A DNA stretch of 64,000 nucleotides from Ophelia neglecta. Lineage: Eukaryota. Below the pieces are notes generated by a model. The model was given only the letters and a program-made list of their open reading frames with translations, was not told the DNA's origin and searched no databases. The translations under genes were made by a program, and so were the position numbers. The DNA is taken from contig OZ260664.1 in the NCBI GenBank assembly GCA_965285935.1, positions 25,420,001-25,484,000 of the forward strand, given 5' to 3'. This document shows positions 1 through 64,000 of this stretch, piece by piece (position 1 is the first letter of the stretch; every line of letters begins with the position of its first letter).

Positions 1-1581
1 TACAAGTGAAAGAACGGTTGCCCGCATTAAGTGAAGAAATGGGTGGGCTCTCGCTGGACCCGAGGGAAATAGGGACTATAAACCAGAGTATTATTGGACC
101 TGGTTCGTGTCATAAGACAAGCGAAATAGGCCTCAATTAATACGTGATAAATATAATAATTATTTCTGATATTCAAATGGTTTTCTTCATCACAGTACTT
201 TCCTTGAAAATTGATCAATGAAGGTCAGATAAACACCAAAGGCATAATTATTAGCAAGATAGATTATTAGATAAAGAACTGTAAATCAATGTTCTCAGCA
301 AAGTTTCATAACTGTGCAAGTTTTTTATACTAAGGGGTAAGGTCGAATCGGGTGAAACAATATGGATGGCCTTAACATTTCTAGATATAACGTAGGTATG
401 TAGATACAGAGATTTATGACTATCTGATAGATCATATAACTCTTTTGTGTATGTATGTTTATTGATTCCACAAGCCATGTCTGCTCGTAGTCTCTTATTC
501 AAAAATCCATAGAAAACTGAAAAGTCTACAAAACTTTTGATATTTATGGTTTAATTGATAAGCATTTAAATCGATGAAGACTTTTCCATGGAAAGTTCAT
601 CATCAATTATAAATATATATAAAACTAGTATAGAAATCAATAGCTGTCTATAGATTAATTAATAAATGAATCAAAAATGGGGATTGTACTGTAGATATGT
701 CTTAAGAAATAATAAATTAATTAAAGAAATAGACACTATAAGTTTCTTCAGAATAGTAAATTTTTTGATAGAAATGTTTCAGAATATGTTCGATCTTCTC
801 TAGGTTTCTTTAAGTAAGCATATCGTTATATAGATATATTTAAGCTAGGAAAAAAATACTCATTGATTTGTACTTGTACTGGAATTATTTCATTATATTA
901 CACAATGTTTCACTTTTTTAATGGCCGACCGTAGGGTTTTTTTTTTGATACATTCATACAAAGGATGATTTTGGCTGATTGTTTGTTTCAAAGTGTCAGA
1001 ACTAATCCATTATCAAAGTGTTACATTTTATCAGTGTCTTCCGCCATATCGTCTGCTACTGCTTAATACGTTACATAACACTAGTCACTAGTTATTGTGG
1101 ACTTGGACTTATGTAATTTATGTCTTTCACACATTGACTCGTTGCGTGACGATTGATTACAAAATTTGTCTGCAGAGCAAAAGCAGGGAATGTCTAGGCT
1201 TTAGGCCTACTGGGGTAAATAAAACGAAGGAAGTGACAGGGCCGATATAGTGCCAAAGATATATTGGCCATAAATAAATCGAATAAATTCGACAAGCTGC
1301 TTTTAAAAAGTGACATGATGACATTGTTCTGTCGAGAGTTGCAACATTTAAGCCGTCTTAAAAATTAACAGGGTATATTTTTTTTAGAAGACCCGTGGTA
1401 GAGGCACAACAATAAAGACATTTTGGAAGATGTCAAGGCTTCGTGCAAAATCGGGCGAAACTGCCTGCTCCAAATTAAATTTACTCACTGCCTGTACCCT
1501 ATTTTTTTATTGTGTACATATATTTAGGTGGAATGACGCTACTTTCCTGGGATGGATATTCGGCGGACGAAAAAGAATGAT

Positions 1582-1709
1582 ATCTTTTGTGCCAACTAAA
1601 AACTACCATTTTTACTACCTCGCCTTATACCATGTTCGCCAATTGACTATTGCACGTATTCGCGGATATACCCATTGCTGTCGGCCCCCCGACAACGTTG
1701 GCCTAGTTA
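1582..1709 (+). mobile_element. 3' fragment of the same HINE family
   Basis: Aligns with 28797-28922 (TTTGTGCCAACTAAAAACTACCAT...TTCGCGGATATACCC..GCTGTCGGCCCCCCGACA.CGTTGGCCTAGTT). No matching 5' end seen upstream. Confidence 0.75.
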
Positions 1710-2155
1710 AAAAAAGAAAATTGGTACTATGTACGGAATCATAAATATTTCTCTTATTGGAATGGATGGTTTTCTTTTATCCCGCAATTTCCAATGTTTT
1801 GCCCGGCGTGCCACGATAGGAGTGGGGTTGCCATAATAATGCAGCCATGCGTATAAACTCTTCATTGCCAATATTGTGTCGCTCTTAAAGCCCATTTTGT
1901 CAGGCCTAGGCCTAACCCGATGAATGAAGCTATTTAAACAAAAAACAAAGCAGCCCAGTAAGGCCGCCCGCCAATTCACAAGACAGAAGGCGCCAATTCA
2001 CAAGACAGTTCACAAGACAGAAGGCGACACCTAGGTCGCGATATAAGAAAGTAGTATCGAGTACTACTGTTGCCAGTTGTGTCTCTGAATAACACCAACT
2101 ACTACTATTAATATTATGTGATGTATTCAGCGCTGTGCTGTTGTTCTATCATGTA

Positions 2156-3098
2156 CTGTGTTTGGCGCTGTGCTGCCAGATCGTAAGAAGCGCGGAGGTG
2201 CGACACCGCCGCGGAGTAGCAAGCTGACAAAAAACCCCAAAACAATAGAAAAACCCTACCCTTATCCACGTGACAACCTGAACCAGAACAGCAGCACCGG
2301 CACCGGATCATACAGTGCACATATAACCTACAAACATGTCAGCTATGCGCAATTGTCATGAGTGCGTGGCTATTTTGTATGCTAGGAACGTAAATAAATC
2401 TCATTTGAACACCTGATAAATGTTCACATGACAACCTCCTAAATCATTTGATATAAATAACATGAAATGGTACAATTTCAATTTTTCAAAACATTTATTC
2501 GACCATAACATATATACAGATAAGGCAACAAAACTAATTAGATTATAATGCAAGTGCATATATACATATGCGCAGATTACGCCAGGAAAGGAACCACAGG
2601 CCCAAAGAGGGGGCAGAAACGACGCCACCCCCACCAGCTATATAATTGGTAGGCGCGACGCCATCCCCACCCCCGCCCCGAAACCAATAGCCACCCCCAA
2701 CGCAACCCGCACAGCACGCGACAAGCTAAGAGAATCGTTATCACATTATATATACAATGCATACATTATTGGTCAGGGAGACCCCCATAAAGTCTTAGAT
2801 AGACGCTAACATGTGGGCCACCCAAACATTCGATGACCGTATCTTTTCGCATTAAGTTAAAAAAGGTACTCTCGTGCCTGAACGAGAAATAACTTCCTTA
2901 ATCCGAACAGGCATAGGGCATTAAAAAGTGGGATTTCCAAAGAACAAGGGAGTGTGTTACTTCGTTCTGACCGGTGGCGGGTAAGTAAAACATTGATTAT
3001 ATTCCAAGACGCCTTGCATAGGCCAAAGATGGCCGTTGCAATCGATTCTCCTTGATGGTTCTATGAGTGGCAGCGTAGCGCTACAGCGCCAAACACAG
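2156..3098. repeat. Dispersed repeat / decayed TIR element immediately upstream of NAAA
   Basis: Perfect 16-bp inverted repeat at 2156-2171 and 3083-3098. Internal blocks (about 2290-2470 and 2865-3057) align with about 61275-61977. Confidence 0.6.
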
Positions 3099-3206
3099 AG
3101 ACCCTAGTAGCTGGGACATCAACACTTCTTCGTCACAAACAAGGTTCAAAGGGCGATAGCGTTCAAAATCCTGATCGAAAATCGCTTGTCATCACAGCCG
3201 AAAGCC

Positions 3207-6200
3207 ATGAAATGTGTTTATTTGCAATCATGTTTGCTGCTAGCAGTGTTCGCAGCAAATGGCTTCGTGGCTACTGCAGACAGACCTGCCAAAGAATATA
3301 TCCTCAATCTTGACTTGCCGGAGGAGCAGAGATGGAATCAAATCCTAGATGACCATAAGGGTTTTGTTGTTGAGCTTATCAACGTCTTGGGGTAAGTTGT
3401 TGGGGGAGTGATGTGGGTGGGGAGGGGGGGGGGGGTCGGTGAACGTGGGAGGGGCCTGAAAGGGGGCAACAAGGATAGAGGGTTGGGAGGAGAAATGCCT
3501 GTAGCTTTACCCAGTTACTAGCTGTATAGCTATCATCAACCATGGGGTGTGTCTGCATGTTGGGGTGGGGTGGGGGTGGGGTGGGGGTGGGGGGTTAATA
3601 CCATAAACATAATCCCCATTCCCCGTTCCAAGTTTGAAAAATGAGCAAATCCTGATTAATGAATGTTTAAAGTCTGCAAGTTGTTTCCCGCTTCTCCTTA
3701 AATTAGTGATTCCCTAGTCATGGGAAATTAAACAGAACATTCCCAGTAAATTCAAATCCATAATGCCAAATCACGGACAATTGTCGAATCCCGATTCACA
3801 AGAAATAAAACCTTAAATTCCATGTTCACGAATAATTAAAAACACCGATCCCGATGGTCAGAAATACCCCCTAACCACCCCCCCCCCCATAATACCATGA
3901 ACGTGACTAGCTCCACCTCATCTCCGTGACCCTTCCCCCCTTCCCTCCCAGGATACCCCCTCCCCCCCCCCCAGTGACCCTCCAGCTGTGCTCAACTGGG
4001 TCCATCTGTCATCAATGTTTAGACGCAAGAAGTGCCTTTGAAGTGTCTTTGAAAAGCAACTTAATTCTTGTGATTAAAAAAGACAAAAATAACTTTTTAT
4101 TTGGACCAATGACAGACATTTTTACTGTCTCTTTAAATAATGTAACATTGGGGCTTGTTTCGGAAGTATGTGGGGGGCTTGGACAGGGAAGATAATTTTA
4201 TGTGTTAATTTGTTTTTCAGCAAAATTGTTCCAAAAGAAGTCATTCCTCTTGTCACCAAATTGGCCTCAGGACTAAATAAATATCTTCCTGAGAAATATG
4301 CCAGAGAAATTACAGGTAATGTATGGCAGGCGACCAAAGGGTAAACATAGCGGGGAATGGAGATCCCGGGACAGGAGGGGGGGGGGGGTGGAGGGGGAGG
4401 GGGGGTGATTATTCCATATAGGGCTATTATGGGTATGTAGGGAAGTTTTGAACTCTCCTCCCTTTCGCTGTGAGCTCCATCTTTTAGACCCACAATTTTG
4501 CAAAATAGATGTATTTTGGACCACCTTAGTCTTAAGTCAAACTTTTAGGCTCACCATTTTGCAAATAGGGATCTTTTGGACCTCCTTATTTTAGGAAACT
4601 ATCTAAGAGGGATCTATTGACCCCATATTTCTCATGACGGCAGATCTTTTATTGTCTACATTTCAAACAACAACCTCACAACCATGCCTAATATTGTGCC
4701 TAGTGCCCCCCCCCCTTTGAACTCTTCTGGAATTAACATTATTACTGCATATGATTAAAGTAATTAATTTTTCAAACAATGACTGCATCAGTTAAGCTTT
4801 CTGTTCAATTGTTACTTTTGTCCCTCTATTAAAGTATTTGACAGCTTTTAAGACTATTGAATCATTGTGTTACATGTACCAGTACATGCAAAGTAAAATC
4901 CTTGAAAATGGAAAACTTTATTTCTTAGTTCCATAAACTCCTTTTTTTAATAAAAATTCATGATTTGGTCTGTGTCATGATATGAATATATGTAGACAAA
5001 AGTTTGCTACCTATGGGAGGACCCACTCTGTCACTTGAGCCATTTATATTATGTCAACTTTGCAAAAGTAAAAGTATATATAGCTCAAATGATGAAATGA
5101 GATTCTAATGATTTTTGGCATTGATAGGAATTTTCTTTCAGGTATTGCTAATCATTTGAACCTCACCGTGGGAGATGTGTTACTTCCAAATATCATTTAT
5201 GATGCGAGTGCGTAAGTAGCCATATATACCGAGCAAGCTCGATGAAATGGGAGTTTTCTTAACCCTTTAGGTGCCAAACAAAAATACAAATTTGATGTCT
5301 GTAAAGTGCCAAAAGATTAAGCATATTTTCCAAAGGTTCATGTCTCTGACTAAGAATGCAGAGTTTATGGACAACTAAAGATTTTCGGAACGGGCAGGAC
5401 CTCAGCAATGATATAAAACAAATTGCAGTGAATAAGAGATGATATGGTGTTAGGAGGCTATTTTTTTATACAGAATACTAAGTAAAATATATCTAGATTA
5501 TAGAGGCCCTTGGCACTTTACCTACATTAAAAGAAGGGCCCATTTTGGAGGCCCTTGGCACTCAAAGCGTTAAACAAACAAACATATGGTCATGAAATAT
5601 ATGTTGGCATTTTCAAGCATGCATTTCAGAATAAATAACTTGATTCACTTCAAATTTCAATGCCTTCTTGTAGTGGATTTCATTGTACTCTCTCACTTTT
5701 GTACATAGATTTTGCACCAGTATCATTTCTACAGACTCCCGTGGACAAATTTGGCATTCGAGAAATCTAGACTACCGATTTACAGAGACGTTGAAAAATT
5801 TAACTATTGTTTATCATGCGCAAAGGAACGGAAAGGTAAAATAGTATTCCTTAGCATTGTACATGTTGTACAGTTGATATTTATAATGACTACTTCAACA
5901 TGTAACCATAATTTATAATTCAGTCGAAGTATTTTTGCTTACCGGTATTTAATGTTCAGCCATATTGAAAAATCTAACTGTGTCATGTGATCAAATACTT
6001 TTTGGTAACAGCAAAGTGGGACTAAACTATCCAAACTATTTGAAATATCTCATGTGTGTTGATTCTACTGGCTGCTTTTTAAACTAGTCTACTATTTGCA
6101 CGTGATAAAATCAAGCTTTTTTGGTTACCTGCATGATAGACTTCTGTGCTGGTAACACACCTTGGTAGGCCTATTTGACTACCTTTATATTTCTAGAATC

Positions 6201-9200
6201 AATGCAACACATAGTTTAATACTTGATATTTGTTTTACACATGCACACTGTAGGTGTCCAGGGAATTGTTCTAACCAAATGTTTGCTACTTGAACATTCT
6301 TGCATCAGTAATCAAGTGGTAATAGTATTCAGGGGCAGATTAAGATAAATAAGGATGAGAGCTTTCTTATACAGGAGATAAAATTGCATTACAAAGGAAA
6401 TAAATATTAGCAGCCAGCCAAATGCAAGGGTGATGAAGTTATGCAGGTTTTGAAGCTCATGTCAGACAACTAGACCAAGTCTAGTTACAAATTGGCCAGT
6501 CTAGTAAACTTCAAGGTGAACTAGTCCCATGACAAGTGGGAGGGATAGGCCAAAACTCCTCAAAACACATATCTCAGTCTATTAAAGGAAAAGTTAGCTT
6601 TGAAGCCTGGTAATCTTAGCCAAGGAACAATTGTTTGATATAATAAAATATTGGAATTCCAGCACTGTCACCATTAATTGTCTCTAATAATGAAAGACCT
6701 CCAATCCTTTTTTTACCTTATTCTGCGCCTGTATGTATGTACTTTTAAATTGTATTTTACTAGTACAGTGTTACCTGTGAATTGAGACCACCCAAGTGGT
6801 CTGATTATAGAGTTGGTATACAGGTAAGTGTATAGTATGAAACTCTTATGAATGGTCTGAATTTACAGGTGGTCTAATGACTGAGGTGGTCTTAAAAGCA
6901 GGTTTCACTGTATATAAAATATTTGTTCCCAACAGACACAATATATGCCTGCCCATATGCATAACCAATTGAACATGCCAAACACTAATTTCAATCTCTA
7001 TATTGAGACCTTATCTTAAATTCACCCTCAATATTATCCTCAAGTTCCACCCTAGTTATATATATACAAATAAGATTAAAATGATAATAGCCAACTGGGT
7101 TGCAGCCCTTGGAAAGAAATAGCCCAGAGGCAAATCTTTATTGCTCAGAAAAATTGGCATTTTTACTATGTGGTGCTTCATTATATTGTTCTGCTGTAAT
7201 TGCTAATGCTGAAAGTGTGTCAAGGACGCAATTAATATTTGACAGTTTCTCTTGAAATCCTGCCTGGCAAAAAGCGCTCGCCACCTGTGCTTATGTTTCT
7301 ATGACACCCTTAGTCCAGTTCAAGAATCATTAGCTATTGGGGAAAACGCTTGGCCAAGGTTCATCACTGATATAAGGCTTGTTCCTCAACAGCTTTCTAG
7401 TAAGGTTGTTGAAAGAACATACTAGCAAAACTTTGGCATCTTTCTAAAATTGTACATATTTTGGACACTAAATTTGTACTTTTCCATATCCAGACCCTTT
7501 TCACAGCATCAACGTTTGTTGGTTACATTGGAACAGTGACCGGTCAAAAGCCGAAGGTGTTTACGATCACTTCTGATACCAGAGGTGATTATTGATTTAA
7601 TATTTGTTGCATACCAGTATGATTTTTATCAAGTGTTTTATTGTCCAACTTCCAGACTGTTTATTCAGCAACCTCTTATTTGGGCTATGTTGGAATCCTT
7701 ACTGGCCAGAAACCACACATTTTCACTGTTACAGTTGATCAACGAGGTACAGAATAGATTTAAGTTAATAATTTTGTAATGGATGCAATGCTCTTGTTTG
7801 TTGCCCTGATTTTGCACACACCCCCCCCCCCACCCTCCCCCTATCCCCTTAGCTGTCATATTGTTTTAGAATATTCAACATTTAGAGTATGTATCTTTTG
7901 ACCTGAAGTACATTTACCAGGTAATTATGTTTGTTGTGCATTCACAAATAACTTTGCATGACATATGGTCAGTCAAGTTACTGATGTGATTTGAAAGATT
8001 AAACTTTAAGGTGTGTCCCCTAAGATTAGACAAACAGTTAAATTAGCGACAAATTAAAAAAATCTTTTGGGTGTCTAACATCTGAATTTAAGAAGAGTAT
8101 CCAATCTGGATGTTGGTAACTTAAGCAGATTTAAACAATTTCAGTCAATTAAATTTCCTGACCTCAAGCCAAGCTGCTGGAAAGTCTGTAATTGCAATAT
8201 GCAGTTTTGATTTTCTCATTACAGTTATATTTATGGAATTTGACATGCATTGCCTTTGTTATTTATCAAAGTAATTTCTTTTTTTTCTAGATAAAGGTGC
8301 TGCCTGGATGAATATGGTGATGGCTTTGTTTGATAGAAAAGCTAAGTTAGTTAGCTTTTTGGAGAGAGATGTAAGTATTTGTTGCAATAAATGTTTTTGA
8401 TAGTGCCATACATACTGTTATGAAGATAACTGATGACACTGATTAATTTAGAAACACACATAAGACAATCCTACTTCATGAAACATGATCATGTTAATGA
8501 TAGGACATGTATATGTAACCCCAAATATTAAACTCAAATATATTCTATACCATACTAAACTTGAAATCATTTCAAAATGTGATTTGATTAGCCCTAGTGG
8601 GCTTGTGGTGGCAGGGGAAGGTGGGGTAAGATGCACACCCTAAGGAACATGCACAAATTTCGGTATGGTTACTGTCCCCAATAATAATATTTGGGATTTT
8701 TCTTGTAAGAATATTATCTACCGCAACAGATATCTCAAAGCTATAACACTGAATGGCTTAACCTTATTTTAATCACCCTCTGAATGTTAAGTTAAAAAGT
8801 GTACCCCTGTTAACCGAAAAAAATTGTTGTCCCCGGACGAGTTCGGTTAATTGAGTCTATGCTGTATATTTGGCCTTATGTTTCAGACTTTGGAGGTGGC
8901 TGATAGCTTTGCTGAGGCAGTGCAAATGCTCAGTGAGTCTGACACAATTGCTCCCGTTTACTTCATTGTTGGAGGAGTCAATCCCAATGAAGGAGCTGTT
9001 ATCACCAAGTCCAGGTTAGGCTCCCGCGATGTCTGGTTTCTGGATTCATCAAAGGGAAGGTAAGATATCTCCCTTGAAACCAAATACACACGACATTAAG
9101 TAAGCAAGAACAGAAATATTTACCCCTTTGTGAGAGGACTTTTTTTTCCCAACCTTTTAGATGTAACGTTCACAGTGTGATAAAAGATTGCTTGTTGTTC

Positions 9201-12200
9201 AAACTACGAGCAGCTACTGATCTGAAAACCAGTCTATATTGTTGCTGATCTATTGTTTGATAAAAGGCCATTATTGGCTGCTTGCAAGGGGTAAGATGAG
9301 AACATAAAATGTAGAGTAATTTTACTCTTCTGATGTCTGTATGCCATGAATAAGTAGGTCAACTTAAATATGACTTTGAAAGTGTCTTGAAGCATCTGGT
9401 TATTGTGTGTTGGTTGGCCTCCTAACCTTGTCAGATAGCCATACTTAGCACCAGTGAGATGATGATATACAAGTAACCTAGATGTTTGTGAGCTCGATAT
9501 TGGCTTTGATCTCTTTGTAATATCAGTCCACACACCCTAGAGGTGGTTTTATAGTATGTGATGTCTGTATGTAATCATAAGCTCCCTTCAAATTACCTAG
9601 ACATGAAATAATCCCGGGCAAAAGGAAAAATAAAGTTAGCTGAGGGCTTAACTCTTTCACCACCAAATGTTATCGCAGCTACACACCTACTATGTATGCC
9701 AATATATTTCCTTTAGTTTTATAAAACTAGGTTTTGTCAACATGGTACTAAGTTACTGATTGGTTTTGCTATTAAACTTCAAACCTTCCGTATATGTAAT
9801 GTGTTTAGCTATCTATGGAATATTCTAGCATTTGCCATAGTAACTGCTTGTACTTAGAATGATGTCATAAATAGCAAGGTAGCACATTGTCAACAAAAAT
9901 TCGACAATGTTGACTGTTTGCTGACAAAAGTCAGATTGTCAGTGAGAGAGTTAAGATAATTATTGATGGGAATATATTTTAACAGTAAAAGAAAATATTT
10001 GTTATGTATTATTGTATTAACAATAACTAACAATAACTGTGTACTTTTTACAGTGAATAAATAAATTAAATAAAAAAAAACCAAAAAAAAAACATTCTAA
10101 TATAAACATAGTCATTTCAATTCCAACACCAACAATTTCATTAAAACTATTAAAGAAATAATCATCCCTTATTTCCAGGTGGTACCTTGTGGAAACAAAC
10201 TATGACCATTGGCTATCCCCCCCAACATCTGATGATCGAAGGTACTGAGCATTTTACAAAATAGTCAGTTAAACCTTGATTAATGACATGCATTTAAAGC
10301 CTCCCAAGAGAGCCACCCATTGACCTATCATGCATGTTTCGCTCTTATCGAGATTCCCAGTTGAATTTTTTTTTAGATCATGATATATCAAAAGTTTTGC
10401 CTCATTTTCATGTTCCATGTACTGTACCTACTGCTAACAGAGAAAACAGTGCCTTAGAACCTAATTTATTTGATTTTTATTTAATGACAGATTTCTCTTC
10501 AGTGAGCAACATTGTAGACACTTGCAGGGTATAAGTTGTCCAAACTAAGTAAGTGATGGATATCACATTTTTTGGACCACACAGCCTTTATCCAGTATAT
10601 ATATATATATTTATCACCAGTGTGATGATGTTTTTGTTCTTTTTGGGAATATTGAACTCAAACTACTTTTATTTAAATCTGTTAAGATTACCAAAGTTAT
10701 GCTTTGTTTGAATCTATCACAAAGTAACATTTGGTCGGCATCTCTAATAAGGCGATCATCCTTTGATTTCTTGTTTTATGACCTCGTTGATATGCAGCAT
10801 ATTGGCTTTATAAACATAACTTGTCTTAAGTCAGTTAATAACAATGGGTTTTGGGCATGCTCTTGTCTTGCTCTTTAGTTTGATAATAAAACCTGTGCAA
10901 AACCCTTTTTTATCTACTGACTTTAGTCCCAAATCTTTGAGAACTCCACCCCTGCGGTGTTTCAGGATACCTGAAGGAATTATTTATGTTTGACCATAAA
11001 TCTTTGCTGGTGGCTTGGTTAGAAATAATGATTTACCCTTGGAAGTCAACATCGATGTGTTAAAATGTCAGCAGATATTGGTGTTGTTTTACATCTGTAT
11101 TCAGTGACGACATACCTGTAATGAATGATATTTGCCTTTGATTGTTTCCTTAATTGAAATGCCAAATGTACACCAATTAATGGTGTTAACAAACTGCGGC
11201 TCAATGCATGTCCATCGTTAATGTAATAATCTAATATGTAATGTAATGATGGCCCATTGTCTCAATTACATTCAATTAGTACACAACAAAGAAAAAGTTT
11301 TGTTGTATACTACTGATTGAACACTGAAGTATAATTAAAATGGTACAAAATAATCACAAATGGACAAGAAGAAAGTGACAGATGGGGGAGATAGAAGCTG
11401 CCCACAGCTTATGCTCTGACTACAGTAACAATAAATCATCATTTTTTTGGTACAAATAGTGTAAACACAGTGAACTTATATGATTACCCAAAAAGTAATA
11501 CACAAATTATATAGTTACAACCAAACTACATGAGATCAATTAAAATGGCATCAGGCATCCAGTAGCATCTGTTTTAACATTTTTAAAAAGAAGACAGTGA
11601 GTTATTATAATCCAGGATATAGAATTATAAGCTCATACACCCTGGTTACGTAACGTGTGTGACATTTACAACAATCAGAGGGGGTAGATATATGCCATAG
11701 GGGCATTATAAACTTCCTTCCTGTTATATTGTTAATTTCCAACTGCAGCAATTACCTTTTTACCTGTAACTGTGTATATATTGTCCACAACCCCCGCAGT
11801 CAGTTTCAAACCATAAGGGTGGAGTTAATAACTCTGGAACTATCTATGATCATCATTAATCAGTATTACAAAGCTATGAATACATATGGACAAAAACAAA
11901 AGTAGGTTTACCTGTTTTGTTGCTGATATTTATACTCATTTGTTTATTATTACTGTCATTTTTGAAATATTAATGAAACATAGTGTTGGGTTCATATTTT
12001 TATGATTAGCTCACTTGACACCTAATTAAAGGTAATAATTACGATATGTGTAATCAGGGTATAAGTACCTGACACATGATCTGTGAGAATCTTAGATCAA
12101 TACCTGTATTGCAATGATGAATGACGGCCCTACAACATTTTTTGCTTAGTCACATTTTAGTGGAATAAATCTGAGGAGAAAAGATATCATTGTGGGAAAC

Positions 12201-12682
12201 AAGTAAGAGACACAGTATGTACCATAATTATTTAAGAGTTAGTATTCATTTATTTAGAGAATCTTATTTTATATTTAGGGACCCTGCTATCAAAATGATG
12301 AATGCTACTGGCCAGGTTGGCATTAACAAAGCCAGCCTGTTCAAGATTATGTCTACACCACCTGTTCTCAATGCGTAAGAACCTTTCTGCATAATTGAAA
12401 TGGTAGACAGAGAAAAAAGGGAGACCAGCGTGAGACATCGCTGTTGGGTCAAGAAACCTTTCTCTATATATGTATATGAGTTTTGAACATAGAAGCTTAA
12501 TATTAATCTTACTGTTTTAGATTTAAATTCCTTGTAATTCCTGTCTTATAAAAAATGTACATGTTGTTAAGCTGATTGATGAAATGTTTCTCATCAACAG
12601 GAAAACCACTTACACCGTGATCATGAGTGCTGCACAGCCGGAGGTGTACCAAACCACTGTCAGGACTGGCAAGCACAACTGA
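3207..12682 (+). CDS. NAAA: N-acylethanolamine-hydrolyzing acid amidase (NAAA)-like Ntn cysteine hydrolase, about 353 aa, 10 exons per transcript with two alternative exon-5 copies
   Basis: All GT-AG and phase-consistent: 3207-3391, 4221-4315, 5142-5211, 5709-5835, [7494-7584 or 7656-7746], 8291-8370, 8887-9059, 10179-10241, 12279-12374, 12601-12682. Has a hydrophobic signal peptide, LNLDLPEEQRW, autocleavage/catalytic site F-CTSIISTD, SRNLDY, YFIVGG..EGAVIT, WYLVETNYDHW..DDRR and PVLN..TYTVIMSA, matching NAAA/acid ceramidase motifs. Confidence 0.93.
5263..5569. mobile_element. piggyBac-type MITE in NAAA intron 3
   Basis: TTAA|CCCTTTAGGTGCCAA ... TTGGCACTCAAAGCG|TTAA: TTAA TSDs at 5259-5262 and 5570-5573 and short CCCTTT-type TIRs. 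Confidence 0.7.
6766..6910. mobile_element. Tc1/mariner (pogo/Tigger-like) MITE
   Basis: TA|CAGTGTTACCTG ... CAGGTTTCACTG|TA, with internal GGTGGTCT repeats. Confidence 0.65.
7494..7584 (+). CDS. NAAA: NAAA exon 5a (alternative), TLFTASTFVGYIGTVTGQKPKVFTITSDTR
   Basis: Acceptor ...ccatatccag, donor GTGATT. 91 nt, phase 0 to phase 1, open reading frame. Confidence 0.85.
7656..7746 (+). CDS. NAAA: NAAA exon 5b (alternative), TVYSATSYLGYVGILTGQKPHIFTVTVDQR
   Basis: Acceptor ...caacttccag, donor GTACAG. 91 nt, phase 0 to phase 1, open reading frame; 15/30 aa identical to exon 5a. Confidence 0.85.
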
Positions 12683-13728
12683 TCTAAGCTGATTGACCAA
12701 AGCATTTTCTCGACTTATACCATTGATATTATCTGTAATAATTTTTTTCTTGAGGGCTATTCTATTGAACCAGTAGGGGTGCTATGTCATTTTTCCATGA
12801 TATTAGGTCTTCTTGCAGATTTGGAAAATCCAGTAAAATAAGAAAAATGATCAAGTAACAAGTACAATTTAGGACACTCATTTTGGTACAAATATCAGGA
12901 ACATTCAGGGCATTTCAATACTTTAATTTATAAACAGAAACTCCACAAAACATTAAATTATTCAAACATAAATGCAAGTAATTCACAATTGTTCATAGGG
13001 AGTTTTAATTATTTCTTATCAATGTATTCATTATGAGCATGCTTCATTTATTCAAGATTGTTTCGTAGGAAGCTGAATTCAATCCCTTCAGGTGAAATTA
13101 CAGCTAGATAATTGTGTTTTGTCTGATGTGATTTGTTTCAAAGCACTTTTCTGCATCAAATGGCTGACTGGTGCATTAGAAAAAAGCTCGCAGATAATGT
13201 TCAAGAAGGTAAGGGAATATGAAAATATCATATCAAGGACTTACTTACAGGAGACACTGTTTCACATTTCAACCTTTCACCAGTGTTCCCTGTATTAAGC
13301 TCAAAAAAAGACACCTAAACTGCCTTACAAAGTAACAGGACAAGATATTTCATTATTCAACTGCTCAACCCTAAAATAAATGTTGATAGCTATAGATAAA
13401 ACTCACTATCAGAATGATTCTCATGTCATGGGCTGTCTTTTGGAATATCACTTGTATATTTTCATAGAGTTGGTTGAAAAATTTATGTGGTGAAATCCTG
13501 AGTAATTTGTTAACACTCCAGGAGCCAGGGCCTGTATTCTAGAATCAGTTGCTAATTTCCTATTAATTTCATTTAAAATGTTAAGAAATTTGTCTCCCAT
13601 TTGAGAATACCAGGCCTGCAATTAATATAAGAGTAACCAACCCTCCAGGGAGATGCTGGTAAAAGGGTTAATATTTCAGTTAAGCCAGGGAGAGTGTTAA
13701 GAAAGGAATAATATTGGTGGAACATGAG

Positions 13729-14348
13729 CACACTAGGGGAGACGTTCCGTGAGAAAAAGGTAATTGTCTACTTTAGGTCCAGGTAATTGTGTACTTGCTC
13801 TGGGTAATTGTTAACTTTGAGAGGGAATGTTAACCAAATGGTTTAAAAACCAGGCTAATACAGATAATATATTTTTATTTTGCGTCATTTATTACAACAA
13901 CATACCAACAACACAAGGGTATTGTCTAAATATTAGCCAAAACTTTCCCTAAACAATAAAATAATGTTTGTTTCAGTCAGAATTAGGCATTATGTTGTTT
14001 GAATGTTCATCTCACATATGGGATCTGCTAATAAATATATAATTTAAATAATAATGGCAATAAATAAGATTTAAAGGTAGGACAACCATTATATGTTGAT
14101 TTTGCACACACCTGGAAGTCTATATGTGCTATACATTCATTCATGGATCATTTGGCAAAAGTTTTAGATAATATTTAGGTTTTCTAAAGTATTTAAAGTT
14201 GACACTTACCAGATTCTTACAATGCTGAGTAGGATCAGTTGACAATCACCCGGAGCAATATACAGTTACCCCTATGTAGCAAGTACACAATTACCCGGAT
14301 CTAAAGAAGACAATTACCTTTTTCTTACGGAACTACTCCCCTACCGTG
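13729..14348. mobile_element. Transib-like non-autonomous element, 620 bp
   Basis: Imperfect TIRs of about 70-85 bp, CACACTAGGGGAGACGTTCCGTGAGAAAAAGGTAATTGTC... versus CACGGTAGGGGAGTAGTTCCGTAAGAAAAAGGTAATTGTC.... 5-bp TSD ATGAG (13724-13728, 14349-14353). Confidence 0.75.
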
Positions 14349-15422
14349 ATGAGTGCTGTCTTCAGACAGAAGTAATTATAGCTGGTAGTAGTGCAAAACT
14401 ACATACTAGATTCTGTACTGGTACACTCCTAAAGGTTGAGGGTGTCTCTTAGAACGAATGACCATCAAGCCACTACTCACCAATGTTGTCCGACAGCTGG
14501 GTATACTTGTAAATCTGTGTTCTGCATATTATTATGGAACAGCATAGGTTTTAAAAGGCATAACAGCTAACATAAATGAAGCTAGCATTTTCACACTGTA
14601 TTTGTGGTAAAGATTTGCAAGATTTAATGCAAGATAGATAGATGGATAGATGTAGAAAGTGTTGTTACACATTTGGTTTCTTATAAAGTGAATGGTTCAC
14701 ACGGGGAAGGTCCTTGCCATAATTGTACAGATTGGAGACCCTATAATACTGTAATACCACCAATAATATATGTAGTCAGCTGCAAAATTAATCACCCTTA
14801 ATGATTACTGTTCATATAATCTAAAATGTGGTGTCCCAGGTCACCATGATGAACAGGTTGTCGTCCTGTAATTTTCTACAGACACTTTCAGAGTATTTCA
14901 ACATGACACAGTAGTATAGCCTTAATTAAGTTGTTTTTACAGCATGACCTGCCGGTGACCCGACCTACAACATTTAGGGTCATATTTAAGCTTTAAAGAT
15001 TTGCTCCTTATCATTTAAAAGTTAACTGAGGGTCATAACAACCAAATTGAAACCTCAGTTATAATTTCTTTTTATTTCAGTAGTTTGCAATACCATCAAA
15101 CAATGTAAAATGCAAATGTAAATTGTGTTAAAATGATCAAAGTGTGAAGTGACTGTGATTTAGCATGGACATAATTTATTTGCGTATATAATTGTATAAA
15201 GTGATTGATATTGACTATGTGATCTTGGAGACTTTGTTGTATGTTAACCGTAAGGCCTAAGGAGGATGTGGTAAATTGGCAGACAAAATAACAGACTGAC
15301 CTTTCCTTCAGGCACTCTAGAGGCGGAGTTGGCGTCTGACATTTCACTATGCAGGGTAGTTATAGTATTTCATAGTATTGCTGACATACCAAAGTTATTG
15401 TACCCTGTGTACAGCCTCTAAA

Positions 15423-15592
15423 CACTGATGGGAACTGTGTACTAAAAAATGTTAGGGAGCTCTTTTATTCAATGATAAGAATGACGTCATTTGGTGCCTT
15501 TCAGATGAGCGACTTCAGATGTCAGATAAATCATTCCTATCTCGATGACTTAAGAGCTCCTACAACTTTTTTAGTATGAGCTCCTGTCAGTG
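15423..15592. mobile_element. MITE with CACTGA termini (Chapaev3/EnSpm-like), 170 bp
   Basis: About 40-bp imperfect TIRs CACTGA..TACTAAAAAA..GGAGCTCTT; AAA on both flanks (possible 3-bp TSD). Confidence 0.65.
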
Positions 15593-17014
15593 AAAGTGTG
15601 TGATCTTCTTAATGTTTGCAACAAACTGAAATATGCAATGCCTTTTATGGTTCAGAGCAAAAATTGTTTTTGAAAAGGTACTGATCATTCTAGATTTATT
15701 CCGCATTGCTATTTGAAAATAGAAGACTGTAGTTTGATGGCAACAAATTAGGCCAATAATCAAATCTGTTTTGGAAACTCTTCAGGAAATTAAGAGGTTA
15801 CCCTCATTTACTGTGCTGAATGGAATAAGTGTCTTTCATCCTCCAAAAATTTGATGATATATTGGCTACTGGTACTTTGAATATGCTTTCAGTGAAGTAT
15901 TATGCATTCAGCAGGTGGATCTTGTTTTTGTTTTCTTGCAAAAGCACTTACTAATGATTTAAAATGTGCTACAAGGCAGTTCTGTGATATTTCAACACAA
16001 TTTATGTAGCTTTTCTACTTTGAAATAAAAATGCACACTTTCTGTCAATTCAGTTTGTCAAAATTTAATATTTATACATTCATACATATCAGAGTAAATC
16101 ACATTAACAAAACATTCAAAAGCATATCATCAATTATTTGTCCACTTACTGGGAAAATACTTTGAATTAAAGCAAAGTATTTTTTACAAGTCAATTAATT
16201 TATAAAGCATATGTGCCTGTCAGGGGTGAGCTGATTGTATAATTGATATGATATATTACGATATATGATATAAATTCCTATGTAATCTCAAATTTGACAC
16301 CAATAATGATATTATGAATATATTAGTTTACAGTGGCCTAAGTATTGCACATGGCTGACACGAATTCTAGTTATTAACTTCATTATTTCATGATTCTGCC
16401 CCACACCTTTTCCAGAGGAAAATTCGGGGAATATATATTGGGCCCAAGTTGAAAGAAATCAACTAATCAGGGATGAGAATTTTCTGTGGATTCGTAGACA
16501 TCCAAGTTTCTGCCCCCCTTTGAACCCCCACCAGCACGCCCCTGGCATGCCCCTGCCTGCCCTGGCAGAGACTTTTTCAAAGTTTCCCATTCTCATTCCC
16601 GACAAATTCAGTCACCATAATAGGCCCAACTGATGGGATTATGGCTATGGGGCGATGGTGTTTCATAAAATATAATGGGGTGCCGTACCATTTAGGGAAA
16701 CCTGGGTTACTGGATTTCAGTCCATGAACATGATGCCCAAACTTGAAATACACACAACCTTCGGAGCGTTTTTGAGACTATCAAAAACATTAAATATGGA
16801 TAGTGCATGAATGTATGATCCCCTCATATATTTCTCCTAATAGATTACATAACAACCATAGAATTCATACCTGATACTTATTTTCTAACTGGGTTTTACA
16901 CCTTGCCTGATAATAATAATAATAATATTATTTTATTCCTCCACTTTCTGGAGAGAGAACATAAATATGAATATACACAAGTATGGAATAGACCATGCAA
17001 ACAGCAGAAAAGCG

Positions 17015-17120
17015 CAATACAGCAATACAGTAATACACAAATACAAGTTCAATACAGTAATACAGTAATACACAAATACAAGTTCAATACAGCAATACAG
17101 TAATACACAAATACAAGTTT
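17015..17120. repeat. Short minisatellite downstream of the TCP11-like stop codon
   Basis: Three copies of (CAATACAG)-type units plus TAATACACAAATACAAGTT. Confidence 0.8.
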
Positions 17121-17243
17121 ACAATTAGAATTTGATATAAGTATTTAAATTTTGTAATTTACTCAAATCATTCCTACTTGGAAAAAAAGACTAGTATAAA
17201 ATGGACTGGATGCTTCTTTTAAACAACCAAATGTCACTTAATG

Positions 17244-20200
17244 TTAAATAGATTCTGAGGCAGTTTGTTCAAGTTCTTTCATTATGGTAGATATCATATC
17301 TCCATAATGATGGCCAAATACAGCCCCATTGTGTGATATGATCCTCATGAATTTTCCACACATCCTGCTCAGGTCTTCAGACACTGCTGAAAATCCCGCT
17401 GGCACCTGCATTTTATCTGGTTTAGCACTGGATATAAGTGTGAAAACAAACTCCAAAAGTCGTTTATCTGTGGAGGATAAATAATGTATTGAATTATAAT
17501 TTCATTTTCAATAAACAAATAACAAAATGACAATAATGCACATGAAGCAAAAACCGAACTGCCTGAAAAATTATACCAATTACGTACGTAGAAACATTTC
17601 AATTTGAGTATGAAAATGAAAACTTACGCATTAATTTTCTCACTGGATGATCATCAGAAGCAAGGGCTTGGAGCTGGCCTTTTAACAATTCTTGTTGAGA
17701 TTCAGAAAATTCAGGGAAGCCATGATCAGCCATACACTGTATGATATCTTTGTTAATCTGCTCACTGACATTGACCATGGCTGCGTCAAGCTGGCTGCAA
17801 TCAAAACAGAAGGTCATAACTGTAATGGTCTACTGTCACATAGTGTCAAATTGTCCATGGCAGATAAACAATGCTTAGATCTTATTCCCTGTTGTATTAA
17901 GTGGGCCCGAGTTCCATGTTTCCAGTGTCAAAAGAAGACAGTTCTGTTACCAGTTTACCTCTATCTCTCATGGATACTGTTTCAGAGAGAGTAAACTATC
18001 TACCTACTGGTTCTTTAAACACTTTTAAGTTTGCCCTATATTAGTTTCAAACGGGGATATGACATTCAAATATATCCAGACCATAGTTGTGCCCTGCTAA
18101 ATCAACTGTGAGTGTAAGAAGTTAGTGTGGATTTAATGAATTTTAAATAGAGGTTGCTTGAAAGAAATGTGATGGTTATTTGTCTAGCAGGAGACCAACA
18201 ATATACTGGACCACTCTTGGCTGTAAAAATTATTATTGAATAACAGTGAGAAGACGTTCAGAAGCTCTGCTAATTTGATATGAGAAAGGCATACTCCCAC
18301 AAAGCAGTTTCATATATAAAATTTACCCTTTAAGTATGTCCGCTAATATCACAGCAATATGGTCTTTGAAGTTCTCTTTTAGGCCAGCGATTCCAGCTAT
18401 CGGGCCACCGACCGTGCTGTATGTCACTAGTAGTATAGATGCCACCAGACTCAGCCATCTCGTTCTATCTTGTAACTCCATACATCTTCCTTGATCCATA
18501 ACCAAACTCTGTAATTTCAGTTATCATAAAATAAAGTTATGTGTAATGTGTAAGCTGGGCATATTTAAGTTTTCATTGCATATATTTGTAGCAGTAGATG
18601 CAGTCAAAATATATAATACTGTGTGAAATTAAATTTACTTGTAAAAAAAAATGACAATATATTATCGGACATGTACCTTTAAAATCTTAAATGAAATGGA
18701 GGCTCCGGTTGTAAATGAATCACCACAATATATTTTCTTCCCAAAATTCAATAAATTGGAACTTGATTTCAAATATAAGTGAACAATGCAAGTGAAATTG
18801 GCAATGTTAACAAAAATTCCATGGCCATAAAATATCAACATTTTTGGTACTCCAAACATCTAGTATGGCAATAGGCATGTTTTTTGCTAGTACATACTTC
18901 AGGGTAGATGATGTTGCTATCCCACTGGAGCAGTTCCAGGTAGGCCGTGTTAAGAACAGCGGCCGGGGTAACTGGAGAGGTTGACGCAGGTTCTGAAGAC
19001 ATCCCAGCCAGGACAGCCTGGTCTGCTGCTTGGGACTGGGCTTTCTGGTACAGCTTCTCTGCATTCCGTCTTAACCAAGATCTTGTGAATTCTAGGCCAT
19101 CAACATTATTATCTAAAAGAAACAATCAGATTCTACATACACTTGAACTGCACAAGTTTTTCCTTTTGAATTGGCGAGCGGGGAAGATGTGGGGGTTGAG
19201 AGTGCCTGCTGGAACTTATTTTATTTTTTGCTATTCTATACTGGAAGCCCTACTCTAATATGCTAAGCTTGTGTTAAAGAGGTATATAGCATGTATGTAA
19301 GTTGGGTTATGATGACTGCTATATTTGCATCCAAAGTTCATTTTTAACTTTTGAATAAAGAAAAGCTGACCTTGTTGTTGTTTCAGGAAATCATTGAACT
19401 TCTTTCTTTCATATTCTACAGACTGTTGTTGAATGTATGGCTTCATTTGTTGAAGGGTAAAATTTGCCATATCAAACTTCATAAGATCAAGTATGGCATA
19501 TATTTCTCTGAAAAATTCAAATTGTGTTTTTAAATTGATTAAATTTTGAGGTTTCATGCTGGAAAATAATAATGTAAAATGGCTGACAAGGTTTTGAGGA
19601 TTAACAACTGGTTAAACACACAACACATTGTGTTAAATACATCTGTACGGCGACACATGTACAGCTTCCACTGACTATTCATTGGGGCCTACATGTACAT
19701 GTAAGTGGGGACAAAAGTTATTTTTTGAGCACACATTAAAGCAATAACTATAGAAGTGCTCTCTTCCAAATTAAAGTTGTTTTATACATGTGACATCTTT
19801 TTGTTAATTTTCTATTATAATCTAAACAATTTTATTTTCTTCCCTAAGTCCAATGACAGGGGGTCATCATAATATATAATTAAATGCAGATGATGGCCTA
19901 CATACTAGTATATTGGATATACCCTAAAATATAAAAATGCAATAATACATTTTGCACCACAAGCACTAAGAATGCAGTCTGAAATTATGTTTATTTACTG
20001 GGGATATTTCGTATGGTCAATCCATATTATGTTTGTCATACAATGTTACCAATACCCATTTTTAGCACAAAGTGAAATTTCTATAGTTTGCTATAAAAAA
20101 ACTGAGAATAACTACTATCTAAAACCGTTACATTAATCATAAATTCTGCTGTTAATGGTGTTTGATATTAAAGCTTACTGATATAAAGGGACAATTTCCT

Positions 20201-21663
20201 TAATTTCCTTGAGCTTGGCGACCTGCTCATCTCTGGCCGGAGCACATAATTTCGACATAACAGAGATAACAAAAGCAGCATAATTGTGAAAGTCAAGAGT
20301 TCCATGATCAGCTTGTTGTTTAATCAGTTCAATGTCCAATCCTTCTGCAATATGTGCCTTAAAGTTCTTCTGGTGGGGCAGTAAGAGGGCCAATAGGTTC
20401 TGAAAAGACAGGAAGATGTACCTGTAACTTTCATGATCCACCTGTGATTCAAATCTTATACTGAATATTCCTAATACGATGTGAAAACTCACCTCTCGCA
20501 CTTCTTCTAATAGAACCATGGCATGTGACAAGTCTGGAGGATCCTCATTCAGTTTTTCCTGCAGTGCATCCCAAAAAGCCTTTTGCATAATTTCCTTAAT
20601 TTGTTTTTCAATACTGAAAAAGCAATTACTTGCTATTTATATGAAGTCAACCATGTTATAGAATAAATCCCTTGACAGGTGGTTAATTCTTAATCAAAAT
20701 ATAAATCCAAGTGTTAATGGTTTTAATTACAGGTTTATGATGAAAGAAATTTGCAACACCTCTATCTAAATGTTATCTATAAACTTCTATAAACTCGTTT
20801 TGGTGCAGTCATTATGCCTGTTATAAGATCATTTTCTCCATCAAAATTCCAGAACATTTATACTGGGCATTACACAAATGACTGTCTGAGGCAAAAAGCA
20901 ATGGAATTTGAGCAAGTGAATTTAAGATTTATTTGCATTGTGTCGTATTTCAGTACAACCAAGATATTATGTTTTTGGCAAGCACTTTTTAAAGTTTTGT
21001 CAATCCCTGATGTAATAATAAGTTTAACCTACACTACTGGTTCCTCTTTCTGTAGTTTGAAGTTATCTTCAACAACAATTTCATGTGCAAGCTTCATATT
21101 AGAAACTCCACTTGCTGCTTTCATAATTTCCTCAAATGAGACAAATTTTGGTGGTGATGCTAAAACAGAAATAAAATATATTCAGTAATTAGTTCATTAA
21201 TATTTGATATTTTAGGGGAATGAATTCCTGCAAAAAATTCTTACAAAAAAAGACTATGCACTTATTAGCAACCAGATGGTTATATATCAAAGGTGATCAA
21301 TATTCTTAGAATAAGTGCAAAGATTTGGGTAATTTCTTGTGTTTTCAAAAAGGGTAGAATACAAATATTGCAGAACAAAAAAAAAGACTGATCAAATGGA
21401 TGCCACAATACACACTAATATCACCAGAATTGCATATTTACAGTTACCGGTACTTTTCAATTTTTTTTCAAGTAAGAAAAACTCTAACCTGCCACTAGAA
21501 ATGAATTAGGATTTTGATTCCCATTTCTTGGAGAGGCTGCTGGGCTGTCCTGTGGTGTTGTTTCATTTCTTGCTCTTTTATCTCTTGGGGACTCATTGGG
21601 TGAATCTCTGCCAGTGTCTTTGTCATAATTTCCTGACTTGTTTTTATCTTCCCCAGATGCCAT
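17244..21663 (-). CDS. TCP11L1: T-complex protein 11-like (TCP11/TCP11L1/L2 family), about 522 aa, 9 coding exons
   Basis: Minus-strand exons 21663-21489, 21159-21033, 20613-20493, 20399-20179, 19507-19371, 19112-18898, 18508-18327, 17794-17628, 17467-17244, all phase-consistent. Motifs SPPKFVSFEEIM..NMKLAHEIVV, MQKAFWDAL, LCAPARDE, MKFDMANF..YERKKF and HNGAVFGHHY match the Tcp11 domain. Confidence 0.92.
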
Positions 21664-24290
21664 CTTCTTTTTACAAATAGTAGTTCTGAAAGGAATAACA
21701 TGTTTTCGTTTGTACCATGTAAGTCAATGAAGCAGACGGACAGTAAACAACATAAGAACACCTAAATAGTTATTTCTTGAAAACACAATAAAAAAAATAC
21801 ATCTGGAAAAACAGCAATATACAGCACAAGTACATGCAACGCCATGGAGGCACCTTACAACGCACGGGTCAGCCTCAAAATAAAATGTTTTCGGTACTGT
21901 GCTTGAGTGTTGGAATCAAACAGACATTTAATACACATACATATATACGCTTGTATATTCTCATTGTGATTTTATTTTTCAGACACTATTTTGCTTTACT
22001 TTCACAACAAAATGTGTCCACCACCTATACTACTAGGTATTCATGGATTAGTGGACCCACCGGGCCAGTAGTTAGTGGAATTTACTGGCCCCTGTATAGG
22101 TTGGTCATTGGAGCAGTCGGGCTTACGTCACCACTGCTTATTTGTGACTACTTCACTAGGTGAAAACACCACAGGCTCAGCACTAGTTACATGCTAAATT
22201 CGGCATTTTCAACGCTCGATTGTCAATTAACTATCTGATATAAAGAGGGAATGTTATGGGATTCTGATTCTTTATGATAAAACGAACATGACAGATGAAA
22301 ACCTATATGATTTTGGTCGAGTTTAAAGCTTACAGGGCAATTCTTATTTGACTCTTTTAACATAGAAAATATAGCAACTTGACGGCAACTTCACCGAGCA
22401 CTGGACAACGGAGTGACGGCCACGCGTGTTTGTGATTGGCTGAGCACCATTCCCGACTGCAAGAATGGCAAGCCAACTGTGCATGACAGCCCAGACATGA
22501 TGCACCAGCCAAGGGAAATTTAAACTGTGTCTGATCATCAAAATGAGGTGTCTAAATTCCTGAGCCTTGAACTGGGGATGGGAGGGATTGAGGGTGGGGC
22601 CTTGGGGGTCAGGGGCTAGGTGGGGCACTTCAGAAGTTGGAAGCTTGGGTATGGGTGTGTTTGAAGGCAAGGTCCCCCAATCAAAGGTCAGTTTTTCCCA
22701 CATCTTTCTTAGTAAGATCTATAAAGTAATCATCTCCTCTAGTAAAGGGTCTGTTTACCCTGTTTTTATGACAAGTCACCCTAATTAAATGAAGGAAAAG
22801 ATATCTGAAAAGGTACCTGACAGCCGGCCCCCTCCCCCATGGACTCTCTAGCGAATACCTGTGCTCAAAGGAACTTATTTTTCCACGGCCCTTTGCTCAC
22901 ATAATAATCTAACATTGATCGCTCGAACTGTAAACAAAGACAAATTCCCCCTTCATTGGAAATGAAGTTTTTACCTTCTTCGAAGCGGTTTTCTAGCCCC
23001 TGTCGCGACTCCTAGGGAATGAGGTGTGTAACCGATCAGTTCCTTCCGTGAAAAGTTTTGGCCTTGAGCCTAATCCTGTTATTATTACCTGACTAATAGT
23101 GTGAGTAATATATATAAACAAAAATATATATTCTAGATGGATCAAGAAGAATCACAGGAAACCGGAAGTTTACAAATGTCCCAAGTGTAGCAGAAAAGTT
23201 TTTTCCCTGAAGATACCAACTATGTAGTTTATAGTAAAATCTTAAATAAAATGCAGTTAACTTTGTGTTCATCCTAAGTCTCATGCGAGCTCATATAAGG
23301 TTACAAATTATAGATACTCAAACGGTTTCATTTCGTAGAATATTTACTCTGCGACACTGTAGCTGCTGCCCGCTTGTTTTAAACTGCAATGGCTGCGGAC
23401 GTGATAAACACTCCTGAGCATGTACGCGTTCAAAAACGGTCGACGCCAAGCCAATCGTCAATGAAAACTTGTAAGTTTGAAGTTTGAATTACACAATTAT
23501 AACCATTGCAACATCACAAACAATTGGTATAGTTTTATTTCATTGGTTATGCTGGAATTAGCAGCATCAATATTGTGTTGATCAAATTTTCCAGTGTGTG
23601 TTGGTTGTATTCGTGACTGCACAGCAGTTTAGCCCTGTTGGTTAAATGTGTACAAATTGATGAAAGAAAACTAATCTGTATTAGATAAATGTTTTTATTC
23701 GTCAAATGTGTTACAAAATTTTATCACACTCCTCGACACAACATGTTTTCGCATACATCTTTTGGGACATAATGTTAAAATGAATTATGAATATGAAACA
23801 TTTTTTTATGATAAGGTTGCAGTTTGTAAAACATGATTACCACATTATAACTATATATATCTATGTGTATGCATCTGTGTATTTAATAGACCGTTAAATT
23901 CAAGAACATTGTAAAATATTTTTGCAATTGACGTGTTTCAAATATTTGACTGGTCATAGGTTGATGTTAAATTTTAAAGTGAGTTTACTGGAGCATGTCC
24001 AACTGGAGCAGGTGTTCTTGACAGTCATTTGTTGTCATTTGACTTGATTGTATCTAGTTCTATAGACAGCTTCAGCTTTATTTTGGTGACCTTTTTGACA
24101 TGTCTCAACTACTGGAACGCTGGCAGTTGCAGTATTGTCATTCTCAAGAAAGTTGTAAGCACTCACTGGGTTTCACAAATTTGCTAGTTGGGACTGGTCA
24201 GTAATTTGATGCAAATTAATACATCTAATTACAAAATTACATGATTTATAGAATTACAATTTAAAAAAAAGGTATTTTTGTCTTATCTGA

Positions 24291-25382
24291 CAGACATTGG
24301 GCAATTACTTTAAACCTGATTACAATAACAATTACTTTGAAAGTTGAAATTACGATTACACACATTGCCAGTACTTTGCGATTATGATTACAATTACGAT
24401 TACTTTTTAGTGTACTGTGACTCTCTGGTTCTTAAACATTTGTTTAAACGAGGTATTAAAGTCTGCACATCCTCCAAAAATAAACTAAAGATGTATAAGT
24501 TAATTGATTGGATAAATGTTTCAATTTTAATTCACATACTAATCTTAATTGATAGAAGTTATAACATATCTAATGAAGCCACAAACTTCTTTATATGAAG
24601 TAGCTTCTATCTGATTTAAATACCTGTTGAATTCACAAGCAGGGTTGGGAGAACCCTGCTGAGGGGATAAAGGGGTGAAATGGCAGAAAAGGGCGAAAAC
24701 TATAATTAGCTTATACTGGCTATTCAGCCGCCTAATGCATTATTTATATAGCATGATGCAAATGATTGTATGTTGAAACTGTCAGGTGTGATGTTTGTTA
24801 AGTAGGAACTGACAAGGGAACGGGCAAGGTGTGAAGGTGGGCCCAGACAGATTTATTATCTCATTCATTAATTGTGATGTATTGTAGATGGGTTTGGGTA
24901 ACAGTACAGACTCATAGTCAACAAAACTAACATATTAAGGCTTTAGAAGATTGCATTGTGGATAGCAGGATCTTGAATAAACAGTCGGGTCAACACCATG
25001 AATGGGACAGTCCTTCTCAAAGGAACATATTGGGTTAATGTACCTTTCAATCATTGTTTACTCAAAAATAGACCTTGATAATTTATTGATAATAATAGTG
25101 TAGCTTAGTAATAAAAACTGAAGGGTATTTCTCTCCTTTCCCCCAAAATTAAAGGGGAGAAAGTATTCCTGCACTATGGGTAAAAACCTACAGGGTAGCA
25201 ACTTGCCAGCCACGAATAAAAGTTGTTTACTTGTTCCAAGTAATCATTTCAAAAATATTACAATTACAATGGACCATAATTATGCTTACAATTACTTTAT
25301 TTCTGGTAATTATGATTATGATTACATCACCACATGTAATCAATTACATTTGGTTACAATGATAATGATTACCCCATGTCTG
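24291..25382. mobile_element. hAT-type non-autonomous element, 1092 bp
   Basis: TIRs CAGACATTGGGCAAT / ATTACCCCATGTCTG. Perfect 8-bp TSD TTATCTGA (24283-24290, 25383-25390). Subterminal (GATTAC/AATTAC)n repeats. Confidence 0.85.
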
Positions 25383-26006
25383 TTATCTGATATCAAATTA
25401 TATATACCCAGTACAATTGAAAGCATCCAAAGAACAGTGGACAATCTGTTTGGCTAGGCCAGTTGTCTTCAGACTTGCCAGGCAATTTCGTCATCTCACA
25501 ACTGTACTAATTATCATTGTATTTATATGCGATTATGACTCAAGTATAAGCTAATTATTTGTGCAAAAATTACCCATGTTCCCTAAAATTCTGGCTAATA
25601 ATAATATAGGCCCTTTCAAATTACCCCTCTTTGGTTCAGCATAATATAAGTACAAGAAAGGCCCGAAGGGCTACTGGTAATTGGATATCCAAGCCCACAA
25701 AGTACATGTACCCTCATTTCTTGTTTAATTGCCATATGATTGGCAAACACAATTGAAAACAGTGGTCTTACCTTGCTAGTGAGGGCCCTTCTTACTTTTG
25801 TAGCTACTTTTTGTAGATGTAGTTGAACTATACATTTTTTTGCTTGGTTTGTTTTTTGTGTGTCTTAAATATCAATTAGTCTTGCTCAATTGTCCCCTAC
25901 CATGCTTTCGACTGTTAACTGGTCCTTTTTAAAGAAATTTGGTACTATTTGATTATGTTCATGTTAGCTGGCTACTGTGCCTTGCTCAATTTTATATAAT
26001 ATTCAC

Positions 26007-29000
26007 GAATGTCAGACGACTCGGCACCTGGACGACTCGGCACCTATACCATTCTGCCAACTCGGCACCTAGCCCAGGACAACTCGGCACCTAGTACCAG
26101 GACGACTCGGCACCTACCAGGACGACTCGGCACCTACTATATTTTATAAATATCTTAAGACTCGGCACCTACCATCTTTTATTAAAAACCTTTATGCTTT
26201 ATACATGAAATATTTCTATATTAGCCTATCATTTTTGATCCAATTAATGGAAGATCAAGCATCTGTCTTAAGACAACTCCGCACCTACGAATTTCCCACT
26301 ATTTTCCTTGAACATATTCATTCTCCTTTTGTACTTCATGTAGGCCTATACCCAAAGAATTTGGTACCTGCCATTTTACATTCACAAAAATACCTAATCT
26401 TGTCATTTATTGTCCGGCTCGTTTCCTGCCCTTTTCAGTTCAGGGTAAACTACAATGCAATACGCCATTTATTTTTCTGAGTTCCGATTTGTGTTCGTGA
26501 CGGGGCAGCACCATCAAGTACATTTTTAGGAATGATCTTCGAATACTATTGAGTTTACTCAGGTTAGAAATTGTTAAGAAATTGGTTTACCATAATCACT
26601 TCGAAAAAAGACTAAAAACTAATGTCTTTCCGCATTTTTCCGCGAATCGGTATATACCCTTAAATATGGACTCTGAATATATAGGACTATTACTACCAAA
26701 GGTGTGCGGGCCTAGGGATGCAGGCGAGACTTATTGAAAATTTACAAGTCATAATTATATTACATGATCAATATATCAATTACCTACCCATGAATCCAGA
26801 AATTGCATAACTAACACTGTATGGAGTTTAGGCCACATCCTGATCCGCAAGATCCACAGGCATAATTTGGCTTTCCAGATTTCTTGGTACGGTTTCGAAT
26901 CTCCATGGTCCATCAACCAGGCGCGTTTAAAAATTTGATTTACCTAACAAAATCCCTCGTAAATAGCTGCATTAAAGTAATATGTGCTTGTGGGTGAGGT
27001 TAGGGTTCATGCTTTTATAAGATCATCAATAGACCGACTCTTACAAGTCTGCATTTTGTGAAAGTGTTAACGAGCGCCAAGTTGAGTGAGGCTCTATAAT
27101 CGATAAATAATTGCAAAGAAATTAATCATGTCAAAAAGGGCAAGCTTATTTTCCCGGGTATTTTACCGTCCAGAGTTACGTCACGTTAGAGGCGAAAATG
27201 TGCATCAATAGGACAGAAACAATTCGAGAATGGTATGACATTAAGACTTTGAATAAAACTGTGACTGTTAGCTTAACATGACAATAATAGGCCTACGTTT
27301 TACCTGGGATTAAAATAGAAAAAAATCTTAATCTCATGTTTTACTTGGCTAACAACTGAGAACAGACTTCAATAAACCGTCCCACAGCAATAGCAACATT
27401 GGCTACAGTATTATAAACACTAAAATGGTGTCCACGACCGAGGCCTAAATTAAATGGTCTAAGGCGGAATAATAGAATCTATTACTTATAAGCACTATAA
27501 ACATTGTTCACGACCGGCATTACTCTAAGCAACCGAATTTTTGGCAATTTGATGATTTCTGGACTAGTCCTAGACAATTAAGTCATCAAACATTATTCAA
27601 CCATTCGCGTCTCGCAGACCGGACCATATGACGGCGGATTTATTGATAATTGCGGCTGATGAGAGCCAGGTCGTCATTGAGGCGAAATACTTCCATACTT
27701 ATATCCGCGAAATGCGGATATTATGTTTTCAGTAGCGCCGCCGCCGCCGCCGCCGCCGCAGATTTTAGTCGTTAACGCGATAACTCAAAAACCATTTCGT
27801 ACATCTTTTTCAAATTCAACAGAGCCATACCCTTATTGAGAGGAGGAACTGATTAGATTCTGGTGAAAATCCAATAATTATTAATTAGTTAAAACAATTA
27901 ATTAATTACGTCAGAAACGCATTTTCTGCAATAACGCAAAAAATATTTGATACATCTTTTTCTAATTTGACACAGCCATAGACCTTATTGAGAGGAAGAC
28001 CTGTATTTATTCTGGTGAATTTCTGATAATTATTAATTAGTTAAAATAATTAATTAATTATGTCAAAAACACATTTTCTATCATATATTCCAAAGTATAG
28101 ATGATATTGGCTTGAAGTTTTGTGTCATGATTCATGTAATAACTATATACAATCTATGTAATAAGTTAACTAGTTAACTTTATTAATGACCTGAAAAAAA
28201 TTTAGTTAAGGTGGTTTTGCATTATTCTTGAGATCATATGGAACCAACTTTATTAATGACCTGCCTTATTATTGAGGTTATATAGAAGCTACTACAATCT
28301 GTGTAACAAGTTAACTAGTACTGTGTAATAAGTTAACTAGTTAACTTTATTAATGACCTGAACAAAATTAGTTAAGGCAGTTTTTCATTATTATTGAGGT
28401 CATATGGTACCTACTACAATGTGTGTAATAAGTTAACTAGTACTGTGTAATAAGTTAACTAGTTAACTTTATTAATGACCTGAAAAAAAATTAGTTAAGG
28501 CAGTTTTTCATTATTATTGAGGTCATATGGAACCTACTACAATCTGTGTAACAAGTTTACTAGTACTGTGTAATAAGTTAACTAGTTAACTTTATTAATG
28601 ACCTGAAATTTTTTTAGTTAAGGTCGTTTTGCATTATTATTGAGGTCATATGACACCAACATTAAGAATGACCTGCATTATTATTGAGGTCAAATAGAAC
28701 TTACTACAATCTGTGTAATAAGTTAACTAGTACTGTGTAATAAGTTAACTAGTTTAACTTTATTAATGACCTGAACAAAAATTAGTTGAGGTCGTTATCT
28801 TTTGTGCCAACTAAAAACTACCATATTCACTACCTGGCCTTATGCCATGTTCCCCATTCCATTATTGCACGCATTCGCGGATATACCCTTGCTGTCGGCC
28901 CCCCGACAGCGTTGGCCTAGTTATTATTTTTTTCCCATAATTATACTGTTTCAAAAATTGTCACAATCACGGGAAAAAATTCCGATTTCGAGACAACCTC

Positions 29001-30058
29001 TGGAAAGTTACTGTTTACAGTCACGGCGAAATAAAGACAATGTACAGACAATAAGTTCGGTAAATACATTTACCCGGCACATCGTCATTAAGGCAAAAAT
29101 TATTTAATAATCAATATTCTCCCTATATAGATACTGGTCAAAGGCATCCACTACGCAAGAGGGGATAAAATTAATGACACAAGAGAGTGTGATAAAGATA
29201 TGACAATATGACTTATCATAATATGAAATTATGACTGTAAGTTAAATGTGACAATATTTTTCTATGATAGTATGTTTATAGATATATTTATCAGGGCCAT
29301 ATAGCAATGTTTTGGGTAATAGAGATGTACATAATAATATTCGCATTATTGTTCACATTCATTTACCATACTCAGAACCATGTAGGTAAAAAATACATCG
29401 CAGGATCGCCTTCGAATAAAATAAAATAAGGGTTGGCCTTTTTTAGGAGGGGGTTCGGGGTGGAGCAAAATATACATCTTATACCTACAGACGGGATGCG
29501 CTGTGAAAGGTCACAGTTAGCTCAGTCATCGGGACCAGTCAGTTGATAAGACGTATACACGTATATGTCTTAAGACTCGGCACCTGAACAATTATTACAT
29601 GACTGTAATCCTATGAGTGTAAAAAAATAACTATGATCATAGGTGCCGATCCTTCCCAGTTCCAGGTGCCGAGTCATCTTTGGGCAGGTGCCCAGTTGTC
29701 CATTTCGGACTGTTCGGCACATGATCAATAAATATTTAAGTGGAATTTCGTTGGCGTCGTGTCCCGGCAACAGTATCAAGCATAACCTACAAGTTTTGCG
29801 ACTTCAATAAAAATTGTAGGTACCGAGTCTCAAGTTTAAAGATTTAAATGAAAAATATTCGTTCCTGAGTCGTCCCAGTCCCATGTGCCCAGTCGTCCCA
29901 ATCCCAGGTGCCGAGTTGTCCTGATACCAGGTGCCGAGTCGTCCTGGGCCAGGTGCCGAGTTGTCCTGGGCCAGGTGCCGAGTTGTCCTGGGCCAGGTGC
30001 CGAGTTGGCAGAATGGTATAGGTGCCGAGTCGTCCAGGTGCCGAGTCGTCTTGATACC
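26007..30058. mobile_element. Non-autonomous foldback/MULE-like DNA transposon (about 4.05 kb) with long internally repetitive TIRs
   Basis: Left end GAATGTCAGACGACTCGGCACCTGGACGACTCGGCACCTATACCATTCTGCCAACTCGGCACCT is inverted at 29880-30058. TIRs are built of many (G/A)ACTCGGCACCT units. Perfect 8-bp TSD ATATTCAC at 25999-26006 and 30059-30066. No transposase ORF. Confidence 0.88.
27699..28922 (+). mobile_element. Helentron-associated interspersed element (HINE/DINE-1-like), nested in the foldback element
   Basis: 5' subTIR TATATCCGCGAAATGCG (27700) with its inverse CGCATTCGCGGATATA (28870-28885). (CCG)n microsatellite near the 5' end, central 122/167-bp tandem units, 3' hairpin GCTGTCGG-CCCC-CCGACAGC (28891-28910), CTAG end, TT at both boundaries. 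Confidence 0.8.
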
Positions 30059-30289
30059 ATATTCACCACAGAAGCAGCCCTGTCATTAGCAGCCGGCAGC
30101 CGGCGATTTCGCCGCCTACTAGCCGAGAATCGCCGCCTACTCGGGAGGAATTTCCGTGAAATTATAGCAGGATTTTTCGAGTTTTGTAGTTTTATTTCAA
30201 TTCTCGCGCTTGTCGGACAAAAAAAAATCAAAATACTTGACAGAACTATCGCATTTTATTGCATCGTGAGCATTCCGCAATCCTGGGCG

Positions 30290-30420
30290 GCCATGACAGA
30301 TACCGCGAGATACAGCGCGAGATTTCAACATGTATAGCAGTAGACCAAACAAAATGGCGAAGCGGAGCTGGCGTTGGAGGTAGCCGCCTACATTTAAGCA
30401 TGGCCTGGCTACTCTAAAAG
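30290..30420 (+). promoter_or_regulatory. Probable DEPDC7 promoter / first-exon region
   Basis: CpG-rich patch with two CGCGAGA motifs and a YY1-type AAAATGGCG (30351), about 1.4 kb upstream of the first resolved exon. Confidence 0.4.
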
Positions 30421-31791
30421 TTAGTGACAGGCCTGCAGAAGTCATAAGAGATTTGACAGATGGCTGTTGGAGTCTGACTGCACATGTCACCAGTGTACAT
30501 CTGTATAGGGTATTTACTTGAACTTCATACTGTTGTGGGTGTGGAACATGTTGATACTTGATAGTTTTGTGAGGGTTAAAAATGGGAGTAGAACTACTAC
30601 TCCTATCTACTCCTTCCTAGTAATATTTTCAAGTCTCAATAAACGAATGCCCTTAGTGATATGTAGGGTGTACAACAGATTAGTTCAATGTAACACTTAG
30701 TGATGGAAAGTTATTCCTTTTTTGTGAGAAAACTCCAATATTATTCTCAACTGTTTGCATTTCTCAAGCAGTCTTTCAAATCATTCTGCAAAATAACTTT
30801 GCTGTTTAATTACAAGGATCAAGTATGCAGTTCTGCAAATGTGTCAGATCTAATTTTTATTTGTATTAAAAGAAATACCGATTAGCTTTGCTTACTTAAT
30901 TTGAACCCCCAATTGGGTCTCCTACCGACAACAACTCGATAAGTGCCAACAGATAACTTAACTGGTCCCCCCTCAACCCCTTCTTTTCTTTTTTGTTTGT
31001 TGCACTTTATTTCCACCCATTGATGCCCCCCAAATAAAAATTTCACAATTGTAAGATGTTAGCTATCACACAGCAAATTGGCAGGCTGTCACATGCCAAG
31101 CCAGACTTTCCTATACAATAACAGAGGTTTTGGACCTTGTTATTTCATTAGTATAGATAAATTTTAAGGGAGTACCACTGTTGTGGCAAGCATTAAACAC
31201 CCATGGATGAAAACCCACAATAACCCTCAAATGTTGTATATTGTGCTTATCAGGGTTGTGTAAATATGCGCCGGAATTCATGTAAAAAGGGCAATTCTAA
31301 AGTTTCTTTGTATCTACATAATTCAATAAATTCATGTTTGTGTTTTGACTTCCAAAATACCAGTTCTAATATGAAAGCAGAGCTTCATGCAAGCCAGCAG
31401 TTTAATGCTGTTGTAGTGCTGCCTTAAAATCTTTGTTTTGCAATTTTGTTTAATTACATTGTGGTATTTGCAGCTTAGGAGGGACAGCATTACGTTTTCT
31501 GCAAGCATTAAGTTTGTTTAGACTACTTAATCTGGTTTATTTATCTGTAGAAATACAGATACAGAAATGTAGAGGTACACATGTATATATCCCTCAATAT
31601 TTATCCTGTACTTTCAACTCTTGTTTGAGCTTTTTTCAGTGACAGGAATAAGGCACTCCTTAAACAGTTCAAGATTATTTGCCACTTTACCCTGCTTTTA
31701 AAAAACACTGAGAGATTATTCTAGTACACGAGTGTCATTGCATGAATACTTATTTACAAGGTCTATATATTTTCCTTTCTTTCTGTTTCAG

Positions 31792-34700
31792 CTGGTCCAT
31801 TCCGTGCAACACATCTCTGGAATGAGATTGTTCAAAATTTGAAGGACCATGTGAAAGTGAAGCGGTCAAGGGGGAGAGTAAAAGGTTATAATTGCTGTTT
31901 TTCTGGAAGCTCTGCTGTGGATGTTGTCTTCAGTCATCTCCAAGCTGATGCTACAAATTTCAGCGATAAGAATGTTTCCAGAGAAAAAGCTGCCAAGGTA
32001 CATAAGACAAATATGAACGTTTGCTTTGTGTATACATGTGCATATACCAACTTGCTGAGCAATCAAGTAATGATTTTTTTTTGTGGTAAAACTGAGATAA
32101 AAGCATCCATTTGTATTTAAGAGAATTTGGTAAATTATGAGATCAACTTGTTTTCAGTTATGCCAATTGATGATGGACTTCCACATCTTTGAAAAAAAAG
32201 GAAAGGGCAAAGACAATCACAGCCTCAGTCCTTTTGAAGACAGTAGTACAAAGTTTTATCAGTTTGTATGTGATGACGACGAGGCAGTGGTCAGGCAACA
32301 AAGTGACTTTGGATTCATAAACCAAGCCTGTACTGAACATGAAGACTTCCTTCGACCTGAGGGTAAACTGAGGTGAGGTACTACTGCAAGTTCATTCCAT
32401 GGTCTTGTTCTTGTAAATACTTAGCTGTTGAAAATAATATGTGAAATTTGCCGACTAAGACTACAATAACATTGTGCTTGTCTATTGAATTTTCTTCATT
32501 TATAAATGGCCCTATTCAACTGAAAAAATTGCCTGAGTCTCCTGAGCCAGAATGTTAGTTTCAATCTTCAAAGGCTGTAAAGACTTAATACATGTTTCAA
32601 TAAAAGCTGTTTAGTAAGATCATTTTTTGGTCTGTGATACAATTTTCCACAAAGATTGTTCTGCGTTGATGTTAAAAAAATAAAATCCGTTACTTTTTCA
32701 GAATTACTAAGGAGACTGAGGTAGAAATGGCAGACAAAGAGAATGACATCAGTCAACCGGGGAATACAAGCAGACATGGCCAGGTGGTGCAGGAGATAAT
32801 GGAGCTAACTGGATCGTGGAAACGGTACAGCGCAGAATGTCTGAAAAAGTTAACTCCTGCCAAACTATTCCAGCGCAGAGCTTCGCTACCAGACACCAGT
32901 ATACTGAGTGTCAAGTCAGACACCAGTATAGACGTAGACCGAATCCCTCCTGCAGGTAAATCATGGGCTACCTTTTTTTTTGATATTTGGTCATAGTTAT
33001 TCTTATTAGAAAATACTGATTGGCAATGTCAGGGTTTAAAAGAAAAGGTGGTACCTTTACTAGAAGATGGCGCCATGCTTTCCCAACATTTCAAGCAGAT
33101 TAGTTACCCATGGACAGCTCATACATTTTGTAATGTCTGTTGATTTAGAAGCTGATTTGCCGTTGCTATTATTCACATACCTTTTTTTAACACTTGGCTT
33201 GTACATCACGGATCAATTTCCCATTGTGCGCTGATTCCTTCGGTGTTTTCATATCTGGTAGAGTGAATCTTGTTTATCAATATGGAGCATATACTTAAAA
33301 ATGTATTAATGAAATGCACCCGAAGCTGCTTGTGATTAGCCAGCAAAGTTTTGGGAGGACCAATCTTTCTGACCTGATTTTTTTGCATTTGTCAAGCTTT
33401 AACTAAAATCTTTTCCCTTAGTGGTAGAATTTAGTGGAGGACCTAACCACTGTAAGCAGGGTACTCTGTTGATAATTTTTCAAAAATTCTTAACCAACAT
33501 ATTTAAAATGATGGCCTAACTACCCATCAAAATAGATGCAAGCATTCAAAATAAAATGGCTTAGTACATACATGTACAAAGAGAGCAGCTAATCAGATGT
33601 TATAACCTCCCTCATCCATCAACTTTCTTTAAATCCCACTCATATTTAATATGTAATGGATCATTGTCATCTTTGGTTTGAAGATTCTTGCCAAATGAGC
33701 CACTCTTTTCAATAATCATAACTGTATCCATTTAAATTTTTCAAGTTAAGCAAATAAATGTTTCAATCTCTATTCCTCATTCAATTCTGATGTCATCATC
33801 TTCACATAATACTTCTTATCAAATTATTAAACACAGCCTGTTGTAGATTGAAGCTTGTTAAGTTTTCATCACCAAGGGTTTTTATAACTGCAAAAATCTC
33901 ATGATTGACAGATCCCTATCTTAATATTCATCAGAATTAATGTGTGATGTTTTTTCACAGTGGAAGAAGAACTGGTAAAAGAAGTAGCCCTCAGCCAGTT
34001 GTTGACACTCGTGGATCTGCCAGTGTTAGAAAATATATTGAACTATGACTCGACATCGCCCAGAACAAGCTCCCAGGGAGGGGTGGCTTACTCAAATCTT
34101 GCCTTTAGGAGATATGAAAGCATTTATTCAATCTTTTCTGACCGGTATGTATATAAAACTCTAAGATATCAATATAACATTTTGTCCTTGGGTGTGTTTA
34201 TTATTTTGATTCTTTCGTATGGGTGTTTTTAATGTATTTTCTGGCCTTTAAGATCTGATGAAGATACCTGGTGGGAGGCAGGCCTTGACTGTCTTGAGAA
34301 CCATCCTAAAGGCTTGGAGCTGTTAGACGATTCTCTCTCGGAGGACACTGATCTCACCCAGAAGTTAAGGATGTACCAGTCAATAGCAGACCACTACACT
34401 AATCTCTCTGAGCCACTCTGGTCTGACAAGTTTGTCGACCTCCACCTAGGACTCTTCAATCTTCTGATGCAGAGCCGTAGAGACATTGCCCTTAAAGCCT
34501 TGCAGCTGGCGATGATTCTACTTCACAACCAGGAAAGGGAAGAACTAAGAAGGCTGCTAAGATTCCTGAAATATGCTGCAGACGATGAAGCTATCAGCCT
34601 TAGTAGTACTGTAAGTTTTGTGTTAATATAGTAAAATCATATTTCAGAATATATGGTGCTCTTAACTATACTACTATCTTCCATTGCAGAGTTTGTGGCA

Positions 34701-36312
34701 ATAGTCAATCATAATTATTTTCTACATGATATATCCATGCATTCTTTGACAACTGCGGTGAAACCTGGCCTAGGGGACACCTGGCGGTTAGGGACACACT
34801 GACTATTAAGGACATTGTTTTTGGTACAGTTGTAATACTTTACATGTAAAATAACCTTTGAAATAAGGACAACTTACAAAAGAGGACAGATTTCCCAGTC
34901 CGTTGGCTGTCCCTGGTTGTCAGGTTTCACTGTATGTATTGTGGAAATGCGGGTGCTCGCTCATGGGCCTGGGCGGTGGGTGGCTGTGGGTCGGGCTATT
35001 CGCTCGGCTAGTGGCCGCTCGCTGCTCGGGTCCATGGGCGGGCTCCCGCATAATATAAAATTAAATTGTACAAGAAAAAAATATGTTGTAGGTCCATGAG
35101 ATTAATAAAAAAAAAAAAAAATAATGATTATTTTCTATTTTTGTTATGTTGCAGTTTTTTGGTTGAACATCGTGCAATGATAATTTATGCAAATTATTGT
35201 ACATGTGACGTTCTATGTATAGATATACCCTCCTATGTATACTTGTGACCTTCTATGTATAGATGACAAACAGAGAGCTGATAGAGAGAACATTTACAAG
35301 CTGTGTGGTTAGGAACAAGATTATGACCCCTCACCAGTCTGGCCAGCTGTTTCTGTTCATGGTGGACAGAGCGTTTGAGATGTTGGACACTCCTGAGGAG
35401 GTGGAGGACGCTGTCTTTACAAGGATGAGGGCCATCATCAGAGGTCGCACCAAATTACCCAGAATAGGTCAGTTGAAATGAACAAAGAGAACATGCAAAT
35501 CTGAACACTTGTACATGTTTAATGTTCAGTCTTAAGTTTCAATGTATATAAATAATGTAAAAGCAACATGGGGTGTTTAAAATATAAATTGGAAAAGTAT
35601 AACAGCTAGTTGTAAAAGAATTAACTAATTCTATGTCTAGAAATGGTTTCCACTGTTCTAAAATTATCCATTTTGATCTGCCACTATGCAAAAAGTACCG
35701 GTATGTAGAATTTTGGTTCGACCTTACAAACAATTGCTTCCCCTCCTCACCAATCAAAGTCAATGTTGAATTCTGAACCGTGTTCCTGTCTATCTAACCT
35801 CTATATTGTCAAATGGATTTGCCTTGGCCCATTCATTATACTGGGCCTTCAGTGATCTCCCTAGGAGAACTGAGTGGGCAAATAATCTTGCATTCACAAA
35901 GTGGATGGGATATTTTAAAGAAAAATATTCACAATATGCACCAATTAATAGAGAGGAGCCTAAATTGTGTGAGATTTTCTCTGTGTGGGAATTATCAATG
36001 ATGAGAGAATATACCAATATATTTCACTTAAGGTGATCCCTATTCATTATGGATGTCTCATAAGTGTATTAACAAGTGACTCGTTGTAAATATCAAGCCA
36101 TCTTTTTTTCAGAAAAAACCTACTGTACCCAGGTGACTGAATATGAATACAAGAAACAACAAACTGAGCAGACGGAGTTGTGTCTAGTGGATCTCATGAA
36201 CAGTATCTTAGATGACACCAAACTCTCCCTGAAAGACAAGAAACAAAGGCTCAAACAGTTCCAGAAACATCATCCAAATCTATTTGAGAAACATTTCTCA
36301 GATATGTTGTGA
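31792..36312 (+). CDS. DEPDC7: DEP domain-containing protein 7-like (N-terminal DEP domain plus RhoGAP-like domain); start codon exon unresolved, probably near 30330-30420
   Basis: Exons 31792-31997, 32158-32372, 32702-32955, 33961-34144, 34253-34610, 35263-35467, 36113-36312, all phase-consistent. Motifs GPFRATHLWNEI..CFSGSSAVDVVFSHL, FEDSSTKFYQF, EDTWWEAGLDCLE, REELRRLLRF and LSLKDKKQRLKQFQKHHPNLF match DEPDC7/DEPDC4/DEPDC1-type proteins. Confidence 0.88.
34756..34932. mobile_element. Tc1/mariner (pogo/Tigger-like) MITE in a DEPDC7 intron
   Basis: CGGTGAAACCTG ... CAGGTTTCACTG|TA, with internal GGACA repeats. Confidence 0.6.
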
Positions 36313-38129
36313 ACAAGCAGCTCATTTATTATGAGGTAAATTGTAAATTTACTTGCATATTTTGATGAAAGATTGTAAAAGTTGGAGTGTATGTGACCAT
36401 GGAAGTTTTGTAAATTGTACATTGAATACCTTGAGCTCACAAATGGGCAAAATGCCCCAAAGTAGTGGGAACTATTTCAGAAAGGAGTAACTTTATTTCT
36501 CACTTTCCCATTTATGAGTGATTTATATGATATCACAAAGTGAATATGACGCAATATGTTTATCTAGTGAAGATGGCCGCCAAAATCACTTTACTACTCT
36601 CATATACAAAAAATTGATTTGGTCCGTGCCAGGTTGGTGGGAAAAAATAGTTGTTATACATTGTATAGTGTAAATAAAGTTATAATCAATGCAAACTGAT
36701 AATAACAGTGATGCAGTTGGCAATCTGTTCTCATGAAATAATTGACTGGTGTACCAATGACATCATTTCTAAAAGTTTAGTAGTATAAAATTGACCTATT
36801 ATAGATGTTGGTGCAATAAATATGAGACCTTTTAAACAAGCTTTATGTGTGTATCTATGTGTATAATATATTGTTAATACTTTTTGTGCTTATATAATTT
36901 AATAAATGTAGAAAGTAATATATTTTGTCAATTTATATATCCAATAGCCTTGTTGTTTTGTGTCATTTGTATGTATAGTCTCCCAGAATATTCATGGACT
37001 AATATCATATTGTGTTTTCTTCCTGAAAAAATCTTGCAAACCTTGTTAGATATATATAATGTACAAGCCATATTGTTATGTATAATTATCACTAGTATAG
37101 CAAATCAAACTAAGAGGAAATCCCATTATTTATTCATGTGCTGTTTAACCGTGCTAACTTCCTCTATGTTAAATGTATAAATTGTACAAAGACTACTAGC
37201 TTGATTCTCTAAGCCAAATTAGACAATTTGATTTCTTGTTCGTTGCTTGCTTATTTTTTGCCCATCATTTAATAATGAATTATTTGGATTTTGAACATTT
37301 TCTGAGGTAATTATGTATACTCATTATTGTGTGCAAAATAAACCATTAACAGATGTCATTGTTGCCTCATATATATCTATATCATATCTTAAAATCTCAC
37401 ATTCAGGTGCACAGAGATCACTAGAGACAAGACAGAATAATTTGTATGTCAGAAACTAATCATATTTTATTCTTTACTATTTTAAGCGTCCAAGGAATAC
37501 GATAAATGATTAATTGTAGCTTCAGGTGCGGATTTGTTTCCTTTTTCTGTCATTAGAAGAAAGTAGGTCACATTTATATATCTTTGCACCCCTTGCAGTA
37601 TTCATTTAATATACTCATCCCAGGCGGCCTGCAATTAAATCAACGTATCATTAAAACTCGGCAATGAATGAGTTGTACCAGAAGGTCCAGTGTTTTAGTT
37701 ATTATATATATTAATGTGCAAATATGACATCATTGACCTCATTTTTTTTCAGTTGTTCACCATTGTACACAGAAATTGAATAAAGCATGGATGATTACCC
37801 ATTTATTTGTCGTAAAATGGCATCAGATGTTAACTTTGCATGAGTAATATGGCTGATAAAAACGTTTTTGTGAAAATTTATATTAATTTGACCTTTGACC
37901 CAGCCTTCTGACCTCACCCACTGTCAGTTAGATACACTTAAGGAGTGACCTTTCTCTTTGGCCAGGGTGTCCTCTTTCGAAAAATAGCCACCAAAGAAAT
38001 GGTCACTTCCAGCAAATAAATGACCCCGGACTCTTGGACTAATAGCAATATCCCTGGTGAAACGGGACGATTTTAGCCGAGAAGAATCTACCTTCCCTTT
38101 ACCATTTATTGTTATTCTCTAGTCATACC

Positions 38130-38188
38130 AAATTGTATTGTAATGCGCTCATGAGCATACTATGGAATAAGCGCAAAATAAATTGTAC

Positions 38189-38223
<35 letters not shown>
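38130..38223 (+). mobile_element. Probable 3' tail of an L2/CR1-type LINE or SINE
   Basis: TGTAATGCGCTCATGAG..ATAAGCGC..ATAAAT followed by a (TAA)n tail. Confidence 0.4.
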
Positions 38224-39426
38224 TCCCACTACGTACATTATGAATATTAACAGTTGCTGTTCAAAGCACTTCCCCCCGTTTTGCGCGGAATAAGGCTAAC
38301 TGCTTATTTACTTATGCCCGGAATGCGGCTAAACTTTTCGTAGGCCTAATGGCCCGCACATTCCCCAATACCTATCTTTATCATCGAATCAGAAAATAGT
38401 CTTTACTCAACGTGTTAATTCTAAACCTAATCATTTAACTTTACAGCTTTCTTATTGTAAATCTAAACCGGAAACTGCTTTATTTGGTCAAACATTCTAT
38501 AAACTTAAGCCCAGTGGAGTCCACGCGTTCAAGTCTTATCGTTCTATGTACTCCGTGGAGTTTTTAACATACTCTATCACATCCAACAGTTCGACATAAC
38601 TAAGCTTAGTCGAAATGAATATAAAACTTCTTCAAGTGAACGACAACAAACTTTAATTAAATGCCATACGGCCTGTGTTCATTTTTATTTATTTTATTTT
38701 ATTTTAATACAATTCCCTGTGGGCAAACCGGCATTAGATTTAATATGTTTAAGGTAGTCATTGTCGGTTGAACCCTTAAATGTAACAGGCTGATGGTTAC
38801 TAGGATCGTTATGAGAATGATCAATACTGATTCACACCCATGTGGTGCTATGGGTAGGGCTAATTGTTCACAGGAAATATGAACAAGGGTTATTGGTGGG
38901 TAGTTAAAGTATAGGGTATGTGTGCTTTTTAGAACTGTCGAAACGTACAGAATTCAGCATCCATTCCCAGGTCAGATTTTGACCTTTAGATTTTAATTCT
39001 TGTTTAATGCACCCATCCGTGTATTACGAACTATGCCATTCTCTGACATTCAAGCAAAAATTCGTCAGAGTTACGGCCGTGCTGCAAATTTACGGCACAG
39101 GACACATACTTATAAAGTGAATTAACAACTGAGGCTTGGTCATCGGTGCTTAAGACAACAAAAAAATCCCAAGGTTGTTGAAGAACCACCTGTGACAAAT
39201 AAACGTGTATTTGTCAAGCATCAACGAAACTATGGCGACATGCATAATTGTTGTTTTTCTTATATCTAAGCTGATTAACGATTCAAAGGTGTGTTTTTTT
39301 TTCGGTTAAAATGAGTAATTTGTCATCAATACCACGTCCAGTGAGAAGTGCGCAGGTACTGATTTTGGACCTGCGCACGCATGTCTCAAAACAGTTCCAA
39401 TGTTCTAATGATTTGGAGAGCTGACC

Positions 39427-39623
39427 CAGTGGCGGATTCAGGGGGGAGGGGGGGCAGGGTCCCGCCCCTCCTCCCTTTTGCCAAAGAGTGCGCCTGGCCC
39501 AGGGCCTATTTCTGGCCCATGCAAAATGGTCAGAGGGTTGGTAACGGGGACAATCCAGACATGTGCATTGTCAGCCTTGGAAAATTCCCCCCCCCCCTTC
39601 CTGAAGTAATGTATCCGCCACTG
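39427..39623. mobile_element. GC-rich MITE
   Basis: TIR CAGTGGCGGAT ... ATCCGCCACTG; CTGAC on both flanks; poly-G/poly-C interior. Confidence 0.6.
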
Positions 39624-40548
39624 CTGACAAACGATGAAGCCCATAAGTAAATGTTTTTTTATTTTTCTCTTCTCTCTTATAATCACGACAATTAATGATT
39701 CACGACAACTCTCGATAACCTACGATAATTCATGAACATCTATAATAACCCACGATAAACCACGATTAATCACAATAATGCAAAATAACCCTTAACAATA
39801 ATTCACAATAGGCCACAGTTATAGACAGTTACTCCAAACAACCCACAATAACTCTCACATTAATCCACATTAAACCACAATTTTATGCAATATCGAATAA
39901 TACTGAATTATATCCAAATAATAATTCGCGTACCAGTCAGCCTATTAAGGCTGGGCTGCCAGACTTGCGGAGAACATAAAGTTGGATGCCAGTTGCCAGT
40001 TGCCAATTAATTTTTATTTACAAAACGTGAAGCTGGCTGCCAGTTGCCAATTCAACTTTTTACGCAAAAGTGAAAATAAAATAGCAAACAATGTGAAAAT
40101 GAAACAAATTAACAAACTTCATTAATGTCTTCAGGTTTTCATCGAGGTGAAAACCTTATTTCTATTTTAGCAGATACCTGAATTGGGAGCTGAGAAATCC
40201 AACTGGCAGATGCGTCTGCCACGTCTCGCTTAAATGTATAGACATCAAATAGACACACAAACAGTTTAAGAATCGTTTTTCCTTTCAATTTGTGACACTT
40301 TTGAACACTATACTACTTTAAGCTATGTCAAACAGCCAAGAGAGTGAAACACAAGAAGAATGATTTTTAACACATAAACCTAGGCCTATATTTATTTGAT
40401 GTGAAAACAATCTTATTTAAGTCTACAATTCATCAATTCAAAGCATCTGAATGCGCAACATTACTTGGTTATAGCGAAAACTAGTGGAGATCCGAATTGG
40501 TAACAGAGAAAATCGAACTGGCTAGCTGTCAATTCATATAACGTGGCC

Positions 40549-40910
40549 TAGAGGTCATTTGACATCGACCTTTGTGACTGGATTGGTTGTGGATGTGGCA
40601 GGTTGGACATCTCCCGAATCGATTTTGACCCTTTGAAGTGCAATTCGGGTGTGAAAATATCCTTAACATTGTGTCAATTGATAGGAAACGTATTTTAGAG
40701 GTCATTTGAAATTGACCAGGGTGACTGAATTGGTTATTGAAGTCCCAGGTTGGCCATCTCACGATTCAAATTTTTGACCCTTTGATGTGGAATTTGGGTA
40801 TGAGAATGGCTTTAACGTGGTGTCAGTTGGTATGGAACGTGTTTTAGAGGTCATTTGACATCGACTTGTGTGACTTGATTGCTCGATGAAGTCCCAGGTT
40901 GGCCATCTTA
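40549..40910. repeat. Diverged tandem repeat of about 148 bp (about 2.5 copies; further partial copy near 41545-41650)
   Basis: TAGAGGTCATTTGA recurs near 40549, 40695 and 40845; AAGTCCCAGGTTGGCCATCT recurs. Confidence 0.7.
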
Positions 40911-40937
40911 TTGTTATTGCATTTTCACCTGTTCAGA

Positions 40938-41290
40938 AATCTTCCCTGAGTGTGTCAATAAATAATACATTTATTTCGCCATAAATATACAATTAATTGA
41001 TGGATAAGTGCCACAGCATTCCAACCTGTCTGTAAACCAGATTAAATGCGTTAGGGGTTGCTTTAATAAGGGCCAAATCACCATTATTTTTATGATACGC
41101 TTGGCTTGGTGTTCTATAACAACCCCCCCCCCCCCTCCCCCTATAAAAAGCTACCGTAAATCAAGGGTACCAAGCTCTCACCTGCGCAGATTGAAAAATG
41201 GGTGAATTTCAATGGTGGTTCAAACTTTAGCAAACTCTGAGAAGAGCGAGCATCGCGCAGAGAGCGCTATCATGGAAGAACAAGAGCGCG
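40938..41290 (+). repeat. Local duplication, copy 1 (copy 2 about 42559-42832)
   Basis: AAATCTTCCCTGAG..ATACATTTATTTCGCCATAAATATACA..GATAAGTGCCAC..TGTAAACCAGATTAAATG and GAGCATCGCGCAGAGAGCG occur in both places. Confidence 0.8.
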
Positions 41291-44200
41291 CCAGTGGCGT
41301 AGGAACCGGGGGGGGGGGGGGGCATGGCCCCCACTTAAAAAAATGGGGGCCATCGTATGTTTTGCCCCCCCCCCTTCCACTTTTTAATGATGACCCTCTT
41401 ACTTTTTGCCCTCTCAAAATGGTGCAATGCAGCAGTGGTCAGTTGGCTTGAACATAATCATATAGTTACCTGTGGGCAGGTTATTTTCAACCCATTACAC
41501 ATCCAATTATTGAATTAATTAAATGTTTTTTGGATTGCTCGTTTAAGTCCCAGGTTGGCCATCTCACGATTCGTATGATTAGAAATTCGGGTATGAGAAT
41601 GGCCTTAGCATTGTGTCAATTGATATGAAACGTGTTCTCGAGGACATTGATCTGTGTCCTTTGAAAGCAAAATAAAAGTTCCTAAGAGTGAAATGCGATC
41701 TAATTCACAATTAAACAAAAAATCTGAATCGTGAAACGTGAAACCTGTACCAAACTGAATGCTACTACACGAGTCAAAAAAGACTGAATAATGAAACGTC
41801 AAACGTGATATAGTTCATTTACTGGCAAGACGAGTTGAATAGTCAGAATGTCTACAGCACAGATACACATCAGAAATTAATAACATTTTCATGAATAATT
41901 GAAGATGTGTACAATGATCGACCATGGAGCTAGATGAAGATCACACGCTGTCCCTTTATATTCATTCCCTAATTTAAGGCTGAGTTCCCTATCGATCTAG
42001 ATGTCGTATGGTTTCTTTCCGAAAGGTGTAATGTGATGGCAGATGGAAGCACCTTTGTTGATAAATTCGATCTCATTTGATCTTTATTAGGCCAATTTGT
42101 TAATTTACTTCAGCGAGGAAAGCTTTCCAATTGCTAGGAGTCATTTATATAAACACAACTGGATCAAATCGAACAAGACTTATTATCTCGAGACTCGACT
42201 TTTCACATCGAGGCTCGAAACCCGATCTAAGGTCAGACTTGTCAACAAATCTCTGGGTAACTGGTTGGTTGCTGATTGTTAGGACATCAAAGCGGCCGAC
42301 GCAATCACGTCGTCTATGTTATAAAATATATATGAACATATCAGTGGGTTATGATGTGTAGTACACTTAACGCTTGGTAATCAACGTAAAACTTAAAACA
42401 GAGGCTCATTTTATCATAGTACGTCCCACAAGCATGTGAGGGGGTTGGGGTGAGTGGGGGGGGGGGGGGGCGGAGGTGGGGGGGGGGTAGCATGGAAGGT
42501 GGTAGGGGTCAGTAAAATAAAATTATGCAGTAAATAAATTATTTTACAATTCAGATGTAAATCTTCCCTGAGGGTGTTTATAATTAATACATTTATTTCG
42601 CCATAAATATACATTTAGTTGATAGATAAGTGCCACGGCCTTCCAACCAGTCTGTAAACCAGATTAAATGTGTTAGGGGTTGCTTTATTAAGGGTCCAGC
42701 CTCCAATACCTTTATGATACGCCTGGCTTGGAGTCCTATTACTACCTCCCCCCCTCCCCCCATAAAAAGTTAAGCAAATTTTGAGAAGAAGGAGCATCGC
42801 GCAGAGAGCGTTTTCAAAGAAAAACAAGAGCGCTCATCAAGGAGGGAAAAGCGCACATTGCCCAGTAATGCGCGTTAAGTGATACAAGGGTGGTATGGAA
42901 GCGCGCAGTATTGGCGGATGGTAAAAATGAACACTCCCTTAATTATAGTTATTTTCACTTTGAATAAATTGAAAATTGCCAGGAAATTTTCCATTCTTAC
43001 TGCAATAAGTTAGTGTGTATAAAGGCTGATATTCTTCGACGATAATTTAATATGTATTAGGCATGTTATAATTGTCCGGGCAAGCTGAGAAAGTAAATCG
43101 GACTCGTTGTCAGTTGCTTGTCTAAGCTTGCCTGGTTGCCAGGACTTTTAAGATTATTGGCCTAGTGGGGAGATCAGTTCCACGCTGATTCTTGAAGTTT
43201 CGAAGAGTTACTTGGTCGTCATCGCCGGTCTTTTGTTTGTATTTTGTTTGTGTACCTGCCATGAATTAGACTGCGTTTCCAACATATACATATACATTCT
43301 GTGTTTTCACACTTTATATCAATGCATATAAACAAATGCATTCTTACTGTGTAATCCTCCCGACAAGGTAACCCAATGATACCGGCTTGTAAGCACTCGC
43401 TATATCTAAGTCATTAAAGTGGTAAACCTTTTCAGATAGTCAATACAAAGAGGATTATAAGATCGTGTTTGCGACGACAGCTCAGAACAGGGCGCAGTTT
43501 GTATTGATTAGTTTAATCCCATACACCAGTTTTGTACCGCTCGCCTAATACGCTGTTTTCGGGGTTGATTTAGCGATACAGTTTTTGCTTTTACATTATG
43601 CGTTAATCTTAACCTCTGACACCGTCTGCCAATCGCTTGTGATTCGCTCCTCCAAAGCATAGATATACGGCCCGGCACTCGACGTTGTGGCAAAAGCAAA
43701 AATCAGCCCAGGGGGGAGAGACGGACGAAATCTTTGGCAGCTATAGCCCACGTACTTCAGTAATCAGTGAACCTTGTTTGCTTGCTTCACTTGTTTTGCA
43801 TGAACGTCTGCGTGCTGGGTTCATAACTGACATTCTAGCCAAATCTATGACACAGGTAAGCCTGAGCCTTCATTGGATTCTCGTTCAGATGTAGCGGAAC
43901 ATGACGGTTTCTATGTGATTCTCTGTGTTTACCATTACTGTACGAGACACCCGCGAGACTGGTTGGTAGAAGCGCCATTAATTGATTACCATCACGTTCC
44001 AATAGGTTCTGCTCTTTTCACCATACGTATTTTAGGAGGTAACGTTTAGGAAATTCTTGTGAGTAAATAATTTCTTAGTACATATATATATGAATAGTGA
44101 CATTATGCCAGTACGAGTATGCATGAGCATTGGATATTTATTTTATTTTCCTCTAAGATTTTGTTCTTGAGCTCAATCTTAATTTGTGATATAGGCATGT

Positions 44201-45036
44201 TTACACGCATATACTCACAAAATAATATTCCAAAGACACTATACCGCTCCTTCTTATCATTGGGTATTAAGACCTTTAATTAATTATCGGCATTTTAAAA
44301 TTAATATGAGTTTCATTTTGTCGAATTTGAAGGACGTGACATGGTTCATACTTTTAACAGAACGTTATGGGCCCAATTTTTTTATACCACACTTTGTAAT
44401 TGTGTTGTGTTGGGCTTGGTTGCCAACCTCCCGGAGCTGATCTTGTAACCATGAATACAGTAAGACCTATACTTAAACCAATTATATACGGCAAGAATTA
44501 GATCAATTTTATATCAGGAACAATTGACACCTTGAAATCGTGTTAATACGTTAATGAAATTAACTTAATACTCCTCACAAAGCGCTCTTATACGTCTTAA
44601 TCCATTAACAGATCTGCAATGGGACCAGGGCTCAGTCTAGCCTATTGTTTTAACCTTTATTCGAATATGAATCTAGTATTATTTTATCAGTCTTCTACAC
44701 CTCCGCGACAACAAGCTTAAGAGGGTTTCCTAGGGATCAAAGCCACTTAATAATCCTCTTAAGACATAATAATGACCCGCGCGATAAGTTGAACGGTAGT
44801 TTCCAAGTATATTTTTGTATATGAAGGTTTAAAGGTACAGTGTATAGACTGGTTAGAAATGCCAATAGATGGTGTGGAGTCAAGTACAACCTCTGTTTGT
44901 CAAACCACTTCAGTGTGTAGCCTCACGGGTAGAAAAGGATTGGAGTAAAACAAAAAAAGGACCCATATGAAGTCTGAAACATCAGCGCCGCTAATCCTGA
45001 ATAACTATTGACTTGAGCGACTGTGTCAATGTATTC

Positions 45037-45224
45037 CAGGTCCGTAGCCAGGGGGGATCTGGGTGATTTTAACCCCCCCCCCCCCCCCCCCCGAGAGAAA
45101 AGGACCAAAATCAACGCTATAATATGGCAAATTACAGCGGGAATGACTCCTTGGGATTCTCTTGAGATTCCCCCTCCCCAAAATATCGCCCCCCCCCCCC
45201 CAAATCAAAGCTGGCTTCGGGCCA
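45037..45224. mobile_element. GC-rich MITE
   Basis: CAGGTCCGTAGCCAG ... CTGGCTTCGGGCCAG; (G)TATTC on both flanks. Confidence 0.5.
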
Positions 45225-45904
45225 GTATTCACCATTTTTCATACCCAAAATCAAGGTTTTCGATGTTCGTTTGCAATCAAATTATATTCAAAAACAATCG
45301 TGTTTATGAGTAAATCTGGCGCACATTTGTGAGTATATAATATTTTGTTTGAGATTTTGGCCAGTTAAAATGTTAGAGAATGAAGACCAATTGCAGTGAA
45401 TGATTGACGCGTTATTTTTCGATGCAGTGGACAATTTTACTACTACCAATTCGATTCAATCATGGTACGATTTTCCAGCACTAGGCCTATAATATGTACC
45501 TGCATTCACTTATCTAATCAAGTGATTTTAACTCATATACATAGGCTTATAAATAAGCTCATTATTAACTAGGTACAGACAATAGTTTTACGCCACCACT
45601 GTTACACTTCAACCTATGTATAGTCGACCATCTATTATTGAAAACCATGTGGCAACGCGAGAATCCACCGTTCAATTTTATAGCAACAATAGCTGCTTAA
45701 ATATCATGGTACCTGAGCAAGTCTGTCGTCTGCGCGCATAGATTTTATATACGTCTGCCGTCCTAGGTTACATATAAAACGTGCTATTGTGGTCGCTCTG
45801 TGAGACTGGGTTTCATCAAAACTACATAAAAAAAACGCATAAAAATCATTAACAATAGCGACAATGTTAACCATACCGAGAGTGACATTCAAGTTGCAAA
45901 TTTT

Positions 45905-45906
<2 letters not shown>

Positions 45907-45964
<58 letters not shown>
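45907..45964. repeat. (GA)n microsatellite
   Basis: Interrupted GA dinucleotide run. Confidence 0.9.
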
Positions 45965-47141
45965 ACATAAATAATAAATATGCCAATAAGATATCTGGGG
46001 TGGCAGGCGAGACTATTGATTCTCTGCTCCAACAGCGTTTGCTAGTGATAATATTGAGTATTATTTGAGTATGCATACCTCAGAAAGTGGCCTATCGATT
46101 TGTCTACATGATAAAATCAGTACTTCCGTCGTGACAGAAGTCGCCTATAGACACAATGGAGTTCGTTCGAACATCTCAATTATGTTTATACAAAACTATG
46201 AAATGTGATGAGAGGGGGCGAGGAGGGGGGGGGGGTGGGTTATGCATGTTAATCGATGGGGTAGACAATGTCTAAAATGGACGCTCTTTACATATTGTAT
46301 ATGATACAGGTACCCATTTGCCCCTCTATTGCAACTGATTTGTACAAGTGAGAATAAAGATTAATATATTAATACTCAGTTATCATTCACTGTTCTGAAA
46401 GCACGAAAGTTCGATAACATTGATATACTGAGATCACAAGATTAGGTGTTTATACATGCAGGTGTTAGATGGCCCTTTTCCTTCTATTGCCGCTGTTTGA
46501 GGCACACCACTAACAATCCGGTATACTGCGGCCAGACTGGGCTACCAGGCTACCTAGCTCGGGGAGAATTAGTTCCATTCCGAATTAGTACGATACAATG
46601 AATGGTACCCAACAGTGCAGTTTATTTTACCTTGATATAGGCCTACTAGCACACGCCTTATGGCTGGGGTTATTGCGCCAATTTAACAATTACGCTACCA
46701 TTTTGTATCACAATAGACAATATAAGTCTTTTACGCGCAGCGTTATAAATTATATAGTAATATGTCCGATAAAAATTAGCCTGACCACTAGTTTATCAAA
46801 TCTTGACCATGGCCTGTGAAGAATATGCCCTTAGCCTTACCGCAAGAGGTATATTAAAGCATAAATAAAACTGTGCCATAAACAACAAATCAATTTTGCT
46901 AAATTACGTATTAATACGTGCACGATTTGCGGAGACTTTATTTTCGGCATCCGAAACGGGGGCAAATTCACCACCCTTCCAGTGAAAAGCGCTATATAAA
47001 TTTGCTATATAAATTTAGCAAGCTGTATAAAAAAATCAAATAAAATTGGAGCCCGCGATGGTAGACTTTTCTTATGATTTCCGTTCTAAACCTCACTATT
47101 TCTGCTTTGTATTTCAGATCTGCACCTAGACTTTTAAAATA

Positions 47142-49378
47142 ATGTACGAATATACAAAGCCCCGAGGCCCAATCGCGGCCATGTACAGTAGCCCGGGGCC
47201 GTGCTATGGGCTGCCCGGACTAGTGGGCCATAACACCCATGACCCCCGCAGTGTTCACACGAAGAACCCCGCCTGGCTGTTTGGTATAAAGCACGGAAAG
47301 TTTAGCATGGACTCTAGTCCCGGGCCTGTTCACTACCCAGACGTACAGTACACCCGGAGCGGAAAAAATGGTGCCCCTCACTACTCCTTGTATGGACGAC
47401 AGAGGGACATCAAGGGCTTCGCCCCACCAGGCCCGGGTGCCTATAGCCCCGAGGCCGTTGGGCCAAGCGCCTACCCTCACGCCGCCCAGTACAGCTTTGG
47501 CTCCCGAACCAGAACACGCTCTTCAGACGCTAACCCAGGTATGTTATTAGACAGTCAGATATGTTAAATAAACCGCCCGAATGCTCCATCTAAAATCAAT
47601 AAAATGGATGGTCAGAGCAGGAGTTGGTTGGTGTATGATAGCCAAATAACCTGCAACGTTAAGCCAAATTGTCGATTTTTATAGCTCACAAGGCATATTC
47701 GAATAATTATGAACATTTTAATATCAGCCCCCAACGTGTACTCAATGCCGTCGATGCTGGGACCGACTGTGGTATCTAACAAACCGCAGGCACCTATCTA
47801 TTCCCAAAGGGGCAGAAGTAATGTAGGAAGCTTCCATGAGGATCTCCAACATGTGAGTATCTACAGGAGTCTGCGCTTTAAATACAAAAATATACGTTTC
47901 ATTTATCATATAGTGATCATAGTGTACAGAGAATAAAAAAACATTGAGCGTTGATGCTGTCCGTATATATGCTAGGCCATGCGTGTCTAAAATGGCCACG
48001 TCTCAATTATAAAGGGACCCTGCATTGAAAAATAACCCCCTTTAAATGGCGTACTCGTTTTTTTCAGACTCCCGGCCCCGGTGCTTACTCCTCCATCGAC
48101 CCAAACAGCTACAAACTTCAGAATCCCATTTACAGCTTGCGTAGCCGAAATCCCATGCCGGGAGACACCACTATGAAACCAGGCCCAGGGGCACACTCAC
48201 CTGAAAGGGTACGCTGCCTATCAAAATATGTTACTTATATAAACTGCAGTATTACAAGCTTTTACAGATTTAATATACGTACACTGCATAATGTTTTTAC
48301 TGGATGCATAGAAGATACAACTGAATTATTCATTTTTATCATAGCTATAGTGTATATATATTTATTCAAATTTTGTCAAATGAATTCAGTACACGTGTAT
48401 ACCGATTGACGTAATATTCATTAACTGGAAAAGAAATCTATCGCCAGAGAAAAGAGGTTTAACATAATGAGTACATCAGAAATATATTTTAATAGTTAAA
48501 TGACCGGCCAAATCCTTGGCTATGAGACCGACACATAAACACAACTTGTGTTTAAGCTGGAAAGTTAAAAATAGTAAACTTAACTATATAGTGCAATATT
48601 GCATTGCATGAACATAGTCTTGACCGGTTCGATTCGTGGGAAACCACCGGAAATTACAATCTTGTAAAATTCTAAACCTCAACTTTGCCACTGACTAAAG
48701 TAGTATACTCCTATCGACAAATTAGAAATAGGGTTATTCCTTTATTTGGTAGTAAAAATATATTTATTTACTTTCTCTTCATACTGCAATGATGTGGAGG
48801 TACGAGAACCACGCCATAGTCATATGAAATCTGCTCTTCTCAGTACTTTAAATAACATTGGCGAGAGTGACTTCTAAATGGATATTTAAAAAAATTACAT
48901 TGCAACTAAATTAAACTATAATAAAACATTCAAGGACAAAATAATACGGATTGGTCGGAGTATTATTTAAAATTAATTGCATGTTGAAATACTAGCAATA
49001 ATCGTTAAAAATGATGACCATTCTAATTTAGTATTGGATGTATATCCATGTTGTAGGTTTCGGGCAGTTTATAATTTAAACTTAAGTAGTTATCAGATGA
49101 ATTAAACGCCTGTATTCCGTATTCTTATCATCAGATCTAACTATTAACATATCTAATTACTATTGTTGTTATCTTTTACAGAACTTTGAAGTTTTTTGGG
49201 TTATCAGTTTTTTGGAGTGTTCATTATATTCGCCTATACACTATGGCGAAAACTAATCGTGAGACTTTTCTTATGTGTATTTCAGGTTTACGTGAACAAG
49301 AGATCGGCCCCTAATTTTTCTTTCGGTATCCGACACACAGACTATTCTTGTCCTCTCATCGTAGACGTCGAAGATTAA
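47142..49378 (+). CDS. ODF3: Outer dense fiber protein 3-like (ODF3/CIMAP1, SHIPPO PGP-repeat ciliary/flagellar protein), 251 aa
   Basis: Exons 47142-47538, 47728-47852, 48068-48208, 49286-49378 (intron phases 1,0,0). N-terminus KPRGPIAAMYSSPGPCY, about six PGP-x-Y repeats, C-terminus APNFSFGIRH. Acceptor at 47117 implies a non-coding first exon; candidate donor at 43855/43856 is CAG|GTAAGC. Confidence 0.92.
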
Positions 49379-50421
49379 ACAGTGTGATCCAAGACAGTTA
49401 TAACAATGTTGACAGGTTATGGGATGTGTGTCAAAGCAGCTACTACTAGCATGTAGCCGATCTTCGATTAATTCGCATATGAAATTAACATATACAGGTA
49501 TTATTAAAGAGTATTCAGTGTTCCTTCGCTGTTGTGTGATTAATCGTTGCCTGTGGTACATAGCGTGTTTACCGACACAATTTAAGTATTACTCTCAGCT
49601 TAAAAAATACATTAAGTGTCTTTGTCATCAAAGCATTATTCGGCAATATTGTGATATGATAAAAAATTCATGAATAATTGTATCAACAACTATTCAAAGT
49701 TATTATACCCAGTATTATATTTCATTAAGGACGTAAAATACGTATTATTTCGCCTATAACACTTGAACTTACCAATAGGGCCTATTGTTAAAAACACGCT
49801 TGAGGCAAGAAAGTGTAGATTACTCAAACTTTGGAACGTACTTAAGGAAAAACCTCTAGGTCTAGTAAGAATATTGCAAACAAATAACACGTTAATGTTT
49901 TCCTGCAATGTTATGCCTGACAGTATTATGAAATGTAATAAAGTATTTTGTCACCGAGATTGTTCTTTTTTTCATCAAACAAAAAATCTGTGTGTGTTGT
50001 TTATTTGTTTTCAACGGGTGGAGATATCAGACAGTTTTAAGTTATGGAGGGACTTTCCTGTTGCTAAAATATTGTTCTATTTAATTATCTGAAATTGTAT
50101 TCCTTTTATTTCTCCTGTCTAGATTGCAAAGCTTAATCTTCTACAATTAGCCATTTAATAATACAAAGCATGAAATTATTACAACAGTTACTATATTTAT
50201 CTACATATTATTGGCCTCCCTAATCATATTGTAACAGGAGACTCTGTAATTACTCGAGTACATGATTGTGGGTCGGGCATTTCTGGCATAGGCCTATTTC
50301 TGACCTTTTAAGCGCCTCGCCAGCAAGACATGCAGGCAGAGGCATCCACCCATCGCCCTGACCACCAAACGTAACCGGCAATAATAGGGCATTATCCAGT
50401 GTCGGACGTATCATACGTAAT

Positions 50422-52576
50422 AGTAGAACGTTGGATCTGTATCAGACTCTCTCATGACAGTAGAACGTTAGATCTGTATCAGACTCTCTCATGACAGTAG
50501 AACGTTAGATCTGTATCAGACACTCTCATGACAGTAGAACGTTATATCTGTATTAGACTCCCTCATGACAGTAGAACGTTAGATCTGTATCAGACACTCT
50601 CATGATAGTAGAACGTTAGATCTGTATCAGACTCTCTCATGACAGTAGAACGTTAGATCTGTATCAGACTCTCTCATGATAGTATAACGTTATATCTGTA
50701 TCAGACTCCCTCATGATGGTAGAACGTTAGATCTGTATCAGACTCCCTCATGATAGTAGAACGTTAGATCTGTATCAGACTCTCTCATGACAGTAGAACG
50801 TTAGATCTGTATCAGACTCTCTCATGTTAGTAGGACGTTAGATCTGTATCAGACTCTCTCATGACAGTAGAACGTTAGATCTGTATCAGACTCTCTCATA
50901 ATAGTAGAACGTTAGATCTGTATCAGACTCTCTCATGATGGTAGAACGTTATATATGTATCAGACTCTCTCATGACAGTAGAACGTTATATCTGTATTAG
51001 ACTCCCTCATGACAGTAGAACGTTAGATCTGTATCAGACACTCTCATGACAGTAGAACGTTAGATCTGTATCAGACTCTCTCATGACAGTAGAACGTTAG
51101 ATCTGTATCAGACTCTCTCATGATAGTATAACGTTATATCTGTATCAGACTCCCTCATGATGGTAGAACGTTAGATCTGTATCAGACTCCCTCATGATAG
51201 TAGAACGTTAGATCTGTATCAGACTCTCTCATGACAGTAGAACGTTATATCTGTATCAGACTCTCTCATGACAGTAGAACGTTAGATCTGTATCAGACTC
51301 TCTCATGACAGTAGAACGTTAGATCTGTATCAGACTCTCTCATGACAGTAGAACGTTATATCTGTATCAGACTCTCTCATGATAGTAGAACGTTAGATCT
51401 GTATCAGACTCTCTCATGATAGTAGAACGTTATATCTGTATCAGACTCTCTCATGACAGTAGAACGTTAGATCTGTATCAGACTCTCTCATGACAGTAGA
51501 ACGTTAGATCTGTATCAGACTCTCTCATGACAGTAGAACGTTAGATCTGTATCAGACTCTCTCATAATAGTAGAACGTTAGATCTGTATCAGACTCTCTC
51601 ATGATGGTAGAACGTTATATATGTATCAGACTCTCTCATGACAGTAGAACGTTATATCTGTATTAGACTCCCTCATGACAGTAGAACGTTAGATCTGTAT
51701 CAGACACTCTCATGACAGTAGAACGTTAGATCTGTATCAGACTCTCTCATGACAGTAGAACGTTAGATCTGTATCAGACTCTCTCATGATAGTATAACGT
51801 TATATCTGTATCAGACTCCCTCATGATGGTAGAACGTTAGATCTGTATCAGACTCCCTCATGATAGTAGAACGTTAGATCTGTATCAGACTCTCTCATGA
51901 CAGTAGAACGTTATATCTGTATCAGACTCTCTCATGACAGTAGAACGTTAGGTCTGTATCAGACTCTCTCATGACAGTAGAACGTTAGATCTGTATCAGA
52001 CTCTCTCATGACAGTAGAACGTTAGATCTGTATCAGACTCTCTCATGATAGTAGAACGTTAGATCTGTATCAGACTCTCTCATGATAGTAGAACGTTATA
52101 TCTGTATCAGACTCTCTCATGACAGTAGAACGTTAGATCTGTATCAGACACTCTCATGACAGTAGAACGTTAGATCTGTATCAGACTCCCTCATGATGGT
52201 AGAACCTTATATCTGTATCAGACACTCTCGTGACAGTAGAACGTTAGATCTGTATCAGACTCTCTCATGTTAGTAGGACGTTAGATCTGTATCAGACTCT
52301 CTCATGACAGTAGAACGTTAGATCTGTATCAGACTCTCTCATGACAGTAGAACGTTAGGTCTGTATCAGACTCTCATGACAGTAGAACGTTAGATCTGTA
52401 TCAGACTCTCTCATGACAGTAGAACGTTAGATCTGTATCAGACTCTCTCATGACAGTAGAACGTTATATCTGTATCAGACACTCTCGTGACAGTAGAACG
52501 TTATATCTGTATCAGACACTCTGATGATAGTAGAACGTTATATCTGTATCAGACTCTCTCATGTTAGTAGGACGTT
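50422..52576. repeat. 37-bp tandem array, about 58 copies
   Basis: Consensus AGTAGAACGTTAGATCTGTATCAGACTCTCTCATGAC, head-to-tail with no spacers. Confidence 0.97.
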
Positions 52577-55500
52577 CTTCAAATGGTTGAGTTTTGCTTT
52601 GAGATCATTGCTTCACGCTTCTGGCACATTTGTGGCATCAAACGTTGTCCATCGCTCGATATTTTCGAGCTGTCGTAAATTGCGAAATATCAGCTATATC
52701 GTATATTCTGATTATCAGGAAAATGTACTGACAGGTGGGACGACTTATTGAGTATTTTATAAGCTTATGCTTATTTTGACATTTAGGACCACAATAGATC
52801 TTCGCCCGCTATCATTTTGGGCAGGGATGATGGATTGTAATAGAAAAAATCATGAACTATCAAGATCGGTTTTGGCAACTTGAAGCTTGAAGAATATTTA
52901 TCATGGGCTTCCCATGTCTATGACCTATTTAATGTGTCAACAAGGGTGATTTGTTTGTCAACAACGGACCCATCTCAATAAAACAAAAAACATTTATGTA
53001 TATGTTTAAACCATGTCTGATTTATCATAATTTAACTTAATTAAACGAAGAGTTATGAAAAGTAGCAAAAAAAAAAAACTACTTTATTCAGATACTTGAG
53101 GACCGATAATACTTACAAATGCCATGCTGTGTATCGATACTTTGGATAGCAGAAATTTGCTTGTCATGATTCCCTTTAGACTCCGTTCCTCGCCTCGCTC
53201 TAGAGGTAGGAGATGGGTATGAGAGACCATACAATCAGAGGGCGTGCTGTGAGTTTTTGCATGGAACTTAGCCAGTTTAAATCTGCAATTTAGAAAATTG
53301 TGCAAATATAGATCCATAGGTTTTTGAAATTATCAAAACATTACAGTCAGATAACCAGGAATAACACAGTTTACATAAAATGTAAATACAATTTCTTTAT
53401 ATACATGTATACATATATACATACATAATTATTTTTTGAAATGCGTAGACATGTTGCATTATAAAAAACTTGTGGTAAATTCGTAAATTCACGCAGGGAT
53501 TAAATCTTGCCTTTTTCCACGCAAAATGAAGGCCTATTGCGCGGAATGAGGCAAAATGAGCCGACTTTACAACCTGTGTGTAATTTGGTATCGTAATTTG
53601 ACATTGTGCTATGCACAGTTAACCTGTAATAAGGCTTAATAGTTTACACGCACTATGGACCTATTGCCATTATTTAATGACCATGCAGTGTGTGCCACCG
53701 AAGAAGTGCAATATATAGGTCTTAAAGAATTGGGCCATTATAATATCCAAGAACCATTTGGCAAGGCTGAACTCGGGTAGAACCAGATTTCACTTATTTG
53801 TAAGAATGCGCATATTTATATGTCAATGCACCCTGAAAATGTGAAAATGTTAGAAGTATATAATATTGCATGTGTATAGTGAAACTATATAGTCATAATG
53901 ATTTCCATTCCACTGAAGGTTCGTTCATTTGGCGTATCTCACAGCTCGTTGGCAGTGTTTTTAACAGTTCATTGCTTATATCGTATGTAGTCACGACATT
54001 AGTACATGTATAACAAAAAGGTCTAGAAAAAAAGGGAGATTTGGTTATTTTACGATCTTGCAACTGTATGATCATCTGTTGGTCAACAACATAAACCCAA
54101 ACTATTATTTTAACCCATCAGTATTAAAAAAAATGTATGTGCTGCCAGTTATGAAGAAAGATGAAAAAGGCAATGTACAACAGTGTGATGAAAATTTGAT
54201 TTCCCAACTGGTTTTAAAGTGCCCTAGAGCTGGGCCGCATTTTCATGTAAATCTTGAAGGTCTATAAAAATAATAATAATTATTATTATTACTATTACTA
54301 TCATTCAATTCGATATTTGGGGGACGCTTCTATTCAGCGCCATCCGGCGTCAATGTCATTTACTAAGTGTTCGATCCTGTTATTGATTAGAAGGATCGAC
54401 TTTCAAATCATTATGGTAAGGAAAACAGGACTTCTTCGAAAACAGACCGACCTCGCATGTGAAAGGGACCAATCCTTCACTGGCTGGAAGGATTTCGGAG
54501 AGGCGTGGTGGAGGAGGGGGGAGGGGTGTTATTAACTTTATGGGTGTATATAGAGCTGTCGTTGACTTCCCAACTACCGATCCATAAGTTAACTCTGAGC
54601 CGAAATCCTAGTAACCATCCCTAGCTGTGGCAACAGGTAGAATTAAAGCAAAAACCGTAGTCCGAACCCCATACTCATATAGGTCCTGACCCCATACTCA
54701 AGCACCAACCTATCCTCAAATGTCATTATATATTTACAAATCCAACTATGCTAAGATTTTGACATCTGCAGCCTTAAGCTTTGTCCTAGCTGACAAAAGG
54801 GTCACTATCGGGTTGTTTACAGTAGAATTGCTCCATTTACAAATCTTGTATGTCCTCGATTCAGTCACGAAAGCGCGTTTACTTTGCCTGTTTATATTAG
54901 AGAACCGCTTTTCTGCTATAGGCATGGCGGGGCCCTAATTATTAAATTGCACGGTGGCTATGTTTGCAAATGCAATTTTCCACAATTGATCACCATTTTG
55001 CGGAACTGATCACAGTCTTTTAATCTCTTGAACATACATATCAATGGACACTTTTTAGAGAATTTAGCACTGTTTTGAAAGCATTCTCGGTGACCCAAGT
55101 CTCGACTACCATTGAAGTAAGAAAGACTAGGTTGTTTCATCTTAACAGGGCACGCATTGTATTGATATCGGGAAAATAATATAAGAACCCAAAGCATGAG
55201 AGTGTCTATCAGTTGATTATCATAATACACGAAAGGGAGATTTTGTGTCTTTCTGCCTATAACGTGCCCTATAGGAGACAAGTCGGTGGGTGTTGGCAAG
55301 TCGAAGCGGAGAACAGATCGGTAACATAATCAACATCTCTCAGGTAACCTGTGCCTATATATCACGTTTCCATAACCCTGCATTAGGTGAAAGCGGTAGA
55401 CTTATAGATTTCCTTTTACATACGTAGATCTACGTAAACAATACACGAACACTTCCGACAATTGTCTAAATATTTTGACGCAAACAGCTCGATATGCCGT

Positions 55501-56044
55501 ACTAAGTTAAGAGATACAAGTAAAGCCAAACAATATTTATCAATAGAAGGTATACACTCAGTTCCTGGAAACGCGATTATTATTTCCGGGATATATAGTA
55601 CAATGCTGACCTTGACATGGCCATATGTTCACAAGTATATCATTCAACATCAGATGCATAATAAAGGTATTCTTATATGTGTACAAATATTACGTTTCAA
55701 CAGCCTGACAGACAGACTATCTTGAACCAAACTCTGGATATAAATAAATGCCTAATTTATGATAATTTTATAAATAAATAAATAAGTGACTTGGCCATGG
55801 ACTAAACGGGTATAAAACTAAACCCTGATCAATGCAATCATATGTATATCTTGTAGTGTAACAATGAATGAAGCCATCGGAAATGGTGGAAAACCATCGA
55901 ATGAAGGCTTTAAGCTTTAGTTTTAATTAGCATTTGTTAAAGTTTGCTTTATTTGTTTTAATGGTGTGTTTTCTACATGAACTGACTCTGTATTTCTATA
56001 ATACAGTGGTGGAAAGACACAAGTGACATCAGTGAGGTGGGAAG

Positions 56045-59000
56045 ATGCCCCCTGTCACGTATGCAAGTCCTGGTCCAGCGTATGCCCTCCCGGGCCTAAC
56101 GGGTCGCGAGAAACACGACCCGCGCAGCCAGCACCCAGTGGCCCCGTCCTACAGCATTGGGGCCCGTCGTTCGAGGCCTAAAGACAAAGAATCAGGCCCG
56201 GGGCCTAAGTACAACCCCGATCTGAAGACCTACCATGACGGCCGAACTGTTACAATAAAGGGGAGGCCAACTGATTTCCACAGATCCCTTGATAACCTAC
56301 CAGGCCCAGGGGCTTATTCCCCAGAGAGGCTCGGACCGTCTGCCGAGCAGACGGCTCCTGCTTACACGTTTGGTTCGCGCGCTAAGCACAATAATATTAT
56401 TGTTAGTCCAGGCCCTGGGGCGTATTCGCCTGAACACTCCGGACCCAACGGCACAAAAGTAGCTCCTGCTTGGAGCCTTGGCATTCGGCATATCGAACGG
56501 CAAACAGAGGAGCTTCCCGGTCCGTCGGACTACTCACCCCGAGACGGAAGTAACAGGCACGGGTTTTCGACCGGCCCTTCATTCTCTCTTTCCGGACGGC
56601 ACCAAGTTTACGAGGAAGATGGTTCCCCGGGTCCTGGCGCTTACCACCACGGGGGCACCGACTCCGGGTATCATCCCAGCTGGAGCTTCGGAGGCAGGCA
56701 CACTGAAAGGGGGAAAGATGCTAGCCCGGGCCCGGGGGCTTACAGCGTAAAACTTTCCCCCGACGGTCCATCGTTTAGTATGGCGCAAAGACACTCTAAA
56801 GAGGAGCACGATCGAACTCCAGGTCCTGCTGACTACTCGCCCGACAGAAATATGTTTAGATCAGGACGGAAAGAGGGGCCAAAAGTCACAATTAAAGGGA
56901 GAACAAGAGACCTATCTAAGGATGAGTCGCCAGGACCAGGAGCCTATTCTATCGACTCTCTAGGGCCAACAGCCAAGCAGGGTGCACCCGCCTACAGCTT
57001 TGGAACGCGGTCGAACAAACGAGCGCCTGAAAGAATGCCGGGTCCGGGTCAATATTCTCCTGAAACATCCGGCCCGAGTGCTTCCAAGAGTTCACCAGCT
57101 TTCAGCCTGCGAGGGAGAGACGAGAAACCACGATCATCTGATGACTTACCGGGTCCCTCGGACTACTACCCTATGAGTGGTTTGACTTACCGGGGCGGAG
57201 GACGCGGCCCTAGGTACTCCCTAGGCGACAGACACAGTAGCTCGGGGAAAGATGACTCCCCGGGACCCGGAGCTTACTCCGCCTCGCAAGCAGCTCAAGC
57301 CACCAAAAAAAGAACGCCAGCCTGGAGCTTTGGAGGAAGGAACTCTTCAAATGGCTTTATGGAGAGTTCGCCAGGCCCCGGTGCGTATTTGCCAAGTATT
57401 TCGATGAAAAAAGGCCCTGCGTTCAGCATTGGTTCTCGGCCCAGGGGTCATGAGGATGACCCCCTCCCGGGCCCGGGTCAGTACGCTGTGTCCAATAAAG
57501 GCCGAGAGAATGGACCTTCGTACTCGTTCGGTGGGCGACCGTATGCGACGGGACCACAGGCCTATACGCCAGGCCCCGCGGCCTACTTGCCTCGAGAAGA
57601 CTGGGCTGGACCCGCCCCTAGCCTGGGTGGGAGACTGGGAGAAAAACCGGTAAAAACCGATACACCAGGCAAGTAACGTTATAGACTTATAGCGTAAGAA
57701 ACAGAAAATGAATTGTATACAAGTATACATAACCACTAATGTTATTAGCTTATATACATAGGCCTTCATTCTTATGATTTGTTCGAAGATATTATCTATT
57801 GCTTAAGCAGCAGGTACATGTGTAGCGGCACTTTTAGACGGCACTATATTTGAAGTACAGAATGACGTAGAATTTGGCCAAAACTATAATGTTCCGTCGT
57901 TCCTCGGCCACGGGGTCATATCCGTTGGTGTATGTATGCCCATGAACGGGGAAAATGATTGTTTATGATTTCCTCAATGACACGTACTATTTGCTGATAC
58001 ACGCACATAATTTGTGTAATTTCGGGTCTTTCTTTTAGGTCCAAACGCATATTTAGTGAACCATTCAGCCATCACAAAAGACAAGGCTCCCAGCTACTCC
58101 TTCGGCGGGAGATTGAAGGTTGTTAATGATTACAATGAAGTGAGTATAAACTTGTACTACTGTGATACCCGTTGATACTCGTCAAAGCCATTTGATTAAA
58201 TGTTAGGAACAAAATGTAATGATCACTGAGTATACATGAAGTGGAAGAGAGTTTGTCCTAATGTTTCTGTTGCTTACGTTCAAGCAATAGTTTGTTTCTG
58301 GGTTTTTTTTCCATTCGGCTTACGCAATGTGCAATGAATGGCAAGATGTTTTTAAAGGTCTGGAATTTTCGGAAGAATTAAATGAGCAGCGCCCTTTACA
58401 TAGCTGAGAGCTCGGGGTAGGCTCTTTTTTCCATCACATAAATAGCAAGCAGGTTTGAAACATTTTTTCTGGTTTACTAACCAGATTACTCGTGTTTTTG
58501 TGTGTGTGAAGTATATCTTATGTCCCCATTACAGGCCTATTCGGTGTAAAAGTTTAACAGACTGGTAGACCTGCTAGACTGGCAAATACAAGTATTTACT
58601 AGACTCTTTCTGTACAACAGTCCTGCATAAGTTTCAAATCATCTGGATTTAATAGCTTTTAACGATACCAATGACCCCCCGCCCAAATAAAAAACAACTA
58701 CACTCGGAAGGCTGGATGTTTGTATTCGCAAAAAAGGGCATAGAACAATCCGAAGGAAATCGATATTCGATTCATGCTACTGAAGTATGTCAAATTTAAA
58801 TGCATTCACTGTGATATCAAGCGTAGAGCCCCCGAGGCCGGCCAAGCATCGTGTAGTGAAGCTCGTACAACAGTATGTTTGTATGGAATATATAAAATAA
58901 CCCTGTATGGCAGAACATGTATGGGCATGTATACTATGAGGTTTTCAACTGAGTCCGGTTCCCTAATAATTGTTCCGGACTGGGGAACTGAGCACAAAGG

Positions 59001-60564
59001 GTAAACGTTGCCACGATGTGACCTTGGGCGCTCTTGAAGGAGCATGTACTCGTAAGCTTTGGCTGGTTAAGCTTTACATTTTATTATATTATATCTGTTG
59101 GTACAAATAATCCAGATATCTATAACCAGAGTTCGCACTGACGCCGTATTTACGCAACTTGGCAACTTGTCATAATTTGTACGCAAAAAAATGGAGCGCC
59201 GATGCTTTAACATAAGCGCTGCTTTTTCGCGGACGTTTCAGTGACTGGCAAAATTCATAATTCAAAATTCGGTCATTTGTACAAGATGTGCTGAGTCACA
59301 TGATCACATCATACAAATCTCGCTTCCAATGTTAGCAGATGTGAGTTTCCGGCCACCATTGTTCGTCACTCTGTTCAATTATTTTCTTACCACACAGAAA
59401 TTCGGCTACACCGTCACCCTACATATGATTGCTATTGGGAAAATAGATTTAGTACAATATACAAATTAAAGACCATGTACTCGGAAATTTTCCCACGTGT
59501 AAGCAAATTTCAAATCATGTTGCCTACAAGCAAGCAAGCTGATAATACCCTGGCACCAACCCTGTATAAACCTCGAGCTGTTAATGTTTTTTGTAGCTAT
59601 CTCTCGATCCAATGCCTTGTTTTCATCATACTGTTTCATGTAAAAGTTCCAGGATCCTTTTTGAAGTTCCTATATTTACTCGTCCTTTTAGAGTCCCGGT
59701 CCTGGTTATTATCACTCTGGTTCTGTCGACAAAGTGCTAAAGAAATCTCCGGCTTACAGTTTCGGTGGGCGAGCAGCTCACATGCCCGAGGAAAGTAGTC
59801 CTGGGCCTGGCCAATACTACACTCCTGATAAGGTACAAGTTTTATTATAGGTAGCTTTGTATTGGTAAAAATAGCTTTAGACTTTTTGTGTTAATGTCGA
59901 GGGAAGGCCTCATAGAGGCATAGAGGCAAATCAACGTACCATAACATATCAAAAAGGAAACGGCACGTTCCAGTCAGCAGGTCCCGTTTTGTCGCGTTCT
60001 TACTACGTAGTAACCACGTTCTTACTATGTTCTACTGCGTTCTTGTCGCGTTGTTGCCACATTATTATAAGTTGCAGTACACGTTGTTGGGGTAAAAGGC
60101 AAATTCGTCAAATATAAGTAAATTTAATAATTATAAATGCATAGCCTTTCTACCAAAACAAAAGCTTCGTCGATAATAAGCGTGTTTCCAAACTGGTTCA
60201 AACTTCATTTGACCTACACCATTTCGACGAAAACTGGTGACAGAGAAATTCCAAATAATAAGGGGGGATGGTTGGATTCGAGCAGAGGGAAGCGGAAGTG
60301 GGTTTCTGTGAAAATGTCTCTAAGAAGTTTATTTTGAGGATGCTTTAATACTCGGTTACATCACCTAACCCATATTTTCTGACAGGCCATTTATGGTGTC
60401 TAATATACAATGTGGTTAAAAACCAGGTGAATGTCACTATTATTATAACAGCAAGTGACCAGATAGTGTCATCTATTCCTGTACAGAGCAGTCTTCGAGG
60501 CGGACAGTCGTTTGGGGTGAGGTATTCAGACAAGACGTACACGCTGGGCACCCCGGTTCTTTGA
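56045..60564 (+). CDS. Long ODF3/CIMAP1-like paralog with 18 PGP (SHIPPO) repeats, about 647 aa
   Basis: Exons 56045-57668 (GC donor), 58039-58139, 59692-59832, 60487-60564. Intron phases (1,0,0) and the 141-nt third exon are the same as in the upstream ODF3 gene. Repeats of [ST]PGPGxY...PAxSFGxR; ends SFGVRYSDKTYTLGTPVL*. Acceptor at 56006; candidate upstream donor at 55343/55344. Confidence 0.88.
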
Positions 60565-61274
60565 GCGAATGGATAACAAATCGAGACTACCGGCGAAATA
60601 GTTCTCACCTTGCTATGCCAAGAAGTATAGAACCATTTTGATAAGATTCGGTATTTGCAAACGATAACAATCTAAGGCTGACATTATGTTACTACTTATC
60701 TAACCTGTCTATATATCTTAAATAATATCCATATATAGATATATCTTAGTTTATATGTGAAAATAATCACTTTTTATCTTAAAATTAAGTTTTATATTAT
60801 GCCATCAGGTACATGTAACGAAGGCTACTGAGGCTGTCAATAAAAGGCAAAATAAACAATGAAATTAATACAACACTGTTTTGGTGGGTACGAATGTAAT
60901 TTGATTGTTACATTTTAAACGTATCGATTATTATTCAATTTCAATCAATGAAGCTATCGCACTATTTGTTCAAGAAAGATAATTTTGTTAAAGTCAAGTA
61001 AATTCGCTCATCTTAAGATTCGGCGCAGTAAGGAGTCACATGTGGGTGGCATGAGGTCACTTTCGGGGAAAATTAAACGATGCGGAAAAACTGTTTTTTT
61101 TGCACTGTCGTGAAATCTACCCCAGGGAGAAGCGTTGTCTTGTGAGCCGCAGCGCTGAAACGGTGTGTACTTTTTATAGCACGCTCACAACACAACGCTT
61201 TTTGCACGGGCAAGCTGGAACAATGCCAGCCCCAGAGAGAGAGAGAGAGAGAGAGCTTTGTTTTGAGTCACGAA

Positions 61275-61977
61275 CAAGCTGCTCCGGTGCGATTCGCAAG
61301 AAAACGCTTCACATAGACACACGCCAACTCTGCGCATGTGTCATAAGTGCGCGGCCACTTTGTATACTCGCATCGGAAATAAATCTCATTTTATTAACAA
61401 AAACATTTGAAAATGTTCAAATGACAATTAACTTTCTAAATCATATGAGCAAAATATCTTGAAATCTGACTTTCGAAAAGCCTTTTACGCGCACTCCATA
61501 AAAAAATTAACCCTCGTGCCGGAACGAGAAATAACTGAACATGCAAAGGGCATGCAAAAATGGCATTCCAAAAAAACAAAAAAACAACAACAAGGGAGTG
61601 TGGCACTTCATGCTGACCGGTGACGTTAAGTGAAACGTTTATTCTTTCACCGGACACCTTGCATATAATACCACACTCCCTATATTTGCCTATCCAGACA
61701 TTTTTACAGAGATTCCCGTTAAATATTGAACTTGACATTGGTGTCTTCTTACTTCTATCACTGTTGTGTATGAAATAGCGCTAATAATGGTCTCATACAA
61801 CTTGACATAGAGCGTTTATTTCACTTTTTTTCGGTTCGCAAAAAGCAACAGTCTTGTTTATCGCCAATATTTTGTAATGCCTACTGCGCATAATTCGAAA
61901 TCTTCATCTTCTGGGTCAGACTTCAAACTCTGACCCGGACACCGCAAGATGGCCGCTGAAATCGATTCTCCTTGATG
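61275..61977 (+). repeat. Second copy of the dispersed repeat found upstream of NAAA
   Basis: Shared blocks such as CTCGTGCC.GAACGAGAAATAACT, AACAAGGGAGTGTG..ACTTC..CTGACCGGTG and AAGATGGCCG.TG.AATCGATTCTCCTTGATG. Confidence 0.7.
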
Positions 61978-64000
61978 TTTTTGTGCGCTTCTCGCTGTGG
62001 CGGGTTTGCCAACAACATTTACGCTTATTAACTTTTATATGTATTCATCCTTGCCCATCCATAAAAAAACACATAGGAGAATTTACGTCAACGCACAATC
62101 AAACAGATAGAGAGTAGTGGGCAGTTGATATTCAGAAAACCAGTTTTAGAGAGCTCACATACAAAGACAGTCTTCAGGACGCTCATTTAAAAGATTGCAG
62201 CTATTTAATATCTGTCAAAACATTTCAATGTTATACTGCTACATCATCCAGAAACTTCCAAGTGAACAATGCATGGACGGGCGACACATAAATTGTGCTT
62301 CATTTTGACATGTACAGTTTTTCGTCTACAAATTTTCACTTGTATATTTACTATAGTAATAGTAACAAACAAGTATTATAATTGCCCAAGTCTAAACCTT
62401 AATGCGGCATTGTGCAGGGATGCACATTCGCCGTTCGATTTTTATTAAAACGTCTTAAGGTTTTGTCAACTTACTAGCGAACTCACCAAGAATGAATGTA
62501 GGCCTATTCAATCCTGAATGGTTGAGTCTATATACATAGGCTAACCTTAAATTTCAACAGGGGTCTCGTAAATAGATCACGCGGGACAACCACTATCAAC
62601 AATAATCAATATTGGCATTGAATCTCGCCAGGTTCAAGACTGGCATTAGAATTAATGTCCTACCTGCCAATGTGTATGACTTTCCATATCTGAAATCTCA
62701 AGGTAAGTTCCTGAAAGTAGACATTAAAGTATATGTTCAACGTTTTATTAATTGGGCTACTGGCGTTTAAAGCGTTGTGCGGTACAAAAAAGGCCATACA
62801 TGTGTATGCCGGTTTATTCAATTATTACTGGATAATATTGGTGATTTTGTCGTGCGTTAAATAATATTTAACATACATCTATTTATTTAATGTTGGTATA
62901 AAAAGTCCACAGAATAAGAAATATTGACCGAAGATGACCGTATACGAATATCATTTCTCTCTAGTGTGGATTATATTTACTACTATAGCCTCCCCCCCCC
63001 CTCCCCCACACCCGGCCTCCTTTAGCACTGCCCAAGTTTAGGCCTATTATCATGAGTGATAATTGACTACAAGGTCAAGGCTACAATGTGTTTAATGCTG
63101 TTGATACGGACAGCCATTGCTTTACTTCTTGCAACTTTTATTCATTTTTTTTTTATCAAACTCCTAAAACTCTCGAAACGCACTGGTGGAAATGGCTTCT
63201 TTTTATCATACAAACCACGATATTGACAGATTAAGACAGATCATGCAGTGAGAAATACTGCTTTAAATCTCAATAATGAACCACATATAAAAATGGACCG
63301 GGGAGGAAATGGTCGCTATTGATGACAGGTTTCTAGTTTTGGTAGTAGAACCCTAGTTCTTTCTACTTTTTCTATGATGCCTGCACATGTCATTCAACAA
63401 TTTTCTTAAGAGGCCACATGATAAACCTTCAAATGAGGGAAGATGCATACGATCGAGGCACATGCAGCAAGAAACGCCTCTCCCATATAATTATAGACCC
63501 TGATCGTGTGATGTTATGATATATTATTTATAGTATAACACCATATTAGTGAGATATACGTGAGATAAAGTGATGAATAGAAGTCAAAGAAGTCGCTGTA
63601 ATTCCATTTTAAATATTCTTGGAATAGTAGAGTTCCCAATATACACCACTAATATCATTCCCATTTTACATTTATTTGGACCATCAACTAATATCGGACT
63701 TCTTGTCCCCCCCCCCTCCCACCCCCACCAACCATGTGTTTGGTCTTATTTTCTTTGGGCAGGGGGGAGGGGTTATATAGGGGGAATTTCTACTTAACTA
63801 CTGGCATTTAAAAGAAAAAAAGCAATTGAAGTTGTATATGAAAATGCTTTTTTCCTTAAACAAAATGTCAATTGTTAATGACTGACCCTTACGAATGGGG
63901 CGAATTTTGGTTCTTATTGGGGGGATATCTTATTAGATTAGCTTCCAATAACATCAATAACATGATTATCTTTTTATTAACCAACCGATAGCTATGAACA

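What the first reader, a model, noticed from the sequence alone, without database searches (positions are those of the whole stretch)
7494..7746. Tandem-duplicated, mutually exclusive active-site exons in NAAA: one gene, two predicted enzymes
Seen: two 91-nt exons 71 nt apart, each with a good acceptor and donor and the same phases (0 to 1). They are 15/30 aa identical, and most differences are conservative despite heavy codon divergence, which suggests both are under selection. Including both gives a premature TGA at 7736-7738, and skipping both gives TGA at 8309-8311, so only one-or-the-other yields protein. Known (recalled): this exon equals human NAAA residues 167-196, containing pocket residues F174/Y177/W181 and E195. 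The copies differ at these positions: 174 F/Y, 180 T/I, 181 V/L, 195 T/Q. Inference: splicing switches the acyl-chain preference or other catalytic properties of a lipid-amide hydrolase. I know of no mutually exclusive exon pair described for NAAA/ASAH1.
Basis: partly seen in the sequence, partly recalled or inferred. Interest (0 to 1): 0.9.

Follow-up and report, generated by a model that had tools for sequence, protein, structure and literature searches.

The report
Twin either-or exons in NAAA
The only NAAA (lipid-amide hydrolase) gene of this invertebrate has two old, intact copies of the 91-base exon that builds part of the substrate channel; only one copy can be used per mRNA, so the gene probably makes two enzyme versions, but no RNA data exist to prove it.

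Summary
Exons at 7494-7584 (A) and 7656-7746 (B) are both 91 nt. They have the same phases and AG/GT borders, lie 71 nt apart and share 15/30 residues. Including both gives TGA at 7736; skipping both gives TGA at 8309.

Both exons align to NAAA beta-subunit residues 42-71 (human 167-196). The rest of the gene is an intact 10-exon NAAA with C126, R142, D145, N287 and R300 in place.

Divergence looks coding: third codon positions are saturated (9/30 identical) but second positions are kept (25/30). pN is 0.29 against pS 0.83 (p=6e-6). Flanking intron similarity is gone. Simulated neutral drift of A almost never keeps the frame plus the eight family-conserved residues (about 2e-3 at d=0.30, <=2.5e-4 at d>=0.46).

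B is the canonical-looking copy. A is atypical at five positions, and its donor sits in an 11-bp hairpin.

A and B differ at channel residues 175 (V/L) and 181 (V/L) and at cavity residue 195 (T/Q).

Limits: no RNA run exists, no close relative was found, and six distant species have a single exon. Either-or use is therefore inferred, and a difference in enzyme activity is speculation.

This is a new member of a known kind. The scan has already noted many such exon pairs in this genome.

The parts
3207..12682 (+). Complete NAAA-like coding region. It has 10 exon positions and encodes 353 aa with either exon 5: e1 3207-3391, e2 4221-4315, e3 5142-5211, e4 5709-5835, e5A/e5B, e6 8291-8370, e7 8887-9059, e8 10179-10241, e9 12279-12374, e10 12601-12682.
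   Evidence: Frames and AG/GT borders were read. Exon 1 matches PF15508 NAAA-beta. PDB NAAA chains are the best matches for exons 4, 5, 7 and 8.
5709..5835 (+). Exon 4, the constitutive upstream exon. It carries the nucleophile Cys (FCTSII) plus R142, D145 and Y146, and ends in phase 0.
   Evidence: Its Cys aligns to residue 1 of every NAAA beta chain in the PDB.
7494..7584 (+). Exon 5A, the divergent copy. It has V175, T180, V181, S193 and T195.
   Evidence: It keeps all eight family-conserved columns and has no stop. Neutral drift is rejected.
7565..7590 (+). An 11-bp RNA hairpin (7565-7575 paired with 7580-7590, 4-nt loop). It encloses the whole 5' splice site of exon 5A, positions -5 to +6.
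   Evidence: dG is -14.6 kcal/mol, z is -3.9, and 0 of 200 shuffles fold as well. It is kept in the 361-nt fold. It falls in the top 1.2% of 46-nt windows of the gene, and it is the only one of 10 donors with all of -3..+6 paired.
7585..7655 (+). The 71-nt intron between the twin exons. The other introns of the gene are 226-2037 nt.
   Evidence: Candidate branch points (UUUAU) lie at -28 and -16 from the acceptor, which is about 44 or 56 nt from the exon 5A donor (read).
7656..7746 (+). Exon 5B, the canonical-looking copy. It has L175, I180, L181, V193 and Q195.
   Evidence: It shares up to 23/30 residues with homologues from other phyla.
7736..7738 (+). TGA reached when exons 5A and 5B are both included.
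   Evidence: Read; the codon register runs from 7658.
8291..8370 (+). Exon 6, the constitutive downstream exon. Its first two bases complete the codon started by the last G of exon 5A or 5B.
8309..8311 (+). TGA reached when both exon 5 copies are skipped.
   Evidence: Read; the codon register runs from 8291.

Best explanation
An old tandem duplication of exon 5 in this animal's single NAAA gene produced a pair of either-or exons. Each mRNA that encodes a full enzyme carries exactly one of them. Because 91 is not divisible by 3, including both or neither shifts the frame into an early stop, and such mRNAs would give no enzyme and would probably be degraded. The 71-nt intron between the copies may also be too short for them to be spliced to each other. 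Exon 5B looks like the exon 5 of other animals and is probably the default. Exon 5A has a weaker-looking donor buried in a stable hairpin and is probably the regulated alternative. The exon encodes the beta-strand region that supplies two side chains of the acyl channel (human I175 and W181) and the oxyanion-hole residue 195. At all three positions exon 5A has the smaller residue (V, V, T against L, L, Q). The two isoforms would therefore have the same catalytic machinery but a differently shaped lipid channel and head-group cavity. Shown: the anatomy, the frame logic, and coding constraint on both copies. Inferred: either-or use, 5B as default, the role of the hairpin, and any difference in substrate preference.
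For: The anatomy and frame logic were read directly. Both exons match NAAA beta-subunit residues 42-71 with E about 1e-5. Identity by codon position between A and B is 17/25/9 of 30. pS is 0.83 and pN 0.29, Fisher p=6e-6; A is no further from outgroups at nonsynonymous sites than B is (A-L008 pN 0.24, B-L008 0.26). In simulated neutral drift of A, an open frame with all eight conserved columns kept occurred in about 2e-3 of runs at d=0.30 and in <=2.5e-4 at d>=0.46 substitutions per site. The intron flanks of A and B keep no similarity, while the exons score about 4 sd above shuffles. The rest of the gene is intact with C126, R142, D145, N287 and R300, and it is the only NAAA gene found in the genome. 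Both twin exons have off-consensus donors (gtgatt, gtacag), whereas most other donors of the gene are gtaag/gtaat. The hairpin lies over the exon 5A donor. The channel and oxyanion roles of residues 175, 181 and 195 come from PMC8279155 and PMC7730713, and NAAA efficiency depends steeply on acyl-chain length (PMC8279155). Steric hindrance at under 50 nt and frame incompatibility are recognised ways of enforcing either-or splicing (PMC5740500).
Against: There is no RNA evidence at all: the only public runs that hold this locus behave as DNA. No close relative could be found, so conservation of the pair across species is untested. Six distant species have one exon 5. Exon 5A has residues that are rare or absent in 200 family members (S172, T180, V181, S193, T195), which could mean relaxed constraint. 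A recently silenced exon would still look constrained. The hairpin is a single-species prediction; the chance that one of 10 donors falls in the top 1.2% is about 11%. One candidate branch point lies about 56 nt from the exon 5A donor, so steric exclusion is not certain.
Confidence: 0.62

Rival explanations
1. Only exon 5B is used. Exon 5A is a relic: it was once an alternative coding exon but is now silent, or is included too rarely to matter.
For: A is the atypical copy, with T180 and S193 never seen and S172 and T195 seen in about 1% of 200 homologues. Its donor is off-consensus and buried in a -14.6 kcal/mol hairpin. There is no RNA evidence. Six other species manage with one exon.
Against: The frame, both splice sites and all eight family-conserved columns are intact, while synonymous sites and intron flanks are saturated. 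A's nonsynonymous distance to outgroups equals B's. Any silencing would therefore have to be recent.
Confidence: 0.22
2. Exon 5A works mainly as a poison exon. Its inclusion together with 5B, or the skipping of both, shifts the frame and sends the mRNA to decay, which tunes NAAA dosage rather than making a second enzyme.
For: Both-in and both-out transcripts carry early stops. Joined-inclusion reads are common in human clusters with incompatible frames (PMC5740500).
Against: A poison exon needs no conserved protein sequence, yet A keeps second codon positions (25/30) and every family-conserved residue. The 71-nt intron disfavours joining A to B.
Confidence: 0.08
3. Both isoforms are made but are functionally equivalent, so the pair persists without any difference in substrate preference.
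For: Most differences are conservative (11 of 15 positive in BLOSUM62). V/L changes at 175 and 181 lie within the family's natural range. E195 acts through its backbone (PMC7730713).
Against: Long retention of two copies under purifying selection is hard to explain without some difference in function or regulation. NAAA is very sensitive to channel geometry, with 5- to 148-fold changes for one to three carbons (PMC8279155).
Confidence: 0.25

Closest known systems
Mammalian NAAA (PDB 6DXW-6DY2), a lysosomal Ntn cysteine amidase
   Same: It has the same domain order (PF15508 alpha part, then the Cys-led beta part) and the same catalytic set C126/R142/D145/N287/R300. The exon boundaries fall at residues 167 and 196. 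NAAA chains are the best PDB matches for most exons.
   Different: No duplicated exon 5 is recorded for it in the papers and catalogues I could search. Sequence identity is only about 45-50%. Here W181 is L or V and E195 is Q or T.
ACSL6 fatty-acid Gate-domain exons (Y-Gate/F-Gate), PMC1543647 and PMC2868784
   Same: It is a lipid-metabolising enzyme in which two mutually exclusive exons encode alternative versions of the segment that shapes the fatty-acyl binding site. Those isoforms are reported to differ in activity.
   Different: The enzyme family and chemistry are unrelated (acyl-CoA synthetase). The ACSL6 isoforms are proven by cDNA and assays; here nothing is proven at the RNA or protein level.
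Tandem-duplicated mutually exclusive exons in general (human atlas PMC5740500; PMC9741552; alpha-tropomyosin exons 2/3 recalled from memory for steric exclusion)
   Same: The copies have equal length and equal phase, and the length is not divisible by 3. The intervening intron is short, and the copies are homologous but diverged and under selection.
   Different: The pair is restricted to one lineage so far, with no conservation or expression data. The hairpin over one donor is an added, untested feature.
NAAA gene duplicates in other invertebrates (several NAAA-like genes in Ptychodera, Glandiceps, Mercenaria, Sinanodonta, Gigantopelta)
   Same: They are another route to more than one NAAA enzyme per genome.
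   Different: Those are whole-gene paralogues. Here a single gene would diversify only the 30 residues at the channel.

Membership tests
NAAA / acid ceramidase family (Ntn cysteine amidases, choloylglycine hydrolase clan) | An N-terminal nucleophile Cys at the start of the beta subunit | tested here: met
   FCTSII in exon 4. The Cys aligns to residue 1 of all NAAA beta chains, and the Pfam CBAH profile starts at it (weak at 14.6 bits on the exon alone).
NAAA / acid ceramidase family (Ntn cysteine amidases, choloylglycine hydrolase clan) | The other catalytic and oxyanion residues (human R142, D145, N287, R300) | tested here: met
   R, D and Y are at beta positions 17, 20 and 21. N is at beta 162 and R at beta 175.
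NAAA / acid ceramidase family (Ntn cysteine amidases, choloylglycine hydrolase clan) | The alpha-subunit domain PF15508 | tested here: met
   Exon 1 scores 29.9 bits against a cut-off of 27.
NAAA rather than acid ceramidase (ASAH1) | Closer in sequence to NAAA than to ASAH1, with a separate ASAH1 gene in the genome | tested here: met
   For exons 4, 7 and 8 and for exon 5A, NAAA chains beat ceramidase chains by 1-4 orders of magnitude in E-value. Exon 5B is a tie. A distinct ASAH1-type gene lies at C7:53.07 Mb.
NAAA rather than acid ceramidase (ASAH1) | Hydrolysis of N-acylethanolamines at acid pH after autoproteolytic activation | not testable with these tools
   This needs expression and an enzyme assay.
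Mutually exclusive exons from tandem exon duplication | Adjacent homologous exons of the same length and phase with usable splice sites | tested here: met
Mutually exclusive exons from tandem exon duplication | Joint inclusion or joint skipping is non-productive, or is mechanically prevented | tested here: met
   The TGA codons at 7736 and 8309 show it at the sequence level. The 71-nt intron makes steric exclusion possible but not certain.
Mutually exclusive exons from tandem exon duplication | Both copies maintained by selection as coding sequence | tested here: met
   Codon-position pattern, pN well below pS, and the drift simulation. This rests on one species only.
Mutually exclusive exons from tandem exon duplication | Transcripts contain one or the other exon, never both | not testable with these tools
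   No RNA run is on record for this organism. The runs I laid are DNA contigs.
Mutually exclusive exons from tandem exon duplication | The pair is conserved in related species | tested here: inconclusive
   No close relative is available. Mytilus, Owenia, Lingula, Liolophura, Glandiceps and the organism of Logan contig L008 each have one exon 5, but all are at about 50-60% protein identity.

The most novel reading that the evidence does not exclude
A single-copy NAAA gene makes two lysosomal lipid amidases whose acyl channel and head-group cavity differ (V175/V181/T195 against L175/L181/Q195). The choice between them is gated by an RNA hairpin that masks the donor of the alternative exon. Splicing would then retune which bioactive lipid amides are degraded, in place of the whole-gene duplications seen in other phyla.
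Probability: 0.25. Interest if true: 0.6.

Novelty: new member of a known kind. Interest (0 to 1): 0.45.

Why it matters
NAAA ends signalling by palmitoylethanolamide-type lipids, and its efficiency depends very steeply on acyl-chain length, which is set by a narrow channel. A natural pair of interchangeable channel exons would be a ready-made experiment on what sets that selectivity. I found no report of such a splice switch in the NAAA/acid ceramidase family in the literature I could search. It also adds to a pattern in this genome, where many genes carry twin exons at ligand or substrate sites. The value is limited because the pair is known from one species and is unverified at the RNA level.

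Tried and rejected
RNA evidence: the look-up of sequencing runs returned only three DNA-like runs from one sample. Laying them confirmed the DNA but gave no splice junctions.

Close relatives: the representative search with exon 7, two full-length searches seeded with the Saccoglossus and a bivalve-like homologue, an exon-7 fragment search and two metagenome scans found nothing above about 52% overall identity (60% on single exons).

An alignment of one full-length homologue plus the window's exons as separate rows was misaligned by MAFFT and I dropped it.

Annotated same-length isoforms X1/X2 of Ptychodera NAAA differ by one residue only and are not an exon swap.

P0157 proved to be an intronless gene of some other eukaryote. 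P0002 had no DNA available, L007 was too short, and P0218 was not on record.

The whole-genome scan with Pfam CBAH found nothing, because the exons are too short for the profile.

The inverted-repeat search for docking or selector pairs in the introns gave only short matches that could be chance. The 361-nt fold as a whole is not unusual (z = -1.0).

Rfam and tRNA scans of the window were blank.

An apparent low dS between exon 5B and L008 (0.79) is not a sign of recent common origin: the other exons of the same two genes are saturated at third positions.

Everything was done exon by exon by reference.

Full report
OBSERVATION. The window is G000:C7:25420001-25484000 of a 762-Mb animal genome. 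Earlier notes of this scan call it a lophotrochozoan, probably an annelid; I did not test that.

On the + strand lies a complete NAAA-like gene. I set its exon borders by reading frames and AG/GT sites:
- e1 3207-3391
- e2 4221-4315
- e3 5142-5211
- e4 5709-5835
- e5A 7494-7584 and e5B 7656-7746
- e6 8291-8370
- e7 8887-9059
- e8 10179-10241
- e9 12279-12374
- e10 12601-12682

With either exon 5 the reading frame is 353 codons.

The two exon 5 copies are both 91 nt. Each follows a pyrimidine tract ending in CAG and ends in GAG|GT. Each starts in phase 0 and ends with one extra base. They are 71 nt apart and share 15 of 30 residues. With both included the frame meets TGA at 7736-7738. With both skipped it meets TGA at 8309-8311 (read).

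The whole genome holds only these two copies of the exon, and no third copy hides in the flanking introns. Contigs from three public DNA runs (one sample) cross 6886-8500 with both exons and with no variant in either. The runs may be the sample that was assembled, so this is not independent support. With 15 variants in 1.6 kb, the lack of exonic variants is only weak evidence of constraint (my estimate p about 0.07).

WHAT THE GENE IS. Exon 1 matches PF15508, the NAAA alpha part. The Cys of FCTSII in exon 4 aligns to residue 1 of every NAAA beta chain in the PDB, with R142, D145 and Y146 following. Exon 8 supplies N287 and R300. Exons 4, 7, 8 and 5A match NAAA chains better than acid ceramidase chains; exon 5B ties.

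A separate acid-ceramidase-type gene lies at C7:53.07 Mb and has no twin exon. No second NAAA gene was found, with the caveat that the genome search scores only the best candidates.

ARE BOTH COPIES MAINTAINED? At the DNA level A and B are 52/91 identical. By codon position the identities are 17, 25 and 9 of 30. Third positions are at the random level while second positions are largely kept.

By Nei-Gojobori counting, pS is 0.83 (too saturated to correct) and pN is 0.29, with Fisher p=6e-6. A is no further from outgroup exons at nonsynonymous sites than B is: pN 0.24 against 0.26 to the L008 exon, and 0.28 against 0.24 to Mytilus.

The 71 nt upstream and downstream of the two exons keep no similarity (scores at the shuffled mean), whereas the exons stand about 4 sd above it.

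I simulated neutral drift of A from a B-like or L008-like start. An open frame with all eight family-conserved columns (G176, G179, T182, G183, P186, T190, D194, R196) survived in about 2e-3 of runs at d=0.30 and in <=2.5e-4 of runs at 0.46 substitutions per site or more. The observed third-position identity implies well over 1.

So A has been a protein-coding exon under purifying selection for most of its history. Recent silencing cannot be excluded.

WHICH COPY IS WHICH. I compared both copies with the matching 30 residues of 200 distinct family members. B looks canonical, sharing up to 23/30. A never exceeds 19/30. A carries T180 and S193, which are never seen in the family, S172 and T195 (about 1% each), and V181 (4%).

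Both twin exons have off-consensus donors (gtgatt and gtacag), while most of the gene's other donors are gtaag or gtaat.

The donor of A lies inside an 11-bp hairpin, 7565-7575 paired with 7580-7590. Its dG is -14.6 kcal/mol and z is -3.9, and none of 200 shuffles fold as well. It survives in a 361-nt fold. It is in the top 1.2% of all 46-nt windows of the gene, and it is the only one of ten donors with every position from -3 to +6 paired. The codons of the two family-atypical residues S193 (TCT, all three bases) and T195 (ACC, its last base) form part of the stem.

This is a single-species prediction and may be chance (roughly 1 in 10 for any donor, 1 in 40 for one of the twin exons). It suggests that A is the masked, regulated choice and B the default.

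HOW EXCLUSIVITY WOULD WORK. Frame incompatibility is certain at the sequence level. Degradation of the frame-shifted mRNAs is inferred from general knowledge.

The 71-nt intron is far shorter than the gene's other introns (226-2037 nt). Candidate branch points (UUUAU) sit 28 and 16 nt from the acceptor, about 44 and 56 nt from the exon 5A donor. The human atlas of such exons uses under 50 nt as the criterion for steric interference (PMC5740500). Steric exclusion is therefore possible but not established, and the minimum intron size of this species is unknown.

WHAT THE SWAP WOULD CHANGE. In a rat NAAA model built on the rabbit crystal structure, the palmitoyl channel is lined in the beta subunit by Tyr151, Leu157, Leu160, Val180 and Trp186. 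The oxyanion hole is the backbone NH of Glu200 plus Asn292, and the Glu200 side chain lines the head-group cavity (PMC8279155). Subtracting 5 gives the human numbers I175, W181 and E195 (PMC7730713 agrees for E195, N287 and W181).

These are the three residues within this exon that those papers assign a channel or cavity role, and all three differ between the copies: 175 V/L, 181 V/L, 195 T/Q. A has the smaller side chain each time. NAAA efficiency falls 5- to 148-fold when the chain is one to three carbons shorter than the optimum (PMC8279155). A different chain preference is therefore plausible, but it is pure inference.

I did not model the isoforms, because joined spliced sequences were not to be searched or folded. 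All searches were done exon by exon by reference.

RELATIVES. No close relative could be reached. The best full-length homologues are about 50% identical, mostly molluscs. The exon-fragment search and two metagenome scans were blank or distant.

I examined the genomic loci of six other species:
- Mytilus coruscus
- Owenia fusiformis
- Lingula anatina
- Liolophura sinensis
- Glandiceps talaboti
- the organism of Logan contig L008

All have the same exon boundaries but a single exon 5. So the duplication arose within the window's own lineage, and its age can only be called old. Several other invertebrates instead carry multiple whole NAAA genes.

PRIOR KNOWLEDGE. No paper in the searchable library pairs NAAA with mutually exclusive exons. 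The supplements of two human catalogues hold neither NAAA nor ASAH1. The nearest functional precedent is ACSL6, where either-or exons encode alternative fatty-acid gate motifs with different activity (PMC1543647, PMC2868784).

The scan has already recorded more than twenty twin-exon findings in this same genome. They include pairs at ligand or substrate sites of CASTOR, ADAM17 and an mGluR. This is one more case of a frequent pattern here, and like those followed up so far it lacks RNA data.

VERDICT. The reading of it as a mutually exclusive exon pair is well supported by sequence evolution and frame logic, but it is unproven at the RNA level (confidence about 0.6). The claim of two enzymes with different specificity is a reasonable hypothesis only. 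It is a new member of a known kind, of moderate interest.

Noticed in passing
window 6764-6957: A high-copy repeat sits in intron 4. Summed contig depth reaches about 2e5 against about 40 around it, with many contig joints and loose ends. It is probably a small transposon-type element.
   Followed up: no
window 56045-57676 (+) and 47142-47567 (+): An intronless 543-aa open frame made of SHIPPO / sperm-tail PG-rich repeats (Pfam E 4e-56) lies in the only GC-rich stretch of the window (GC 0.54). A second, shorter SHIPPO-repeat frame lies 9 kb upstream.
   Followed up: partly
window 20175-20588 (-): An exon of a TCP11 (T-complex protein 11) family gene lies on the minus strand (Pfam E 1e-29).
   Followed up: no
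G000:C7:53068000-53072500 (loci L010, L012, L013): This is the genome's acid ceramidase (ASAH1-type) gene. Its exon structure around the homologous segment differs from NAAA, and it has no duplicated exon.
   Followed up: partly
window 7656-7745 compared with L008:594-683 and L006:5677-5766: Third codon positions of exon 5B match the single exon 5 of the L008 organism (17/30) and of Lingula (16/30). That is well above the roughly 32% seen in exons 4, 6 and 7 of the same genes. Exon 5A shows no such excess. It could be chance, shared codon bias, or a nucleotide-level constraint on the canonical exon.
   Followed up: partly
L003:3001-4056: An intronless NAAA-like gene (P0157, 351 aa) lies on a 1.39-Mb contig of an ENA assembly. 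It presumably comes from an intron-poor eukaryote, and its exon-5-equivalent segment is 23/30 identical to exon 5B.
   Followed up: no
L008:1167-1469: In the organism of Logan contig L008 (run SRR11715812), exons 6 and 7 of NAAA are fused into one open frame, so that intron has been lost.
   Followed up: no
window 12301-12346: A stable predicted hairpin (-17.4 kcal/mol in a 46-nt window) lies inside coding exon 9. It is among the strongest local folds in the gene.
   Followed up: no
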